Virus record (IMG/VR): IMGVR_UViG_3300028591_000010
Span: 1 to 64,000 of that record
DNA length: 64,000 nucleotides
Strand: one strand, 5' to 3'
From: a virus
Taxonomy: Duplodnaviria > Caudoviricetes
In this document: one piece after another, positions 1 through 64,000 of the stretch
How positions within the stretch are numbered: the stretch's first letter is position 1
Layout: each line of letters opens with the position of its first letter
Translations under genes and position numbers: made by a program
The notes under the pieces: generated by a model
The model's database searches: none
What the model saw: the letters and a program-made list of their open reading frames with translations, nothing else
Told to the model about the DNA's origin: nothing

Positions 1-23
1 AAGAATAAAGAATTTAAACATAT

Positions 24-1547
24 ATGAATAATACTTTACTTAATAATCTCCAGCTGTATCGTGGACGTCGTTTCAGCGACCTGGTAGATGAGAACATGAT
101 TTCTAACGCTCTGCTGACCAAGCCTCATGAGGTATCTGGTCTGCTTTCACTGGTATTTGGTACTAAGGATGATGGTATTTCAACTACTATCGACCTGTTG
201 ACTGGTGGTCTGGGCAAGACTATGATTATTGAGAATCGTGAGTTTGAATGGAGTGTAATGGTTGACGCTGATCACGCTGTCAATATCCGCTGGGCTAAGT
301 GGAATGGTCAGGAGATCACATATTCTAACTATAACTCTATTACTCCTGGTTTGAACAATACTCCTATCTACCTGGCTCTCGAAGAGCGTTGGTTCGGTCC
401 TGGTGCAATTCTGTCGTTCGACGACTACAAGTTCCAGGTTCGTACAACTGGTCTTCCTTATCAGGATGGCAGCGCTTGGGTTTACGAGTGCTATGTTGTA
501 GATGGTTCACAGGCAGCTTATATTCCTGGTGAGTTCCTGATGCCTGGTCGTCAGGTAAGCCGTATCGGTTCTGCTTACGAGGAGTACAGTGATGAGGCTG
601 ATATCATCAACTATCAGACCCCATTCAAGATGCGCAATCATCTGCAGAATCTGCGTCTGACTTATGATATTACCGGTGATGCTTACAGCACAGTTCTGGC
701 TATCGCACTGAAGGATCCCGAGACTGGTAAGAGCTCTTATCTCTGGTCTGACTATCAGTACTGGAAGGCTCTACGTGAGTGGAAGAAGAGAGAGGAGACA
801 GCTCTCCTGTTCTCTAAGAGCAACCGTCTGAGCGATGGTACTTATATCAACAAGGGTACTAACGGTCGTCCTGTTCCTACGATGTCTGGTCTGTTCGAGC
901 AGATCTCTCCGGCTAACATCCGTTACTACACGACTCTTACAGCTGAGTTGTTCGAGGATTATCTGTTCGATCTCTGCTACAACATCCTGGGTACTAACGA
1001 GCGTAAGTTCGTTGCTCTGACCGGTGAGATGGGTATTCGTGAGTTCGACCGTATCCTGAAGGAGAAGGTTGCTAGCTTCAACCTGGTTGATAATATCTTT
1101 GTAACTGGTTCAGGTCAGAACCTGACTCTTGGTGGTCAGTTCACGACTTATAAGATGACTAACGGTATTGAGCTCTCTCTGAAGCGTTGTCCTATGTTCG
1201 ACAACATGGAGCTGTTCCGTCAGTTGCATCCTCTGACTGGTAAGCCACTGATGTCCTACACCTTCCTGTTTGTTAATATTAGCAACTTCGATGGTCAGGC
1301 TAACATCGTAAAGGTTTGTCGTAAGGGTCGTGAATTCGTTCAGTGGTACACTGGCGGTTCTGTAGCACCTAACGGTTATGCTAACAGCATCAACACTCTG
1401 CGTTCTAACAGCCGCGATGGTTACCAGGTTCACTTCCTTGGTGAAGTTGGTATCATGGTTCGTAACCCGCTGTCTTGCGGTATTCTGTACTGCGACGCTG
1501 AGGATACTGAAATTTCCAACAGTGGAATTCCTTCAGTTGGTGCGTAA
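24..1547 (+). CDS. Major capsid protein (crAss-like, HK97 fold)
   Basis: 507 aa with crAss MCP-like motifs (ENREFEW, GSAYEEYS, YWKALREWK, SNSRDGYQVHFLGEVG). No in-frame TAG, strongly biased codon usage, TAA stop, first gene of the structural module. Confidence 0.9.
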   Translation: MNNTLLNNLQLYRGRRFSDLVDENMISNALLTKPHEVSGLLSLVFGTKDDGISTTIDLLTGGLGKTMIIENREFEWSVMVDADHAVNIRWAKWNGQEITYSNYNSITPGLNNTPIYLALEERWFGPGAILSFDDYKFQVRTTGLPYQDGSAWVYECYVVDGSQAAYIPGEFLMPGRQVSRIGSAYEEYSDEADIINYQTPFKMRNHLQNLRLTYDITGDAYSTVLAIALKDPETGKSSYLWSDYQYWKALREWKKREETALLFSKSNRLSDGTYINKGTNGRPVPTMSGLFEQISPANIRYYTTLTAELFEDYLFDLCYNILGTNERKFVALTGEMGIREFDRILKEKVASFNLVDNIFVTGSGQNLTLGGQFTTYKMTNGIELSLKRCPMFDNMELFRQLHPLTGKPLMSYTFLFVNISNFDGQANIVKVCRKGREFVQWYTGGSVAPNGYANSINTLRSNSRDGYQVHFLGEVGIMVRNPLSCGILYCDAEDTEISNSGIPSVGA

Positions 1548-1564
1548 TATCTAATTAACACAAC

Positions 1565-1601
1565 ACGATCTCTTGGGGGCTTCGGCCCCCATACAGGTCG
1601 T
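1565..1601 (+). promoter_or_regulatory. Stable UUCG-tetraloop hairpin after the MCP gene (mRNA stabiliser or attenuator)
   Basis: GGGGGC-TTCG-GCCCCC (1575-1590), extendable by ACGATC/GGTCGT. No U-tract follows. Confidence 0.6.
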
Positions 1602-1623
1602 TATTACAACTCTAATGTAAATT

Positions 1624-2376
1624 ATGGTAGTTGAATTAAAAATTAAGAAGAAGAATCCCTGGATTGGGCTGATCAAGTATAAGAATTGTTTTGATTATAT
1701 TGCTCCTTATTTTACAAGATCCGGGTCGATATATACGGGTCTCACCCCAGAAGATGAGAAATATTTTGAGAAAGCTTTGGGTTATGAGGAAGGTCACCTC
1801 TCAAAGACGTCAGACTTTTGGCAGACATTCTGTGTAAAAGTAGGTACGCGTACGTTGCTGTTAGATGATTCTATTCCTCGTCAGGCTATGATTATTAAGT
1901 TCCTTAGCGGACATAAGCGTGTTGCTACGTCTCTCGATAAACTTGATGCAGGTAAAGACTATCTGTTGATCAATCGTGAGGCTGAAGCAGTAGAACAGAA
2001 CAAGCAGAATAAATTGCGTAGAGATGCTATCAAAGAGTTTGATAAACTGTCACTCGATCAGATGCGTCAGTGCTTACGCCTATTTGGTATGTCTTCAGAC
2101 CGTATGTCTAATGAACTCGTAGAATCTACATTGTTTAACTTGGTTGATAAGCAACCTAAGAAGTTCTTCGATAAGTGGGTTAATAATAAGTCTAAGGATA
2201 CTGAATACTTGCTTGAACAGGCCATTGCTAAAGGTGTAATTCGTAAAGACAAGACGCATTATTTTTATGGCACTGATATGTTTGCTGATTCGCTTGATGA
2301 TGCTATTGGATACTTAGACAGCAAAAAGAACCAAGATCTGAAGCTTGCAATCATAAACGAGACAAACAATAAGTGA
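1624..2376 (+). CDS. Conserved crAss-like protein immediately downstream of MCP (function unknown)
   Basis: 250 aa ORF without TAG, in the conserved position after MCP in the crAss capsid module. Confidence 0.75.
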   Translation: MVVELKIKKKNPWIGLIKYKNCFDYIAPYFTRSGSIYTGLTPEDEKYFEKALGYEEGHLSKTSDFWQTFCVKVGTRTLLLDDSIPRQAMIIKFLSGHKRVATSLDKLDAGKDYLLINREAEAVEQNKQNKLRRDAIKEFDKLSLDQMRQCLRLFGMSSDRMSNELVESTLFNLVDKQPKKFFDKWVNNKSKDTEYLLEQAIAKGVIRKDKTHYFYGTDMFADSLDDAIGYLDSKKNQDLKLAIINETNNK

Positions 2377-2398
2377 TATAATCACAAAAGAATGAGAT

Positions 2399-3994
2399 AT
2401 GACGCATAACAAGATATATACTAAATTCATGATAGAATATGACAAGGCAAATGTTACTTCGTCATATCCATCCCTTACAAAGTATGAAGCTGCGACTCTA
2501 TTAGACAGAGCGTATCTTGCTTTGATTTCAAGGAAACTTACGGGTAATAATACCCGTAGAGTTCCTTTCGAATATGATACAAAAGCAATAGAAGACTTAA
2601 GACCTCTTGTAACAACTAAGAGATTTGAGCAGAAAGGTGGTTCTAATATTGTACTAAATGAATATAAGTTTGGAATGCCAGATGATCTCTTATATTATAT
2701 AGAAGGTGTTGCTAATTATGGTTCAGAAAGAGAAATAGTACTTCCTGTAAATCATCAAATAGCTAGAAAGTTTAAGTATACTAATAGCAATATTCCTTGG
2801 GTTAATCACCCAGTATCTTATATAGAAGGATCTGAAATATATGTACTTATAGATCCGTTCTTACATACAAGTAGTCCAGATTTAGATGGTACTTATATAA
2901 AGAAACCCGCTAGTTTTGTAGTGTCTCTTAAGAAGATAGAAGACGATAACAATGACGGAAATAATTCTGGAGACAATGATGATGGTGGCGATAATAATGG
3001 AGGAGGAAATGATTCCGGAGGAGATAATGGCGGAGGTAATTCTGGAGGAGATGATCAAACTACAGTAACACCTCCAGTTATAACACCAGATGATCTTACT
3101 TTTGCAAACGTTCTTTACGTTAATATAACAGCTGCTAAAGCAGATCATATTGTCTATAGAGTGAATAATGGCACATGGAATGAATACACATGGCCTATAA
3201 CTATAACAGAAACGTCTACTATAGAAGCATACGTTGTATTAAATAATATTGTTAGTAGTACAGTAACTAAAACTTATACTAAACAATAGCAGCAACAGAC
3301 AACAATTAATCCTCCTAGACTTGTTGGTGCTACTTCGTTTATTGACAATACATACGTAGCCATGTATGCAGATGAAGGGTGCCAAATCAAATATACGAAA
3401 GATGGTAGCGATCCATTAACGTCTACTACGGTAAGTATTTATTCTGGATAGATAAAGATAGAAGAAACTACAATTATAAAAGCTGTTGCATGGAAAGACG
3501 ATCATCACAGTAAAGTAGTAACGTAGACTTATGTTAAACAATAGTTAGATTCGTCAACCACACCTACTGTTATTATAGAACAATGTAAATATGTACCGGC
3601 TAGTTCAAATCAGGCAGAAAGTATCTATATTAAACATCAAGTGAATTTAAATAATGTCGGTGTTCGTGTATATTTACACACAATGATTACTGACGACAAT
3701 AAGACGCAGCATGGAGAAATTATTCCTATAATATACGATGTGGAAAGCAAAGTATATGAATAGCTTTTGCCTTATACAAACGGCGATAAAAAAGTAAGAA
3801 TAAGATTGCGTGGTAGAGATAATGACATATTATATAGTGAAGTTTTTGCAGATATAACTGACTTGCCATCTAACGCTCCAGAAGCACCAGATCCAGAAGA
3901 AGGATTCGATTACGATCCATCTGCACCAACATTAGAAGAACTTACATCAAACGTATTAGGCGAAGCTACGCTTGGCGAAATAATATTACAATAA
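2399..3994 (+). CDS. Tail ring protein N-terminal part fused to a Gly/Asp/Asn linker and two Fn3-associated/CHB_HEX_C-like domains (TAG=Gln, 531 aa)
   Basis: Fragments 2399-3289 and 3767-3994 share a frame and are separated only by 5 TAGs. Ring motifs FEYDTKAIEDL and YIKKP, then IKYTKDGSDP...IEETTIIKAVAW. TAA stop. Confidence 0.75.
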
Positions 3995-3997
3995 TAT

Positions 3998-5587
3998 ATG
4001 GATAAATTAAACTTAACATTTAAAGAGGGAGATGTTTTACATGCATCTTCATTGACATCTATTGTACAGACTCTCAATAGTGTAATAGACAATATAAATA
4101 CTGCGATCGAGAGTATTTCGTCTGGAAGCGCAGCAGCTACGTATGATTATACTTTCGAATTTCACGAAGGTTACTCATTAGGATACAATCTTGTTATTCG
4201 TAAATATCAGGATGGTAAAACATACAGAGAAAAAGTAGTTCCTTATTATGAAAGCGTGACCACGATGGAAAATGCTTTAAAGGAGAAAGGTCTTTGTACA
4301 TCGTTTAATCTTACTGTGAAAGTTTAGGAAAGAACTACAGATGGCGAACTTAGTTTTACAACAGAAGGAAATCCTAAATTTATACGATGCGGAACTGATA
4401 TTCAAAATAATGGTTGGAAATTATCAGAAGGAACCAAAGCCGGACAAGGTAAAGGTTCTTTCGAATATATTCAAAGTCATTACTACTACAGTGCAGGAAG
4501 AAAACCTTGGAACGAAGGTCTTGATATAGGTGATGACAATGTCGTATATAATCCTCCTACAGAGTTTGAAGTTTATTCTAATCCAAAAATATACAAGATA
4601 ACACCGTGGTCAAGTAGTATGGACGGAATAGAATTTAATGTGGCAGAAAATGTCGAAGGTCTTAGTCTTATTAAAGCGATAAGAAATACTCTTACGACTA
4701 CTGTAGATAATGTACCTTCTACTTATACTCATGATACATATGTACACGTAGCAAAGGACAACATTCTTATGGAAGGATTTACTGTATTTAGAAGTTCTGA
4801 ATTAGATTGGAGTAAATTTATAGATCTGACTACTGTTGGAAACGAAACCAGCCCGAACATTATATTTGGAAATAACTTCAATTTTGATAGATGGTGTCGT
4901 GCGTATTTAAGTGATCCAGAATACTATCCAGATCCTTCTAATGGTTCTTACAGAGGGTATGTAAAATATTTTAAGAGAAATCCAAAAACTGGACAAGGAG
5001 GTTATGATTTTCTATAGGACGGAAATATAACTTTGAATAAAGGTGATATTTTTGTATACTTTAAAAAGAAAGAAAATATAGTTGGCACAAGAATTAATCC
5101 TACAGCAAAAATCTATATAGATGACATATGGATTAATCCTAGAGATTATGGTTGGGAAGGAGATACTTGGTAGTTTAACGCGTGTATAGATTTTATTATG
5201 TACGCCGCTCACAACGATCTCATAGGTTCTGATGGAAACATATATAGAGATGTCGATACAATTCCTGAAGGAATTACTACTATTCCAGCATGGATAAGTT
5301 ATTATGATTAGGCACATCACCTTCCAGATGGCACTATAATAGGTGTACTGGATGATGTAAACAACATTTATACTCCAAGTAAACCAAATGTTCATTATCA
5401 CGGAAAGTGGGTTAGACAATACAATTCGCTTGTAGGCACTGTACCTACTCATATATATACTATTCCTTGGGAAGAATATGTGTATAAATCAAATGGGGAA
5501 AGATGCAATAGATTTGGTGGAGATAACTACGAAATAATGGCCTTTTGTGCTAATCAAAAGATCGAGTTTAAAAATATCCAATTCTGA
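3998..5587 (+). CDS. Putative fiber/receptor-binding-like protein (TAG=Gln, 529 aa)
   Basis: Fragments 3998-4327 and 4619-5017 are in one frame, continuous through 4 TAGs to TGA 5585-5587. N-terminal FKEGDVLHA...LNSV motif resembles phage fiber N-termini. Function is inferred. Confidence 0.65.
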
Positions 5588-5736
5588 TGAAGTACGAATT
5601 TAGTGATACAGTTCAGTTCGAACTGTCAGATACAATGGCAGAAGAGCTTATAAGTCTTGCTGTAGCTATGGCACTTGAGAACGTAGAGTCTACTAGATTA
5701 CAAACTAAACTATCAACATTACCACTTGAAGGATGA
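5587..5736 (+). CDS. Separately encoded C-terminal helix of the tail ring protein (49 aa)
   Basis: MKYEFSDTVQFELSDTMAEELISLAVAMALENVESTRLQTKLSTLPLEG matches the C-termini of the two downstream ring paralogs. TGATG overlap upstream, ATGA overlap downstream. Confidence 0.7.
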   Translation: MKYEFSDTVQFELSDTMAEELISLAVAMALENVESTRLQTKLSTLPLEG

Positions 5737-6467
5737 GTTTAAAAGAAACAAGACAGCTTGGTATAGAGTTTGAACGTAGGGTACAGACTATGATACCTGA
5801 GACAGAGATTGTTTCAAAGCTGGACACTGACACTATATATTCTTTCTTAAACTAGTATCAAGATAAGTTTATAAGAGATATATATAAAGTGATGGACAAT
5901 ATCCCTACTCCTTCAAAGCCATCTAGCTATGTTGAGTCTATTATACAAGATTTAATTGTACATAAGAAATATACAGTTAATTCTAAGAATAATTAGTTCT
6001 CTATAGAAGTTCCTGATGATTTTGGATTGTATATCGATAGCACCACAAGCGTTAAAGATTCTAGTAGATATAAGACTTACGATAAAGGTTCTTTTAACGG
6101 CAATGGAGAGCTTCCTGTTACGCTTGTGTCTAAAACTAAGGCTCAAGAGTTTATTACTAGGCCATAGGATAATATGCGTATAATGAGGCAACCTATTGCA
6201 TTCTTGGATGGAAACGATAAGACTGGATATATTAAAGTGTATCATGATAGATATACAAAACCAGAATATTTCAATCTGTCTTATTATAGATATCCTAGAT
6301 ATATGAAACTTGCTTCAGGATCAGAATGCGAACTCGATCCGAAAGTATTCGATGATCTTGTAACTGGAGCAGTAGATTTATATGTATAGTATGTTGCTGG
6401 TGCTGAGGCTAGAAAGAGGTAGATGTCAGAACAGTAGAAACGAAACAATAAGGAGGATGAACAATGA
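5733..6467 (+). CDS. Tail ring protein paralog (TAG=Gln, 244 aa)
   Basis: MSLKETRQLGIEFERR...YYRYP...CELDPKVFDDLVTGAVDLY. Contains fragment 6174-6389. ATGA overlaps at both ends. Confidence 0.75.
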
Positions 6468-7207
6468 TAGGTGTAGATATACTAACAGCGTTTGAACTTG
6501 AGATAAACAAGATCAACGATACATTAGAGAAGCCTCTAACAGACGATTCGTTATACTGGCTTAATCAGGCTATAGTAAAGTTTACCAAAGATAGGTTTAA
6601 TGGTAACGCTCCTAAACGTACATCTTATGAATAGAACGAGAAACGTACAAGAGATTTGATAAACCTGTTTAGAAGTATAGATATTGAACCAGAAGAAGTT
6701 TTACAGCAAGCTGGTACTAAAGGAGGTCATCCTTACTATGTACACGTTAAAGGTCCTGAATAGCACGAAAGTTATGATGCATACGTATATAATTATCCAA
6801 CAGATATGATGTTCGTTCTCAGTGAAGATGTAGTTATATCTGACTTTGATGATAATTATAAGATGGATACGTGCGTGTTTGAATGTACGGCCGATAGTTT
6901 CATGTATAGAGTAAACAATAAGCTTACAGACTTTCACTATCGCTTTCATAGAGCAAGACCTCTCCGTATAAGAACCAAAGAGGGATTTAAGCTTCTTACT
7001 GATAAGAAATATAAGATTAATAGATATACTCTGGGCTACCTTAAGGTCCCAGAAGAAATAACAAGTGAAGATCCTTTTAAAGAATATAAGGACTTCGAAG
7101 ATTACACTTGGTTGGAAATAATTAAGATAGCCGCATAGATGTATGTAGAGAATCAATCAGATCCTCGCTACAAGACTATCACACAAGAAGTTCTAACACA
7201 AGAATAA
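6464..7207 (+). CDS. Tail ring protein paralog (TAG=Gln, 247 aa)
   Basis: WLNQA...SYE(TAG)NEKRTRDL...YLKVP...EIIKIAA(TAG)MYVEN. Contains fragment 6806-7138. TAA stop. Confidence 0.8.
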
Positions 7208-7283
7208 TTTTTAACGTGGAAACCCCAGCTAGTTAGGTCTAGCCTTAGAAATAGAGGGGGAGTAGAAAAAAATTAAATAAATT

Positions 7284-8492
7284 ATGGTAAATTATGTAAA
7301 TACTGTGCTCGTTAGCAATCTGTCTTCGGGCGCCGTTTTGAGTGCAGCTCCTGCAGCAGCTGCTAGTTTGAATGCTGCTTCTGATGATGCTGGTAAGTTC
7401 ATTCTGATGAACTGTGATCCTAATGTAGATTCTAACAAGATCTACGAGGTTACCGCTGCTAATGCTGCTAACATCAACACAATTAAGGTTGGTATCGTTA
7501 CAAAGAAGAACTCTGTTCTCCGTAATGCAGACGGTACTGTTACTTATACTCCAATCGTAAAGTGGTCAAACGAAATCAAAGCTGCTGATATTAAGAGTTA
7601 CAACGCTCTGACATACGCTGCTGACACTGAGGATTGTGTATACATCGACCTCAACAGTCTGACGGATATTGTCGGTAACGGCAATAGCGCTAAGGCCGGC
7701 ATTCGTGTTATCGTTCGTCTGACTTACAAGGATATGCCCCACCGTTATCGTAAGTGGACTGAGAGCTATGAGTATGTAACTGCACAGGGTGATACTAAGG
7801 CTAAGATTGCTGAAGGTATTGCTAAGATAATCAATAAGGAGTGGAAGCGCGCTCGCGTTCAGGCTACTCAGGGTACTGTTACTCTGTCTTCTGGCGCATT
7901 TGCAAGCTTCTCTTCTAGCAATTCCGGTACAGGTGTTAAGATTGAGGCCCTGCCTTACGACGATGACGACAGCGTAGATTCACTGAACTGGGCTAACAAG
8001 GTTCGCTTCAATGCAAACATCTACTGGACCGATCCTTCTGCTGAAGGTTGGGAGTCTCTGAATAAGCACTTCCCGAAGGGCGCTGCTGTTGTTAAGGTTC
8101 CTGGTCAGACATATCCTGCTTCTGCTAAGCTCGTCCGTGATCGTGAGAGCTGGGCTATGGGTTATCTGGGAATCCTGAACCGTGGTGAAGGTACGTGGCC
8201 TATCATCAAGCCTGCTATGGAGACCGATCTGACTGCGCACTACGATGCTCTTACTCTCGAGTTTGAGAATATGTATCGTGCAGCTGATGATATCCAGCGC
8301 AAGACGAAGCAGACCCTTGAAGTCTATGGTAAGACTGGTCAGCTGAGTGATATCAAGGCTATCCTTGACGCATTTGTAGAGGGTGTTGTTTCAAGCTCTG
8401 ATGCTGCACAGAATGCTGCTCTTGATCCTACTGTAGAAGGATCTCTTGCTGCTCGTGTTGCTGCTCTCGAGACTACTGTTAGCAACCTTTAA
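7284..8492 (+). CDS. Auxiliary capsid protein (crAss001 gp36-like)
   Basis: 402 aa, no TAG, MCP-like codon bias, motifs VRDRE..AMGYLG and YDALTLEFEN.Y, position after the ring genes. Confidence 0.7.
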   Translation: MVNYVNTVLVSNLSSGAVLSAAPAAAASLNAASDDAGKFILMNCDPNVDSNKIYEVTAANAANINTIKVGIVTKKNSVLRNADGTVTYTPIVKWSNEIKAADIKSYNALTYAADTEDCVYIDLNSLTDIVGNGNSAKAGIRVIVRLTYKDMPHRYRKWTESYEYVTAQGDTKAKIAEGIAKIINKEWKRARVQATQGTVTLSSGAFASFSSSNSGTGVKIEALPYDDDDSVDSLNWANKVRFNANIYWTDPSAEGWESLNKHFPKGAAVVKVPGQTYPASAKLVRDRESWAMGYLGILNRGEGTWPIIKPAMETDLTAHYDALTLEFENMYRAADDIQRKTKQTLEVYGKTGQLSDIKAILDAFVEGVVSSSDAAQNAALDPTVEGSLAARVAALETTVSNL

Positions 8493-8509
8493 TTAAACTA
8501 ACGATATAA

Positions 8510-8548
8510 GACTAGGGGTGGGGCAACTGCCCTATTCCTAGTTTTTTA
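8510..8548 (+). terminator. Rho-independent terminator
   Basis: GACTAGGGGTGGG...CCTATTCCTAGTT stem followed by a T run. Confidence 0.8.
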
Positions 8549-8562
8549 TTAAACAACAGCTT

Positions 8563-9462
8563 ATGGAAACAAAGAAGATTAGAATTGGAAACGACATAAG
8601 GCTTGCTGTGGACCTTCGTTAGTATATCAAAGATAAAAATCCGTATCTCTACGAAAGACGTGTGTATTTTCCAGGAGACGATGAGTTTGAACGCTTAGAT
8701 GACAATGAGTTTGTAAATAAGAAGACAGAACTCTATTATCCACCTCTTTATGATGAGGATGACGATAATCAGAATGGATCTGGAATTGCTTTTGATCCTA
8801 GTAATATACATCTTTGTATAAGAGAGGTAAAGGCAATATTAATAAACACGTCGCTTTAGAAGAAGCTAATCGATAAGCATAGAAAAGAAAGTAGATTTAT
8901 CGGTAGATTTCCTGTAGAACCTGGAATTCCTCCATTCTATCCTACACATCACGATCTGTGTTGTAGCGGATTTCCTGGATGGAGAGCTTATCCTGGCTTC
9001 GGAGTATATCCTCACTGGGGAGCTTTGTATCATCGCATGCCTAAAGTAAACCCTGTAGAATACTAGGCAGAAGCAATGGCTACTAACAAACAAAACGTTG
9101 TAGAAGTTATGTTTCCAGCTGAAGCTCAGCTTTATACAGGAAAATATAAGCTCGTTATTGTTGCAAAAGTATTTGCTCCAGGTTTTAACAATAAAAACCT
9201 CAAAACAATAACGCTCGATGTTCCAGATGTATTTGAACTCGTTGGTTCTACAGAAGAAGGTATAGATACTGGATTTAAGATTAACGTTTCAGAAGTAATA
9301 GATATTCTTCCAGATGAGAATTACTTCTATACTCCACCTGAGTTAGATGTATTCGTAAATGAAGGAGAGATTGGAGACAACCACTTATTGCTCAATAGAA
9401 CAGACAGTAATGTCGTAGATGTAGACTTGAGTAGCGTAGTTGGTTGGCATGATGAAAATTGA
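8563..9462 (+). CDS. Hypothetical virion-module protein (TAG=Gln, 299 aa)
   Basis: Starts METKKIRIGNDIRL and joins fragments 8662-8859 and 9076-9462 in frame through TAGs. TGA stop. Confidence 0.7.
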
Positions 9463-9465
9463 CCT

Positions 9466-9753
9466 ATGGAAAAGTGGAAAGATATTACTCAGTATAGTAC
9501 AGCTGTAACAGCCTTTTTAAGTGGTGTTGCGCTGGCGTTTATACAGTATTTTGAAACTGGCGATCTTACCAGCGGAGTGTTAGGTTATGTTGCTCAGGTA
9601 TTAGTATATGCTGCTGGTATCTTTGGAGTAACGATGTATTGGAATGGAAAGTATCGTGAGACGATGAACGTCTTGGATAACAGATATAAACGATTAGAGA
9701 AAGCGATAAATGATAGGAACAACACTGACGTGGTTAGTGGTCCATCGAAATAA
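9466..9753 (+). CDS. Holin-like membrane protein
   Basis: 95 aa, two hydrophobic helices and a charged C-terminus, next to a spanin-like gene. Confidence 0.6.
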   Translation: MEKWKDITQYSTAVTAFLSGVALAFIQYFETGDLTSGVLGYVAQVLVYAAGIFGVTMYWNGKYRETMNVLDNRYKRLEKAINDRNNTDVVSGPSK

Positions 9754-10342
9754 GCTCGTAAAGGCCATTTTAGGCCTCTCTGTGGGCATTTTATTAGCTT
9801 GGGGGATAATGCTAAGCAAACAGAATAAAAAGCTGTCAGAAAGCCTAGAAAGGGCTTAGAATAACATTGAGGCCTATTAGGGCTCCTTATAGGGGTCCTA
9901 GTAGGCTAATAATGTTTTAAGGCTTACCGTAGATGAGCTACAAACCTATAATGATAAATTAGTTCATCAGCTTGATAGTGTTAGGGAAAAACTCAAAATA
10001 AAACCCAAACACGTTCATACTGCTGCAACTTAGACGTAGTTTATAAACGTTATATAGACTGTAGAGAATGATAGTACTTATAACGGTACTATAAATTTTA
10101 ATGATTTAACTACTGCTAACTATAGTATATCTAAAGATAGTGTTACTATAGGTTTAGATATAAGAAATACTTAGTACTTGTATGTATTTGGAGATAGACA
10201 CTATAAGAACAAAAAGAACTTCTTCTAGAGACTATTTACTTGGGATTTTAAGAAAGTAACTACATATGAGTATGTAATAGAAAATACTAACGATCTCATA
10301 CAAACAGATAGTGTGAGAGTTATAGAATTAACAGAAAAATAA
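9710..10342 (+). CDS. Spanin-like membrane-anchored coiled-coil protein (TAG=Gln, 210 aa)
   Basis: Absent from the ORF track because of many TAGs. N-terminal TM segment (AILGLSVGILLAWGIML) then a coiled coil. TAATG overlap with the next gene. Confidence 0.6.
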
Positions 10343-11076
10343 TGGCGAAGATTTCATTGAAGACTATAACCGATGATATCCTTCTCCTAGTAAGAAACAA
10401 CAACATAAGTGAGAGCGAAGACCTTTCTAGATCTCAGATTCATGCTTGGATAAAGGCATATAAGAATCAGATATGGAAAGAGTATCAAGATCGTAAAAAG
10501 TAGCTTGCTTTTTAGCAAGGATGGGATGCTGAGGACATTGCCGACGACGAGTTCTTTAAAGTCATAGAAGTAGGTCCTTTGGAGCTTGAAGAGGTTAAGT
10601 CTAATTCAGAAATCCCCATACATACAAAACGAACTGTAGAGCCTCTTGCAGATGTCTATGACAATGCTGCAGCTAGTATTCTTGCCATACATGATTAGTA
10701 GGGCGAGAATATTTAGTATATGGATCATATCAGAAGACATTATAATTACTGGAGAAAATATACGTTCGGAGAGCTTACTGCTCATTATAAAGACGACGGT
10801 CATGTATACATACAAGGACTTGTAGATGGAGGAGAACTTGATTATATCTATGTACTGTATTTGATGGAAGTACCTGATGATACAGCTGATGGAGATGGAG
10901 AAGATGATCCAGCAGACGAAGATGATGTACAGATTCCAGCATGGATGATTCCTCCTATCAAGGAACGTATAATAAAGAATGAGCTTGCATTCATGCTCAA
11001 TAGACCGTCTGATGATAGCAATAATGCTACCTTGGCTTCTGTCAAGCCACATGGACCACAAGATGATGAAGAGTAA
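10342..11076 (+). CDS. Tail ring/tubular protein (TAG=Gln, 244 aa)
   Basis: MAKISLKTITDDILLLVRNNNISESEDLSRSQIHAWI...IPAWMIPPIK...PSDDSNN. Includes fragment 10720-11076. Confidence 0.7.
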
Positions 11077-11509
11077 ACAATCGGTGACATTTAGAGATAT
11101 GTACCGTATGAAGCCAATAGAGGCTGATTACGGGCTCTACAAGCGCGTTTTAGACGAGATGTGTAATGTTATCCTAGAATACGTACTAATGCGCTCAGAA
11201 GGCTTTAAAATGCCTTATGGACTAGGTTTTATACAGATAGGTAAGTATAGACCTAAAGCACTTATAGAGCAATCTCTATCTGTTGATTATAAAGCTAGTA
11301 AAGAATACGATAAACGTATATTCCACCTCAATGAACACTCTGATGGGTATAAGTATAGATTATACTGGTCTAAACTCCCTAGAACATTCCCTGACAGATA
11401 TAAATATTAGCTGTCTTTAGTAAGGTAGAATAAACGCAAACTAGCACAACTTATCTTTAATAAACAAGATTATTTAGACATAAATGATATACAATTATAC
11501 AAAGTGTGA
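11063..11509 (+). CDS. HU/IHF-like small basic protein of the crAss tail module (TAG=Gln, 148 aa)
   Basis: FKMPYGLGFIQIGK HU/IHF-like arm motif and HLNEHSDGYKY. Extends past TAG 11408-11410 to TGA 11509. Confidence 0.55.
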
Positions 11510-12431
11510 ATCAGTCATTGCTAAAATTATGGCTGATTTAGATTCTTCTGAAGTTAGACAAAGGACTTCTGACATCAGGGAATGGATATTTGAAGCCGTA
11601 GACAAGATTGGTGCTCCTATGTAGTATATCAGTAAAGAATCTGGGGCAGATGGTGTTCCAGTATTCCCAATATAGGATAATCAAATTCCTATGCCTTCAG
11701 ATTTAGAAGTGCTTGACGGGGTAGCTTATTCGAATAACCCTAAAGGACCTTGGGTGCCTGTATAGCCTACCAGCAAGGTATTTAAAGAGCCTAGGAGACA
11801 TCATCATGGAGAAAAGCCACTGATAATGGAAACTCCTGCCCACGACCCTGAGAACTACGCTATAGAAGATCGTAAGGATATTATATTTCCACACCAGCCA
11901 ATGAGACATAAGTTAATGACTTCATAGTCATAGTTCTACACAATGAACACTATGAAGTACATAGATACTATGTTTGGTAAAGATAGACTACATGAGAAGC
12001 CCGAATATTTTATTAAGCCTGGCTGGATGGTATTCAATAGACCTAAAGGATTCGTTAAGCTTGCGTACAAAGCTATTGCTACAGACGAGAGAGGCTATCC
12101 TCTGATACCAGATTTAGAGTCATATAGAGAAGCTATCTACTGGTATGTTATAATGAAGCTTACGTTCCCTAAGTTTATTAGTGGAAAGGTAGGAGGTAAC
12201 TCTAAATATGCTATGAAGTACGCTAGAGACACTTACTTCTATACACAATAGCAATGGAACTTCTATAGAAACCAAGCATATGCTGAAGCAATGATGCCTA
12301 CAGCTGGTGATATGGAGAACATAAAGAACGAATGGAATAGACTTATCCCTGAGATTGAAGCTAGTGATACGTTCTTTAAAGATATAAATTCTAGAGATCA
12401 CATATATAACGATTACTACTATGGTTATTAA
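11484..12431 (+). CDS. Tail tubular/ring protein (P22 gp4-like; TAG=Gln, 315 aa)
   Basis: VIAKIMADL...IREWIFEAVDKIG...DERGYPLIPDLESYREAIYWY...WNFYRNQAYAEAMMP. Includes fragment 11943-12251. Confidence 0.75.
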
Positions 12432-15400
12432 TGAGAATAATTCACATATAAACTCCTTTACCAAAGGAATGAATTCTGATACTGCATATGATCAGATATA
12501 GAATGTGCAGTACACATACGGTAAAAATATCAGAATTACGAAGAATCAGATGCTTGGAGGAGCTAGTGATTATTCTACTATTCGCGAAGGTGTAGTTTCT
12601 CCAGTGCCCATAGGAAGAGATGAAGAGCCTTTTGTATTTAAAACTAACGAAATAGGCCAATATCCAGAAATAATAGCTACAGATTCTATAGATGACATAA
12701 GCATAGTAATATGTTCTGATGATACCGACGATATTGCTGTATTTAAAATAAATCCGGATTCTCCGAGCAACCCAGAGTTGATATGGTTTTCAGAACAATT
12801 CTTTAACGGTAAGTCGAAAGATATATCTACTGTATTATATAAGGAGTTAGATAATGTAATAAAACTATATATAGCGAGCGATGTATGTCCTATTATAACA
12901 TTGAGGGTTGAAGATGGACATCCTGACTATTATTCCCCATAGACACATTGGAGAGATAAAGATTATCTTATAAACAATAGGATAATGCCTAAAGATCCTG
13001 TATACATAGATGACGTAATAGACGGTAGACTTATTACATCATAGGTGCAGTATACATACAGATTTTATAACAAATATGGCAACTCTACTTAGCTTGCTCC
13101 TCTTACTAACAAAATACAAGTAATAAGTCCTATAAGAGATAAAGAAGTAGGTAACGCTGAGAATACAGAGACTTCTATTGGATTCACTATAAAAATTCCC
13201 ATAAAAGATAGTAATAACTTTGACTACATGGAAGATTTTGACAGAATGTAGGTGTTTAGATTGTCTTTTATTAAACCCAATGAAGACTCCGAAGTAGCTC
13301 TTATTTACGATGATAAAATAAAAAAGGTATCTGGCAACAACTTTATTCTCAACGATGTTGGCATAGAACCTTTACAGGTATTGACTATCGAAGAGTTTTC
13401 CTCTATGTCAGGTCTTATACTTACTCCGAGGACAATAGAAATAAATCAACAATATATGTTTTGTTCGAACATAGAAGATGACACAATCATTACTGATTTA
13501 CGTTTGAACGGAGTTGACGGAAATACGACAATACCTATTGTACATACTAGCGTTACTATATCAGATACAGTAGATGGAACAATACCAACTGTAACTGGAG
13601 AAAAATTCAAAAGTAGTGATTATATATACGAAAATAATGATAGCCCTTTGATGTCTGTAACAGATTATTTTGAAAATAGAGGTATAAATTCAAATCTACC
13701 AAAATCTACATACAATAATCTGTTTGCATCTAGTTTACTTAGATCTTTGAGAAGAGGAGAGGAATATAAATACGGTATTGTATATTATGATGATAAAGGA
13801 CGCAGATCTGATGTAATACCTATTGGAAATGTAAAAGTTGGTAAAATAGGAGTAGACATAAATCCCTTTACTATAGAAGGAGGAAAGTTAATAGCAAATC
13901 CAATAGGTGTAAAAATAACACTTCCTCAACCTAAAAATAAGTACGGAAACATATATCCAAATATAGTCGGATGTCAGATAGTAAGGCGGTCTTCTTCTGA
14001 AATATATTAGAATACTCTACTTCAAGTGGCATTGGCTAGACCAATTTAGCAAAACCTAGCCCTTTTGAACAAAGATTGGGAAACTGAAAACAAATCTCCA
14101 TTCTATCCGTCTGGATTTCTTTCTACCGACGATATTTATATATGCCCTACATATTATGAAGAGCTTACTAAATATGCAGACGGATATAGCACTGTTGCAG
14201 GATCAAATGACCTAGAAATAGAGAATGGAGTGGCTTTAAATCTAGGAAACAATATATATGTAATAAGATATTCACAAGAAGTACTAAAATATTTTTATAA
14301 ATTTTCTGCAAAAACTAAAAATAAACAACTTTTTTAGATCTTTTCTTCAGAAATAGATTTTAGAAGAGACGATGTTTTAGACAGATTGAACGTATCTGAC
14401 GTCGAAATAGAAAATTTATTATCAGTACAACCTTCTTATAAAAGATATGGAGATTTATCTGTTCCTACTTGGCAAACATCAAGCGAAACTTTAAGAAGAC
14501 GACACGATTGGGAAGAAGGTTTGAGATTCTTTGGAGAATTAGACGTAACAAACGAATATATAATTGATCCAAACAACGAAGACGGTATTACAAAAAGTGA
14601 TGTTATATTTCACAGAGATTAGGCTTATAAATTATCTACAACAGAAAAAACAAACGTACATTGGGTATTCAATTATTTTACTGCAGCTAGAGCCATAATT
14701 AATCCAAAACCTTCTGATAAAGTTTCTATAAAATCAATAAAAGATGTAAAAATACCTGGATGGAACGATGGGTTTACGAATATATTAAAAAATGACGATG
14801 GGTTAACAATAGGAGGTATAAAAAAATATCAACAATATACTACCAGCATAGACCACCATGTCTACAACAATTGGGCATCTTTTGGGAAATATAACTTCTA
14901 GACTGGAGGTATGGAAAGATTTCCGAATACAACTGCACATAAAGATGGCGGCGAATTTATAGACAAATCGGAGTGGTTGTATAGTTGGATAAATGATTGG
15001 AATGATTCAAGAGATGACTTCTTAAGATGTGGCTTTATCGGTCCTGGGCCATCATGCTTTCTTATTGCCACAAAAGGAGATTTTGGCACGTATTATGACA
15101 ATAATAAGTTACATACGCTTATATGCAATATAACACATTCTCCAAAAATAGAAAACGTTCAATCTGAGGAGCATACTACATATTTTGGATTTGGTAATTA
15201 TTTTAGATTGAAATTAGATAATAACTAGTACAAGATTGTAAATAAAAACAATTCTTTATCTACATATGCAGTAGTTTTCGACGGAGATATATATATTACG
15301 CCTCATGAGATAACTACTATGTATAAGACGTACAATTTTGAGTCAGTAGATACTCTACAATCCACATAGATTACTAACTACATTCCACTTGAGTCTAAGG

Positions 15401-16617
15401 TTAATACCTACTTTGACTATGGGCAAAATCTTAGAAACACAGAAAGTCCAAATCTAATATATGAACCAGGTTAGATAGAAGGTATTATAACACAAGAACG
15501 TCCTGCCCATCAGTATAATATGATATACTCTGATAATGACGCTTCCAACGATGTATTTACCCTTATATCTACAGATAAGAATGAAACTAATAAGTTCCCA
15601 CAGCGTACATATTTCTCTGAACCTAAGACAAATGGAGAGTTTATAGACAATTTCTTAATCTTTAAACCAGCTTCATTTATAGATGTTGAAGGTACTTATG
15701 GATAGATAACAGAGCTTGCTACAAACAAGAATATACTGTATTACTGGCAAGAACATGCATTTGGTAAGTTTAGTGTCAACGAGCGTTCTTTGGTCAACGA
15801 TACGAATGGTAATACTATAATGCTCGGACAAGCTGGTATTCTCTCTAGATACGACTATATTGATACTAGATACGGTATGAGAGAAGGTGATAGATGTGAA
15901 TGTCCTGTAGACGATATGGTATACTGGGTTGATATTAACAATAAGGCTGTTGTAGCTGGTAATACACAACAGGCTATCAACTATGGAGAACGTTTGGGTG
16001 TATAGAATATCATAAACGATACGATATCTACAAAGAAACCTTATGTTCATCATGATCTACAAAACGACGAATTGCTTTGTAAATGTTTAAGAGACGGGTA
16101 TTAGTTAGTTTTCAACACTAAGTATAATATGGCCACTTCTATATATACTAGAAGATATGATGACATGCTAAATGTAAAGAATCATCTATACACGGCATAT
16201 ATAACAGACAACGACGATCTTCAAGTAAACAAGATCAATTACCTAACCAACGTAGAAAATGTTTAGTTTTTGTCTCCAATACAACTTAAGTTTGTAGTCA
16301 ATCCAAATGCGTCTATAACAAAAGTGTTTGATTCTCAATAGATAGTTCCAATAAAGAGAAATATATCTAAAGAATCTTTTGATAATACACAGATGTATTT
16401 TGAAACTGACACATTTAGCAAAGTCATAGGAGACATGTAGGATCGTTATACTGATAGGGAAGGTAATATTATATACAACGTTCCTAGATGGGGTAACGAA
16501 CAATATGGAAATAGAATGAGAGGTAAATGGATGTTAGTAGACATGTATAACAATGATCCTACTGAATATAGTTGTTTATCTCACGTAATAACTAAATTTA
16601 GACAATCCTTCAGTTGA
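12421..16617 (+). CDS. Tail muzzle/stabilization protein (P22 gp10-like; TAG=Gln, ~1398 aa)
   Basis: Starts with NSFTKGMNSD. Seven ORF-track fragments lie in one frame. Motifs SLRRGEEYKYGIVYYD, FDGDIYI and RMRGKW. TGA stop. Confidence 0.8.
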
Positions 16618-16619
16618 TT

Positions 16620-19004
16620 ATGAAATAGAAAAAGAAATTGCCTAGATATTGGCTAGGTACAAGAAAACCCACAGGATTGGGTTACCAGCCCAACAGAGGG
16701 ATTGGTGATACTACATTTAATACTTAGAAAGGTATATCTGTATAGCCTGAAGCTAATGCGATGCGCTAGAACCAGTTACCCAATGCGTTAGGAAAGTTAA
16801 GTTCTGCCGCTTAGTATCCTATGTAGATGTTATAGAATCTTACTCCTTTATTAACTACAGAAGCAGCCAATGCTTTTAAAACAGCAGGATCTTAGATATT
16901 ACCTACCTCTACTAAAAACTGGGCAATAGGCACTGCATTAAAGGAGGTTGGAAAAAAGGCTCCTACCAAAGCGGGATTAAACACCATTGGTACAACAGCA
17001 GGGGCACTTGGTACAGCTTGGGGATTGTATAATATAGGTTCTGACATAGCACATGCTGGAGATACTATATCTCAAGGACAGATAGCTAATTCAGCTGCTA
17101 CAAATACTATAACTACCGCAGGAGGTAATACTTATACCGAGCGAGGAGGTCTTGATGCTCAAGGTATAATGGATTATGAGCACTAGATGGCTACTGCAAA
17201 GAAAGTGGGATTGACCACAGATGCTGTTGGTCTAGGTGCTTCTGCAGGCGGATTAGTTGGTTCTATTGTTCCTGGTGTAGGTACTGTACTTGGTACTGGA
17301 ATAGGAGCTGGTCTTGGATTATTAGCTGGAGGTGTAGCATCGTTACTTGGTTTCGGAGACAATGAAGAAGAAGTAGAACAGATGATGCGAAATCAAGAGG
17401 ATGTATTTGCTATGCAGAATAGATAGAGTAGAGCTACCGCACTAGATAAAGATACTAAAGCAGAGTTCTATAATCGTGCTGCAGATGGTAAACGTCCTGT
17501 ATGGACTCCAGCTGGTCTTATAGGAAAGAAAGCTACAGCTAGAGTATCTAATGGAGAAGTAGTAGGTAATTTTGAAGAAGGTATAGCTACAAGAATACCT
17601 GGATAGAAGAATAATAAAGACACCAAACTAGCCGCTCTTAAGGATGGTGATTTTGTAATAAGTAATAAATACGGTCTCTCTGACTATGCAGCGGCTACAG
17701 GAGACTATGCAGGAGCATTAAACCTGTAGGAAATGTTAATGGGTATGAGAAATTCAAAAGGATATAAATGTGGTAAGTTACCTGGATTTAAGTTTGGCTG
17801 GGATAGTGCTTTATCTATGCTTCCTCACGTAATGTCTTTCATGACCAACCAGAGTTAGTATAATAGAGCTAAGAATGCTGATACATATGCTCCAGATACT
17901 TACGTAGACAATGCAGAAGGGGCCAAGGCTGTCAATGAATTAGCACAGCTTAGGTATGATGCTACTCCATACTATAGAGAAGCTTAGAGAGGCTTAAATT
18001 AGGCTAATTGGGATGCTCGTAGACAAGTTGGTCTAGGTATGGGAGGTAGAGCTATAGCACAGAATGCTAACTTTAATGCTTATTTGAACAGTTTAGCTAA
18101 GATTAATGCAACTGAGAATGAAGCTAACACTGGATATAGAACAGCTTATGCTAATGCTTTAGCTCAGTTGGGTGCTAGAAATCAAGAAGCTCGTATTAAT
18201 AGTAATATACACAAATATGGTTGGCAACAGCAAGCTAATGCTGCTAAAGAGAACTGGATGGCACAGTATCTTAAGAATAGAGATACGAGCTTCCTCAATG
18301 GTGTTGCAGAATGGCTTAAACAGGGTCAGTATAAAGATTCTCTTGCTGCTCAGAATAGAATGCTGAATATCTATGAAATGCAAGCTAATACCGATCGAAT
18401 GAAAGTATTGAAAGGTCTTCCTGACGCAGTTATAACTAATCCTCCTTCTACTAGATCCACATACGTTCCACCAATGATAGCCAGACCGGAAGAAACAAGT
18501 CAATATGTAAAACCGGCCTCACAGTTATATACAGTGACAACTCCTACTACACTAAAGAGAGATTACAGGAATTGGAGTACGCCTGTATGGGGAGGTTTAG
18601 GTGGTTTTAAAAACGGCAAACTTCCAAGATGTGAAGATGGATTGGTAGATACTAGAAGTGATACAACATATCAAGGATATAATCCAAATCCGATACCATG
18701 GGGAGCTGGATCGGGTCCTGCAGGACAAGGTCCTCTAACTTTATTAGAAGGTGCAGATCAAGCATTAACTCTTCAAAGCGTACGTAATAATCCGCATTTG
18801 TAGACAGGCGTTGCTCCAAGCCCCATGTCTAGAGCAAAAAAGGTTTATGACGGAGCTAGAAAGTTTAATAATTTGAATGATTCGCGTTGGTGGAAGAATT
18901 ATGACAACTACTACGATCCAATGTCACCACTTATAGAAGGAATGAACATAGGTTTAGGCGGATATGGATTATACAACGTCTTAAAAGATAAGCAGAAGAA
19001 ATGA
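16620..19004 (+). CDS. Ejected cargo protein with Gly-rich transmembrane segments (TAG=Gln, ~794 aa)
   Basis: Fragments 17187 and 18039 are in frame. GxxxG-rich TM-like segments, ARVSNGEV motif, position after the muzzle gene. Confidence 0.65.
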
Positions 19005-20491
19005 CATTTTTAGGACTTGAAAGACCGGTCGAACAAGGAAGAGAGTAGGTGTTTGACCCAGTTACAGCTTAGATGGTCTTAAATGCCAATAGAGACTATA
19101 TAAATGCTGTATACAATGAATATCAATAGGCTAAGTAGGACATGAAGGACTTCAATAAAGAGTATGGAGATTTTCTTAGTCCTATAGCTAAAGATATGGA
19201 TTGGTATGCAAAGAATGTTACAGGAGCTGTAAGAGATAAAATAAATGACTTATACGCTAGAGGTATAGATCCTCTACGTAGTTCTGAAGGTAGAGCTGCT
19301 ATATCAATGTTCTTAAATTCTATAGATACTGCAGGTATTGCTAAGGTAAGATAGAGTGCAGAAGCTGCTAAAGAGTATATTAAGAATAGAGGTATATTGG
19401 AGGCATCTGGCAAATGGGATCCTAATTTTGAAAGATTTGCTAATAACGGACAGATGTTAGAAGATTGGGATACTATGGGTGGAGGATAGATTTGGACTAG
19501 AACTTCTCCTGTAGAACTTAAAACCCTTAAAGAAGTTACAGAACCTTGGTATAATAATAGAACGGCACACATGCTTGATAAGGCTGGCGTAGAGTCTTTT
19601 GGAATGGCGTATGATCCTAGATATTAGTACAGTGGATTTACCAATAAAGACCTTTTGGATATTGCAGCAGGATAGACGCCTGGATGGAACGGTAGTATAT
19701 ATGCAGATTATTATAGAAATGTTGCAAAACAAATGGTGGCGGCAAATAAACTTCTTAATGGAGATGACAGTCCTATTACTGCAGAAGAAGTAGAGAGGCA
19801 ACTACAATAGAATGTTGCTACTGCAAATAAAGAATATCTTATACAGCCTACTAAAGAAGCAGATCAGTTTGCATTAGATAATCATCGTACGGCAAATGAC
19901 ATTGGTGCATATAGAGCAAAACAGGCTATTGATTTTGAATATGATAAGAAACGACTAACTGATCCTGTATTTATGGCGGCTGCTGCGCAGAAAGGTAAAT
20001 CTGGAAAGGGAGGAAAAGTTGTAGAAAATCATAATATATTTAGAGAGGCCGAAATAAAAGCAAATTCGGCATTACCAAACAACCCATGGACAACAAATGT
20101 TGGTACTCATACAGGATACGTTCCTTCTGGATAGTATGGAGAATTGATAGATCCTATTATTCCTGGACAATATTTGTTAGGAAAAGATAAGAATTCTGGG
20201 TAGACCATTGAAATGTTCAAATTTAACAACGACGATATACTGGATCATATTTATACTGTAGAAAAGAACGGTGAACTTAGAAAACGAGAACTTGTTAATA
20301 ATTCTAACAGCGATGCGTTTACATTTACACCAGAAGGACAAATTGTTGCTACAAAAACTCCAAGTGGATACCGCTACTTTATATCAGGTACATTGAAAGG
20401 TAATAAGAGTAGAAATGACGTATACAGCAAAAAGAATAAATAGATCTGGATAGAAGTAACAGAAAGGGGTTATGTATATGACGGTAAATGA
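19001..20491 (+). CDS. Putative cargo/ejection protein (TAG=Gln, ~496 aa)
   Basis: Fragments 19142 and 20213 are in frame. ATGA overlap with the previous gene, TGA stop. Confidence 0.65.
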
Positions 20492-23400
20492 TATTGATAA
20501 CTTCAGAAAACTAAATGCAATGACGGCGCCATCCGACAATACTCGGGTGGTGTCGCCTTATCGCATAAGAGCAAAAGGGCAATCTAGACCAAATATAACT
20601 ACTGTAAATAGATAGGAATAGATTCGTAGAATACGAGAAGCTGGTCAAAAGCAAAAAGAAGACGCAGATCGTATAGAACAACTTAGACTGGAAAGAATTG
20701 CTAAAGCTTAGGCTGAAGAAGAAGTTAGAAGGAATGAGAGACGTCGTCTCGATGATATTGCAGCAGCTGAACGTAAACGTAGAGATGCGATTCAAAAGCA
20801 ATACGAAGAGCAGAAAAGCATAAACGAAGCTAACGCTGAAGCAGAAAAAAAGCTGGAAGAATAGACATACGAGAAGAATTATCAGGATTGGAAAGCTGAT
20901 ATAGCTAAAAACCCAGATGATTATAACCCATTTACAAGAGCTATTGCAAAAGCGTCAACTTTAGGATTAGGATACGATAGACTTGCTCGTACGCTGTTCG
21001 ATATGAAAAACAAGTTTGGTTCTGTAGCAACAAATTCTATAGATACAAACGGTACTAGATATCAAGGAGAGATATCTCTAAGACAACATGCTATAGATGC
21101 GGCGCAAGAGCATCAAAATAGAATTGGTCTTGAGCAATACAAATTAAATTTACAAGATGTATAGAAAGAATTTACTCCGGGAACAAAAGAGTATGGTGAC
21201 ATACAGCGCAACATAAACGATATAGACGGCCTCTTGAACAATCCTTTGTCAAAACAGCTGGACGATGATTATAAGCAAAATTATGTCATCAATAAATCTG
21301 GAGTATGGGATCTGATGAAGAAAACTTGGCGTAATTTTATGTCAGGCTTTACTTATGATCAATATAAAGATCTTATCGCAGAACGTAACTACAAACAAGA
21401 CGTAGACCAGTATTATGATACTCTTGTAGAAGTAAGAAACGATATCCAAAAAAGCAATACTAACAAAGACTTCTTATATGCTAAAGTAAATCCATATGCT
21501 CCTGGTGTAGGACAAAAAAGAATAGACAATAAGAGGACACTGGCTTCGTATACTCCGCAAGAATTACTTAATCTAGACGCACAGCAAACAAACAATAGGT
21601 TAAACGATCTTAATGAAGAGGTAAAAGCTTATTAGAAATTATATGCAGATAATAGACAACATTTGGCGGATAGTCAAAAATATTGGCAGATATCTGAATA
21701 TTTTAAACACGGAATAAATGCGCATCAAAACGATCCTTTAAATAGTCTTGGATATTGGGGATACGCTATATATCCTATGATAGGTAGTACATTCTCTTCT
21801 CCAGAGCAATTAGTGTCTACTGCAGCTTAGATTGGTTCTGCAGGAGGTTTTGCTTCTACTCCATGGACAGGCGGTGCTGGTGCTGCTATAGGTGCTGGTG
21901 CAGGACTTGTTGCTGGATATTATGGAATACAATCAGGTTTTGCTGAAAACAAAACGGAAGCTGGACAAAAACGTATAGATAACTTCAAAGAACTATTGCA
22001 GCAGAAAGGAGACAAGACACCAGATAAGACTATAGCAGAACTTATTGACAGATCTGGTTAGTATTGGAAAAAGCAAGGTTGGTCTGAAGAGTAGATAAAT
22101 GAGTATTTGAAAGGAGAAGAAGGAAAGAATCACGCCATAAACGACTATCTTACTGGATTGACAAAAAGCCTTGTAGATAAATCTGGGAATCCTTATGTAT
22201 TTGATGGAGAATCTAAGCGTCCATTATATACAAATCCAATAGCAGATCCTGTTGTGCAAAATGCAGAGTTGTATTCTACACAAGGTTTACAAGCTTTATA
22301 TGAAGCAGATAATGCTCGTACTGTGATAGGAAACCTATTCTAGACTTTAATTTCTATAACACCAACTGGGTCAATGCGTAAAGCCGCAAATATGTATCTT
22401 GGTGAACAAGGAGTAAAAATTTTAAGCGGAAATTACGCAAAAGGTGCAGCTATAGGTGAAATGGCTGGTTTTGGTGTCGCTGGTGAAGTGATTGGCGGTT
22501 CAGCATACACTTTAGGACATACTTTAGCAAAAGCTGGAATAGAACAACTGCCAACAAGAGCTAAAAACCTATTCAGAAGTATTGAACAAGGCGTTATGCA
22601 CAAATATCAAGACGTATACGACAAACTTCTACCGAGTAGTAAATTCGGAAAAGCTGCTGCTATATATGGAACTAGAGCTGCAAAGACAACATCTGCATCT
22701 ATGATGTCAGAAGGCGCAGAAGAAGCTGTTCAATATTTGAATAGTAAAGAAGATTATGCCAAGAAGTACGGATGGGATGGAATGTCTATATCTGATGCTA
22801 TATTTAATGATATATATCAAGGAGCTAGAGTATTTAATTCTTATGGTGCATTACTTGGTATTACTGAATCGGATCTTCTAAACGATGCAGAATATTGGTC
22901 TAATGTACAAGGAGGATTTGCTTTAGGTGGAATACACACTGGTACAGTAAGAGCTGGCGTGGAAGGATTTAATGCATATCGTGAGATTCCAGTTCATAAT
23001 GCTATTCTCGAAAGCGCTGTAATGAATCGTGAGCTCGATAAGAAAGATAGGGCTGCTAATGTAGAGTTTGCACGTTAGGCTATGCGCAGAAGAACTAATG
23101 AAACGCTAGAGGTTCTTGATTGGATGGAGCGAAATGATTCCAGAAGAGAAGAGCCGATGTTTACATCTGAAGACTACGCTGAAAAGAGGAAAGCAGTAGA
23201 GAGAATATCTCAGTTGGTAAACAATAAAGATATGCGCGCTAGACTTGAAGCAAAAGGTATTGTTTACGGTACAGAGGAATACGCAAATGCTATTGCAGAT
23301 AGATATAGTTTAGAGGAATAGTACAGACAAAATAAAGCAGAACAATAGGATAAGAATAACAGTATAAACGGGTTCTATAATACAAAAGAATATCAAGAAG

Positions 23401-26400
23401 AAGCTGATGCTATTGTTGAACAATATCTTAATTCTGACTTTGAAGAAATGATGGGCATGTCTGCCGCTATGGTTACTGCAGGTAATGAAGCTGTAGCAGC
23501 AGAAATACAGAGAGCAAATGAAGCTGGTGAAGACACTAGTACGTCAGACTTTAAAAAGCATCTCCAGACTATACGTAAAGATGCTTAGGAAGCACACAAT
23601 CAGCAAGTAAGAATGCAGTACAGAAACAATGTATTGCAGATGTCTCATATTGCTCATAAATTACAGTCTCTTTTAAAATTAAGAGCTCAGCATAAGTCTA
23701 TTAATGACTTTTTTAAATACATCAACGATAAGTTTAATCTTAGACCAAAGAGAGGTGATGCAAAACTCATTACGCAGAATGTAGATGAACAAATAAGATA
23801 GACTAAAGAACAACTTCGTCAGATTGCTGAAGAATTTGATCCAGAATTATCAGATGAAGCAACGTTGGAATTTATAAATCAGCTGCCTATTGTAAATGCT
23901 CATTCTGAGGAAATAGAACGTCATGAAATCGCAGCTGCTATGCTTCAAGCAGATAAAGCAGTAATAGACAGACATGCTGCTATGTTTGACGAAGGTCTTG
24001 TTAAGACGGCAGACGGAAAATATCAGTATAATCCTAAGCAATGGAAAGCTCAGAAAGAACATGCAAACAAACTTCTTGAAAAATTTAGAAAGAAAGAACT
24101 TACTTTTGAACAGTTTCAAGAGCAAATGGGTAACGCTCCTGCTGCAGAGCCTTACAATGAAGAGGATGTCAAGAACAATCCTTATGCAAGAAGAATAAAA
24201 GCTATTATTGATGCTAGAAAAGATGATGAATCTTTGGAGCACATGATGCGAGATATAGAGGAAGGCGACGGCGTTGTAAAAATTCTTGATGAATTAGCCA
24301 AAGAAGAAACAAAGGAAGCTACTTCAGATAAAGATAAAGAAGATGCTAGAGAAAGGTCTGAATCATTCGACTTTGAAACTGCAGAAACAAGCCCCGTAGA
24401 GGCTATTTCTAGCCCTTCTGAGAGCGTTTCTACTGCTCAGCCTACAATTACTCCAAGAGAGAAATACGAACGCCGTAAACAGCGTGCAAATGAGAATTAC
24501 AAGAAGCGTAAAAAGAGTCTTAGAGACTTAAGAAAGAGAGCGTACGCCACTATAGTTCCTATTCCTACTCCCTTATTGGATTTGGCTAATTATCTTATAA
24601 CAAAGGCTCAGATCGGAACCTATAAGATTGCTCAATTTGCAGAAGAACTTAAGAATTTAGCAAAGTCTAGAGGATTCAACGCAAACGATTTTGTATCTGG
24701 TATTAAGTCTTTCTATATAGATAATGCTGTTCAAGCTATATCTGAAAATCCAGAGCTATCAGAAAACTTCTCAGATACAAAAGAGATAGTATCGTTCCAT
24801 TTTGGAGATCAAATAGAAACGAGTTAGCCTACAACCACAGGAGCTGCTCAATCTATGCAGGATCAAATAAATAGAGAAACTGCAAAGATTAATACTACTC
24901 TTAGTACTCATTATGATACAGTTGTAAATATAGATGGTGGTATAGAAATATATCCTAATAGAGAGGCTATAGTAAATGCAAAGTTTGAGTCTAATGTAAT
25001 GTGGCAAAGTATCGTTGAAAAATTAGAATCTCTTAAAGATAACGAATCAGAATATAAAACTTATCTTGAAGATTTATTTAAGAATTTCTAGAATTTCAAT
25101 ATACCTATAAATGATTATGTAAAATATCGTAATGTGCACGGCATGTCTCAAGCTATAGCTAACATGCGTTGTAATCAAGAGAATACAGAAAGTGTACAGA
25201 ACGGTAAACATATAAGAAACGCTGTTGTTGCTATAATGCTTGGCAATGAGGACCAAATTGATAAGAGTTATTTCTTAGGGGATTATGAAGGTTTCAGACA
25301 ACAGATACTCAGACTTAGAGAACAACTTACATCTAAGGTAAACGGAAAAGGTCTTACTATTCTAGATACAGCTGTTCCTATATATGGTACAGATTACAAT
25401 GGAATGAGAATATCGTCCGAAGCAGATATCATAGCTACAGATGGTACTAAAATATATGTAATAGACGTAAGATATTCGTTTGATTCTCCAAGAAAAAACT
25501 GGAATATTAAATTTCCTAGAGCTACGTTTACTATTGGAGAACACGTAACTAAACGTGTAAAATAGATAGAGCAAATAGTAAATACTAAGTTTGGTCGTGG
25601 AGTAAATGGATTATATTGTCTTCCTATTATATACGATCCATCTTCAGAAACAACATTAGCTGATGGTACAACTATATAGGGATATTTAAGCGTTGACTAT
25701 AGCGAATCTGGGGCCGCTCTCAAGGAGATTAAGCCTGAGACGAATGATCCTATAGATGAGTCATTAGATACGCTCAGAGAGGCTGCAAATAGTCTTATAG
25801 ATGAAATAAATAAGAATATAGACGAATATAATACTATAGCAGAAGAAGCTAGAAAATATTCAGATTTATATCAACCAATAGATAATGTAGAAGTTCATAC
25901 ATTCGATTCTGCACAAGAGTATAAGAATTATATTAACACTATACATGCTCAGTACGATACATTGCAAGATCGTATCGATGAAATGAAGACTTTGATAAAT
26001 CAAAGGTCTAATTTGTATGACGAAGTATGGCAACAGAGACAGCAGAACGAAACAGATCAACAGCCAATAGAATACGAAACAAAGTTATCTATACTCAAAG
26101 ACGCATGTTCAGATCTTGAAGTATTGATCGACGAATTACCTGATGTTAGAGTTACTACAGATGTAGAACGCAATAACGTAGAAGCTTTTGTAGATGCTTT
26201 ATTTAAAGCACAACTTGCATTGGATGATGTACTATCTACACAAGGAATGGATGCTATAGATATTGCTTCAGAATAGCAGCTTATTGCTACAGCTATAGAA
26301 ATTCTTACCAAAAACGAAGAAGGCTTTGGTAAGCCTGCTGTATTTGCTAAACGTTGGTGGGCTACATAGTTTGCAATAGGAGTTACAAATAATACTTCTG

Positions 26401-29400
26401 AAAGAGTAAAGACCGAGAACGATATATATTTTGGTTATATAAATCGTATAGATTCTTGGGTATAGACTTGTGCAAAAGCATTTGATAACATGAACGGAGA
26501 CTATTCTTTACAAGAATGGTATAGTACGTTAATGAACAATTACTTTAGTGTTCTGTTAGATAATGCCGAAAAGTTTGCAAAAAATGTCGTTACTGATCCA
26601 GCTCAGCAAATATTACTCCTTAACTCAGTACAAGCTGGAAGAGGGTTAATCAATAGATTTAATAGTCTGTGGGATACAAGACCAGATGAAAAATACAACG
26701 GTCCTTCTTTCTCTCCAGATGTAGATAAAATTAATAGAATGCCAGTTCGTTGGAATGATTTGTATGGAGAAACTGATTCTATAATGCCTTCATTCAATGA
26801 GATGTCTGATAATAAAGGGGCAGGAAAGTTCTATTATTATTTATCCACGAGTCCTTGGTTCTTAGATGAAACAAAGACAAAGATGGTATTATCTCAGAGA
26901 AAAGATGGAAAACTGCAGATATACATAGAAGGTCCTACTAGAGACGGATCGATAAGAAACGTCACTTTGTCATTCGACAATGATATAACAAAGGCTAGAA
27001 CGTAGGATGTAGAGAGATGGGAGTATGTTAACACCGCTAGACAAAGATTTATTCGTAAAGCTATTGCCGCTCTTGAATTTGTAAGAAAGAATCCTGGATA
27101 TGAAGTGAGATTCGATAGATCTACAAATAAAGGACAAATCTTATATAACGAAGATGGCCATATATCTCCAGTAACTGATTTTGCGTTTAATGGCGAAAAT
27201 AATAAGTAGGATTTATATACTATTCGTTTATCTAAAGAGAATCGTCTTGGTGTACTTGTAAGATTAAGTGGAGATAATGTCGGTCCGGATACTTACAATG
27301 TAAGAGGTGGTAACAATCTGATGGACGATATTGGCGGTTTTGATAGAGATTATCAGAAGCAAAAAGTCCATATATATAGCGGAGCCTTGGTTTATTTCTA
27401 TGATACTGGAAACGGACAATATATAGGTATACCTATTCAGAGTCAACCTATTGGACAAGAGGATGCTGTAAAATTAGTAGATCTTATACAAAAATATATT
27501 GCTGGTGATCGAGTAGATCAACATGGTTTCAATATAATGGAACTGCTTAAGATGCGTTTATATATGGCAGATCCAGAACGCAGAATTACTCGTAGAAACA
27601 ATACCAACAATATGATTTCTATTGAAGATGGTCACGTTGTTATAGGAAAAGACGTATTTGATATAGTATCTCAGAAAGGAGATATTATAAACAGAATAGC
27701 TTCTATGTAGAACGTTACTAGAGCTGCTATGCTTAACCAATATATGCGTACATCTGACAATAGTATTATATCAAGAGTGCGTACTTTGTTTGGTAGTGGT
27801 TAGCAGAACAGAATGCAACTCACAAACGGTCTGATATTCGATAAGGACGACTTTACTCATCGTAATGAAGGAGTAGATGTACAGGACGGTTCTACGTGGC
27901 TCGGATATATGATGCGCAATGGTTTGCTTGGTACATCTGCAAAGGGTATTGGGTACAAAGAACTTAGAATATCTAATGTGAGAGTTGTTCCTAAAGGATT
28001 CTCAGAAGAACAACCTATATAGAAAGAGATAGAACAAATACAACAAAAACCAAAGGTTGTTGTAAAAGAAGATGATTTCTTCGATAAACTTGCCAAACTT
28101 AGAGGAGCTGCACCTAAAATTTTAGACGCATCTGAAATCGATATGAATCGTGGAGTAGAACAGCAAGAATCTTTCATGTAGGATGTAATAGACTATTTCG
28201 ATTCTGTTCTTGGCATAAACGGAAGAGTTGATTTTAGTCCTACGGATGAGAAAGTTTTAATGGAACTTACTAAGAACGAAAGAGTTGCTGGTATATGTAC
28301 TGCAGAATCTATCAAACTTACTAGATATGTTCCGATGAGTGTTGCATGGCACGAAGCATTCCATAAGATATTCGAACTTGTAATACCTGCAGAAGAGCGC
28401 GATAAATTTTATAGTGCTTACCGTTGGGGAAGACGTACAAAACCATCAGATAGAGCCGTTGCAGAAGCGTTTGCAGATATGTTTATGACGTATATGCAAA
28501 ACAAACAAGCAATAAAGAATAATAAGTTCTTTAAGAAAATTCGGCCGTGGATAAAGTCAGTAGGCTTTGCAATAGGAATGGTGTTTAAGATAGGTCCTCA
28601 TAGAGCCAAATAGATGTTTAGTATGTATCACGATATAAATAAAGGTTTGTATCGTAATACTGCAATCACCAAAGAACAAAATGACAGATTTGTTAAGCTA
28701 TTTAAAAATGGTCTATATTATACTGTAACAAATACAGATAACAAACATTCTGCAGAATTCTCACATATCGCTGATATAGGTGATAGAGACAAACTCGTAA
28801 GAGGTTTATCTTATTTTATCCTTAGAGCGTTTGGTATAGATGAATTGAATCCGAATGTAGCTAGGGTCAAGATTACTGGTGGTACGGATAAAATGAAGTC
28901 TACGGTAGACCGTCTTGCAGAAATAAACGACGGTAGTATAATAGATTATCTAAAGAGTCAACATCCTGTATTTGAAGAAGTCTTTGAAAAAGTTTAGAAA
29001 GAACATAAAGGAAAAGACGGCAAAGTTGTAATGTACAACTATTATCCTAAGTTTGATGCATTAAGTAGACATATTGCTGATTATATTAGTAGCATCTTTG
29101 ATACGATGCGTAAACCTAAGATAGAGGATGATGATACTCGTACACAAACGGATGGTCAAGATGAGCAGAGTGAAGGTATAGACTTCAAGGCTAACGATAC
29201 TGATTATTGGGATAAAGCTGCTTATGAGTTCTCTAAGCTCGACGGATTGATGGACGAAGTTAAACTGTTCTTTGGTACAATTCCTTACGGCGTATATGAA
29301 GACGTAAAAAACGCTGACGGTACTATTACTAGAACAGTTGTTACAGATTATAATAGAAATAAATTCGGTTGCCCAGAATTTAGACCTGCGGAAGAGGTTT

Positions 29401-32400
29401 GGAGCTTAATGGTAAATAAATTCCATACGGCGTCTTCTATTGAAGAACTCGATAAGATGTTAGAGGAATGCGTTGCCATAGATCCATTATATGCTCAAGT
29501 ATATCAGAAGTTCCATACTCTTATTTCTGGCATCTATAAGAAGAATGAATCTGGAGTAGTTGTAGTAGCTCAAACAAATTTCGACAAAGAAGCTTTCGCT
29601 TTACAGATACTGAGTGCTATATAGAGTTAGAAGAACATATTCTTAGTAGGCTTATCTGAAAAACAAAATTCTGATGAGAATGAAGGTAAATCTGTAAGAA
29701 TTGTAGAATCTTCAATGGACAGAGATTCTAGAACGTATCCAGACCAATGGAATAGGTATTTGGTTTCGGGTCAAATTGGTGTATTCTAGAGAGAGCGTGG
29801 CGAAGGAATGTAGCTTGACTCTGAAGGACGAAGAAAGAAAACTGTATTGTTATTTAGAGAAGGTATGGGTGGTAAGAATAGTGCTGATATATTCTCTAAA
29901 ACAGCTAAGTTCTTTGGAGATATGAGGCAAGCAATTACCTCAAATAATTCTGATATAACTGTAGACGGAATAAATTATAATCTACATTCTTTCGAAGATC
30001 TAGGTAGAATAAAAGACGAAATCGTGCATAAGCTTAATACCATAGGTATTATGTTTGAAAGAGGCGCTCTTGATTATATGCTGTCTGAACTTTACGGTGG
30101 TGTTGATGCAGATGCAGTTAGACGTTTTTTAAACGATTCTCCTGTTTCGAATGATGAAAACGTACTGGAAAGTGAAAAGAAAGCTACTCTACAATCCTTC
30201 ATAAATAGAATAAACACGTACGTGTCGAATGATGGTATTATTAACCAATATGCGATAGAACAGGAAGGATATGGAAAGATTGGTTTTGTTAATAAATTGG
30301 CAAACTGGCAAGGTAAGTATAAGAGAATGAACTCTCAGAATATGGCTTATGCTTTAAATGGTAAAAAGTTATATTCTATATCTTAGAATAATAGTATATC
30401 TCATATTGTAAAACAACTTAATAGTATGGATATGGAAAACCCAACTGTTAAGGTGTTATCTGGATTTGGATATAATGTTACTAGAAACGAAATGAACCTT
30501 CCTATGGGTTCTATAATACTTAAAGCTATAGCAAACAAAAAAAAGATAAAAATTAATACTTATACATATATTGGGTTCAAAACAGACAACAAACAAGATC
30601 AAGGTTCTGAATATACAGATGAATCTACTGTAGAAGATTATATAGCTAAATTAACTATGTTGCAGCAGGGGTATTTGATATTTCCGACATTAGCGGATAA
30701 AGGTACTTGGATGTTGATGGATGGTATTGATATTCCTGGAATGAAATTTATATAGCTTTCTAAAGACGAAGATAAGTAGGATGAATCAAGCTTAGAAGAA
30801 GATAATAAATCTGTAGATCGTATGATAGTTAAAGGTGCTCCAACTATTAGAATAATAGAAGGTAAACCTTATTTAATTCCAGATAGTACTGTTGTAGACT
30901 AGATGATTGAGTATGCTAAGACAGAATTACTTGGTATACAACAATGTATGGAAGATCTTGGGTATGAAGAGATACCTGGGTATTAGAAAACCGGTAGAAA
31001 GGTATTATCTGATTCAGAGAAGATAGAAAACTACCATACAAAAAATAAGAATGTAGAACCAAATGGTACTAGATTTTTATCACTTACAGCTATTACTACT
31101 TATGAATATGATTCTAAAGAAAAGAAGTATAAACTTGTTACACACAATCTAAATGATCCCAGAGAAAGCTCTGTAAACCTTTTAAAGCGTGCTCAGGAGC
31201 ATTTCTTTGCACGTCGTGAAGGAGAGACTGTATAGCAGATGATAGCTCGTTAGAGGGAAACTATGGCGCTTACGTTAGCCGTACAAACTCAAAATGAAGT
31301 TAATACTGCTGTACAATTAGGTATAGTTCAAAAGACTAATTATTCTGCTAAGTTTGGTAAGAATGATGTAAAAGTATCCGATAAGGATACAAATCTGATG
31401 AATCTTGATACTAAAGATCTCAACGCTCTACAAATACAAGCTTTATAGCGTCAATTCATGACTACTACACGTAGAAAAGATGGTACTTTATGGGATGATG
31501 TAAAAAATCCTGCCCAAAAAGCTTTCTATGCCAAGATGGCAAAGAGTCTCGCTATAGCTGCTATATTACAAGATGCCACTAATAGACATATTATATGCTC
31601 TCAAGAAATACAAAGATGCTTTAGTGGACATCCTGCTTTATTTAAAGTAAAGTATGGTAAGACTGGTATTTTGGATAGTGCGTATGATATTCAAAAACGT
31701 ATTGGTGGTCTTGTATCTACTGGTGAAGATAATATAACAACTCTTCCTGGTATAAAATCTACATATGTTTGTGCAGAATGCAACGATTACGAAGTAGCTA
31801 GTCAATCTAACATAGCAAATAGACTTGAAGACATGTTCTGTGATAGCAATGCTAGATATATCTACGGATGTGTTACGGGCAGATGGGATGATGCATATAG
31901 CAAATCTATAGAAGAACTTGAATCAGACGAAGATTACGGAGACGCTGTAGTAAAAGCTAAAAATAAAGGTAAGATCTTTGCTAAATCGTTTACAGGTGGT
32001 ATTAATGTTGCTGACGGTGCTTCTTATATTACTGCTGATATGTGCAGAGATATGCTCAGAATGCGTGGTGCATATAATAATAAAGTACGTAAAGCATTCA
32101 AGATATTGATGAGCAGTAGTAAGTATGATTGGACTAAGACAGCAGAAGCTTATAAAGAAGTCTATATGGCTCTTAATATAGTTCCTACTAAGTATACTGC
32201 TTACGGATTTAGACAACATTCTTTGAACGGTAACCAGGTTAGCGACGTTGCTGTAGCATATTATAATAAGTTCGCACTCTTCCCAATATTCCCATGTATG
32301 GCTACTGGTAAGATGGAAGCTGTATATTAGAAAATGGTAGACGAAAAAGTAGACATGTTACTCATGACTTCGGCTGTTAAGGTTGGTAGTCAAGGGGCCG

Positions 32401-35400
32401 TATCGTTCGACGGAGAGACTATAAGCGAACCATTTAATAAGTATGAACAAGATTATTCTTACTTACGCAGACAGTTGAATACTGATCCTGAAGATAAAGA
32501 TGAAAATCATATTGGTACACAGATGATGAAGATTGGTCTTTCTAATCTTGTTGCAGAACGTACATATATTGATATGGATGGCAATGAGATTACTGGAGAT
32601 CAGATACTCGAAACAATGATGTCTTCTATCAACGAGCTTGCTAACATAGGAGCTCAGGAGATAAAAGACATGTTTATGACAGTAGATACATAGACTGATG
32701 AAAACGGTAATATAATCTCTTCAGAAGAACGAATAGACTATAAGAAGTTGTCTGAATATCTGAATGAACAATTGACGTCTAGAAATGCTAATAAGACTAT
32801 CATACAGGCTATTCAAACTACTCCTGATGGCAAGAAACTTTCTTCACCTTTAGCAGCTACCCCAGATGCAGCTTGGATTGAGAGTATTTTTATATCTACA
32901 ATGAACAAACACATTGTTGATATAACCACTCCAGGTAAATCATTTGTGCAGCGTTCTGTTTGGGCAATGGAAGGAGATAGTAATATGTCTCCTACTCTCA
33001 ATAGGGGTTAGAAACTTCAGATGATCAACGAAGATCACAGTATGGATGCTGTTATCAGTATAGATTACTTTAAGGATATACTTCCAGAAGGATTATCCTT
33101 CGAATAGTCAAAACAATGGCTTATTGATAATGGTATTATCAGTGGTTATAGAACTAATGACGAAGATATGTCACAAGAATGGTTTGATGCTGAAGCCGTT
33201 ATGATAGGATATCGTATTCCAACTCAGGCTCAATCTTCTATTCATGCTTTACGTATTGTAGATGTATTACCAGCAACAAAGACCACTATTATACTTCCAG
33301 AAGAATTTACTAAAATTACAGGTTCTGACTTTGATATTGACCATTTGTATTTGGCTTCATTCAATTTTAGAAAAGGTGAAGACGGAATGATGACTAGGAG
33401 TTTTGATGTTGGTACAAAAGAATATCATCAAAATAAGATACTTGAAATGTTGATGGTTCTTTTGAAAGATACAGAACATTCTCTCAATCATCTATATAAA
33501 CCAATTGACAACGATACAGAACTTGTTACAGACGTATCAGATTATATTGAAGAGAGTGGAAGTACTAAAGATAGTCCTTATAACTTTGGAACTTTGCACG
33601 AGCAAGTAATACGTAAAAATGACTATATTACTGGTAAGAAAGGTATCGCTCCTTTTGCTTTGAATTCTACAAGTCACGTAATGTGTAGAAACTACGGCGT
33701 AAAGTTTAAAGGCACAAAACTTGTAAATAATACAAGGCTTAAGGATTTTGATAGTAGAACAGATAAGGATAATAATCCTGTAGAATCTTGGTTGTCTGGA
33801 TTTATCAACGCTCACGTAGATATCGTAAAAGATCCTTATATTTCTAGATTGAATGTAAATCCATTTACATACAATATGCTCAATCTTATGATACGTTGTG
33901 GATGGGGAGATACCGCATTGTGGTTCTTAGCTAATCCTATTATTAGATCTATGGCTCAAGCAAATGATCTTGCAGACAGTCAATATATGAGAAGACCTAA
34001 TAAGAATAAGACAGGTAAGTCATATAGAGAAGAGCTTATATTGAATGCTGTAAAAGAATATCTTACTGATGCAGAAGTATCTGATGAAAAGATAGAATGG
34101 CTGCTAACTAGTCCTCAAGCATCTGATCAACGTATAGCATACGTAAGAAAACTTGATCAAATACAATCTAAACTTCAAGATTGTGCAATTAAAGGTACAG
34201 TAGATCACGATACTGCGCTCACTGTTTTCTATGCTTGGAAGATTCTTGAAAAATATTCTAGAGCGTTGGGTAATCTTGTTTAGCATACAAAAGTTGATAC
34301 CAGAAAATATGGTAAAAACTTTATAGCTGTGCAGAAATACTACTCTGACTATAAGAAATTATTTAGACCTAAAGGAGAAGATGCTGAGAATAGTGTTTGG
34401 GATATAGAATCGTTAAAGAATCTTGAAGAAAATTCATGGATAGGTACAAAAACAGATCTTGTAGCTCAAATGCCAATGTAGATATTTGGTGGTCTTACGT
34501 TCAATGCAAACGAGAAATTCATAAACGCTGTAATTAAGTTCTCTAGAATACTCGAAAGGGGCGGAAAAGAATTATCTGCAGACGATGTTGTACAGTTGTC
34601 TAGACATATGCAAACAGCGATCAAGTCTAAGTATTTTGTGAAGTATGCTCACGATGTACTCAAAATGTCAGATAAAGACATAGCTGATTTGTTTACTGGT
34701 TGGAAGAGCATGAATAGACAATTAGTCTCGTTAAAAGACTTAATTGCTAATGATCCAAAATATGCTAGACTTGCTTCTAATACATTCTTAAATCAAATCT
34801 ACTCCATGCTTGAAGACAAACCCGTGTTCGCGAATGGTAGAGAAATGGCAGATAGACCTGGATTTGTTACTGTACTCGATAACGTAGATGACAGCAAACT
34901 CAATTCTGATTTATTGTCTGAAGGTTGGTTAGATCTTATGAATGATGAAGATACTAGAGTTCGAAAGTTTGCCAAGAAGATGGTACTATATGCCTTCTTT
35001 ACGTCTGGTGAATTTAAAGGTTGGAATAAACTTTTGAAGTATGTTCCGTACGAATGGATATCTGGTGAAGTAGATCCACAATACCAATCTTATTCTGAAT
35101 TTATTGAAGAAGAATTATAGAATATATCTGACGACTATTCTGATCTTTACGATGACATCGTTGCTAACAACTTCATGGATTATAGATTTGCTGAACAAAC
35201 GACTGTAATTAACGAAGACGATAGCAGGAATTTCTTAAACGACGATAGAGGGGTTAAGATTGGTAAAGGTGTTGTGTTTGATCAGATAGACGACCTTTCT
35301 GAATATGTAAGTATACTCAAAAAAGGTATGCGAGCAGGTCATCAAGATTCTTATGAACTATACAAGTTAATAGATGTTGTAAAACAAGGGAAGTTGTATT

Positions 35401-35774
35401 ACCCAGTATATGCAAAGATTAAGAAACGTGGTTATCATACACGTGGCAACGATATCTATGAATATGGATGGGATTTCAATTATGCTGAGAATGAAAGAAA
35501 AGGATCTGATACATTTGATTATGAGTCAGCTATACAAAGAGTTGTAGAATATCTGAACAATGGAGAATTGTATGGATTCTCAGATGCAGATGTAAGAGCT
35601 ATCAATAAGATATATATTAGACCAGAAAAAGAAGAGCAAGTTGCTCCAAAACCAAATGAAGATGGGGTTGAATACGATTGGTAGTATATGGAAGACTCTG
35701 GTTATTCTGGAGCACTTGAAGAATTCTCTGATGAAGATGTAAATTATGAATTTGTGAATCATTGTAAACATTAA
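20478..35774 (+). CDS. Giant virion RNA polymerase polyprotein (TAG=Gln, ~5098 aa)
   Basis: More than 20 ORF-track fragments share one frame and end in TAG. Catalytic GSDFDID (33321-33341), GYRIPTQ, KRIGG and ADG motifs, zincin HEAFH (28350-28364). First TAA seen is 35772-35774. Gaps were spot-checked, not exhaustively. Confidence 0.85.
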
Positions 35775-35779
35775 CGACT

Positions 35780-38700
35780 ATGATAATATGTCCTAATTTG
35801 AGTAACAAAGAAGTTGCTCAAGAATTTGATGAATTAAAGTCCGCTTTAATGGCGGCAGATCCTAAACATGGAGAAGCGATGGCATATTAGGTGTGGTCGC
35901 TTAACAATGGTAATGCTATAGATAAGGCCCCAAATGGGGCCGAATCTTAGCTTTTTAAAAGTTTAGTGGATTACTATGAAGGTGATCGTTCTAAAGCGAT
36001 TGTAGCCAAAGCTAAGACATATTCTACGAACTTTTTAAAATGGTTTGGTAATTGGACAGGAGAAAAAGACGCTTTACCTGAGTTTGAACAAGGAGAAGTA
36101 TCTAAAGTTGTAGATGAGAATGGAGAACCTCTTGTTGTATGGCATGGAAGCAGAATATCAAATAACATTGAAGAGTTTCAAAACGACAATACATTTTTTG
36201 CAGATAGATATACTGCGTTTTCATATACCCCATTTGATGCTGAAGACGAGAGTGAATATATGTATCCTTCTTTTTTAAGTATAAAAAATCCTAAAATTAT
36301 TGACGCAAATGGTAATTTTTGGAATAATATAGAAGGAGAATCTACTGATGATATAGCTAAGAGTCTATCGGGAAACGATGGGGCAATTATCTCAAATTTA
36401 AAAGATTATTCTGATTTTACTCCAGGAAATCCAGAACTTAGTGTTGAACTTTTAAACGAAGCACCGCTTCATACAGATTATATTACTTCTTCTTCAGATC
36501 AAATAAAACATATAGATAACCGTGATGGAGAATATACAGGATCAAATATATATCATAATTTGAAAGACGAAGATGGAAATTATGAAGACGAAGTTCCGTA
36601 CGATGAAGTTTTTTCTCCTTATCCAGAATATGACGAAGAAGCAAAGAAAATGTTTCAACGCCTTGATATATTACAAAAGGAATTTAATGACTTAAAAAAC
36701 AAACGATTAGAGCTAAATAAAAAGCTTCAAGAGGCAAAATGTGACACAATTTCTAAAAAAATAATAACACTTGGAGACGGAAGAATTAAGTTTGTAGAAA
36801 AGCCTAATCATTTATTACATATAGATAATGACCAACGTATATTTACACTTGTTTCTGCTTCTATGTAGCTTGATGGAAATGTGGTAACATTTCCGTTATT
36901 ATTTCCGTCTAGAAATGTCATAAATCCTTCGTATAATTATTATAGAACAGACAACTCTATACGCGACAATACAAATAGACTTGTATATGAAATGTTATCT
37001 GTTTTAAAAAATCATGGACACTCTATAATATATTCTCCTTGGCACGTAGTAACATCCGGACTTTATTCTGAACCAGATAATGCTGGAAAATAGATAGAAC
37101 GAATGTCAAAAGTTCTTGGCATAAAGTTATCAGATTTTGTAACGCATGAAGAAACTGTTGTAGAAGATGATCAACTAAACGGAAAAGTTAGATATTACAG
37201 AATTGTGTTTAATATAGACACAATGTTGAATAGACTTAATGTTATTGGACACAATAAAGAAATATATGACATAATCAATAAAGCTTACGAACAAAAACCG
37301 GTTTCTAAAAATAATGATCTTTTAATAAAAGCCTTATAGTCGGAAGAAAGAGATATAGATGAACGTCAATCTCAAATTCAAAAAGAGATGCGAGATATAA
37401 ATGAAGGTTTATATAAAAAAGAACAAGAAAATTCAGACTTACCGTTTAATGTAACACAAGGATCGTTAATATGGCTTGTCAAAAAATATATAAACGAAGG
37501 CAGATCTAAATAGGATTTGCAACATATATTAAATGAGATAAACTATATAAACGGATCTAAAATAAAAATTAATTGGAGTAATTTTGAAGTTTACGGTGAA
37601 TAGTTAAGTGGAAAAGATAACATAAAAAGAACAAACGACGATAATGAGGAACGCATAAAAGTTATTGTAAATTATCTAAATGAAAAATTTGGAAATAAAC
37701 TACAAGTAGAATATATAGACGAAGATGTTTGGTTAAGAGACGGTAGATTATATAATGGTTCTAATTCTTGTGTAATTGGAGATATTATATATCTTCGTAA
37801 ATCTAGAATGACTACGGAAATAGCAGCAGAAGAAATGCTTCATACTCTAATTCACGGGATGAAACATGGAAATAACGAACTCGGAAATAGATAGTTATTT
37901 GATAACCTTTTCGAAAAAGCTAAATAGTAGTTCCCAAAATTATGGGAAGAAATACAGTCTGTATATAAATATAATCATGATGAAGAACTTGTAACTTAGG
38001 TACTAGCTAGATATTTTAATAGAGATTTTGATAAACACGATACTTACAAATTAGAAGACCTTATAAACAAATTTAAAAACTGGTTTATAAAGCTATTTAA
38101 AGATTTATTAGAAGAATTTGCCGGAAATTATTATACTACTGTCGGTAATATAAACCCGTTAGTAGATTTCTAGGACATAAGTGATATGTTACTTGCAAAA
38201 AATCTAAAATTTGATATATAGACGATACCAGAAATACATAAGGAAAATTTATCTAACAAAACTTCTCATATATATTCAGAAGATCAAATATTACATAGTA
38301 TATCGACTCGTCAACAGGCTGCTCAAGATGAAGCGAACCGTCTTATTACTCGTATGAACGTATTATATAAACAATACGAAAAGATAAAAGACAAGACTCC
38401 TTCGCAAGAGAGATTAGCTAATCAAATATTTGAAACATTAAATAGACTTAAATAGCATAGAGATATATCTGCTGTACAGATAGCACTAGAACAGGCTAAG
38501 TTAACTCTTGGACAATATGATCCTACAACAGGAGAACCTGTTCAAATAAGTAGTATATACAAATATCTATACGATGCTCAGCAAAATGGATTCTCTGGAC
38601 TATCTCCACAGTCGTTAGTAGATATGTATAGAAACTCCATTAAGTTCTATAAAGACTTAATAGATAATATACCTTCTGAACAAGCTATTGATCTTACACA

Positions 38701-41700
38701 AGAAGATAAGGATTCTATAGCAAACTTGAAATCTCTTATAGACGATCATATAATGCCTATATGGACACAGGCTATTATGACTATAGGAGATCAGATAGTA
38801 GACGATTAGATAGACTCTGAAGTGTTTTCGTCTGAAGAAAATAAGGAAGATATGAAGAAAGTTGCTAAAGACTGGCTTCATAAGAATCTTATGTACGGCG
38901 ATATTACAGCAGTTACTAGCTATGTATATAACTACTCTAACTCTTCTAATCCTATAATTAAACAAGCTTTTCATCTTATACAATCTGCAGAATAGAAGAC
39001 TCTTGAAGAAGTACATGGAATAGCTCCAAAGTTAATGAAAGCTTATTAGAAAGCTAATAGTGGAACTAGGTCGTTTACTCCAGGATGGTAGTCTATGATG
39101 ATGGAATTCGATGATAAAGGTATTCCTACTGGAAACTTTGTAAGAGATATTAATTACGGTTTATATCAAAAAGACTTCAAAGAGTTTTTAGAAAAACTTA
39201 ATGAAGATTTTATACGTAAATATAAATACACATACGTTGTCGATGATACTGGCGCTATTACTAACAGCTTAACTGGTGAGTTTGCTGAAGATGAAGAATG
39301 GGGTTCAAACGGAGAAATGCCTAAATATATAGAGTATTTGCAAGAAATAGAAAACTTCAAATCAGATCGTGTACATAGGAGATATAAACCTCAATATTAT
39401 ATGGAAAGGTTGAGTAGACCTTATGATGGTACTATTGATCCTATGAATCCTGATTTCAAAGGTACGAAATTTCATCATGGTTTATCTCCAAAAACCCTGT
39501 CTAGATATTCATACTATCAGAGTAATATTAATTACTATCTGAACAAATGTTAGGATCCTGTTACGGGTTTAGTATATCCAGAAAAATTATCTAAAGACGA
39601 TTAGTTCTCCTTAGATAAATGGAAAGACAGACTCGATAAATTTACATCTATTTTTAATGAAGATGGTTCTTACAAGATTGGTGAGGATTTGAAAATGGCC
39701 TATGAAGTGCGTGCTTGGTAGAAGTGGCTTGGCCAACATACGAATGCAGAAGTGATGTAGGATGACTTTAATAGAGAGCGTGTACAAATATAGCAAGAAT
39801 CTATAAACACAGGAAATCCTAAACTGTTAGATGACTTCTTAAAGTATAACTCTAGAGCAGGTATAAATCCAGACTATATAAAACAGTCAGTAGGAAGTAT
39901 GCATTCTGATAAGATAGATACAGATACTTCATTTAGGGGTAAATTGTTAAGATCTTCATTATAGGGAATGGTTAGTAACCCTAGAATATTCGGAAGAGAG
40001 CTTTAGAAGATGATTAACAACCCATTATTCTGGTTGTAGTGTAAAGCATCTGATCAAGCTATAGAAGATGCAAACGATCCAACTAATACTAGCGGATGGA
40101 CAAAAGATCAAGTAGAAGCGTTCTAGAATGACTTTTATCAGAAAGACATTCTATATGTAGACGAGTACGGTTTTTATATTGATGAAAACGGAAATAAAAT
40201 AAACCCAAGTGATCCATCTGCGAAAGGATTAGAAGACGCTGGAAAACTTTTAACGTTTAGACAATATCTTATAAATAGATATACAGATGAAGCTTTACGT
40301 ACTGGTCAAGTTTCTGGTCTTATAGACGAATCTACAGGTACTCCAATAGACTTTAGTGGTTTAACACAAACTCAAATAAGAAAACAAATATCTAACTTAC
40401 TATCTTATAAGAAAACTTATTGGGATGAAGACGGTAATATTGATAGAATAGAAGACGAACCTCTTACTATATTCTCAATATTAGCCCCATCAAAAGACAA
40501 GTTCTTCAATACACGTACAAATAGAGAAGAGCCTACTGTTGTTTTAGTTGGAGATTCTAGATTTAAAGACTCTCAATCATTCTTGAGTGATACGTATTAT
40601 GAAAAATATAATAAAGGAAATCAAGTAGCAGAAATACCTGATATAAATTACGATAATGGCAGATACGATAATTCAGAAGCTTATAATAAAGTCATGCAAG
40701 ATGATGATGTACGCGAGTTGTATGAATTATTAGTATAGACTATGTAGGATATGCAGGCTATATACTCTACTAATAGAAAATTTAATTATAAACTTCCATA
40801 GATAAATGCTCGTACGTGTGCTTTATTCTCTAGATTACTAAAACGAGGATACACCAAGAAGTCTATACAAGGTATGTGGGATTCTATGACTAATATAGAA
40901 GCTAACGATGATTTATTGCGTACTAAGTAGGATTATTTTGTCGGTGTAGATGGAGAAGTAGGTAATGATGTACCTTTGAAGTTTATAAGAGATCTTAAAA
41001 ACAAAGAGGATTTATCTACAGATTTGGTTAGTTCTGTCATCATGTTTGTTGACATGGCTCTTAATTATAAGAACAAATCAGAAATAGATTCGAAACTCAA
41101 AGTGCTTAGATATAACATGGATAAAGATGTCCGTGAAGTATATGAGAGTAAACTTAAACCAAGACAAGAACAATCTGCAAAAGAGAATAGTAACTCCATA
41201 AAAATGTTTGATTCTATGATGGACGTGTCTATGTATGGTAATAAGTTCGGTAATACTTCTGAAGGAGGTCCAAGTCGAACTAGAGTTGCTTTACATAAAA
41301 CAGCAGATGTATTCCAAGAGGTAGAATCTACAGCAATGCTTGGTTTAAATATGTTTTCTATGGCAGTAGGGTTCGGAGATTCTATTACTCGTATCGTATC
41401 AGAGAGTGTAGCCGGTAAATATATGACAATTGGAGATTGTCTTTGGGCTTTAGGTAAATGCCTATATTATACTCCAGCGTGCATAAAAAATATGTTCAAT
41501 CCTTTAGCTAACAATAAGATGACTGCTCTCATGTAGATGAATGGTATATCTAAAGGAACATTCGGTACATATGTGAAAGCAGATTGGGGTAAAGGTAGAA
41601 AATTCTTAACGAGTATTCTTATGGGCGGCTGGTCTATGTTAGATTGGATGGCTAATGCTTTACTTATGATGTCTTTCTATCATAATTGTAGACTATACGA

Positions 41701-43087
41701 AGGTGCAGAAATACCAAAAGGATTCTATACTAAATATGAAATGCAATAGGCATTCATAAATGCTGGAAAAACAAAGTCTGATGGCACTAAAGCGTTCCAT
41801 AATTACTCGCATTTAGGTAATCGTATTACTCTGTGGGACGCATATGAATTCAAAGGAGGATAGGTATCTATTAAACCTCAATATGAACAATATGTAACAT
41901 AGAGGGTAAAGACTAACATTGCTACTAAAACTAAGAAACGTGGAGCTCTATACAATGGTATGAATCCAGATAATGATATCCCTCGTTGGAAACGTGATGT
42001 GATTGGTAGATTAGCTGGTGCATTACGTGCGTGGATTCAACAGCAAGTTCAACATCTTGTCGCAGGTGGAACAGATAGTATTGCAAGAGGCTAGCGCGAA
42101 GAACTTAGCTATGAGTCTAATACTAGCGGTACTAAATTAAAACGTAGATATAAGAATTTAACATAGGGTGAAATAGATGCGATTGACGCAGAAATAGCCC
42201 GCGCTAAAAGCGCTGGAGAAGATGTAAATTCTAAAGAGTTTTAGAAGAAACTTCGCACTATACAAAAACAAGCAAAAGATTTACAAAATGTTAGAAAAAT
42301 GGCGTGGGACTATGAAACTGGAACCCCATAGGATCAAATATTAGTCGGTTTAATAAGGTCTCTCAGAACTTTGTTTAGAGAAGCAAATCAAATGCTCTTA
42401 CATAAACCACGTACCGCTAAATTATCAGAAGTAGAAAAATATGCTTGGAAAGATACATTAATATTTATAGGAATGCTTTCTATGATGATGATAGGGTGGA
42501 CATTTATCCATGATGATGCAAGAGAAGTACCTAAACCTACTACAAGAGAAGAAGCTGGACCAGCATCAATGTTAAATCCTGTAGATTATTATGAGTATAT
42601 ACGCGACATTTATATTCCAAATCAATATTGGAAGTTAGCAACTGACGATATATATTTCAGAATAGTGGAAGCTAAAATATCAAGTGTAAACGTTCAACAG
42701 GTATTAGATATTGTGAACGCTCTTACAGCGTTGAAAAGCGGTTTCGATAATCAATTTGCTCTAATATTAAATGACGACGATGATTCTGAAGGTATATTAA
42801 AACAAGGAGGATATAAATTCTATACAAAAGGAGAAAAAGCTTTATACAAAGCAGTTGGTCCTGTGAATAATTTACATACCTTCTTGACATATTACGGTGC
42901 TACAGGTAACCTACGTTGGTATACAAATAAGTTCGGTAAAGTGTATAGAGCTTTTGGTTACGACTTTAAAGCAAAAGACAAAGCTGCAGATAAGAAAAAA
43001 TCAGCAGTAAATGAAGGATTCTCTGGAGGCGACTTCAGTGAAGGTGGATTTGAAGGCGGCGGATTTTCTGGAGGAGACTTCTTCTGA
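35780..43087 (+). CDS. Large ejected polyvalent protein with ART-PolyVal-like domain (TAG=Gln, ~2435 aa)
   Basis: Eight fragments in one frame. FLKWFGNW...SKVVDENGEPLVVWHGS...MYPSFLSIKNP near the N-terminus, degenerate zincin AEEMLH, TM segment near the C-terminus, TGA stop. Confidence 0.75.
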
Positions 43088-43133
43088 TTTTCAAAAAGCC
43101 TATAAAACTCTCATTATATATTTCCAATAAACG

Positions 43134-43171
43134 AAAAGGGAACAACATCTTATGATGCTGCTCCCTTTTTT
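43134..43171. terminator. Bidirectional terminator at the late/early convergence
   Basis: AAAAGGGAACAACATC-TTAT-GATGCTGCTCCCTTTTTT has A and T runs on both sides and lies between convergent gene blocks. Confidence 0.7.
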
Positions 43172-43641
43172 GGTATAGTTAAACCATCTTCTCCATAACT
43201 ATCTGGATAATAATCTTGTAATGGCATATCGTGGGAATACTGCGTCACTATTGACGAGTCTCCCACTAACTTATCTATAAGGTCCTTAGGAAAATTCCAG
43301 AACTGCAAAACTGAAATCTTCTGTTCTCCTGTAAGATGTACAATGCCATTTTGTTTTGCTATACCTGGTTTTATAGTAAACACATAAACATAATATGGAA
43401 CTCCTTTTACAAGTTTAACATATTTACGTTTAAGTGAACGTGAAGAATCTAAATGAATCGCTCTATTTGTAACATGATCATTTCGTATTCTATCATCGTA
43501 TACCAGATATAACTCCATATCTCCAGTAGGTTTATCTGGATCAAAGGTATAACTATCTATGAATCCTGCAGCGGCAGTGAAGTCAATCGAATTAACTCCA
43601 CCGTCGATGAAAGGAATTGTTAATTTTTCAAATGTACTCAT
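43150..43641 (-). CDS. Hypothetical protein
   Basis: 163 aa ORF, overlapping start/stop with the upstream nuclease gene. Confidence 0.7.
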   Translation of the reverse strand: MSTFEKLTIPFIDGGVNSIDFTAAAGFIDSYTFDPDKPTGDMELYLVYDDRIRNDHVTNRAIHLDSSRSLKRKYVKLVKGVPYYVYVFTIKPGIAKQNGIVHLTGEQKISVLQFWNFPKDLIDKLVGDSSIVTQYSHDMPLQDYYPDSYGEDGLTIPKKGAAS

Positions 43642-44666
43642 AGGTTCAATGACTCTGAGCCATCGCCTTCATAATATTCTCTACTATGCTCCCACTTGCC
43701 TGTAGACTGATGCCATGCTATTTCATCTAGAACATCGTGTATGATTGCTATTCTAGAATTAACAGTATATTCATCAATACAAAACACACGAATCTCATAA
43801 CTACCTGTAGTATCTATACCGATAATGTAGAATTCAAAGTCCCATGTTAATGGGTCTTCTCCACATTCATTTTTTAGATACCATAAAACAGCGTTTTTAT
43901 AATAACACAACTGTCTTAGATAGTCATACATCTCTATACTTTCCTCAAAGTGCCACAGTTTTGCTGTAGTCTTTAAGTCGTATATAATAGCTTTCTTATT
44001 CTTGAAATCAAGAGTAAGACCGTCTAACAGAGATTTACATTGTACGCCTCTGCATTCCCAGTTTATATGAAATTCGTGACTGTAAGTAAATCTTGCCCCT
44101 TCGTGATACGAAACCTTTACGTCGAACGAATCTTCAAATCCAAGTTCCGTGTCAAATGGCCAGATTATCTTACGAGCAAGCTTATGAGATTGAATGTTAT
44201 GCTTGATTTTTTCAAGCATTTTAACATCCCAAGGACTAATCATAATCCTTCCATCATTTTCTTTCAAGAAGTCTATATAATCCTTCAACGTAGAGGCTAT
44301 TTTAAGGCCTTCTGACAGCATTTTGTCTTCTGACTTTCCTGCTGTACTATATGCTTCTTTATAAGCGCTTAGAATGGCTCTATTTGGCTCTATTTCTAGT
44401 GAAGATGCTAAAGCCTGACAGAACTTCTCCTGCTGTGCAGAATTAGGTCTACTTTTGTCCCAGACTACATAGTCTTTTTGGAACTCTTCTGGCTGTAACA
44501 GATATTCGTGAATCATAGTTCCACGCTCCAACACAGGATTCTTTTCTTCTGGTGGAGGATCTGTTAGCATCTTATGTAAAAAGGCTGGTCCCTTCTGTAG
44601 AAACCAGCCTATGTTCGAATTTGAGATCCTCGAAAGGTCCTCGTAATATGGAATACTTATATCCAT
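43638..44666 (-). CDS. PD-(D/E)XK exonuclease (RecE/exonuclease VIII-like, DUF3799-type)
   Basis: ISNSNI, GTMIHEYLL, CKSLLD...IYDLKTT, YLRQLCYY motifs. Confidence 0.8.
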   Translation of the reverse strand: MDISIPYYEDLSRISNSNIGWFLQKGPAFLHKMLTDPPPEEKNPVLERGTMIHEYLLQPEEFQKDYVVWDKSRPNSAQQEKFCQALASSLEIEPNRAILSAYKEAYSTAGKSEDKMLSEGLKIASTLKDYIDFLKENDGRIMISPWDVKMLEKIKHNIQSHKLARKIIWPFDTELGFEDSFDVKVSYHEGARFTYSHEFHINWECRGVQCKSLLDGLTLDFKNKKAIIYDLKTTAKLWHFEESIEMYDYLRQLCYYKNAVLWYLKNECGEDPLTWDFEFYIIGIDTTGSYEIRVFCIDEYTVNSRIAIIHDVLDEIAWHQSTGKWEHSREYYEGDGSESLNL

Positions 44667-45448
44667 TATTTCTTAGCAATGTTAAGGAACTCCATGATTT
44701 CATCAAACGAATCGTCAGGATTGTTCTTCAACTCCTCACCGAAGATTATGACATTATCGTGAGACACAGTCGCAACGTTACTACAGAAGTATTCTGCAGC
44801 AGCATCAGACTTATCCTTGTTGTTGATTATATCATTCAATATACCAGCAACAGTCTCCTTAGTAAGTCCCTTAAAGGTCTTCTTATAACGAATACGAGAA
44901 CATCTATCGTTCAAGTACTCATCGATTTCCTTCTCGTTGTTACAAGTACATATTACAAGCTTCTTGCAAGTAGGCTTAACACCATCTAAGAAACCCAACA
45001 GATATCGTGTATTCCAATATTTGTCGATTTCATCAAATATAACACATACGTCAGTGTTCACATTAGCGAAGAATCCTTCTATATCATCTGCAAATACATT
45101 CTTATCTATTACAATAATAGGCAATCCAGATTCTACAGCTATCTTCTTAGCCATCAAAGTCTTACCACTACCTTTCATACCACTCAACAAGACACCCGTA
45201 GTCATCTTATCGGTGTTATTAAAAGTATTAATAGACTTAGTAATGAATTTATTATCCTTATCTGTCAGATAATAAGTCTTCGGAAATTCGAAATCCTTAT
45301 CCTCTGAAAGATAATCTAAACCTTCTCCTTTATCGTGAAGCAGATTATAAACTTTGCCATTTTGAAGAGTGCAATCAAGACCCTCAGGCTTTGGGATTAT
45401 ATGACCATTGTGCTGAATAAAATCACTTGTTTTCTTTATCTTTTCCAT
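44666..45448 (-). CDS. AAA+ ATPase
   Basis: Walker A GMKGSGKT, Walker B VIFDEIDK, arginine-finger region DRCSR. Confidence 0.85.
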   Translation of the reverse strand: MEKIKKTSDFIQHNGHIIPKPEGLDCTLQNGKVYNLLHDKGEGLDYLSEDKDFEFPKTYYLTDKDNKFITKSINTFNNTDKMTTGVLLSGMKGSGKTLMAKKIAVESGLPIIVIDKNVFADDIEGFFANVNTDVCVIFDEIDKYWNTRYLLGFLDGVKPTCKKLVICTCNNEKEIDEYLNDRCSRIRYKKTFKGLTKETVAGILNDIINNKDKSDAAAEYFCSNVATVSHDNVIIFGEELKNNPDDSFDEIMEFLNIAKK

Positions 45449-45830
45449 TTTGTCTCTGACTTAAAAGTTCTTGGATCATTTCATCTACCTGTTTATGATT
45501 TCTCACCAGATAGCAGCGCATCTTGGAATGATGACGCTTTAAATAATATTTGAAGAGTTTCCATCTTAAAGGGAACGAATCTCCCATAAGACCTTTACAT
45601 TCTACTATAAATCCACGACCTACAAAGTCTGGTAGATATGTAATAGCACGTATTTTCTCTCCTAAAAACTCGAACTTAGGTAACAGAGTAAAATGCTTTG
45701 GCTCATATTTCACAGGTATTCCTGCTTTCATAAAAGCTTCATAAGTATAGAGTTCGAGTTTACTCCTAAAATGGATTCCATACTTATCGACCGCTGTCGC
45801 ATTTTTTACTCTGCTTTTAGAGGATGTCAT
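45423..45830 (-). CDS. PD-(D/E)XK endonuclease (DUF1064/T7 endonuclease I-like)
   Basis: FRSKLE...YEP...TYLPDF...IVECKG motif. Confidence 0.75.
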   Translation of the reverse strand: MTSSKSRVKNATAVDKYGIHFRSKLELYTYEAFMKAGIPVKYEPKHFTLLPKFEFLGEKIRAITYLPDFVGRGFIVECKGLMGDSFPLRWKLFKYYLKRHHSKMRCYLVRNHKQVDEMIQELLSQRQNGKDKENK

Positions 45831-46074
45831 GAACAGCGTCTTTTACGCCATCCTTATCGAATCGAATAGCGGATACAATCTTACCGTCCTTACGGAGTGC
45901 AAGATAACTATTGTCTTCCTTTTCAAACTTCTTATCGATAGCAATCACCTCATAACCGTCTGACATCTGTTTAATGATGTAAGGCTGTTTGAGATATCTG
46001 TATGCTGCATATGCGGCTCCTGCACCAGTACATATCATACCAAGCAGAAAACCGAGGATCAAAGTCTCAATCAT
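45817..46074 (-). CDS. Small membrane-anchored hypothetical protein
   Basis: 85 aa with N-terminal hydrophobic helix, overlaps both neighbours. Confidence 0.6.
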   Translation of the reverse strand: MIETLILGFLLGMICTGAGAAYAAYRYLKQPYIIKQMSDGYEVIAIDKKFEKEDNSYLALRKDGKIVSAIRFDKDGVKDAVHDIL

Positions 46075-47041
46075 ATCGCTTTACTGTATTTGTAAACCAA
46101 GTTTTCACTTGGTCATAGTTATTATTCTTTACTGCGTCTGAAATATCTTTCGATTTAAATTTCTTGTGGACAAATATAGCGTCAAATTTATACTGTTTAC
46201 TGTAATCACGAGCTTTCAACATTCCTGTTGCATCTCGATCATACAATATAACAATATGTTTCCATTTACGTCGTAATGACTTAATTATATCTTCTGGTAT
46301 AAAGGTAGTTTCACTTGATGCAGCTATAGCATTAAATCCCATCTCATACAAACACATCACGTCTTTCAACGATTTTGTGATTATAAGCAGATTTCCCCCC
46401 TCATAGGGCAATTCGGCTAATCCCTGAACGTGCCGATTTGTCAGATTGGTACGCCATTTAGTATACTTTGAGGCTAAAGGACGATAAATCTTAAACTTAT
46501 CATAAACCTTATATGCATACATAGGACTATCTTCTTTGTAGGTTCCTCTGACGACTCTATTACATAAGAAGTATTTAATGCTAAATACATTGAATCGCTT
46601 TAATGTATCAATTGATATATGAAATTGCTTCCAATATCTCTTGTCTGCTTCAGTAAACGGTTGTCGAACTATTCCGATATCAGTATCTTCTCTAGGAGTA
46701 TATGATCGCGTCACTGTTGCCGCACTGCTGGTTGGATTAGATCGCCGTACGATCCTCAGCAATTCTTTCTCTAGTTCTTCTCTCGTTTGTATTCCTTTAT
46801 AGAGCTTCATAAACTTGAGAGCATTACCTGCTACTCCAGTTCCATGATCTTTGAAGAATAATGTACCTTCTTTATTTGGAAATATACAAAAAGAGGGCAT
46901 CTTATCATCACTTCGTAAAGGACTATTCATTAACTTACCAGGCTTAAATGGGCCTAAATAATATGAATAGATTGTATAGTCATCCACTTTTGACAACAAG
47001 TCTCTAAGACTCATTGTGATTGCTGTTTTTGTGCTATACAT
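46067..47041 (-). CDS. dnaG: DnaG-family primase (crAss type)
   Basis: SPLRSDDKMPSF...FKDHG N-terminal domain and TOPRIM motifs ITKSLKDVM and LYDRDATG. Confidence 0.85.
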   Translation of the reverse strand: MYSTKTAITMSLRDLLSKVDDYTIYSYYLGPFKPGKLMNSPLRSDDKMPSFCIFPNKEGTLFFKDHGTGVAGNALKFMKLYKGIQTREELEKELLRIVRRSNPTSSAATVTRSYTPREDTDIGIVRQPFTEADKRYWKQFHISIDTLKRFNVFSIKYFLCNRVVRGTYKEDSPMYAYKVYDKFKIYRPLASKYTKWRTNLTNRHVQGLAELPYEGGNLLIITKSLKDVMCLYEMGFNAIAASSETTFIPEDIIKSLRRKWKHIVILYDRDATGMLKARDYSKQYKFDAIFVHKKFKSKDISDAVKNNNYDQVKTWFTNTVKRYD

Positions 47042-47063
47042 GGCTTATAAGCTCTTTTGTATT

Positions 47064-47128
47064 GTTGTGTGTAGGGATTCGAACCCTATTACGTAATTTT
47101 TCATACGCAGCCTCCAGGATCACACTTC
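47064..47128 (-). ncRNA. tRNA-like element upstream of primase
   Basis: GTGTG/CACAC acceptor-like stem, perfect T-arm TAGGG-TTCGAAT-CCCTA, anticodon-like stem with a non-canonical 8-nt loop. Confidence 0.55.
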
Positions 47129-47399
47129 AGGTCATCTTAAACTCTTTTGTATATTCTTTGTCTTTTACACAGTTTGAATAAAACTTCCAACCCACATATC
47201 ACCATGTTTATTTCTAAGAGGAGTGATATGATTTGACCTCTTCGTTAGGGGCTGACAGGATTAACCTATCAGTCCTCCACCACTGACCGTTTTCATCAAC
47301 CACATATAGATATGAGGACAACTCCATCTCAATTTATAGAAATAAAGTTTATCCGTCCTATCTAAGTGGATGTATCTTATGATTTCCTTTTCAGGTATA

Positions 47400-47996
47400 T
47401 CAAAAAGGCAGGTCGTCAGCACCTGTTGAAGTCTCAGTCACCGGAGTAGCTGCTACGCTAAGCGGATCTGCAGCAGGCTCGTTGTCTGCTACAACTGGAC
47501 GCTCAAGAAGATCGTTCTTCCAGAGCTTAATCTGAGACTCTGTTACACTCATAGGTTCAACGAATGCACCAAGAGAACTTACTTTCGTAAATCCTTTCTT
47601 GTCATAAACCACCTTAAGACGAAGAGGAGTAGCCAACTGAACTGTTTCCAGCTGAGTTTTAACCCAATTTATCATTTCAATAAACGAGCTACCTTCAAAC
47701 TCATTATGACTACCGTTAACAGAATCTATTACCTGCAGAATACGACCGAACTGCTGATTATCGCGCTGCTGAAGTTCTTCATCAGTCTTAATCCACATAT
47801 TCTTCTCGTTCTTCCACTCAGTCATAGTTGCTGTCTGACCCTGTTCATTCTCAAAGATTATCTCCAAGAAATCACGTCCTTGAGGTGTTTTATTTACATT
47901 AACTTCTTTTAAAGTTACATTTTCGTTGATGCCTACAGGCATATAGGAGCTTGTAAACTCCTGATTATTTGTTGTTGCTGTTTTTGTACTATACAT
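47400..47996 (-). CDS. ssb: Single-stranded DNA-binding protein (putative)
   Basis: 198 aa with acidic C-terminal GADDLPF tip, located between the Sak4-like ATPase and primase. Confidence 0.7.
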   Translation of the reverse strand: MYSTKTATTNNQEFTSSYMPVGINENVTLKEVNVNKTPQGRDFLEIIFENEQGQTATMTEWKNEKNMWIKTDEELQQRDNQQFGRILQVIDSVNGSHNEFEGSSFIEMINWVKTQLETVQLATPLRLKVVYDKKGFTKVSSLGAFVEPMSVTESQIKLWKNDLLERPVVADNEPAADPLSVAATPVTETSTGADDLPF

Positions 47997-48022
47997 AATT
48001 TCCGATATTGACTCTAAGGTTC

Positions 48023-48766
48023 TTATTCAGGTTTATAAACACGATCCCAATAGGTTGTTATAGATCCATCATCGTTTCCGGTAGCAATGACAATGTCCTT
48101 GCCCGCGATATGTCTAGCGCGAGCTTCCATGATCGTTCCATCTCCTCCGGATTTAAAACTAATGTGCGTTTCATTATCCTTCCGATAGACGTATCCGACT
48201 GCATCAGCCATTCCGCAGACAATCTTTCCAAGTTTTCCAACGAGGTCGATTTCTTTGGCGTTGACCTCTTCGCCATCTTTATCGGTGATACTATCTTTGA
48301 CATGTCCTATTAGGATAAACTCGTCACACAAATCTTTGAACATATCGATTACTTTCTTTACAGCATCGCGTAAGTACTTATAACCTGCACCTCTTGCGAG
48401 TGTTGTAACATCAGTACCTTTCCAGTTTTTACCCAGTTCAGTCTGCTGATACAATTTGCAAGCATAAGACATACATATGTCCTCTAATCGTGTAGCATTA
48501 TCTATTGTTATATGTTTATAGAAATTATGTCCTACCTCATCGTTCTTAGCTCTAATGGCTTGTGCTATCTCTCCCAGATCATTGATGGTACGTGCCTGAA
48601 CAGCTAGCGCATCTATGAACTGAGATCCGCCTTCAAGGTCTATGATGAGATTATTCTCCAACTGTGCTACACACGAAGTCTTACCAGACTTAGGAAGTCC
48701 GTATAGGATTAAATATGTAGGATTAGTAGAGACTGCAGGAACTTTTTGAGTAGGTAATGTTATCAT
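48023..48766 (-). CDS. AAA_24/Sak4-like ATPase (recombination)
   Basis: YGLPKSGKT, IIDLEGG, ITIDN, ILIGH and MADAVGY motifs. Confidence 0.8.
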   Translation of the reverse strand: MITLPTQKVPAVSTNPTYLILYGLPKSGKTSCVAQLENNLIIDLEGGSQFIDALAVQARTINDLGEIAQAIRAKNDEVGHNFYKHITIDNATRLEDICMSYACKLYQQTELGKNWKGTDVTTLARGAGYKYLRDAVKKVIDMFKDLCDEFILIGHVKDSITDKDGEEVNAKEIDLVGKLGKIVCGMADAVGYVYRKDNETHISFKSGGDGTIMEARARHIAGKDIVIATGNDDGSITTYWDRVYKPE

Positions 48767-48787
48767 ATTGACTTAAAGTTCTAATAA

Positions 48788-49282
48788 TTAAAGGATGTTA
48801 ATATTAATGTTCTTAGCACCCTTAATATAAATGTCGATGATAGTCTTCTTCTTGTTCTCAGCAAGAGAATTCAGGAAGGAAATATTACCGAAGTCCTCGT
48901 AATCGAAGAAATCGTAACCAATCTGAATATTATTCTCGTAGAAAACAATAGGAGTACCATCTGACAGAGTATAACACTTACCGATAATGTACGGGAGCTT
49001 ATACTTCTTGGTATACAACTTATAATTGGTAAGGAACTTACCAGCATCATACAACTTGGGACCGCCCGTCAGGATAATATCACCTGAAGTTTTGCTGAGG
49101 AAATAATCAGCGTCCTCATTCTTTGTACTCAGATTCTTGAACAAATACTGGTTCTTGTCGATTATATCAGTAAGAATGATATCATCGAGAATCTTAGAAT
49201 AGTTTGTACTGCTGGGATTAGCCAGAAAGGAATAATTCTTATTGTTGTTCTTAGTCTTACCAAAAGTGAAAGTCTTTGTCAT
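48788..49282 (-). CDS. Hypothetical protein
   Basis: 164 aa ORF in the replication operon. Confidence 0.65.
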   Translation of the reverse strand: MTKTFTFGKTKNNNKNYSFLANPSSTNYSKILDDIILTDIIDKNQYLFKNLSTKNEDADYFLSKTSGDIILTGGPKLYDAGKFLTNYKLYTKKYKLPYIIGKCYTLSDGTPIVFYENNIQIGYDFFDYEDFGNISFLNSLAENKKKTIIDIYIKGAKNININIL

Positions 49283-49327
49283 AATTCAGCCTAAATTTAA
49301 AAGTTAATACTTGTCATCCACAACGTA

Positions 49328-50251
49328 TTAGCTTTCAATCAGATTATTAAACATAAGGTCATTCTCGAATTCAAGTATACAAGGTTTACCTGCATCTCTG
49401 TTTTTCAACATATGCATGTAGACTTTGTTTTGTGTAGGTAGATGATTCGGACCATATTCTTGTATGTTCAAAATCTCTGGTCTATGCATTACGAGCACAT
49501 AATCACTCGCTTGAAACATTGCATCGGATGACGATAAATCGCTGCGCATTGGGTAATGACTCAGCGGATTGTTTATCCTTTCTGAAGATTCAATGTTTCT
49601 ATTCATCTGTGCTATTTGCACTACTGACGTTAACGGGAACTTTTTAGCTTGTATGAAAACACGCTCAAGTTCTGCTGTTGTCTCTATTACAGAACCAACT
49701 TGTTTCGTCAGCAGAGTATGGTCATACACTATTAAGAAGTGCTTGCCCGTATCTTTCACATAGGTGAAATAGAATTCATTTATAATACGTCTTACATCTT
49801 CAGGAGTACCTGGATTATCTACAAAATAGATAGGATATTCCTTTAGCTGATTAGATACTCTAATGACTTCCTTAAAGGTATTGTCATCGAGGTCCGTCTC
49901 CGAACTATACAAGGTAGAAGTCGTTTTACGAAGTTTATTCGAAAGCGTTCTTCCAACTTGCCTAAATCCAACCATCTCTAATGAGAATGATAAGATGATT
50001 ATATCTTCATTAGGATTCAAATCAATCACATCAGTAGTTAGCTCATTAACAAACGAGCTCTTACCGGAACCAGAGATACCAGCTATGGTATAAACGGTAT
50101 TTGGTTCAATACCTCCCATACACTGCTTATTAAACTTAGACCACCTAGTTTTCAATGAAACAATATTATGTTCCCTTCTACCTCTGATATAGTTGATAGC
50201 TTCTTGAGCTACAACACTCATTGGACGTACTTTAGATGATATCTGTTCCAT
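49328..50251 (-). CDS. dnaB: DnaB-like replicative helicase
   Basis: AGISGSGKS, FSLEM, VYDH, AQMNR, QASD and LKNR SF4 helicase motifs. Confidence 0.9.
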   Translation of the reverse strand: MEQISSKVRPMSVVAQEAINYIRGRREHNIVSLKTRWSKFNKQCMGGIEPNTVYTIAGISGSGKSSFVNELTTDVIDLNPNEDIIILSFSLEMVGFRQVGRTLSNKLRKTTSTLYSSETDLDDNTFKEVIRVSNQLKEYPIYFVDNPGTPEDVRRIINEFYFTYVKDTGKHFLIVYDHTLLTKQVGSVIETTAELERVFIQAKKFPLTSVVQIAQMNRNIESSERINNPLSHYPMRSDLSSSDAMFQASDYVLVMHRPEILNIQEYGPNHLPTQNKVYMHMLKNRDAGKPCILEFENDLMFNNLIES

Positions 50252-50798
50252 AAGAATTTACTGCTATTTTGTTCGTATCTTCCATTTCTTCCTCGATGGC
50301 CTCCCATTGGCTTCTAGTGAGCCAATTCCACATAGTCATCATATAACTAAGGGAGCCTTCTCTCATGCGCTTAGACACCTCGTAGTCGAGGCATTTAATT
50401 ATATGCTCTGCCATAGCGGAGCTTTTACCACATTTAGTATTGAAGAAATGCCGACATTTATTTACATTGGCACGAAGATAGCTTTTAGTGCCATCTTTAC
50501 GCATCACATATACTGGATACATATCGTAAAACAAGTCGAAATAGCTCTTATTAGGAGTTATTGCTTTATTCAACTTGTCTGTTGGTTGATATGTCACAGA
50601 GTCTCCTCTCTCTATCGACTCGACTAATAAATTATCGATTAAGTATGATATCTCGTCGTCGCTGATTAGGCTGACAATCTTGCGGACGTCTTGATATGAT
50701 GGTTGATTCTTATCCAATACCATACTTAAGAACAGTAATTGATTTGAGTTTAGCTCTGGAAATTCATCCAAGAGCTTAGTGTTTACTTCAATAATCAT
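50232..50798 (-). CDS. Putative replication initiator/helicase loader
   Basis: 188 aa between PolB and DnaB, wHTH-like N-terminus, FDLFYDMYP...WLTRSQWE. Confidence 0.5.
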   Translation of the reverse strand: MIIEVNTKLLDEFPELNSNQLLFLSMVLDKNQPSYQDVRKIVSLISDDEISYLIDNLLVESIERGDSVTYQPTDKLNKAITPNKSYFDLFYDMYPVYVMRKDGTKSYLRANVNKCRHFFNTKCGKSSAMAEHIIKCLDYEVSKRMREGSLSYMMTMWNWLTRSQWEAIEEEMEDTNKIAVNSYGTDII

Positions 50799-50827
50799 AC
50801 TGTTGACTCGGGGTTCTAAGTTGGTTA

Positions 50828-52693
50828 CTAAAATAATGATAGCTGTTGTTCAGTGAAGTCCGCTATCACTTTTTTGGCTTCACTGATATAGTACCGATAG
50901 TTAATCTTTCGATCTTCTATCTTGCGATCATCAAACTTATTCAGGATTGTTACTCCTGATTTTGTTAACATATTTGTTCGGTCTCTATCGTCTTCAGGAT
51001 TATCCTTGAAGAGATATGCTCCGTTTGTACTTGCGTAAAATCTATTGATACGTTGTACAGGTTTATCACCATGTATAACTTTAAACTTCTTGTCTACTGC
51101 TTGTGACATCAAGAAATCACGGATTTCTCTATCCTTCTCAATAGTTTCTGTCACTGGAATATGATGAACAAAGTAATTTATAACTGCCTTAGGTATGACT
51201 ACAGGTGCTAGTCCCTTACCTAATTTGTTTTTAGTTATAAACATACCTTTTTCTTCTATCTCACCATTCTTCAAGACCCCAAAGTAGTCGTTGATAGCGT
51301 ATTGATAGAATGCTTCGTACTCATCGGTTTCAAACATAAGCTGTGTAATCTGTTCAACCTCTGAGATGGCTTCCTGAATTCCTTCTCTAAGGCTGTTTTT
51401 AGCCCTGTAGACGACGCCATCGGTGTTGACCTGTATAATCTCACATCCGAGCTCTAAAAGCCTGTCTACGAGCATTAAAAGGATTAGCTGACCGTTTATT
51501 CTAATCTTAAAAACATTGAACGGATCATACATCCAGCTTACCTCCTGTTGCATTTTACCTGTAGGAGAATTAAGCACGATCTTTAGAAACAAGTTCTTAA
51601 TCTTTTGACCTGTACGTTTTGCTTCTACTCGCTCAGCATATAAGTCAGCGAATATATCACAAAAGATTTTTCCTAAGTGGCGAGGTCCCCATTGATATTT
51701 AATCAAGAAGGACGGATACATCGAAGTCACATCTGCGTGACCTATAAACTCGTCATCTTTAGGTAGGAATATCTGCGGTGTGTGGATGGAGTGTATACCA
51801 CCCACGCCTACAGAGTATACCACGTTTGAGAGAACAAACTTCTTCTCATAGCCTTTGCGTTCTTTAGAGTATACGACTTGTTTCTTCATATCTTCTAGAA
51901 CGTCTTGTAACTTTGGATTTTTGTATTTTATATATGGCAATATGACATCCTTCAATGGAATATAATCCATTGGAGAACGCATCTCCTTTATAACATTTTT
52001 AGGAATACCTGTTCTCTTAGAATATTCTTCTAACAGAAAGGTTTCTGCCATCTTCACACTATCCATAGACAAACAGTCTATGCCGTGTTCTTGTTCAATG
52101 AACAAACGCAATTCAATATCTGGTTTCAAACGGTTTAATAACTCTTCTGTTGAATCTACGTCGTTTATATTATATGCAATCATCTCATCGATGTCATCAT
52201 CTTTGATAGGAGCATTAAAGTCACCATCATACTCCTGCACATTTCTATAATGCATTGTCACCTGCATAGTCTTAAGACCAACACGTAGTTTTCTACTGAA
52301 TTGCATTGTGAGCAAATCCATCGATTCGAAGTAATGTGCATACTTCCATCGCTTAATCCGCTCGTATTTTTCATCCTCCGTTTCCACTATATATTTCGAT
52401 AAGTTGTAAAGAGACTGACATATCTTTAAATAAGACATATTAGACAACTTATAATAGTAATCTATTATATAGTTAATTACAACATCATCATAGTGATGAT
52501 TATTATAACCACAGAACATCTTTTCAGAACTATCATAATAGAAAAAATCAACTAGACTGTCTAGCTGATTCTTTCTATTAGATATTTCGAATTTATGTAT
52601 TTGTCCACTTTCAGTATCTTTACAGCAACAGTGGAATGCGTTAGGGAAGATCTCTACGTCATATACGTAGACTCGTCGATTTCGTATCCACAT
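50828..52693 (-). CDS. polB: Family B DNA polymerase
   Basis: Exo motif YDVE, polymerase motifs DVTSMYPS, KIVLNSPTGK and NTDG. C-terminal QLSLF. Ends TAG followed immediately by TAA. Confidence 0.9.
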   Translation of the reverse strand: MWIRNRRVYVYDVEIFPNAFHCCCKDTESGQIHKFEISNRKNQLDSLVDFFYYDSSEKMFCGYNNHHYDDVVINYIIDYYYKLSNMSYLKICQSLYNLSKYIVETEDEKYERIKRWKYAHYFESMDLLTMQFSRKLRVGLKTMQVTMHYRNVQEYDGDFNAPIKDDDIDEMIAYNINDVDSTEELLNRLKPDIELRLFIEQEHGIDCLSMDSVKMAETFLLEEYSKRTGIPKNVIKEMRSPMDYIPLKDVILPYIKYKNPKLQDVLEDMKKQVVYSKERKGYEKKFVLSNVVYSVGVGGIHSIHTPQIFLPKDDEFIGHADVTSMYPSFLIKYQWGPRHLGKIFCDIFADLYAERVEAKRTGQKIKNLFLKIVLNSPTGKMQQEVSWMYDPFNVFKIRINGQLILLMLVDRLLELGCEIIQVNTDGVVYRAKNSLREGIQEAISEVEQITQLMFETDEYEAFYQYAINDYFGVLKNGEIEEKGMFITKNKLGKGLAPVVIPKAVINYFVHHIPVTETIEKDREIRDFLMSQAVDKKFKVIHGDKPVQRINRFYASTNGAYLFKDNPEDDRDRTNMLTKSGVTILNKFDDRKIEDRKINYRYYISEAKKVIADFTEQQLSLF

Positions 52694-52719
52694 GACTCAA
52701 AGGTTCTTTAGTTTATACT

Positions 52720-52841
52720 AGTAGAATGGTGAGGAGTCGAACCTCACATCACCGATTGGAGGGAAACCTTATTAAAGGAAATATTGAGTTTCTCGAATAT
52801 CTTTACACCATCCCCGTTCTTACCTTTAAATGACATTCTAC
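52720..52841 (-). ncRNA. tRNA-like element with expanded central arm upstream of polB
   Basis: 8-bp GTAGAATG/CATTCTAC stem, T-arm GTGAGG-TTCGACT-CCTCAC, D-loop-like AAGGTAAGAAC. Confidence 0.55.
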
Positions 52842-53081
52842 ACTTGCGCACACCGTGGAATTCAACCACTCTCCGTTTCGAATGAGACGCTTGGCGACTC
52901 ACGAAGAACTGCGCGGTCACCCCCGATTCTTTCGAATCTGCCGATGTCGTGACATGCAGTAGTGTGCTACACAGTTACGTTTTAGTTCCGCTATCGGGGA
53001 GCTCAACTCTCGTATTACATTTTTTCCGTTTGCTACGAATTTCACGTAGCGATGGTGTACTAAAAGAGGCTTTACTGTGCA

Positions 53082-53933
53082 TTATGCGGCTTGAGGCAAG
53101 ATCATACGACCCTTCTTACGCTTATGGTCTTTCAGGTTTGATGCTACAAGCTTCTTATTCAGAGCTTTAGCCTCGTTCGTAATCTTCTGTGCCTTTCTCA
53201 GCAGCTTAGAGTTTTTATCCAGCTCATTCACACGATGACCATCACCGTTGATGTCTTTCAACTCTGCTATTTGCTTTTCCTGATACTGTGCAGTACCAGA
53301 TTCACTGATTTTGTACCGACCAGTGAGCGGTAACTTGTCAAACATAGAGACAACGAAGTCTCTTATTCGTATCAAAGCCTGTTCCTTCTCAGCTTCCCAA
53401 GCAGGAATCAATTCGTCCTTAAACAAATCGTCGTCAGGACAAGGCTTCGGATGTTTCTTCTCCCATTTCTTGAGCTTATCTTGAGTATAAAACTCCATCT
53501 TGGCTGCTTTGCCTAGATTCTTCCACAGTTTCTTTTGATAATCCTGTGAGTTGGGATACTCTGATGGATAGTCCCATTTCTTAAGTTCGACTGTTCCATC
53601 CTTATGTTTTATCCACTTCTCTCCGCGTATTCTCTTATAAAGAGACTTGCACTGTGGATACTTCTCGTGTTTCCAATTACAAGTGAGTTGATGATACGTT
53701 AATCCGTATTTATCAGGTTTATCGTTAATCACCATATATGCTCCAGCCATATTAGGTCCTACATTGAATCTAGATAGCTTATTTGTTATTGTATTCCACG
53801 GAACCTGATATATCTTCTTATCAGAAAACTTTTTAGGTACGGTACAATTTCTAACGGAGAATTGACGACTCATGGCTGCAAGATGCGCTACTTTTCTTCT
53901 ACGCACCTTAGGACGTACACTGCGACTTCCCAT
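53082..53933 (-). CDS. Basic hypothetical protein ending LPQAA
   Basis: 283 aa Lys/Arg-rich ORF. Confidence 0.7.
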   Translation of the reverse strand: MGSRSVRPKVRRRKVAHLAAMSRQFSVRNCTVPKKFSDKKIYQVPWNTITNKLSRFNVGPNMAGAYMVINDKPDKYGLTYHQLTCNWKHEKYPQCKSLYKRIRGEKWIKHKDGTVELKKWDYPSEYPNSQDYQKKLWKNLGKAAKMEFYTQDKLKKWEKKHPKPCPDDDLFKDELIPAWEAEKEQALIRIRDFVVSMFDKLPLTGRYKISESGTAQYQEKQIAELKDINGDGHRVNELDKNSKLLRKAQKITNEAKALNKKLVASNLKDHKRKKGRMILPQAA

Positions 53934-53962
53934 ATCAGTTTAGCTATTAAATCTAACATAGG

Positions 53963-54661
53963 TTATGCGGCCTTTTTAAGGCCTTCTGAGCTCTTTTTAG
54001 AGTTCAGCTGGACAGTTGTACTACCCTTCTTCTTTGCTGCCTTCTCAGTGGCCCATTTGTCGCGTAGAGATTTTACTTGAGCTTTGAAGTTTTTACGATT
54101 CTTCTTGCTCATATTAGCAACATTATAGCGCTTTTTGAGAACGTTCTTACCCTTTGGGCGGCTATGTGGAACGTTCTTGTTCTTGGGTTTCTTCGGAATC
54201 TCCTCTTTGGATATGACTGATTCCATCTTCTTAGCATATGGATATATCTTTGCTTTCGGAGGAGCAATCTCACGAATCTTCGCGAGTATATCCTGATTAC
54301 CATCTATAGAGAAGTACGTATCTCCGTGATACTTATACTGAATCTTGGCTTTTGCCAAAGCCTCCTTCATCATAGCACTATCCTTTGTGTCTAGCATTAC
54401 GAGGATGCTATATTCCTTCGGAGCATTAAGTTGCTCTATGAGTTTCTTAACCAACTCCTCTGTCTTCTCTTCCGTAAACTTCATACGAGCACAACGGCGA
54501 CGTAGTGCATTAATTCGGAAATTACGGAACTGTTCTTCACGAGCCTTTTTACGAGCTTCTGCGTCTTTAATAGACTTTACCTTACCTGTAGGAACATTAG
54601 ATGTATTCTTATTGGTAGCCTGACCATTCTTGGCAGTTTCTACCTGCGTATTCTTATTCAT
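53963..54661 (-). CDS. Basic hypothetical protein ending GLKKAA
   Basis: 232 aa Lys-rich ORF with AT-rich leader. Confidence 0.7.
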   Translation of the reverse strand: MNKNTQVETAKNGQATNKNTSNVPTGKVKSIKDAEARKKAREEQFRNFRINALRRRCARMKFTEEKTEELVKKLIEQLNAPKEYSILVMLDTKDSAMMKEALAKAKIQYKYHGDTYFSIDGNQDILAKIREIAPPKAKIYPYAKKMESVISKEEIPKKPKNKNVPHSRPKGKNVLKKRYNVANMSKKNRKNFKAQVKSLRDKWATEKAAKKKGSTTVQLNSKKSSEGLKKAA

Positions 54662-54684
54662 ATTGATTATGATGTTTTTAAAAG

Positions 54685-54855
54685 TTAAAATAATTTGTTA
54701 ATTGTACGCGCAAACCAATTCATGCGCTTGAGCATATAGACTATATTATTGTGGTCATTATAGACACCAATAACTTTGTAGTCTTTTGACAGCTCTTCGA
54801 GACGAGTATTACTGATAATACCGTCACTGGTTATTTGGATATATTTTTGTTTCAT
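54685..54855 (-). CDS. Small hypothetical protein (56 aa)
   Basis: MKQKYIQITSDG...WFARTINKLF, below the ORF-track cutoff. Fills the gap and has an AT-rich leader like its neighbours. Confidence 0.55.
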   Translation of the reverse strand: MKQKYIQITSDGIISNTRLEELSKDYKVIGVYNDHNNIVYMLKRMNWFARTINKLF

Positions 54856-54892
54856 ATTGATTACGATTTAAAAGTTTTGGGAAATATTTTTG

Positions 54893-54952
54893 TGATCGGT
54901 TACGGGAACGATCCGCTCATACATAGAAATGTATGCACCAACATTCCGATCG
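54893..54952 (-). ncRNA. Degenerate tRNA-like element
   Basis: GATCGG/CCGATC outer stem, TGTTGG D-loop-like segment, CATACA/TGTATG hairpin, GCGG-ATCGTTC-CCGT T-arm-like hairpin. Confidence 0.4.
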
Positions 54953-54960
54953 GTTTTCGC

Positions 54961-55515
54961 TTATATAGCGAAATCCTGCTCAAACATAGTAGCAGTCTTA
55001 TCGTCAAGAGTAATCTCAGTATTGTTATTGAAATTCTCCATATTAGTGTCAAACTTATTAGCCTTCAACTGCAAATCCTTAATCAGAGCTGCAATCTTAG
55101 CACTTGTGAAAATCTCCTCCTTACCAATATTCTTAAGACCCTTCTGAGCCTTAGTCTTCTGGTCAAGCGTAGGAATCATCTTAAGCTGTGCAATAGCCTC
55201 CTTCATCTCACAAGCCATGAAGATGCTATAATTGTTGGTCTTCTTGAAATCCTCAGCATTGAACGTATCAATACCCATATTTAAATAAAACAACATACCT
55301 TTAATATACACCAGCTTCTCTGCCATCTGAGTAATCTCGTTATAGAGAGCCTTCAGATCGTGTGTACGGAAGCCATTCTTAATCTCTTTCTTAGAGAGCA
55401 GATTCTCTGCCTTAATATAGCTCCAATACTTCTTCTTCTTACTATTAATATCATCACGCATATTAATAATCTTACCTGAGTTCAACTTAATTGATTTCGT
55501 CATATATATAAACAT
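54961..55515 (-). CDS. Hypothetical protein
   Basis: 184 aa ORF. The true start may be the ATG four codons in (MTKSIK). Confidence 0.7.
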   Translation of the reverse strand: MFIYMTKSIKLNSGKIINMRDDINSKKKKYWSYIKAENLLSKKEIKNGFRTHDLKALYNEITQMAEKLVYIKGMLFYLNMGIDTFNAEDFKKTNNYSIFMACEMKEAIAQLKMIPTLDQKTKAQKGLKNIGKEEIFTSAKIAALIKDLQLKANKFDTNMENFNNNTEITLDDKTATMFEQDFAI

Positions 55516-55621
55516 TTGATTTAGTTAGACTTCGTGTTAATTAAATTGAATTCGAGTATCATCTACCTGTGACTTATAGCAAATCGCTTCACTATAAATC
55601 TAAACAAATCTCTGTGAGGGC

Positions 55622-55979
55622 AGAATCCCGCAAGATTCTACCCTCAAACTCCCGCAAGAGTTATAGACGAGATAAGTTTTATGAAAATAGCATTATCGAC
55701 AATGACCTAGATATATTCATTGCTCAGTTCATCAAGATGTTATTATACTACCGCAATAATATAACAACTAAATCCCGCAAGATTTATTAGTCTCGACTAA
55801 TATGAGCTCCGACTACACCCATTTCAAGGTCAATAAATGCTCTACCAGTTGCGTCTGGAAAACGATACGTATGAGTACGTGTACGAGTATTAACGTTAAC
55901 GACAATGTTTGTGTCATTGGCAGGTGTCTCAGTGACTACAACCCTTGAGCCCGACTTCCTCTGGTCTCCCGCAAGAGAC
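55622..55979. repeat. Five hairpins with invariant CCGCAA loop
   Basis: Stems AGAATC/GATTCT, AACTC/GAGTT, TTATACTA/TAATATAA, TAAATC/GATTTA and GTCTC/GAGAC each enclose CCGCAA. Confidence 0.75.
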
Positions 55980-56377
55980 GATTGTCCGTCACCATTACAC
56001 ACATGTCTATAACAATCCATCAGACGATTAACTACATCGTTATACTTTTCCGCACGTTGTGCTTCCTTAGCTATTTCAACACTCAAACCTTCTTCCAATG
56101 CTTTCGCATTTAATCCTGAAGAAAGGTCAACCAGGGCATCCCATACAGCGAGAGCCCAACTTTCAAATGTAAGTTCGCGCTTACATCCGATCAGCTGATT
56201 CCAGAACCAATGAGTTGTTTCACCAAGAATCACGGTTCCTTCTACATCGTCAATACGATACGTCTTGTATGATCTACCCTCTTTGCCAGCAGCTTTTACC
56301 TTATTGGCAATAGTTTCATTGTTCATCAGAATCTCCATATATTTTACGGAGTCTGGAACGAGGGCTGTTTTCGGCAT
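55787..56377 (-). CDS. Hypothetical protein
   Basis: 196 aa ORF, tightly packed with the upstream gene. Confidence 0.7.
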   Translation of the reverse strand: MPKTALVPDSVKYMEILMNNETIANKVKAAGKEGRSYKTYRIDDVEGTVILGETTHWFWNQLIGCKRELTFESWALAVWDALVDLSSGLNAKALEEGLSVEIAKEAQRAEKYNDVVNRLMDCYRHVCNGDGQSSLAGDQRKSGSRVVVTETPANDTNIVVNVNTRTRTHTYRFPDATGRAFIDLEMGVVGAHISRD

Positions 56378-56379
56378 AA

Positions 56380-57033
56380 CTATTCAGTTACGTGAACATT
56401 TACAATTGCATCTGCGTTTACGTCAGACTTAATATCGAGATTATCGATCTTAGACTCTGACCACTGACGCTTGTACTCAGCAGCCTTACGGAGATTTTCC
56501 GTAATAGCAGTCTCTACAGACTGACGCTGACTCTGAAGAGTCTTAATCAGCGCATCGATCTCTGCCAGAGTACCCTTATTGGCCTCATTCAGGACAGATA
56601 CAGTTTCGTCAACTGCGACAAAGAAGTTCTTACCTGTGCCACGCAGAGCATCATTGATAGCATCGCGCATAGACTTCTCTACAACCAGAGGGTTAGTGCC
56701 ATTCAAGGGGCACTTGAAGTCACTTTCGCCATTATCCTTCAAGTTAACAGCAATACATACACGCTGGGAGTCGCCAAGACCTTCCGTCACATAGTTGACA
56801 CCTTTGATGTCAATCAGACGAATGGTGTAACGCTTTGGCGACTGGTTCACCATCAAAGTATTACTTGCAGTAGCAAGATTCTTAGCCTCTTCAAACTTGT
56901 CCTTACCACCAGGCCATGTGGGCTGACATTCTACTTTACCAAAAGTCTTACCGAGAAGACCACCGATGAAACTCGCCGACTGACGAGTGCTTGCAATCAC
57001 CTCATTGAGGTTAATTTCTACGTTTTTATCCAT
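56380..57033 (-). CDS. Hypothetical protein (coiled-coil C-terminus)
   Basis: 217 aa ORF with high-expression-type codon usage. Confidence 0.7.
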   Translation of the reverse strand: MDKNVEINLNEVIASTRQSASFIGGLLGKTFGKVECQPTWPGGKDKFEEAKNLATASNTLMVNQSPKRYTIRLIDIKGVNYVTEGLGDSQRVCIAVNLKDNGESDFKCPLNGTNPLVVEKSMRDAINDALRGTGKNFFVAVDETVSVLNEANKGTLAEIDALIKTLQSQRQSVETAITENLRKAAEYKRQWSESKIDNLDIKSDVNADAIVNVHVTE

Positions 57034-59175
57034 TTTTACTTATCCTTTTTGATACCGTGGTTGATCCACCAACGATAAGTTAGAATATTTCCTACTTCAG
57101 GGTGTAGGTTCACCGCTATAGAGAGATTTACGTCCGGCTCGGCGGCTCTATGTCTGGACGGTGTTCGTCATACTTATTTTTACTTCGGTAGCTGTGCTAA
57201 TGGGAAGCTTCGTTTGCTTACTAGATTGTTACACTTCTATATTCCTTAAAATGAAGCTCAACTCATGTAACGGGAGCGAAATGGTATCGCATGTATACCC
57301 ATAGACTAATAATATTCGAAGCTTTAAATGCCGAATGTGTAAATTCAATTTCTAAGTTTTCTTGAACAAGATATTTATTGTTTGTAAAATATTCACTAAA
57401 TACTTTCCCTTACGGTACTAAATCCAGAGTTTATACTTGTCCGTTGGCAAAATTTTGGCTAGGCCAACTAATGCTCATAGGACCCCACAAAAATTCGCGT
57501 AATTTCTTCGTTAGTATATTTCCCGTTGTCTATCGAATCATTACTGCGACGATTGTTGCTTAACCACAGATTTTCTCTGATGTTGCATGGTTTAAGGCCC
57601 ACACTACTATTTACCTATATTCCCTTTTAATCATGACGTGCGTGTGTCATTGCACGGGACGTGCTTCATTATCGAACGATCTAGGCTCCAGAACCAAATA
57701 ACCTTACGGCTTGTTTTCTTCTATTGGCATATTGCTTGCCTCATTGTTTATAGTGCACGAATACTGGAGGAATTCCACCTCATACGTCTAGATTTATCAC
57801 CCACCTAAAGATTCATTTTTATCGGTTTCCATTACTACTACTTACACACTAGGTATAAGGTTCATGCAGGTCGCTTTACCCCTCCTAGACAGGGAGGTGA
57901 TTACTAATTTCACGATAGGCTGCCTTGCATCTGGATTTCTCCTTTGTCACGTATATTGCTTCATGGTCCGAACGCACCATCTAGATTTGCTGTCTAGACT
58001 TCTGGTCTACCATCTTGCTACTTGCTTCTCAGGAACGGTTGGCACTCGAACTTCCCGACTTCAACTGCTTCTCATACAACGAGAGCTAAGGTCTTCTACA
58101 CCTTTTTCTATTATTACGTCTATCGGGGGACATCAATTTTTGTTAAACATGTTAATTAACTCTACGGCACGTTTTTCTACTCACATTTAGTTTCATCAGA
58201 ATCTACTACATCGATATGTTGTTCACGTATAGTATACAGTTTACTACTCTGCCGGGACTATATGATATAGTAACATAAGGAATCATCTGATTATATTCAT
58301 GCTTTTGAGGAAGCGGACTTAAGTCTGTACTGGTGTGTACAGGGTCGGATCAACTCCCTAGATAAGTAAATTTGGCTGTCACGTTGCCATCGTACCACAG
58401 GACATTTCCTTTTACTGTGGGTCCTTCTATAGAATCATACTCGCTTACCAGTACTATCTACCTTTGAAATAGCGTTTCTACGCGCGCTTCATCCGCGTAT
58501 TGTAGGCACCTGTCCTACAAGTTAAGTAGTGCATCTACCCGCTGTCCTTTTACTTTTATATACCGCATAAATGACGAAAGCCTGGCGGTCAACATTTTCC
58601 TCAGTACCCCATCCCCGGTGACCCATTGAAACCTTAGCTTCAAAGGTGGTCATTCTGTCTCGACACAGAAAGGATTTCTTCAAGGACCATATTTACGATA
58701 TGGCGCAGACAGTCAAACCTTCTGCTAGGCACATATGTTATTTCTTCATCCCTTTATACACGCTGTGGAGGCGTGAAACACTAGATTACAGCTAATTGAT
58801 ACATCATTACAAGTCATGGTCAAATGTAATGTTGCGACTCCTGTCTCGTTATACTACCCTTATGTATCCTCAGATAGCATGTCGAATACGGCATCATTCT
58901 GCGCTTCTTGCGACTTACTCGTTTTTATGGTAATCCCTCACCAAACGGTTCTCAGGGGCCAAAGGACTTGATACAAACGCTCTGTCCTCTTACTATGAAC
59001 TTTTCTGTTATGGAGTATGCATAACATCATAGCATTTCATCCTACCTTTTGGATATCTCACCTTTTGAGAAGGCTAACATATTCTCGGATCAAGTTATAC
59101 TCTTCGCACCTGGGCTAATGAGACCCATCTGAAATGTGCTAAGCAGGTGCCACTCTGGCTGGAGCCACAGTAATC
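57034..59175. other. ~2.1-kb gene-free, hairpin-rich region (candidate long ncRNA or origin)
   Basis: No ORF of 60 aa or more on the co-transcribed - strand, and many short inverted repeats. Confidence 0.5.
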
Positions 59176-59676
59176 CTACTGTGACTCCCCTGTGGAGTGA
59201 TTAACGTTTTTAGAGTATACAACTTCACCGTCGACAGTGAGCTGTATAGCAGATTCTTTAGAAGAACCTACATCACACTCTCCAGTTTTCTCCTCACGAA
59301 CTGGAGCTCCTTTGTTGCTAACAGTATCCACAGATGTCGGCTTTGGAGTAAGCATCATCCATGAATAGTCTGTCACTCTCGCGGGCGAGCTAACCCTTGA
59401 GAATTTTGTTTTAATAACTAGGATCTGCGGACGGTCCACATACGCAGTATCGTGTATGTACAGAGTATCTCTGCTGACCGTTGAATCCATTTGTACCGGC
59501 TGCTTCAGGGATGCCTGAAGGTCGTATGGCAACTTAGATATCTCCAGTGGAGATAACGTAGCTGCACTGAGAGTCTGATGCTTAGCAAAAGAACTCCCTG
59601 TACTATTTGACATTGCCAGGAATCCGCCAGCTAAGGCGAATGCAATGCAACAAATAATTGTTGTTACGTATTTCAT
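59176..59676 (-). CDS. Membrane-anchored or secreted hypothetical protein
   Basis: 166 aa with N-terminal hydrophobic segment. Ends in TAG. Confidence 0.65.
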   Translation of the reverse strand: MKYVTTIICCIAFALAGGFLAMSNSTGSSFAKHQTLSAATLSPLEISKLPYDLQASLKQPVQMDSTVSRDTLYIHDTAYVDRPQILVIKTKFSRVSSPARVTDYSWMMLTPKPTSVDTVSNKGAPVREEKTGECDVGSSKESAIQLTVDGEVVYSKNVNHSTGESQ

Positions 59677-59716
59677 CTTTGATAGATTAATTTACCTAGT
59701 TGCCGTAGTATACAGA

Positions 59717-61105
59717 TTACTTCTGCTCTTCAGCAGGAGTCTCTGCCTGGGCAATTTCGGTGATGTTACTTTCTGAGTAAGCAATCGACTGAGAAAGAGG
59801 ATCACGGAACAGGTTAACGATGATGCCGGCACGCTGCTGTACGTTGTGCAACAGTGAATCCATATCAACCTTAGTCAGATCAGTACCCTTATAATAGGTG
59901 TTGATGATCTGGTCAACAATCAGGTGAGCACGCTTGTAGTCAGCGTCGGTGTCATCCTTCTTGTTGAAGTTGTCGATGAGGTTGTCAACGTCCTCGATAG
60001 AGGGGTTGTTCATACCAATAACAATGCCGTTCATCTCATTGATAGTGTTGTTACATTTCTCAATGTAATCCTTGTGGGTTTTGATGTCAGTCTTTGCAAT
60101 GTTCACCTCAGTTGCATCTTTGTTTTCCTTAACAATTTCCTCTTTCTTCTTGATGATGCGCTCATTCTCCTTAATTCCCTTCTCTGCCTTAGAGATTTCC
60201 TCTTTACAGGACCAAGTGATCATGATACGGACCAAGTCGGCAATGAAGTCGTTGGTGAGAGCACCTTTGGTGTCGATCTTATCCGCATTGCGGCGATACA
60301 TACAGAAAGGACCAATGATTGTACCAACGTTGACGAAGTTCTTGCGGAACAAGCCAGCGTTACCAACCAGACCAACGGGACACGGACCTACGACAGCAGC
60401 CATTTCAGAGAGAAGGTCAGAATAGCTCTTATTCTTCACCTCTTCAAGAGCAGCCTTCTTGTCTTCAGCCTTGTTTGCCTGAATAGTCAGATAACCACGA
60501 TAGAAATCGGTAGCACGACGCATGCGGGCAATAATGCCCTCATTACCTCTACTGATAAGCAGAGTCAACGATGCAGCGAGTTGCTCGGGACTAGTAACTT
60601 CTGCAGGGTTGGTCACACCTTCCAACTTCTCTTCGGCAGCAATCTTCTTCTTCATGTCATCACTTACCTTTACGGCAGTGGACGGAATCTGAACATCACC
60701 CTTCTCATTAGGAGCGGGCAAAGCCTTCACATCAATTGCTACGCCAGTGAACTCGCTGATGGCGTTTACAGCTTCTACCTGGTTCTTCAGCATCATTTGT
60801 GCAAATGGGCTCTTATTTTCATGAACCTCAATAGCCAATACTGTTGCAAAGCCAGTCAATGTGAATACATTGATACTGTGAATCGTGTCTTCAGACAGAT
60901 TATAATATGCAGCAGCGTTAGGATTGTCGTGGATCATACCTTTCAAGCCATTCAACGCCGTTACAGTCGCATCGGGGCTTAATCCACTCTTTATCCCATT
61001 TACCACTGTCTTAACAGCTGGATTTTCTACTTTTGGAGTCTGCTGTGCTGCAGCCTCTTCTGCAGCCTGCTGTGCAGGACTCTTCTTGTTATTCTTGTTT
61101 GCCAT
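59717..61105 (-). CDS. Hypothetical protein, likely highly expressed
   Basis: 462 aa, biased codon usage, coiled-coil segment. Confidence 0.75.
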   Translation of the reverse strand: MANKNNKKSPAQQAAEEAAAQQTPKVENPAVKTVVNGIKSGLSPDATVTALNGLKGMIHDNPNAAAYYNLSEDTIHSINVFTLTGFATVLAIEVHENKSPFAQMMLKNQVEAVNAISEFTGVAIDVKALPAPNEKGDVQIPSTAVKVSDDMKKKIAAEEKLEGVTNPAEVTSPEQLAASLTLLISRGNEGIIARMRRATDFYRGYLTIQANKAEDKKAALEEVKNKSYSDLLSEMAAVVGPCPVGLVGNAGLFRKNFVNVGTIIGPFCMYRRNADKIDTKGALTNDFIADLVRIMITWSCKEEISKAEKGIKENERIIKKKEEIVKENKDATEVNIAKTDIKTHKDYIEKCNNTINEMNGIVIGMNNPSIEDVDNLIDNFNKKDDTDADYKRAHLIVDQIINTYYKGTDLTKVDMDSLLHNVQQRAGIIVNLFRDPLSQSIAYSESNITEIAQAETPAEEQK

Positions 61106-61188
61106 TTTGATAACGGTTTTAAAGATTAAATACTTGTAGCTGGTTAGACTACTTAACTATAACCAATTGCCGAAAGTAGACGTTTCTT

Positions 61189-61593
61189 TCAAGAATCATC
61201 TATAATTGCAACCGAGTTTGGTGGATTCGGCAAGATATGGATGTATCCCTGAGTCACCTCAGAGACATTACTCAAGGTAAAATTACGCTCATAAGCAGGT
61301 ACTATTGCCTGACTCACAGGTTCTGAAGTTACCTTCTTAGGTGCTGGTAGACCATCATCTGCTAAAAGGTATACTAATGAACCTGATGAAGCCGCCAGCC
61401 CCTGTGTGGGCTGTACCTGCATGAACGTCGTCTTACCTTCATCTTTAGCGAAGCTATCATGGATAAGCTTAACGCCTGCAAAGCCCAACACATAACATGT
61501 GAGCAATGCCCAGAACAGCTTATTACTTTCATTGTATCGAGCAATGAGAGTAATTAATACTATTCCGAGAATGAAAGTGAACAATGTCAACAT
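61189..61593 (-). CDS. Membrane protein (two N-terminal TM helices)
   Basis: 134 aa, directly downstream of the sigma factor gene. Confidence 0.65.
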   Translation of the reverse strand: MLTLFTFILGIVLITLIARYNESNKLFWALLTCYVLGFAGVKLIHDSFAKDEGKTTFMQVQPTQGLAASSGSLVYLLADDGLPAPKKVTSEPVSQAIVPAYERNFTLSNVSEVTQGYIHILPNPPNSVAIIDDS

Positions 61594-61596
61594 AAC

Positions 61597-62154
61597 TTAA
61601 ACGTTAATTTTGGTTTTTAATTTGCGTCTAGTTCTCGACAACGTTGACTTTATAGTTCCTGTTGGGATTTTTAACGCTTTACTAATCTTTTTAACTGGTA
61701 AATTATCGACATAAAACAACTCAAAGATCTTACGAGTGACCTCTGGTAGTTTTTCGAATTCAGCGACAACTTGTTTATACGTCAAATGATTGACTAGATC
61801 ATCCTCCGCTGATACTTGAACATTTTTAAGTGACAGTCTATCACCTTCATCTTCAAGTACAAGTCGCTTATTACGCGTCTCACGTAAATAATCTACAGCT
61901 GTATGATTAGCTATAATTCTCAGCCAACCTCCAAAGGAGTTGTAAGCTGTGAATGTCGAGAGTTTATCATACACTTTAAGAAATACAATATTAGCGATAT
62001 CTTTCGCTTCATCCATATCTCTAAGATATTGGAATAACACACTTTCAACAAACGGTTTGTATCTTCTATAGAGTGTATTAAAAGCAAGCTCATCGCCTGC
62101 TTGCGCCTTTTTGATTAGACCAATTTCAACATCGGTGATTCTAGGATTCTTCAT
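61597..62154 (-). CDS. ECF-type sigma-70 factor
   Basis: AQAGDELAFNTLY, DIANIVFLKVY, FGGWLRIIANHTAVDYLR (region 2) and ISKALKIPTGTIKSTLSRTR (region 4). ATG at 62154 preferred over TTG at 62166. Confidence 0.9.
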   Translation of the reverse strand: MKNPRITDVEIGLIKKAQAGDELAFNTLYRRYKPFVESVLFQYLRDMDEAKDIANIVFLKVYDKLSTFTAYNSFGGWLRIIANHTAVDYLRETRNKRLVLEDEGDRLSLKNVQVSAEDDLVNHLTYKQVVAEFEKLPEVTRKIFELFYVDNLPVKKISKALKIPTGTIKSTLSRTRRKLKTKINV

Positions 62155-62377
62155 AATCAAAAACAATTAGCCGGTTATTAAGGTGTCACTCCTGTAACAG
62201 ACGGTGCTGCATATAGTGTAAGAAGTATGAGCAGGGTTCAATTGGACTTATCTTTAGGATTAGAGTACCTTCACTAGTTGCCAACCATCGCTCTGTACTC
62301 CCAGATCGACTGCTACGAATCTTTCATACTTCTTAATTGTGGGCAGTTGCTATCAAAAGCTACCTCAAGGGACTGCC

Positions 62378-62800
62378 CTAGAACGGGAGATCTTCAGTAT
62401 TTATCTCTGACATCTCCTGCCTTATGTTAGAAGTTAAGTTATGATGTATCTTTTTCGCGATGTCATCTGGTACATACCAATCGTCTACTAGCTTATTTAA
62501 TGTACTTGTAAATATACGAATTCGTACATCTATAGCACGATAATCCGTTATTCCAATAGCTAATACAATACGATCGTTAACCCACTTTAAGAGATTTCTT
62601 AAATGTGAGTTTGTACAAATGGCATATATAACATCTTCATCTAACTTCTCGTCTCCAGAAACAAATATTCGTGGACATTCTAATGCGCAATTGCGCCTTG
62701 ATTGTATGATACGCAACTGGGCGTACTGTTCACTAACTTTTGTTTCATCAGTAATTGTGACTCCTAAGAGTCTTAAATAGTAGGAAAATATACTAAACAT
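62378..62800 (-). CDS. Hypothetical protein with SSB-like C-terminal tip (EDLPF)
   Basis: 140 aa, TAG stop. Confidence 0.65.
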   Translation of the reverse strand: MFSIFSYYLRLLGVTITDETKVSEQYAQLRIIQSRRNCALECPRIFVSGDEKLDEDVIYAICTNSHLRNLLKWVNDRIVLAIGITDYRAIDVRIRIFTSTLNKLVDDWYVPDDIAKKIHHNLTSNIRQEMSEINTEDLPF

Positions 62801-62806
62801 ATTCCT

Positions 62807-63304
62807 TTAATACTTACCTTCTATACAACATATCAAGAATTCTGCTAAGTTATCAACATACTGATACTTTGCTTCTTTCTCCTCCTGCGTACAATTGGGA
62901 GAAGGTAATAGCCAAGAAAGATAATCTCGAATGATTTCAATCTGTATATCAAAATCATCTTTACCTTTCTGTTTAGAGATACTGTATGCATGTTCAATGC
63001 ACTGAAATTCTTTCATGAACCATTTAACCCATTTAGAGATACGTTCCCAATATTCTTTTTCTTCATTGGTTAAATCGTCCCAATTAATAGTTTTATCAAA
63101 CTCAAATTGATATTTACCATGTTCAGCAATGCCCAATGCTATACGAGTAGCATTATTACGCTGATCTTTATCACGATATATACCAATAAAATTTGAATAA
63201 ACATGATCTATCCACTTTTCTTTAGCTTTACGCCATTTAAGTGCATAGTTTACCATCTTGGGACAACGGTCCCGTAACATTTCTTTGTATCCTAATTTCT
63301 TCAT
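62807..63304 (-). CDS. Hypothetical protein
   Basis: 165 aa ORF starting just after the tRNA-Arg 3' end. Confidence 0.7.
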   Translation of the reverse strand: MKKLGYKEMLRDRCPKMVNYALKWRKAKEKWIDHVYSNFIGIYRDKDQRNNATRIALGIAEHGKYQFEFDKTINWDDLTNEEKEYWERISKWVKWFMKEFQCIEHAYSISKQKGKDDFDIQIEIIRDYLSWLLPSPNCTQEEKEAKYQYVDNLAEFLICCIEGKY

Positions 63305-63308
63305 ATTG

Positions 63309-63382
63309 TGATTCCTAATGGATTCGAACCATTGACCGACAGATTAGAAATCTGTTGCTCTATCCAGCTGAGCTAAGGAACC
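63309..63382 (-). tRNA. tRNA-Arg(TCT)
   Basis: Full cloverleaf GGTTCCT...AGCTCAGCTGGATAGAGC, ACAGA-TT(TCT)AA-TCTGT, AATGG-TTCGAAT-CCATT, AGGAATC-A. CCA not encoded. Confidence 0.9.
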
Positions 63383-63454
63383 GTTACGTCAGCGGCTACT
63401 ATTATTCACCGCTGACTACTATTACAAATCGTTCATTAGACATTGCCTCACGGC

Positions 63455-63503
63455 AGGAGTGAGGTAGGGATTCGAACCCCATACTCCAACATAGTCCTCA
63501 CTC
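63455..63503 (-). ncRNA. Mini tRNA-like element (acceptor stem + T-arm, no anticodon arm)
   Basis: GAGTGAGG/CCTCACTC stem, 14-nt linker containing TGTTGG, TGGGG-TTCGAAT-CCCTA. Confidence 0.6.
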
Positions 63504-63509
63504 TGTCTG

Positions 63510-63722
63510 GGCACTTAGGTAGCCCGTAACACCGACTTTACGCTGCCTCCTTGAGGCCCGTATAGTCTGCAATGTTAATATTGCCAGTTAATTTTATATC
63601 AGAGCGCTTCACGACTTACCGTCTACCGCTGTCAAATCCAAATAGGCCCAGATACTCATGTTAGACTGGTGGACCTAGAGGGATTCGAACCCTCGTCCAA
63701 ACGGCTTATTCTCAGTCACGCT
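63510..63722 (-). ncRNA. ssrA: Circularly permuted (two-piece) tmRNA
   Basis: 3' acceptor piece (GGACGAGGGTTCGAATCCCTCTAGGTCCACCA, ends 63667) precedes the 5' piece (GGGCCTATTTGGATTTGACAGCGG, starts 63649). 7-bp stem with G3.U70. TAACT then tag frame 63585-63538, GNINIADYTGLKEAA*. Outer ends approximate. Confidence 0.85.
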
Positions 63723-64000
63723 AAGATTCTTTTGATGTGATGTTGTCAAATCATGCTACATCTCTTGTGAACTCTATGATGATCAGTCACAGAATTCGAT
63801 TTAAGGCCATTTTCAGCCGTTCTAAGGCGTTTTCTAACCTCTAATGGGTAGCTAATCCATAAGCGGTTATTAAACGCTTCAAAACGGCTTTTTGGGACCC
63901 CATAAAAAGCACATTGCCCTACTACTGACTCTAAGGTTCTGAATAGAATATGCTTGCATTCTTGATATACAATGCAGTGTCAATATGTTGATACAATCTC

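Follow-up and report, generated by a model that had tools for sequence, protein, structure and literature searches.

Bacteria free stalled ribosomes mainly by means of tmRNA, and the smallest forms of this RNA that still work show what the rescue mechanism requires. The stretch of DNA analyzed here (64,000 nt, hereafter the window) comes from a virus record of 106,373 bp that has direct terminal repeats and of which it forms the first 64 kb. Near the end of the window, a first-pass annotation had marked a minimal, circularly permuted two-piece tmRNA gene in an amber-recoding phage. This raises the questions of whether so small a gene encodes a working tmRNA, where its permuted order came from, and whether it serves the recoding. 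Judging from comparative sequence evidence, we consider it likely that the locus encodes a functional, circularly permuted tmRNA of a Suoliviridae phage, which derives from a one-piece Bacteroidales tmRNA and provides a general benefit by recycling ribosomes.

Anatomy of the permuted tmRNA gene

An Rfam covariance model scan of the window placed a circularly permuted tmRNA gene at 63729-63538 on the minus strand, with a full-length match to RF04321 (model positions 1-213; 58.2 bits at a gathering score of 47 bits; E 1e-8). Together with the covariation between the two pieces described below, this bears out the earlier call of a genuine permuted tmRNA, and every coordinate given for it in the first-pass annotation agrees with the sequence to the base. 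The features are as follows.

63667-63729 (-): acceptor piece, about 63 nt (RF04321 model positions 1-63; sequence; covariation of T-arm and acceptor stem)
63727-63700 (-): P2 strands of the acceptor piece
63694-63678 (-): T-arm of the acceptor piece, with a 7-nt T-loop
63677-63671 (-): acceptor 3' strand, TAGGTCC
63670-63667 (-): ACCA, made up of discriminator A73 (63670) and the encoded CCA (63669-63667)
63650-63666 (-): spacer between the pieces, 17 nt, predicted to be removed on processing (sequence; 15-199 nt in relatives)
63504-63649 (-): coding piece, about 145 nt, its probable 3' end at ~63504 taken from the position of the tRNA-like element
63649-63643 (-): acceptor 5' strand, GGGCCTA with G3, pairing with 63677-63671 to give G3.U70
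63630-63598 (-): P2 strands of the coding piece
63538-63585 (-): tag reading frame, 15 codons GNINIADYTGLKEAA plus TAA (conserved tag family; fold z-score -3.1)
63585-63583 (-): resume codon GGC, with TAACT just before it; the tag frame has no start codon
63584-63569 (-): hairpin over the tag start, covarying
63567-63534 (-): helix 5, over the tag end including the stop codon, covarying
63540-63538 (-): tag stop TAA; the tag ends Ala-Ala
63509-63533 (-): candidate pseudoknot of the H type behind the stop codon, in which GGTG (63533-63530) would pair with TACC (63521-63518) and cross the hairpin at 63525-63509
63525-63509 (-): post-stop hairpin GGGC/GCCC, covarying, 3/4 pairs changed on both sides
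63457-63503 (-): tRNA-like minihelix, 47 nt; the minimum free energy fold is an acceptor/T-arm minihelix
Parts of the minihelix (-): G-1, 63503; acceptor, 63502-63496 with 63464-63458; T-arm, 63481-63465; C73, 63457
63308-63382 (-): tRNA-Arg with anticodon TCT, the gene that follows next (called by ARAGORN and, with 68.8 bits, by the Rfam tRNA model)

Behind the 5' strand starting at 63649, a D-loop analogue is followed by a single-stranded A/U-rich run that leads to TAACT; a GGAC motif precedes the T-arm. The tmRNA gene is the first of a small phage tRNA cluster, and the genome further encodes tRNA-Glu (66107-66179, minus strand) and tRNA-Met (66243-66317, minus strand). ARAGORN likewise called a permuted tmRNA in the window; however, its bounds and tag (63282-63760, minus strand, tag VAADVTVP) were rejected, since Rfam and 25 relatives back the frame of the first-pass annotation. 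Run on the relatives, ARAGORN calls the same tag family as this frame. Its call in the window engulfs tRNA-Arg, and pipelines copying this output would mis-annotate the phage.

The ~150 nt of non-coding DNA that precede the acceptor piece (63730-63878, minus strand) are conserved in relatives. They hold a small hairpin of the GGCT..AGCC type and the motif TGACTGATCATC, and may represent a phage promoter or leader. Scans for sigma-70 promoters and intrinsic terminators found none on the strand of the tmRNA gene. That neither a promoter nor a processing signal was found for the 5' end of the acceptor piece counts against a functional tmRNA. Just upstream of tRNA-Arg lies an 8-bp inverted repeat, GTCAGCGG / CCGCTGAC (63388-63416, minus strand). 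Hairpins with a GTGAA-containing loop also precede tRNA genes in cr273_1 (L002, ~3200-3240 and 3370-3400), and such repeats in front of tRNA genes may be a recurring signal of the tRNA cluster.

A tmRNA family of Suoliviridae phages

Capsid protein and DNA polymerase of the phage are crAss-like, and its closest named relatives belong to the Suoliviridae, Oafivirinae. A DNA pattern derived from the invariant tag end retrieved 26 IMG/VR contigs with 25 distinct sequences, including the window, and the same 15-codon tag family, with synonymous changes, is present in 25/25 of these pattern-selected relatives. The gene was also found in all 12 complete genomes chosen by capsid similarity alone (82-95%), nine of them scoring above the Rfam cut-off and three at 32-43 bits. 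Both approaches worked better than a search via the neighboring 165-aa protein, which led to three loci. Independent assemblies with the permuted order, taken from IMG/VR and GenBank, number more than 40, and the tmRNA family occurs in three Suoliviridae subfamilies. The encoded CCA noted earlier is present in the window and in few relatives, and thus holds for this gene but not as a feature of the family. Spacer length varies between 15 and 199 nt; in L009, a 59-aa open reading frame (4444-4623, plus strand) fills the 199-nt spacer between the tmRNA pieces. PHROGs and Pfam returned nothing for this spacer frame, for the open reading frame inside the L009 intron described below, or for the one neighboring the tmRNA gene. 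In three carriers the major capsid protein gene is split (L140 in cr131_1, L143 in cr50_1, L141 in cr118_1), and the insert in cr131_1 and cr50_1 contains an HNH endonuclease gene.

Two RefSeq genomes, cr272_1 (NC_055903) and cr273_1 (NC_055904) of the genus Buhlduvirus (Suoliviridae, Oafivirinae), already carry a syntenic feature annotated as 'transfer-messenger RNA, SsrA', which ARAGORN reads as permuted with a tag differing at a few residues. They share with the window the permuted order, the neighboring genes, the tag family (1-3 residues different), an amber-recoded genome with tRNA-CUA, and a tRNA-like element after the coding piece. They differ from it in a spacer of 75 nt instead of 17 nt, in the lack of an encoded CCA, and in a downstream element that is full-size and tRNA-like with a 4-nt anticodon loop, whereas the window has a 47-nt minihelix. 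Their records give the label tmRNA only and do not mention the permutation. A sequence search of a phage collection gave no match beyond these two genomes, and a literature search found no paper on a crAss-like or Suoliviridae tmRNA. The gene in the window is therefore a further member of a family already annotated but unstudied; as two-piece phage tmRNAs have also been published (PMC9004378), the first-pass annotation had overrated its novelty.

Covariation links the two pieces

We aligned 24 sequences as spliced two-piece molecules and 18 as contiguous genes. Among 18 relatives, 97.0% of the cells were paired versus 89.2% in shuffles, 23 of 56 pairs were changed on both sides (10.0 +/- 1.9 in shuffles), and the covariation score was 0.261 versus 0.112; for each measure, none of 500 shuffles reached the observed value. 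Controls in which the alignment was slid showed only 38-44% pairing. In the acceptor stem, four of the seven pairs are changed on both sides in relatives, G3.U70 is invariant in 24/24 sequences, and A73 is found in all. The T-arm is supported by covariation. P2, a long, interrupted helix, joins 63727-63700 of the acceptor piece to 63630-63598 of the coding piece, and in helix 5 a synonymous TAT/TAC change in a Tyr codon tracks the change between TAA and TGA at the stop. In the pseudoknot candidate, the hairpin itself covaries, and the crossing 4-bp GGTG/TACC helix hardly varies and is hence weakly tested by covariation.

With ~63 + 145 nt (208 nt), the molecule is far from the ~395 nt of the host tmRNAs. 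P2 reaches to within ~12 nt of the resume codon, and when further covarying helices, among them a hidden PK1, were searched for exhaustively, no candidate showed more than one compensatory pair. In the absence of a further covarying stack PK1 is unsupported, and no sequence is left for PK3 or PK4, in agreement with the earlier description of the gene as minimal. The lack of support for PK1 counts against a functional tmRNA, given that PK1 or a helix in its stead is regarded as relevant to function. Should the 208-nt two-piece form nevertheless work as proposed, its maintenance without PK1 by an abundant family of gut phages would make it a natural minimal tmRNA.

A tRNA-like element after the coding piece

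An acceptor stem and T-arm start 26-56 nt past the stop codon in 28 of the 29 relatives that were parsed, and an equivalent element is present in cr125_1, cr50_1, cr10_1, cr131_1, and cr118_1. Its stems are paired at 10-12 of 12 positions through 18 distinct, covarying versions of the acceptor. The middle of the element measures 14-49 nt, with an anticodon loop of 3-6 nt or none. In the window, 14 nt separate the acceptor strand from the T-arm and both the D arm and the anticodon arm are missing; neither ARAGORN nor Rfam (RF00005) called this minihelix (63503-63457) as a tRNA. Because the stems are kept and the anticodon part is lost, selection appears to retain only the half of a tRNA that is seen by RNase P, RNase Z, and the CCA enzyme. 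We propose that the element acts as RNase P/RNase Z punctuation that would form the 3' end of the coding piece. The same role had been suggested from the window sequence by itself, and the comparison across relatives lends it strong support as far as position and pairing are concerned. A tRNA-shaped element without a usable anticodon behind the coding piece of a tmRNA appears to be undescribed so far.

In 19 of 28 elements, G-1 stands opposite C73, and that these two bases and the acceptor sequence are so strongly conserved may mean that more than the shape of the minihelix matters. Since G-1:C73 classically marks histidine identity, the minihelix may have a role once released; that it might serve as a substrate of HisRS is pure speculation.

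Two less favorable readings of the locus bear on its structure. In the one, the permuted gene would be an artefact or a relic, whether through exchange of the halves during assembly, as a pseudogene, or as an attP-type remnant of a host tmRNA gene. Phages integrating into tmRNA genes often carry 3' tmRNA fragments; yet the order of the pieces is identical in the more than 40 independent assemblies, which argues against the misassembly considered at the outset, the two halves covary with each other, and the tag frame is intact everywhere, so that we reject this reading as very improbable. In the other, the downstream element would be a decaying tRNA gene of the cluster that takes no part in forming the tmRNA 3' end. 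The location of the tmRNA within a tRNA cluster, the decay-like variability of the middle of the element, and the weak single-sequence fold z-score of the minihelix (-1.4) fit this idea. Decay does not readily account for stems and a T-arm that stay paired through 18 covarying versions while the anticodon part has been destroyed in different ways, for a position after the pseudoknot that is fixed across three subfamilies, or for the genuine tRNAs that fill exactly this slot in four relatives (tRNA-Met in three of them), and we regard it as rather improbable compared with a role in 3'-end formation.

Group I introns in some relatives

In some relatives, a group I intron of ~760-830 nt interrupts the T-loop of the acceptor piece (RF00028, 66-87 bits in L008, L009, and L022). 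The intron loci are L009:3540-4430, L022:7056-7952, L008 (minus strand, oriented 3701-4500), and cr118_1 (MT774379, ~60830-61620, minus strand). The introns occupy two sub-sites of the loop, behind nucleotide 1-2 (L009, L022) and behind nucleotide 7 (L008, cr118_1). Rfam did not detect the intron of cr118_1, whose identification consequently rests on the similarity of its 5' end to that of L008. The L009 intron contains a 209-aa Cys-rich open reading frame on the opposite strand (3725-4354, minus strand) without a Pfam match. A type-P1 twister ribozyme candidate at L022:1565-1618 (plus strand) stayed below threshold (43.4 bits at a cut-off of 67.2). The 2025 tmRNA database paper treats 'permuted' and 'intron' as separate forms and states that no discovered intron exceeds 700 bp. 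An intron in the T-loop of a permuted tmRNA appears to be undescribed so far.

Intron-split copies escape ARAGORN and obtain low RF04321 scores. Accordingly, cr118_1 had been taken as tmRNA-free (21 bits and no ARAGORN call), which was rejected when reading of the locus revealed an intron-split copy. For genome annotation, ARAGORN mis-calls the tag in the window, and the intron-split members are largely missed by ARAGORN as well as by Rfam.

Relation to amber recoding

The phage in the window is amber-recoded. Late genes on the plus strand are open only with TAG as a sense codon, which lengthens the longest frame from 622 to 5104 aa. Outside the window, at genome position 76681-76755 (plus strand), the phage encodes an amber suppressor tRNA with anticodon CUA. 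tRNA-CUA genes are also found in cr272_1, cr273_1, cr131_1, cr125_1, and G009. The former two had been considered as unrecoded carriers because of 0-2 TAGs in one late gene, which was rejected on the basis of whole-genome frames and tRNA-CUA. The close relatives tested are all recoded, all carry the tmRNA, and form one clade. We therefore turn to 12 other Crassvirales beyond these relatives. Here, the tmRNA carriers include recoded genomes (cr131_1, cr125_1) as well as three with the standard code, namely cr50_1 and cr10_1 (Boorivirinae) and cr118_1 (Uncouvirinae), which lack a suppressor tRNA and have frames of 4461-4949 aa that translation table 11 leaves open. The tmRNA was absent from the remaining standard-code genomes of this sample, four Steigviridae, one Crevaviridae, one Intestiviridae, and the termite-symbiont phage ProJPt-Bp1. 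The sample held no recoded genome lacking the tmRNA and bears on 'recoded implies tmRNA' within the family only. The tmRNA thus characterizes gut Suoliviridae irrespective of recoding, and its co-occurrence with recoding in the clade of the window is explained by descent. As the tmRNA stands outside the stop-codon recoding toolkit, it is of no use as evidence for or against recoding.

Functional reading and its alternatives

No SmpB gene was found in the phage of the window or in any of 31 carrier genomes, so that, as had been anticipated, host SmpB must serve, along with host AlaRS and EF-Tu. Permuted tmRNA precursors are known to be cut by tRNA-processing enzymes (PMC11915505, PMC3985003). 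Along these lines, we envisage a single precursor whose transcription would also take in the tRNA-like element and tRNA-Arg downstream. RNase P would cut at 63649, at the 5' strand of the tRNA-like domain, and at ~63503, at the minihelix, the latter cut setting the 3' end of the coding piece; the acceptor piece would be finished by 3' trimming and, in relatives without an encoded CCA, by CCA addition. The two pieces of ~63 and ~145 nt would then pair via the acceptor stem and the long P2, be charged by host AlaRS, guided by G3.U70 and A73, and be delivered to non-stop ribosomes by host SmpB. Translation would resume at GGC and add A-GNINIADYTGLKEAA. The benefit to the phage would lie in ribosome recycling in the infected cell and in a phage-specified tag on the rescued products, and would not be amber-specific. 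If so, this minimal phage tmRNA would offer a handle on the effects of crAss-like phages on host translation.

An amber-specific role, as the first-pass annotation had suggested, would have the tmRNA rescue ribosomes at in-frame TAGs or at host TAG stops read through by the suppressor. Readthrough by suppressor tRNAs is known to generate tmRNA substrates (Ueda 2002, as cited in PMC3985003), and tmRNA is also active at unassigned UAG codons (PMC6207430); the phage in the window and every close relative tested combine recoding with the tmRNA, and the tag ends with TAA or TGA, never with TAG, in 28/28 sequences. However, the host tmRNAs inspected also end with TAA or TGA, so that the choice of the tag stop is uninformative and was dropped as evidence for recoding, the association within the clade is accounted for by descent, and the standard-code phages cr50_1, cr10_1, and cr118_1 carry the same tmRNA family without a suppressor tRNA. 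It therefore seems rather doubtful that recoding is what the gene is for, although a secondary benefit in recoded members, where suppressor readthrough yields tmRNA substrates (PMC3985003), is possible. A somewhat better case, if still an unlikely one, can be made for a takeover in which the phage RNA competes for SmpB and its tag changes the fate of the tagged proteins, for instance by letting them evade host proteases or by redirecting them, or in which it would replace a host tmRNA lost during infection, perhaps to defence nucleases as the first-pass annotation had also suggested. The tRNA-like domain is host-like, while the tag differs systematically: it comprises 15 residues with a DYT core and an EAA end, whereas host tags are 9-residue GENNYALAA types ending in LAA. 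The tag peptide is strongly conserved, phage and host RNAs would share the host protein in the absence of a phage SmpB, and a phage tmRNA mimic without coding sequence is mentioned in PMC11915505 as reported to inhibit host tmRNA. Part of the tag conservation, though, is owed to overlapping RNA helices. Deliberate replacement of the host tag may be competing with or complementary to general rescue, the reading we prefer, against which the EAA end in place of the host LAA also has to be counted.

Origin of the permutation and comparison with other tmRNAs

A 24-nt degenerate pattern from the 5' end of the phage RNA, searched in 185,579 species genomes, matched almost only Bacteroidota, and no alpha- or betaproteobacterial or cyanobacterial title was among the matches listed. 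ARAGORN identified a tmRNA in 61 of 80 listed loci, and all 61 are one-piece genes with GENNYALAA-type tags, none of them permuted, as expected from the earlier statement on Bacteroidota tmRNA. Compared with Bacteroidales tmRNAs, the gene in the window is identical at 34 of the last 40 and 24 of the first 30 nt. Shared features are the D-loop analogue, GGAC before the T-arm, the Gly resume codon GGC, and the ATTAACT-GGC resume context. The Bacteroidales tmRNA differs in being colinear, about twice as long (~395 nt), and equipped with four pseudoknots and a 9-residue tag ending in LAA, and the one-piece model RF00023 gave only a 9.7-bit fragment match in the window, where the order is permuted.

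Two-piece tmRNAs have reportedly been described, by Keiler in 2000 and by Sharkady and Williams in 2004, from Alphaproteobacteria, some Betaproteobacteria, and Cyanobacteria. These RNAs (RF01849, RF01850, RF01851) share with the gene in the window the permuted order, a tRNA-like domain built from two RNAs, the Ala identity, and the tag frame in the downstream piece. They retain PK1 and PK2 (PMC3985003), whereas a PK1 is not supported here. Moreover, the sequence affinity of the gene lies with the one-piece Bacteroidales tmRNA and not with these lineages: the beta model reached 35.7 bits versus a threshold of 84, over the tRNA-like domain only (model positions 81-162), and the alpha and cyanobacterial models gave no match at E up to 10. 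With a tRNA-like domain and resume context resembling Bacteroidales, lineage models far below threshold, and a one-piece tmRNA in the host phylum, the permutation appears to have arisen separately, in the phage lineage. This is the simplest reading and makes the independent permutation proposed earlier plausible, but it is not proven, since a domain constrained by host AlaRS and SmpB could converge. It is tempting to extend it to a fuller scenario, possible yet tentative, in which a Bacteroidales gene gave rise to a separate, phage-borne two-piece form, reduced to the tRNA-like domain, P2, the tag frame, and one pseudoknot, furnished with a dedicated tRNA-shaped 3' punctuation, split by introns in some members, and directing tagged proteins to a fate chosen by the phage.

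For the punctuation, the nearest parallel we see is mascRNA/MALAT1 (RF01684), a tRNA-shaped element that directly follows a functional RNA, as proposed for the minihelix in the window. There, the upstream RNA receives its 3' end when RNase P cuts on the 5' side of the element, the principle we suggest for the coding piece. As mascRNA is eukaryotic and its match in the window is sub-threshold (21.7 versus 42.5 bits), this is an analogy that implies no homology; if processing proceeds as predicted, the phage element would be a case from the bacterial world of tRNA-like punctuation ending another RNA.

Two-piece tmRNAs are also known from marine phages, including the OM43 phage Melnitz, pelagimyophages, and cyanophages (PMC9004378). 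As in the family described here, no phage SmpB is reported for their two-piece ssrA, which has been proposed to support the hijacked translation machinery (PMC9004378). In contrast, marine-phage tmRNAs resemble the two-piece lineages of their own alphaproteobacterial or cyanobacterial hosts, whereas the host phylum of the phage in the window has a one-piece tmRNA. It is thus plausible that permutation of the tmRNA gene can arise outside the three bacterial lineages.
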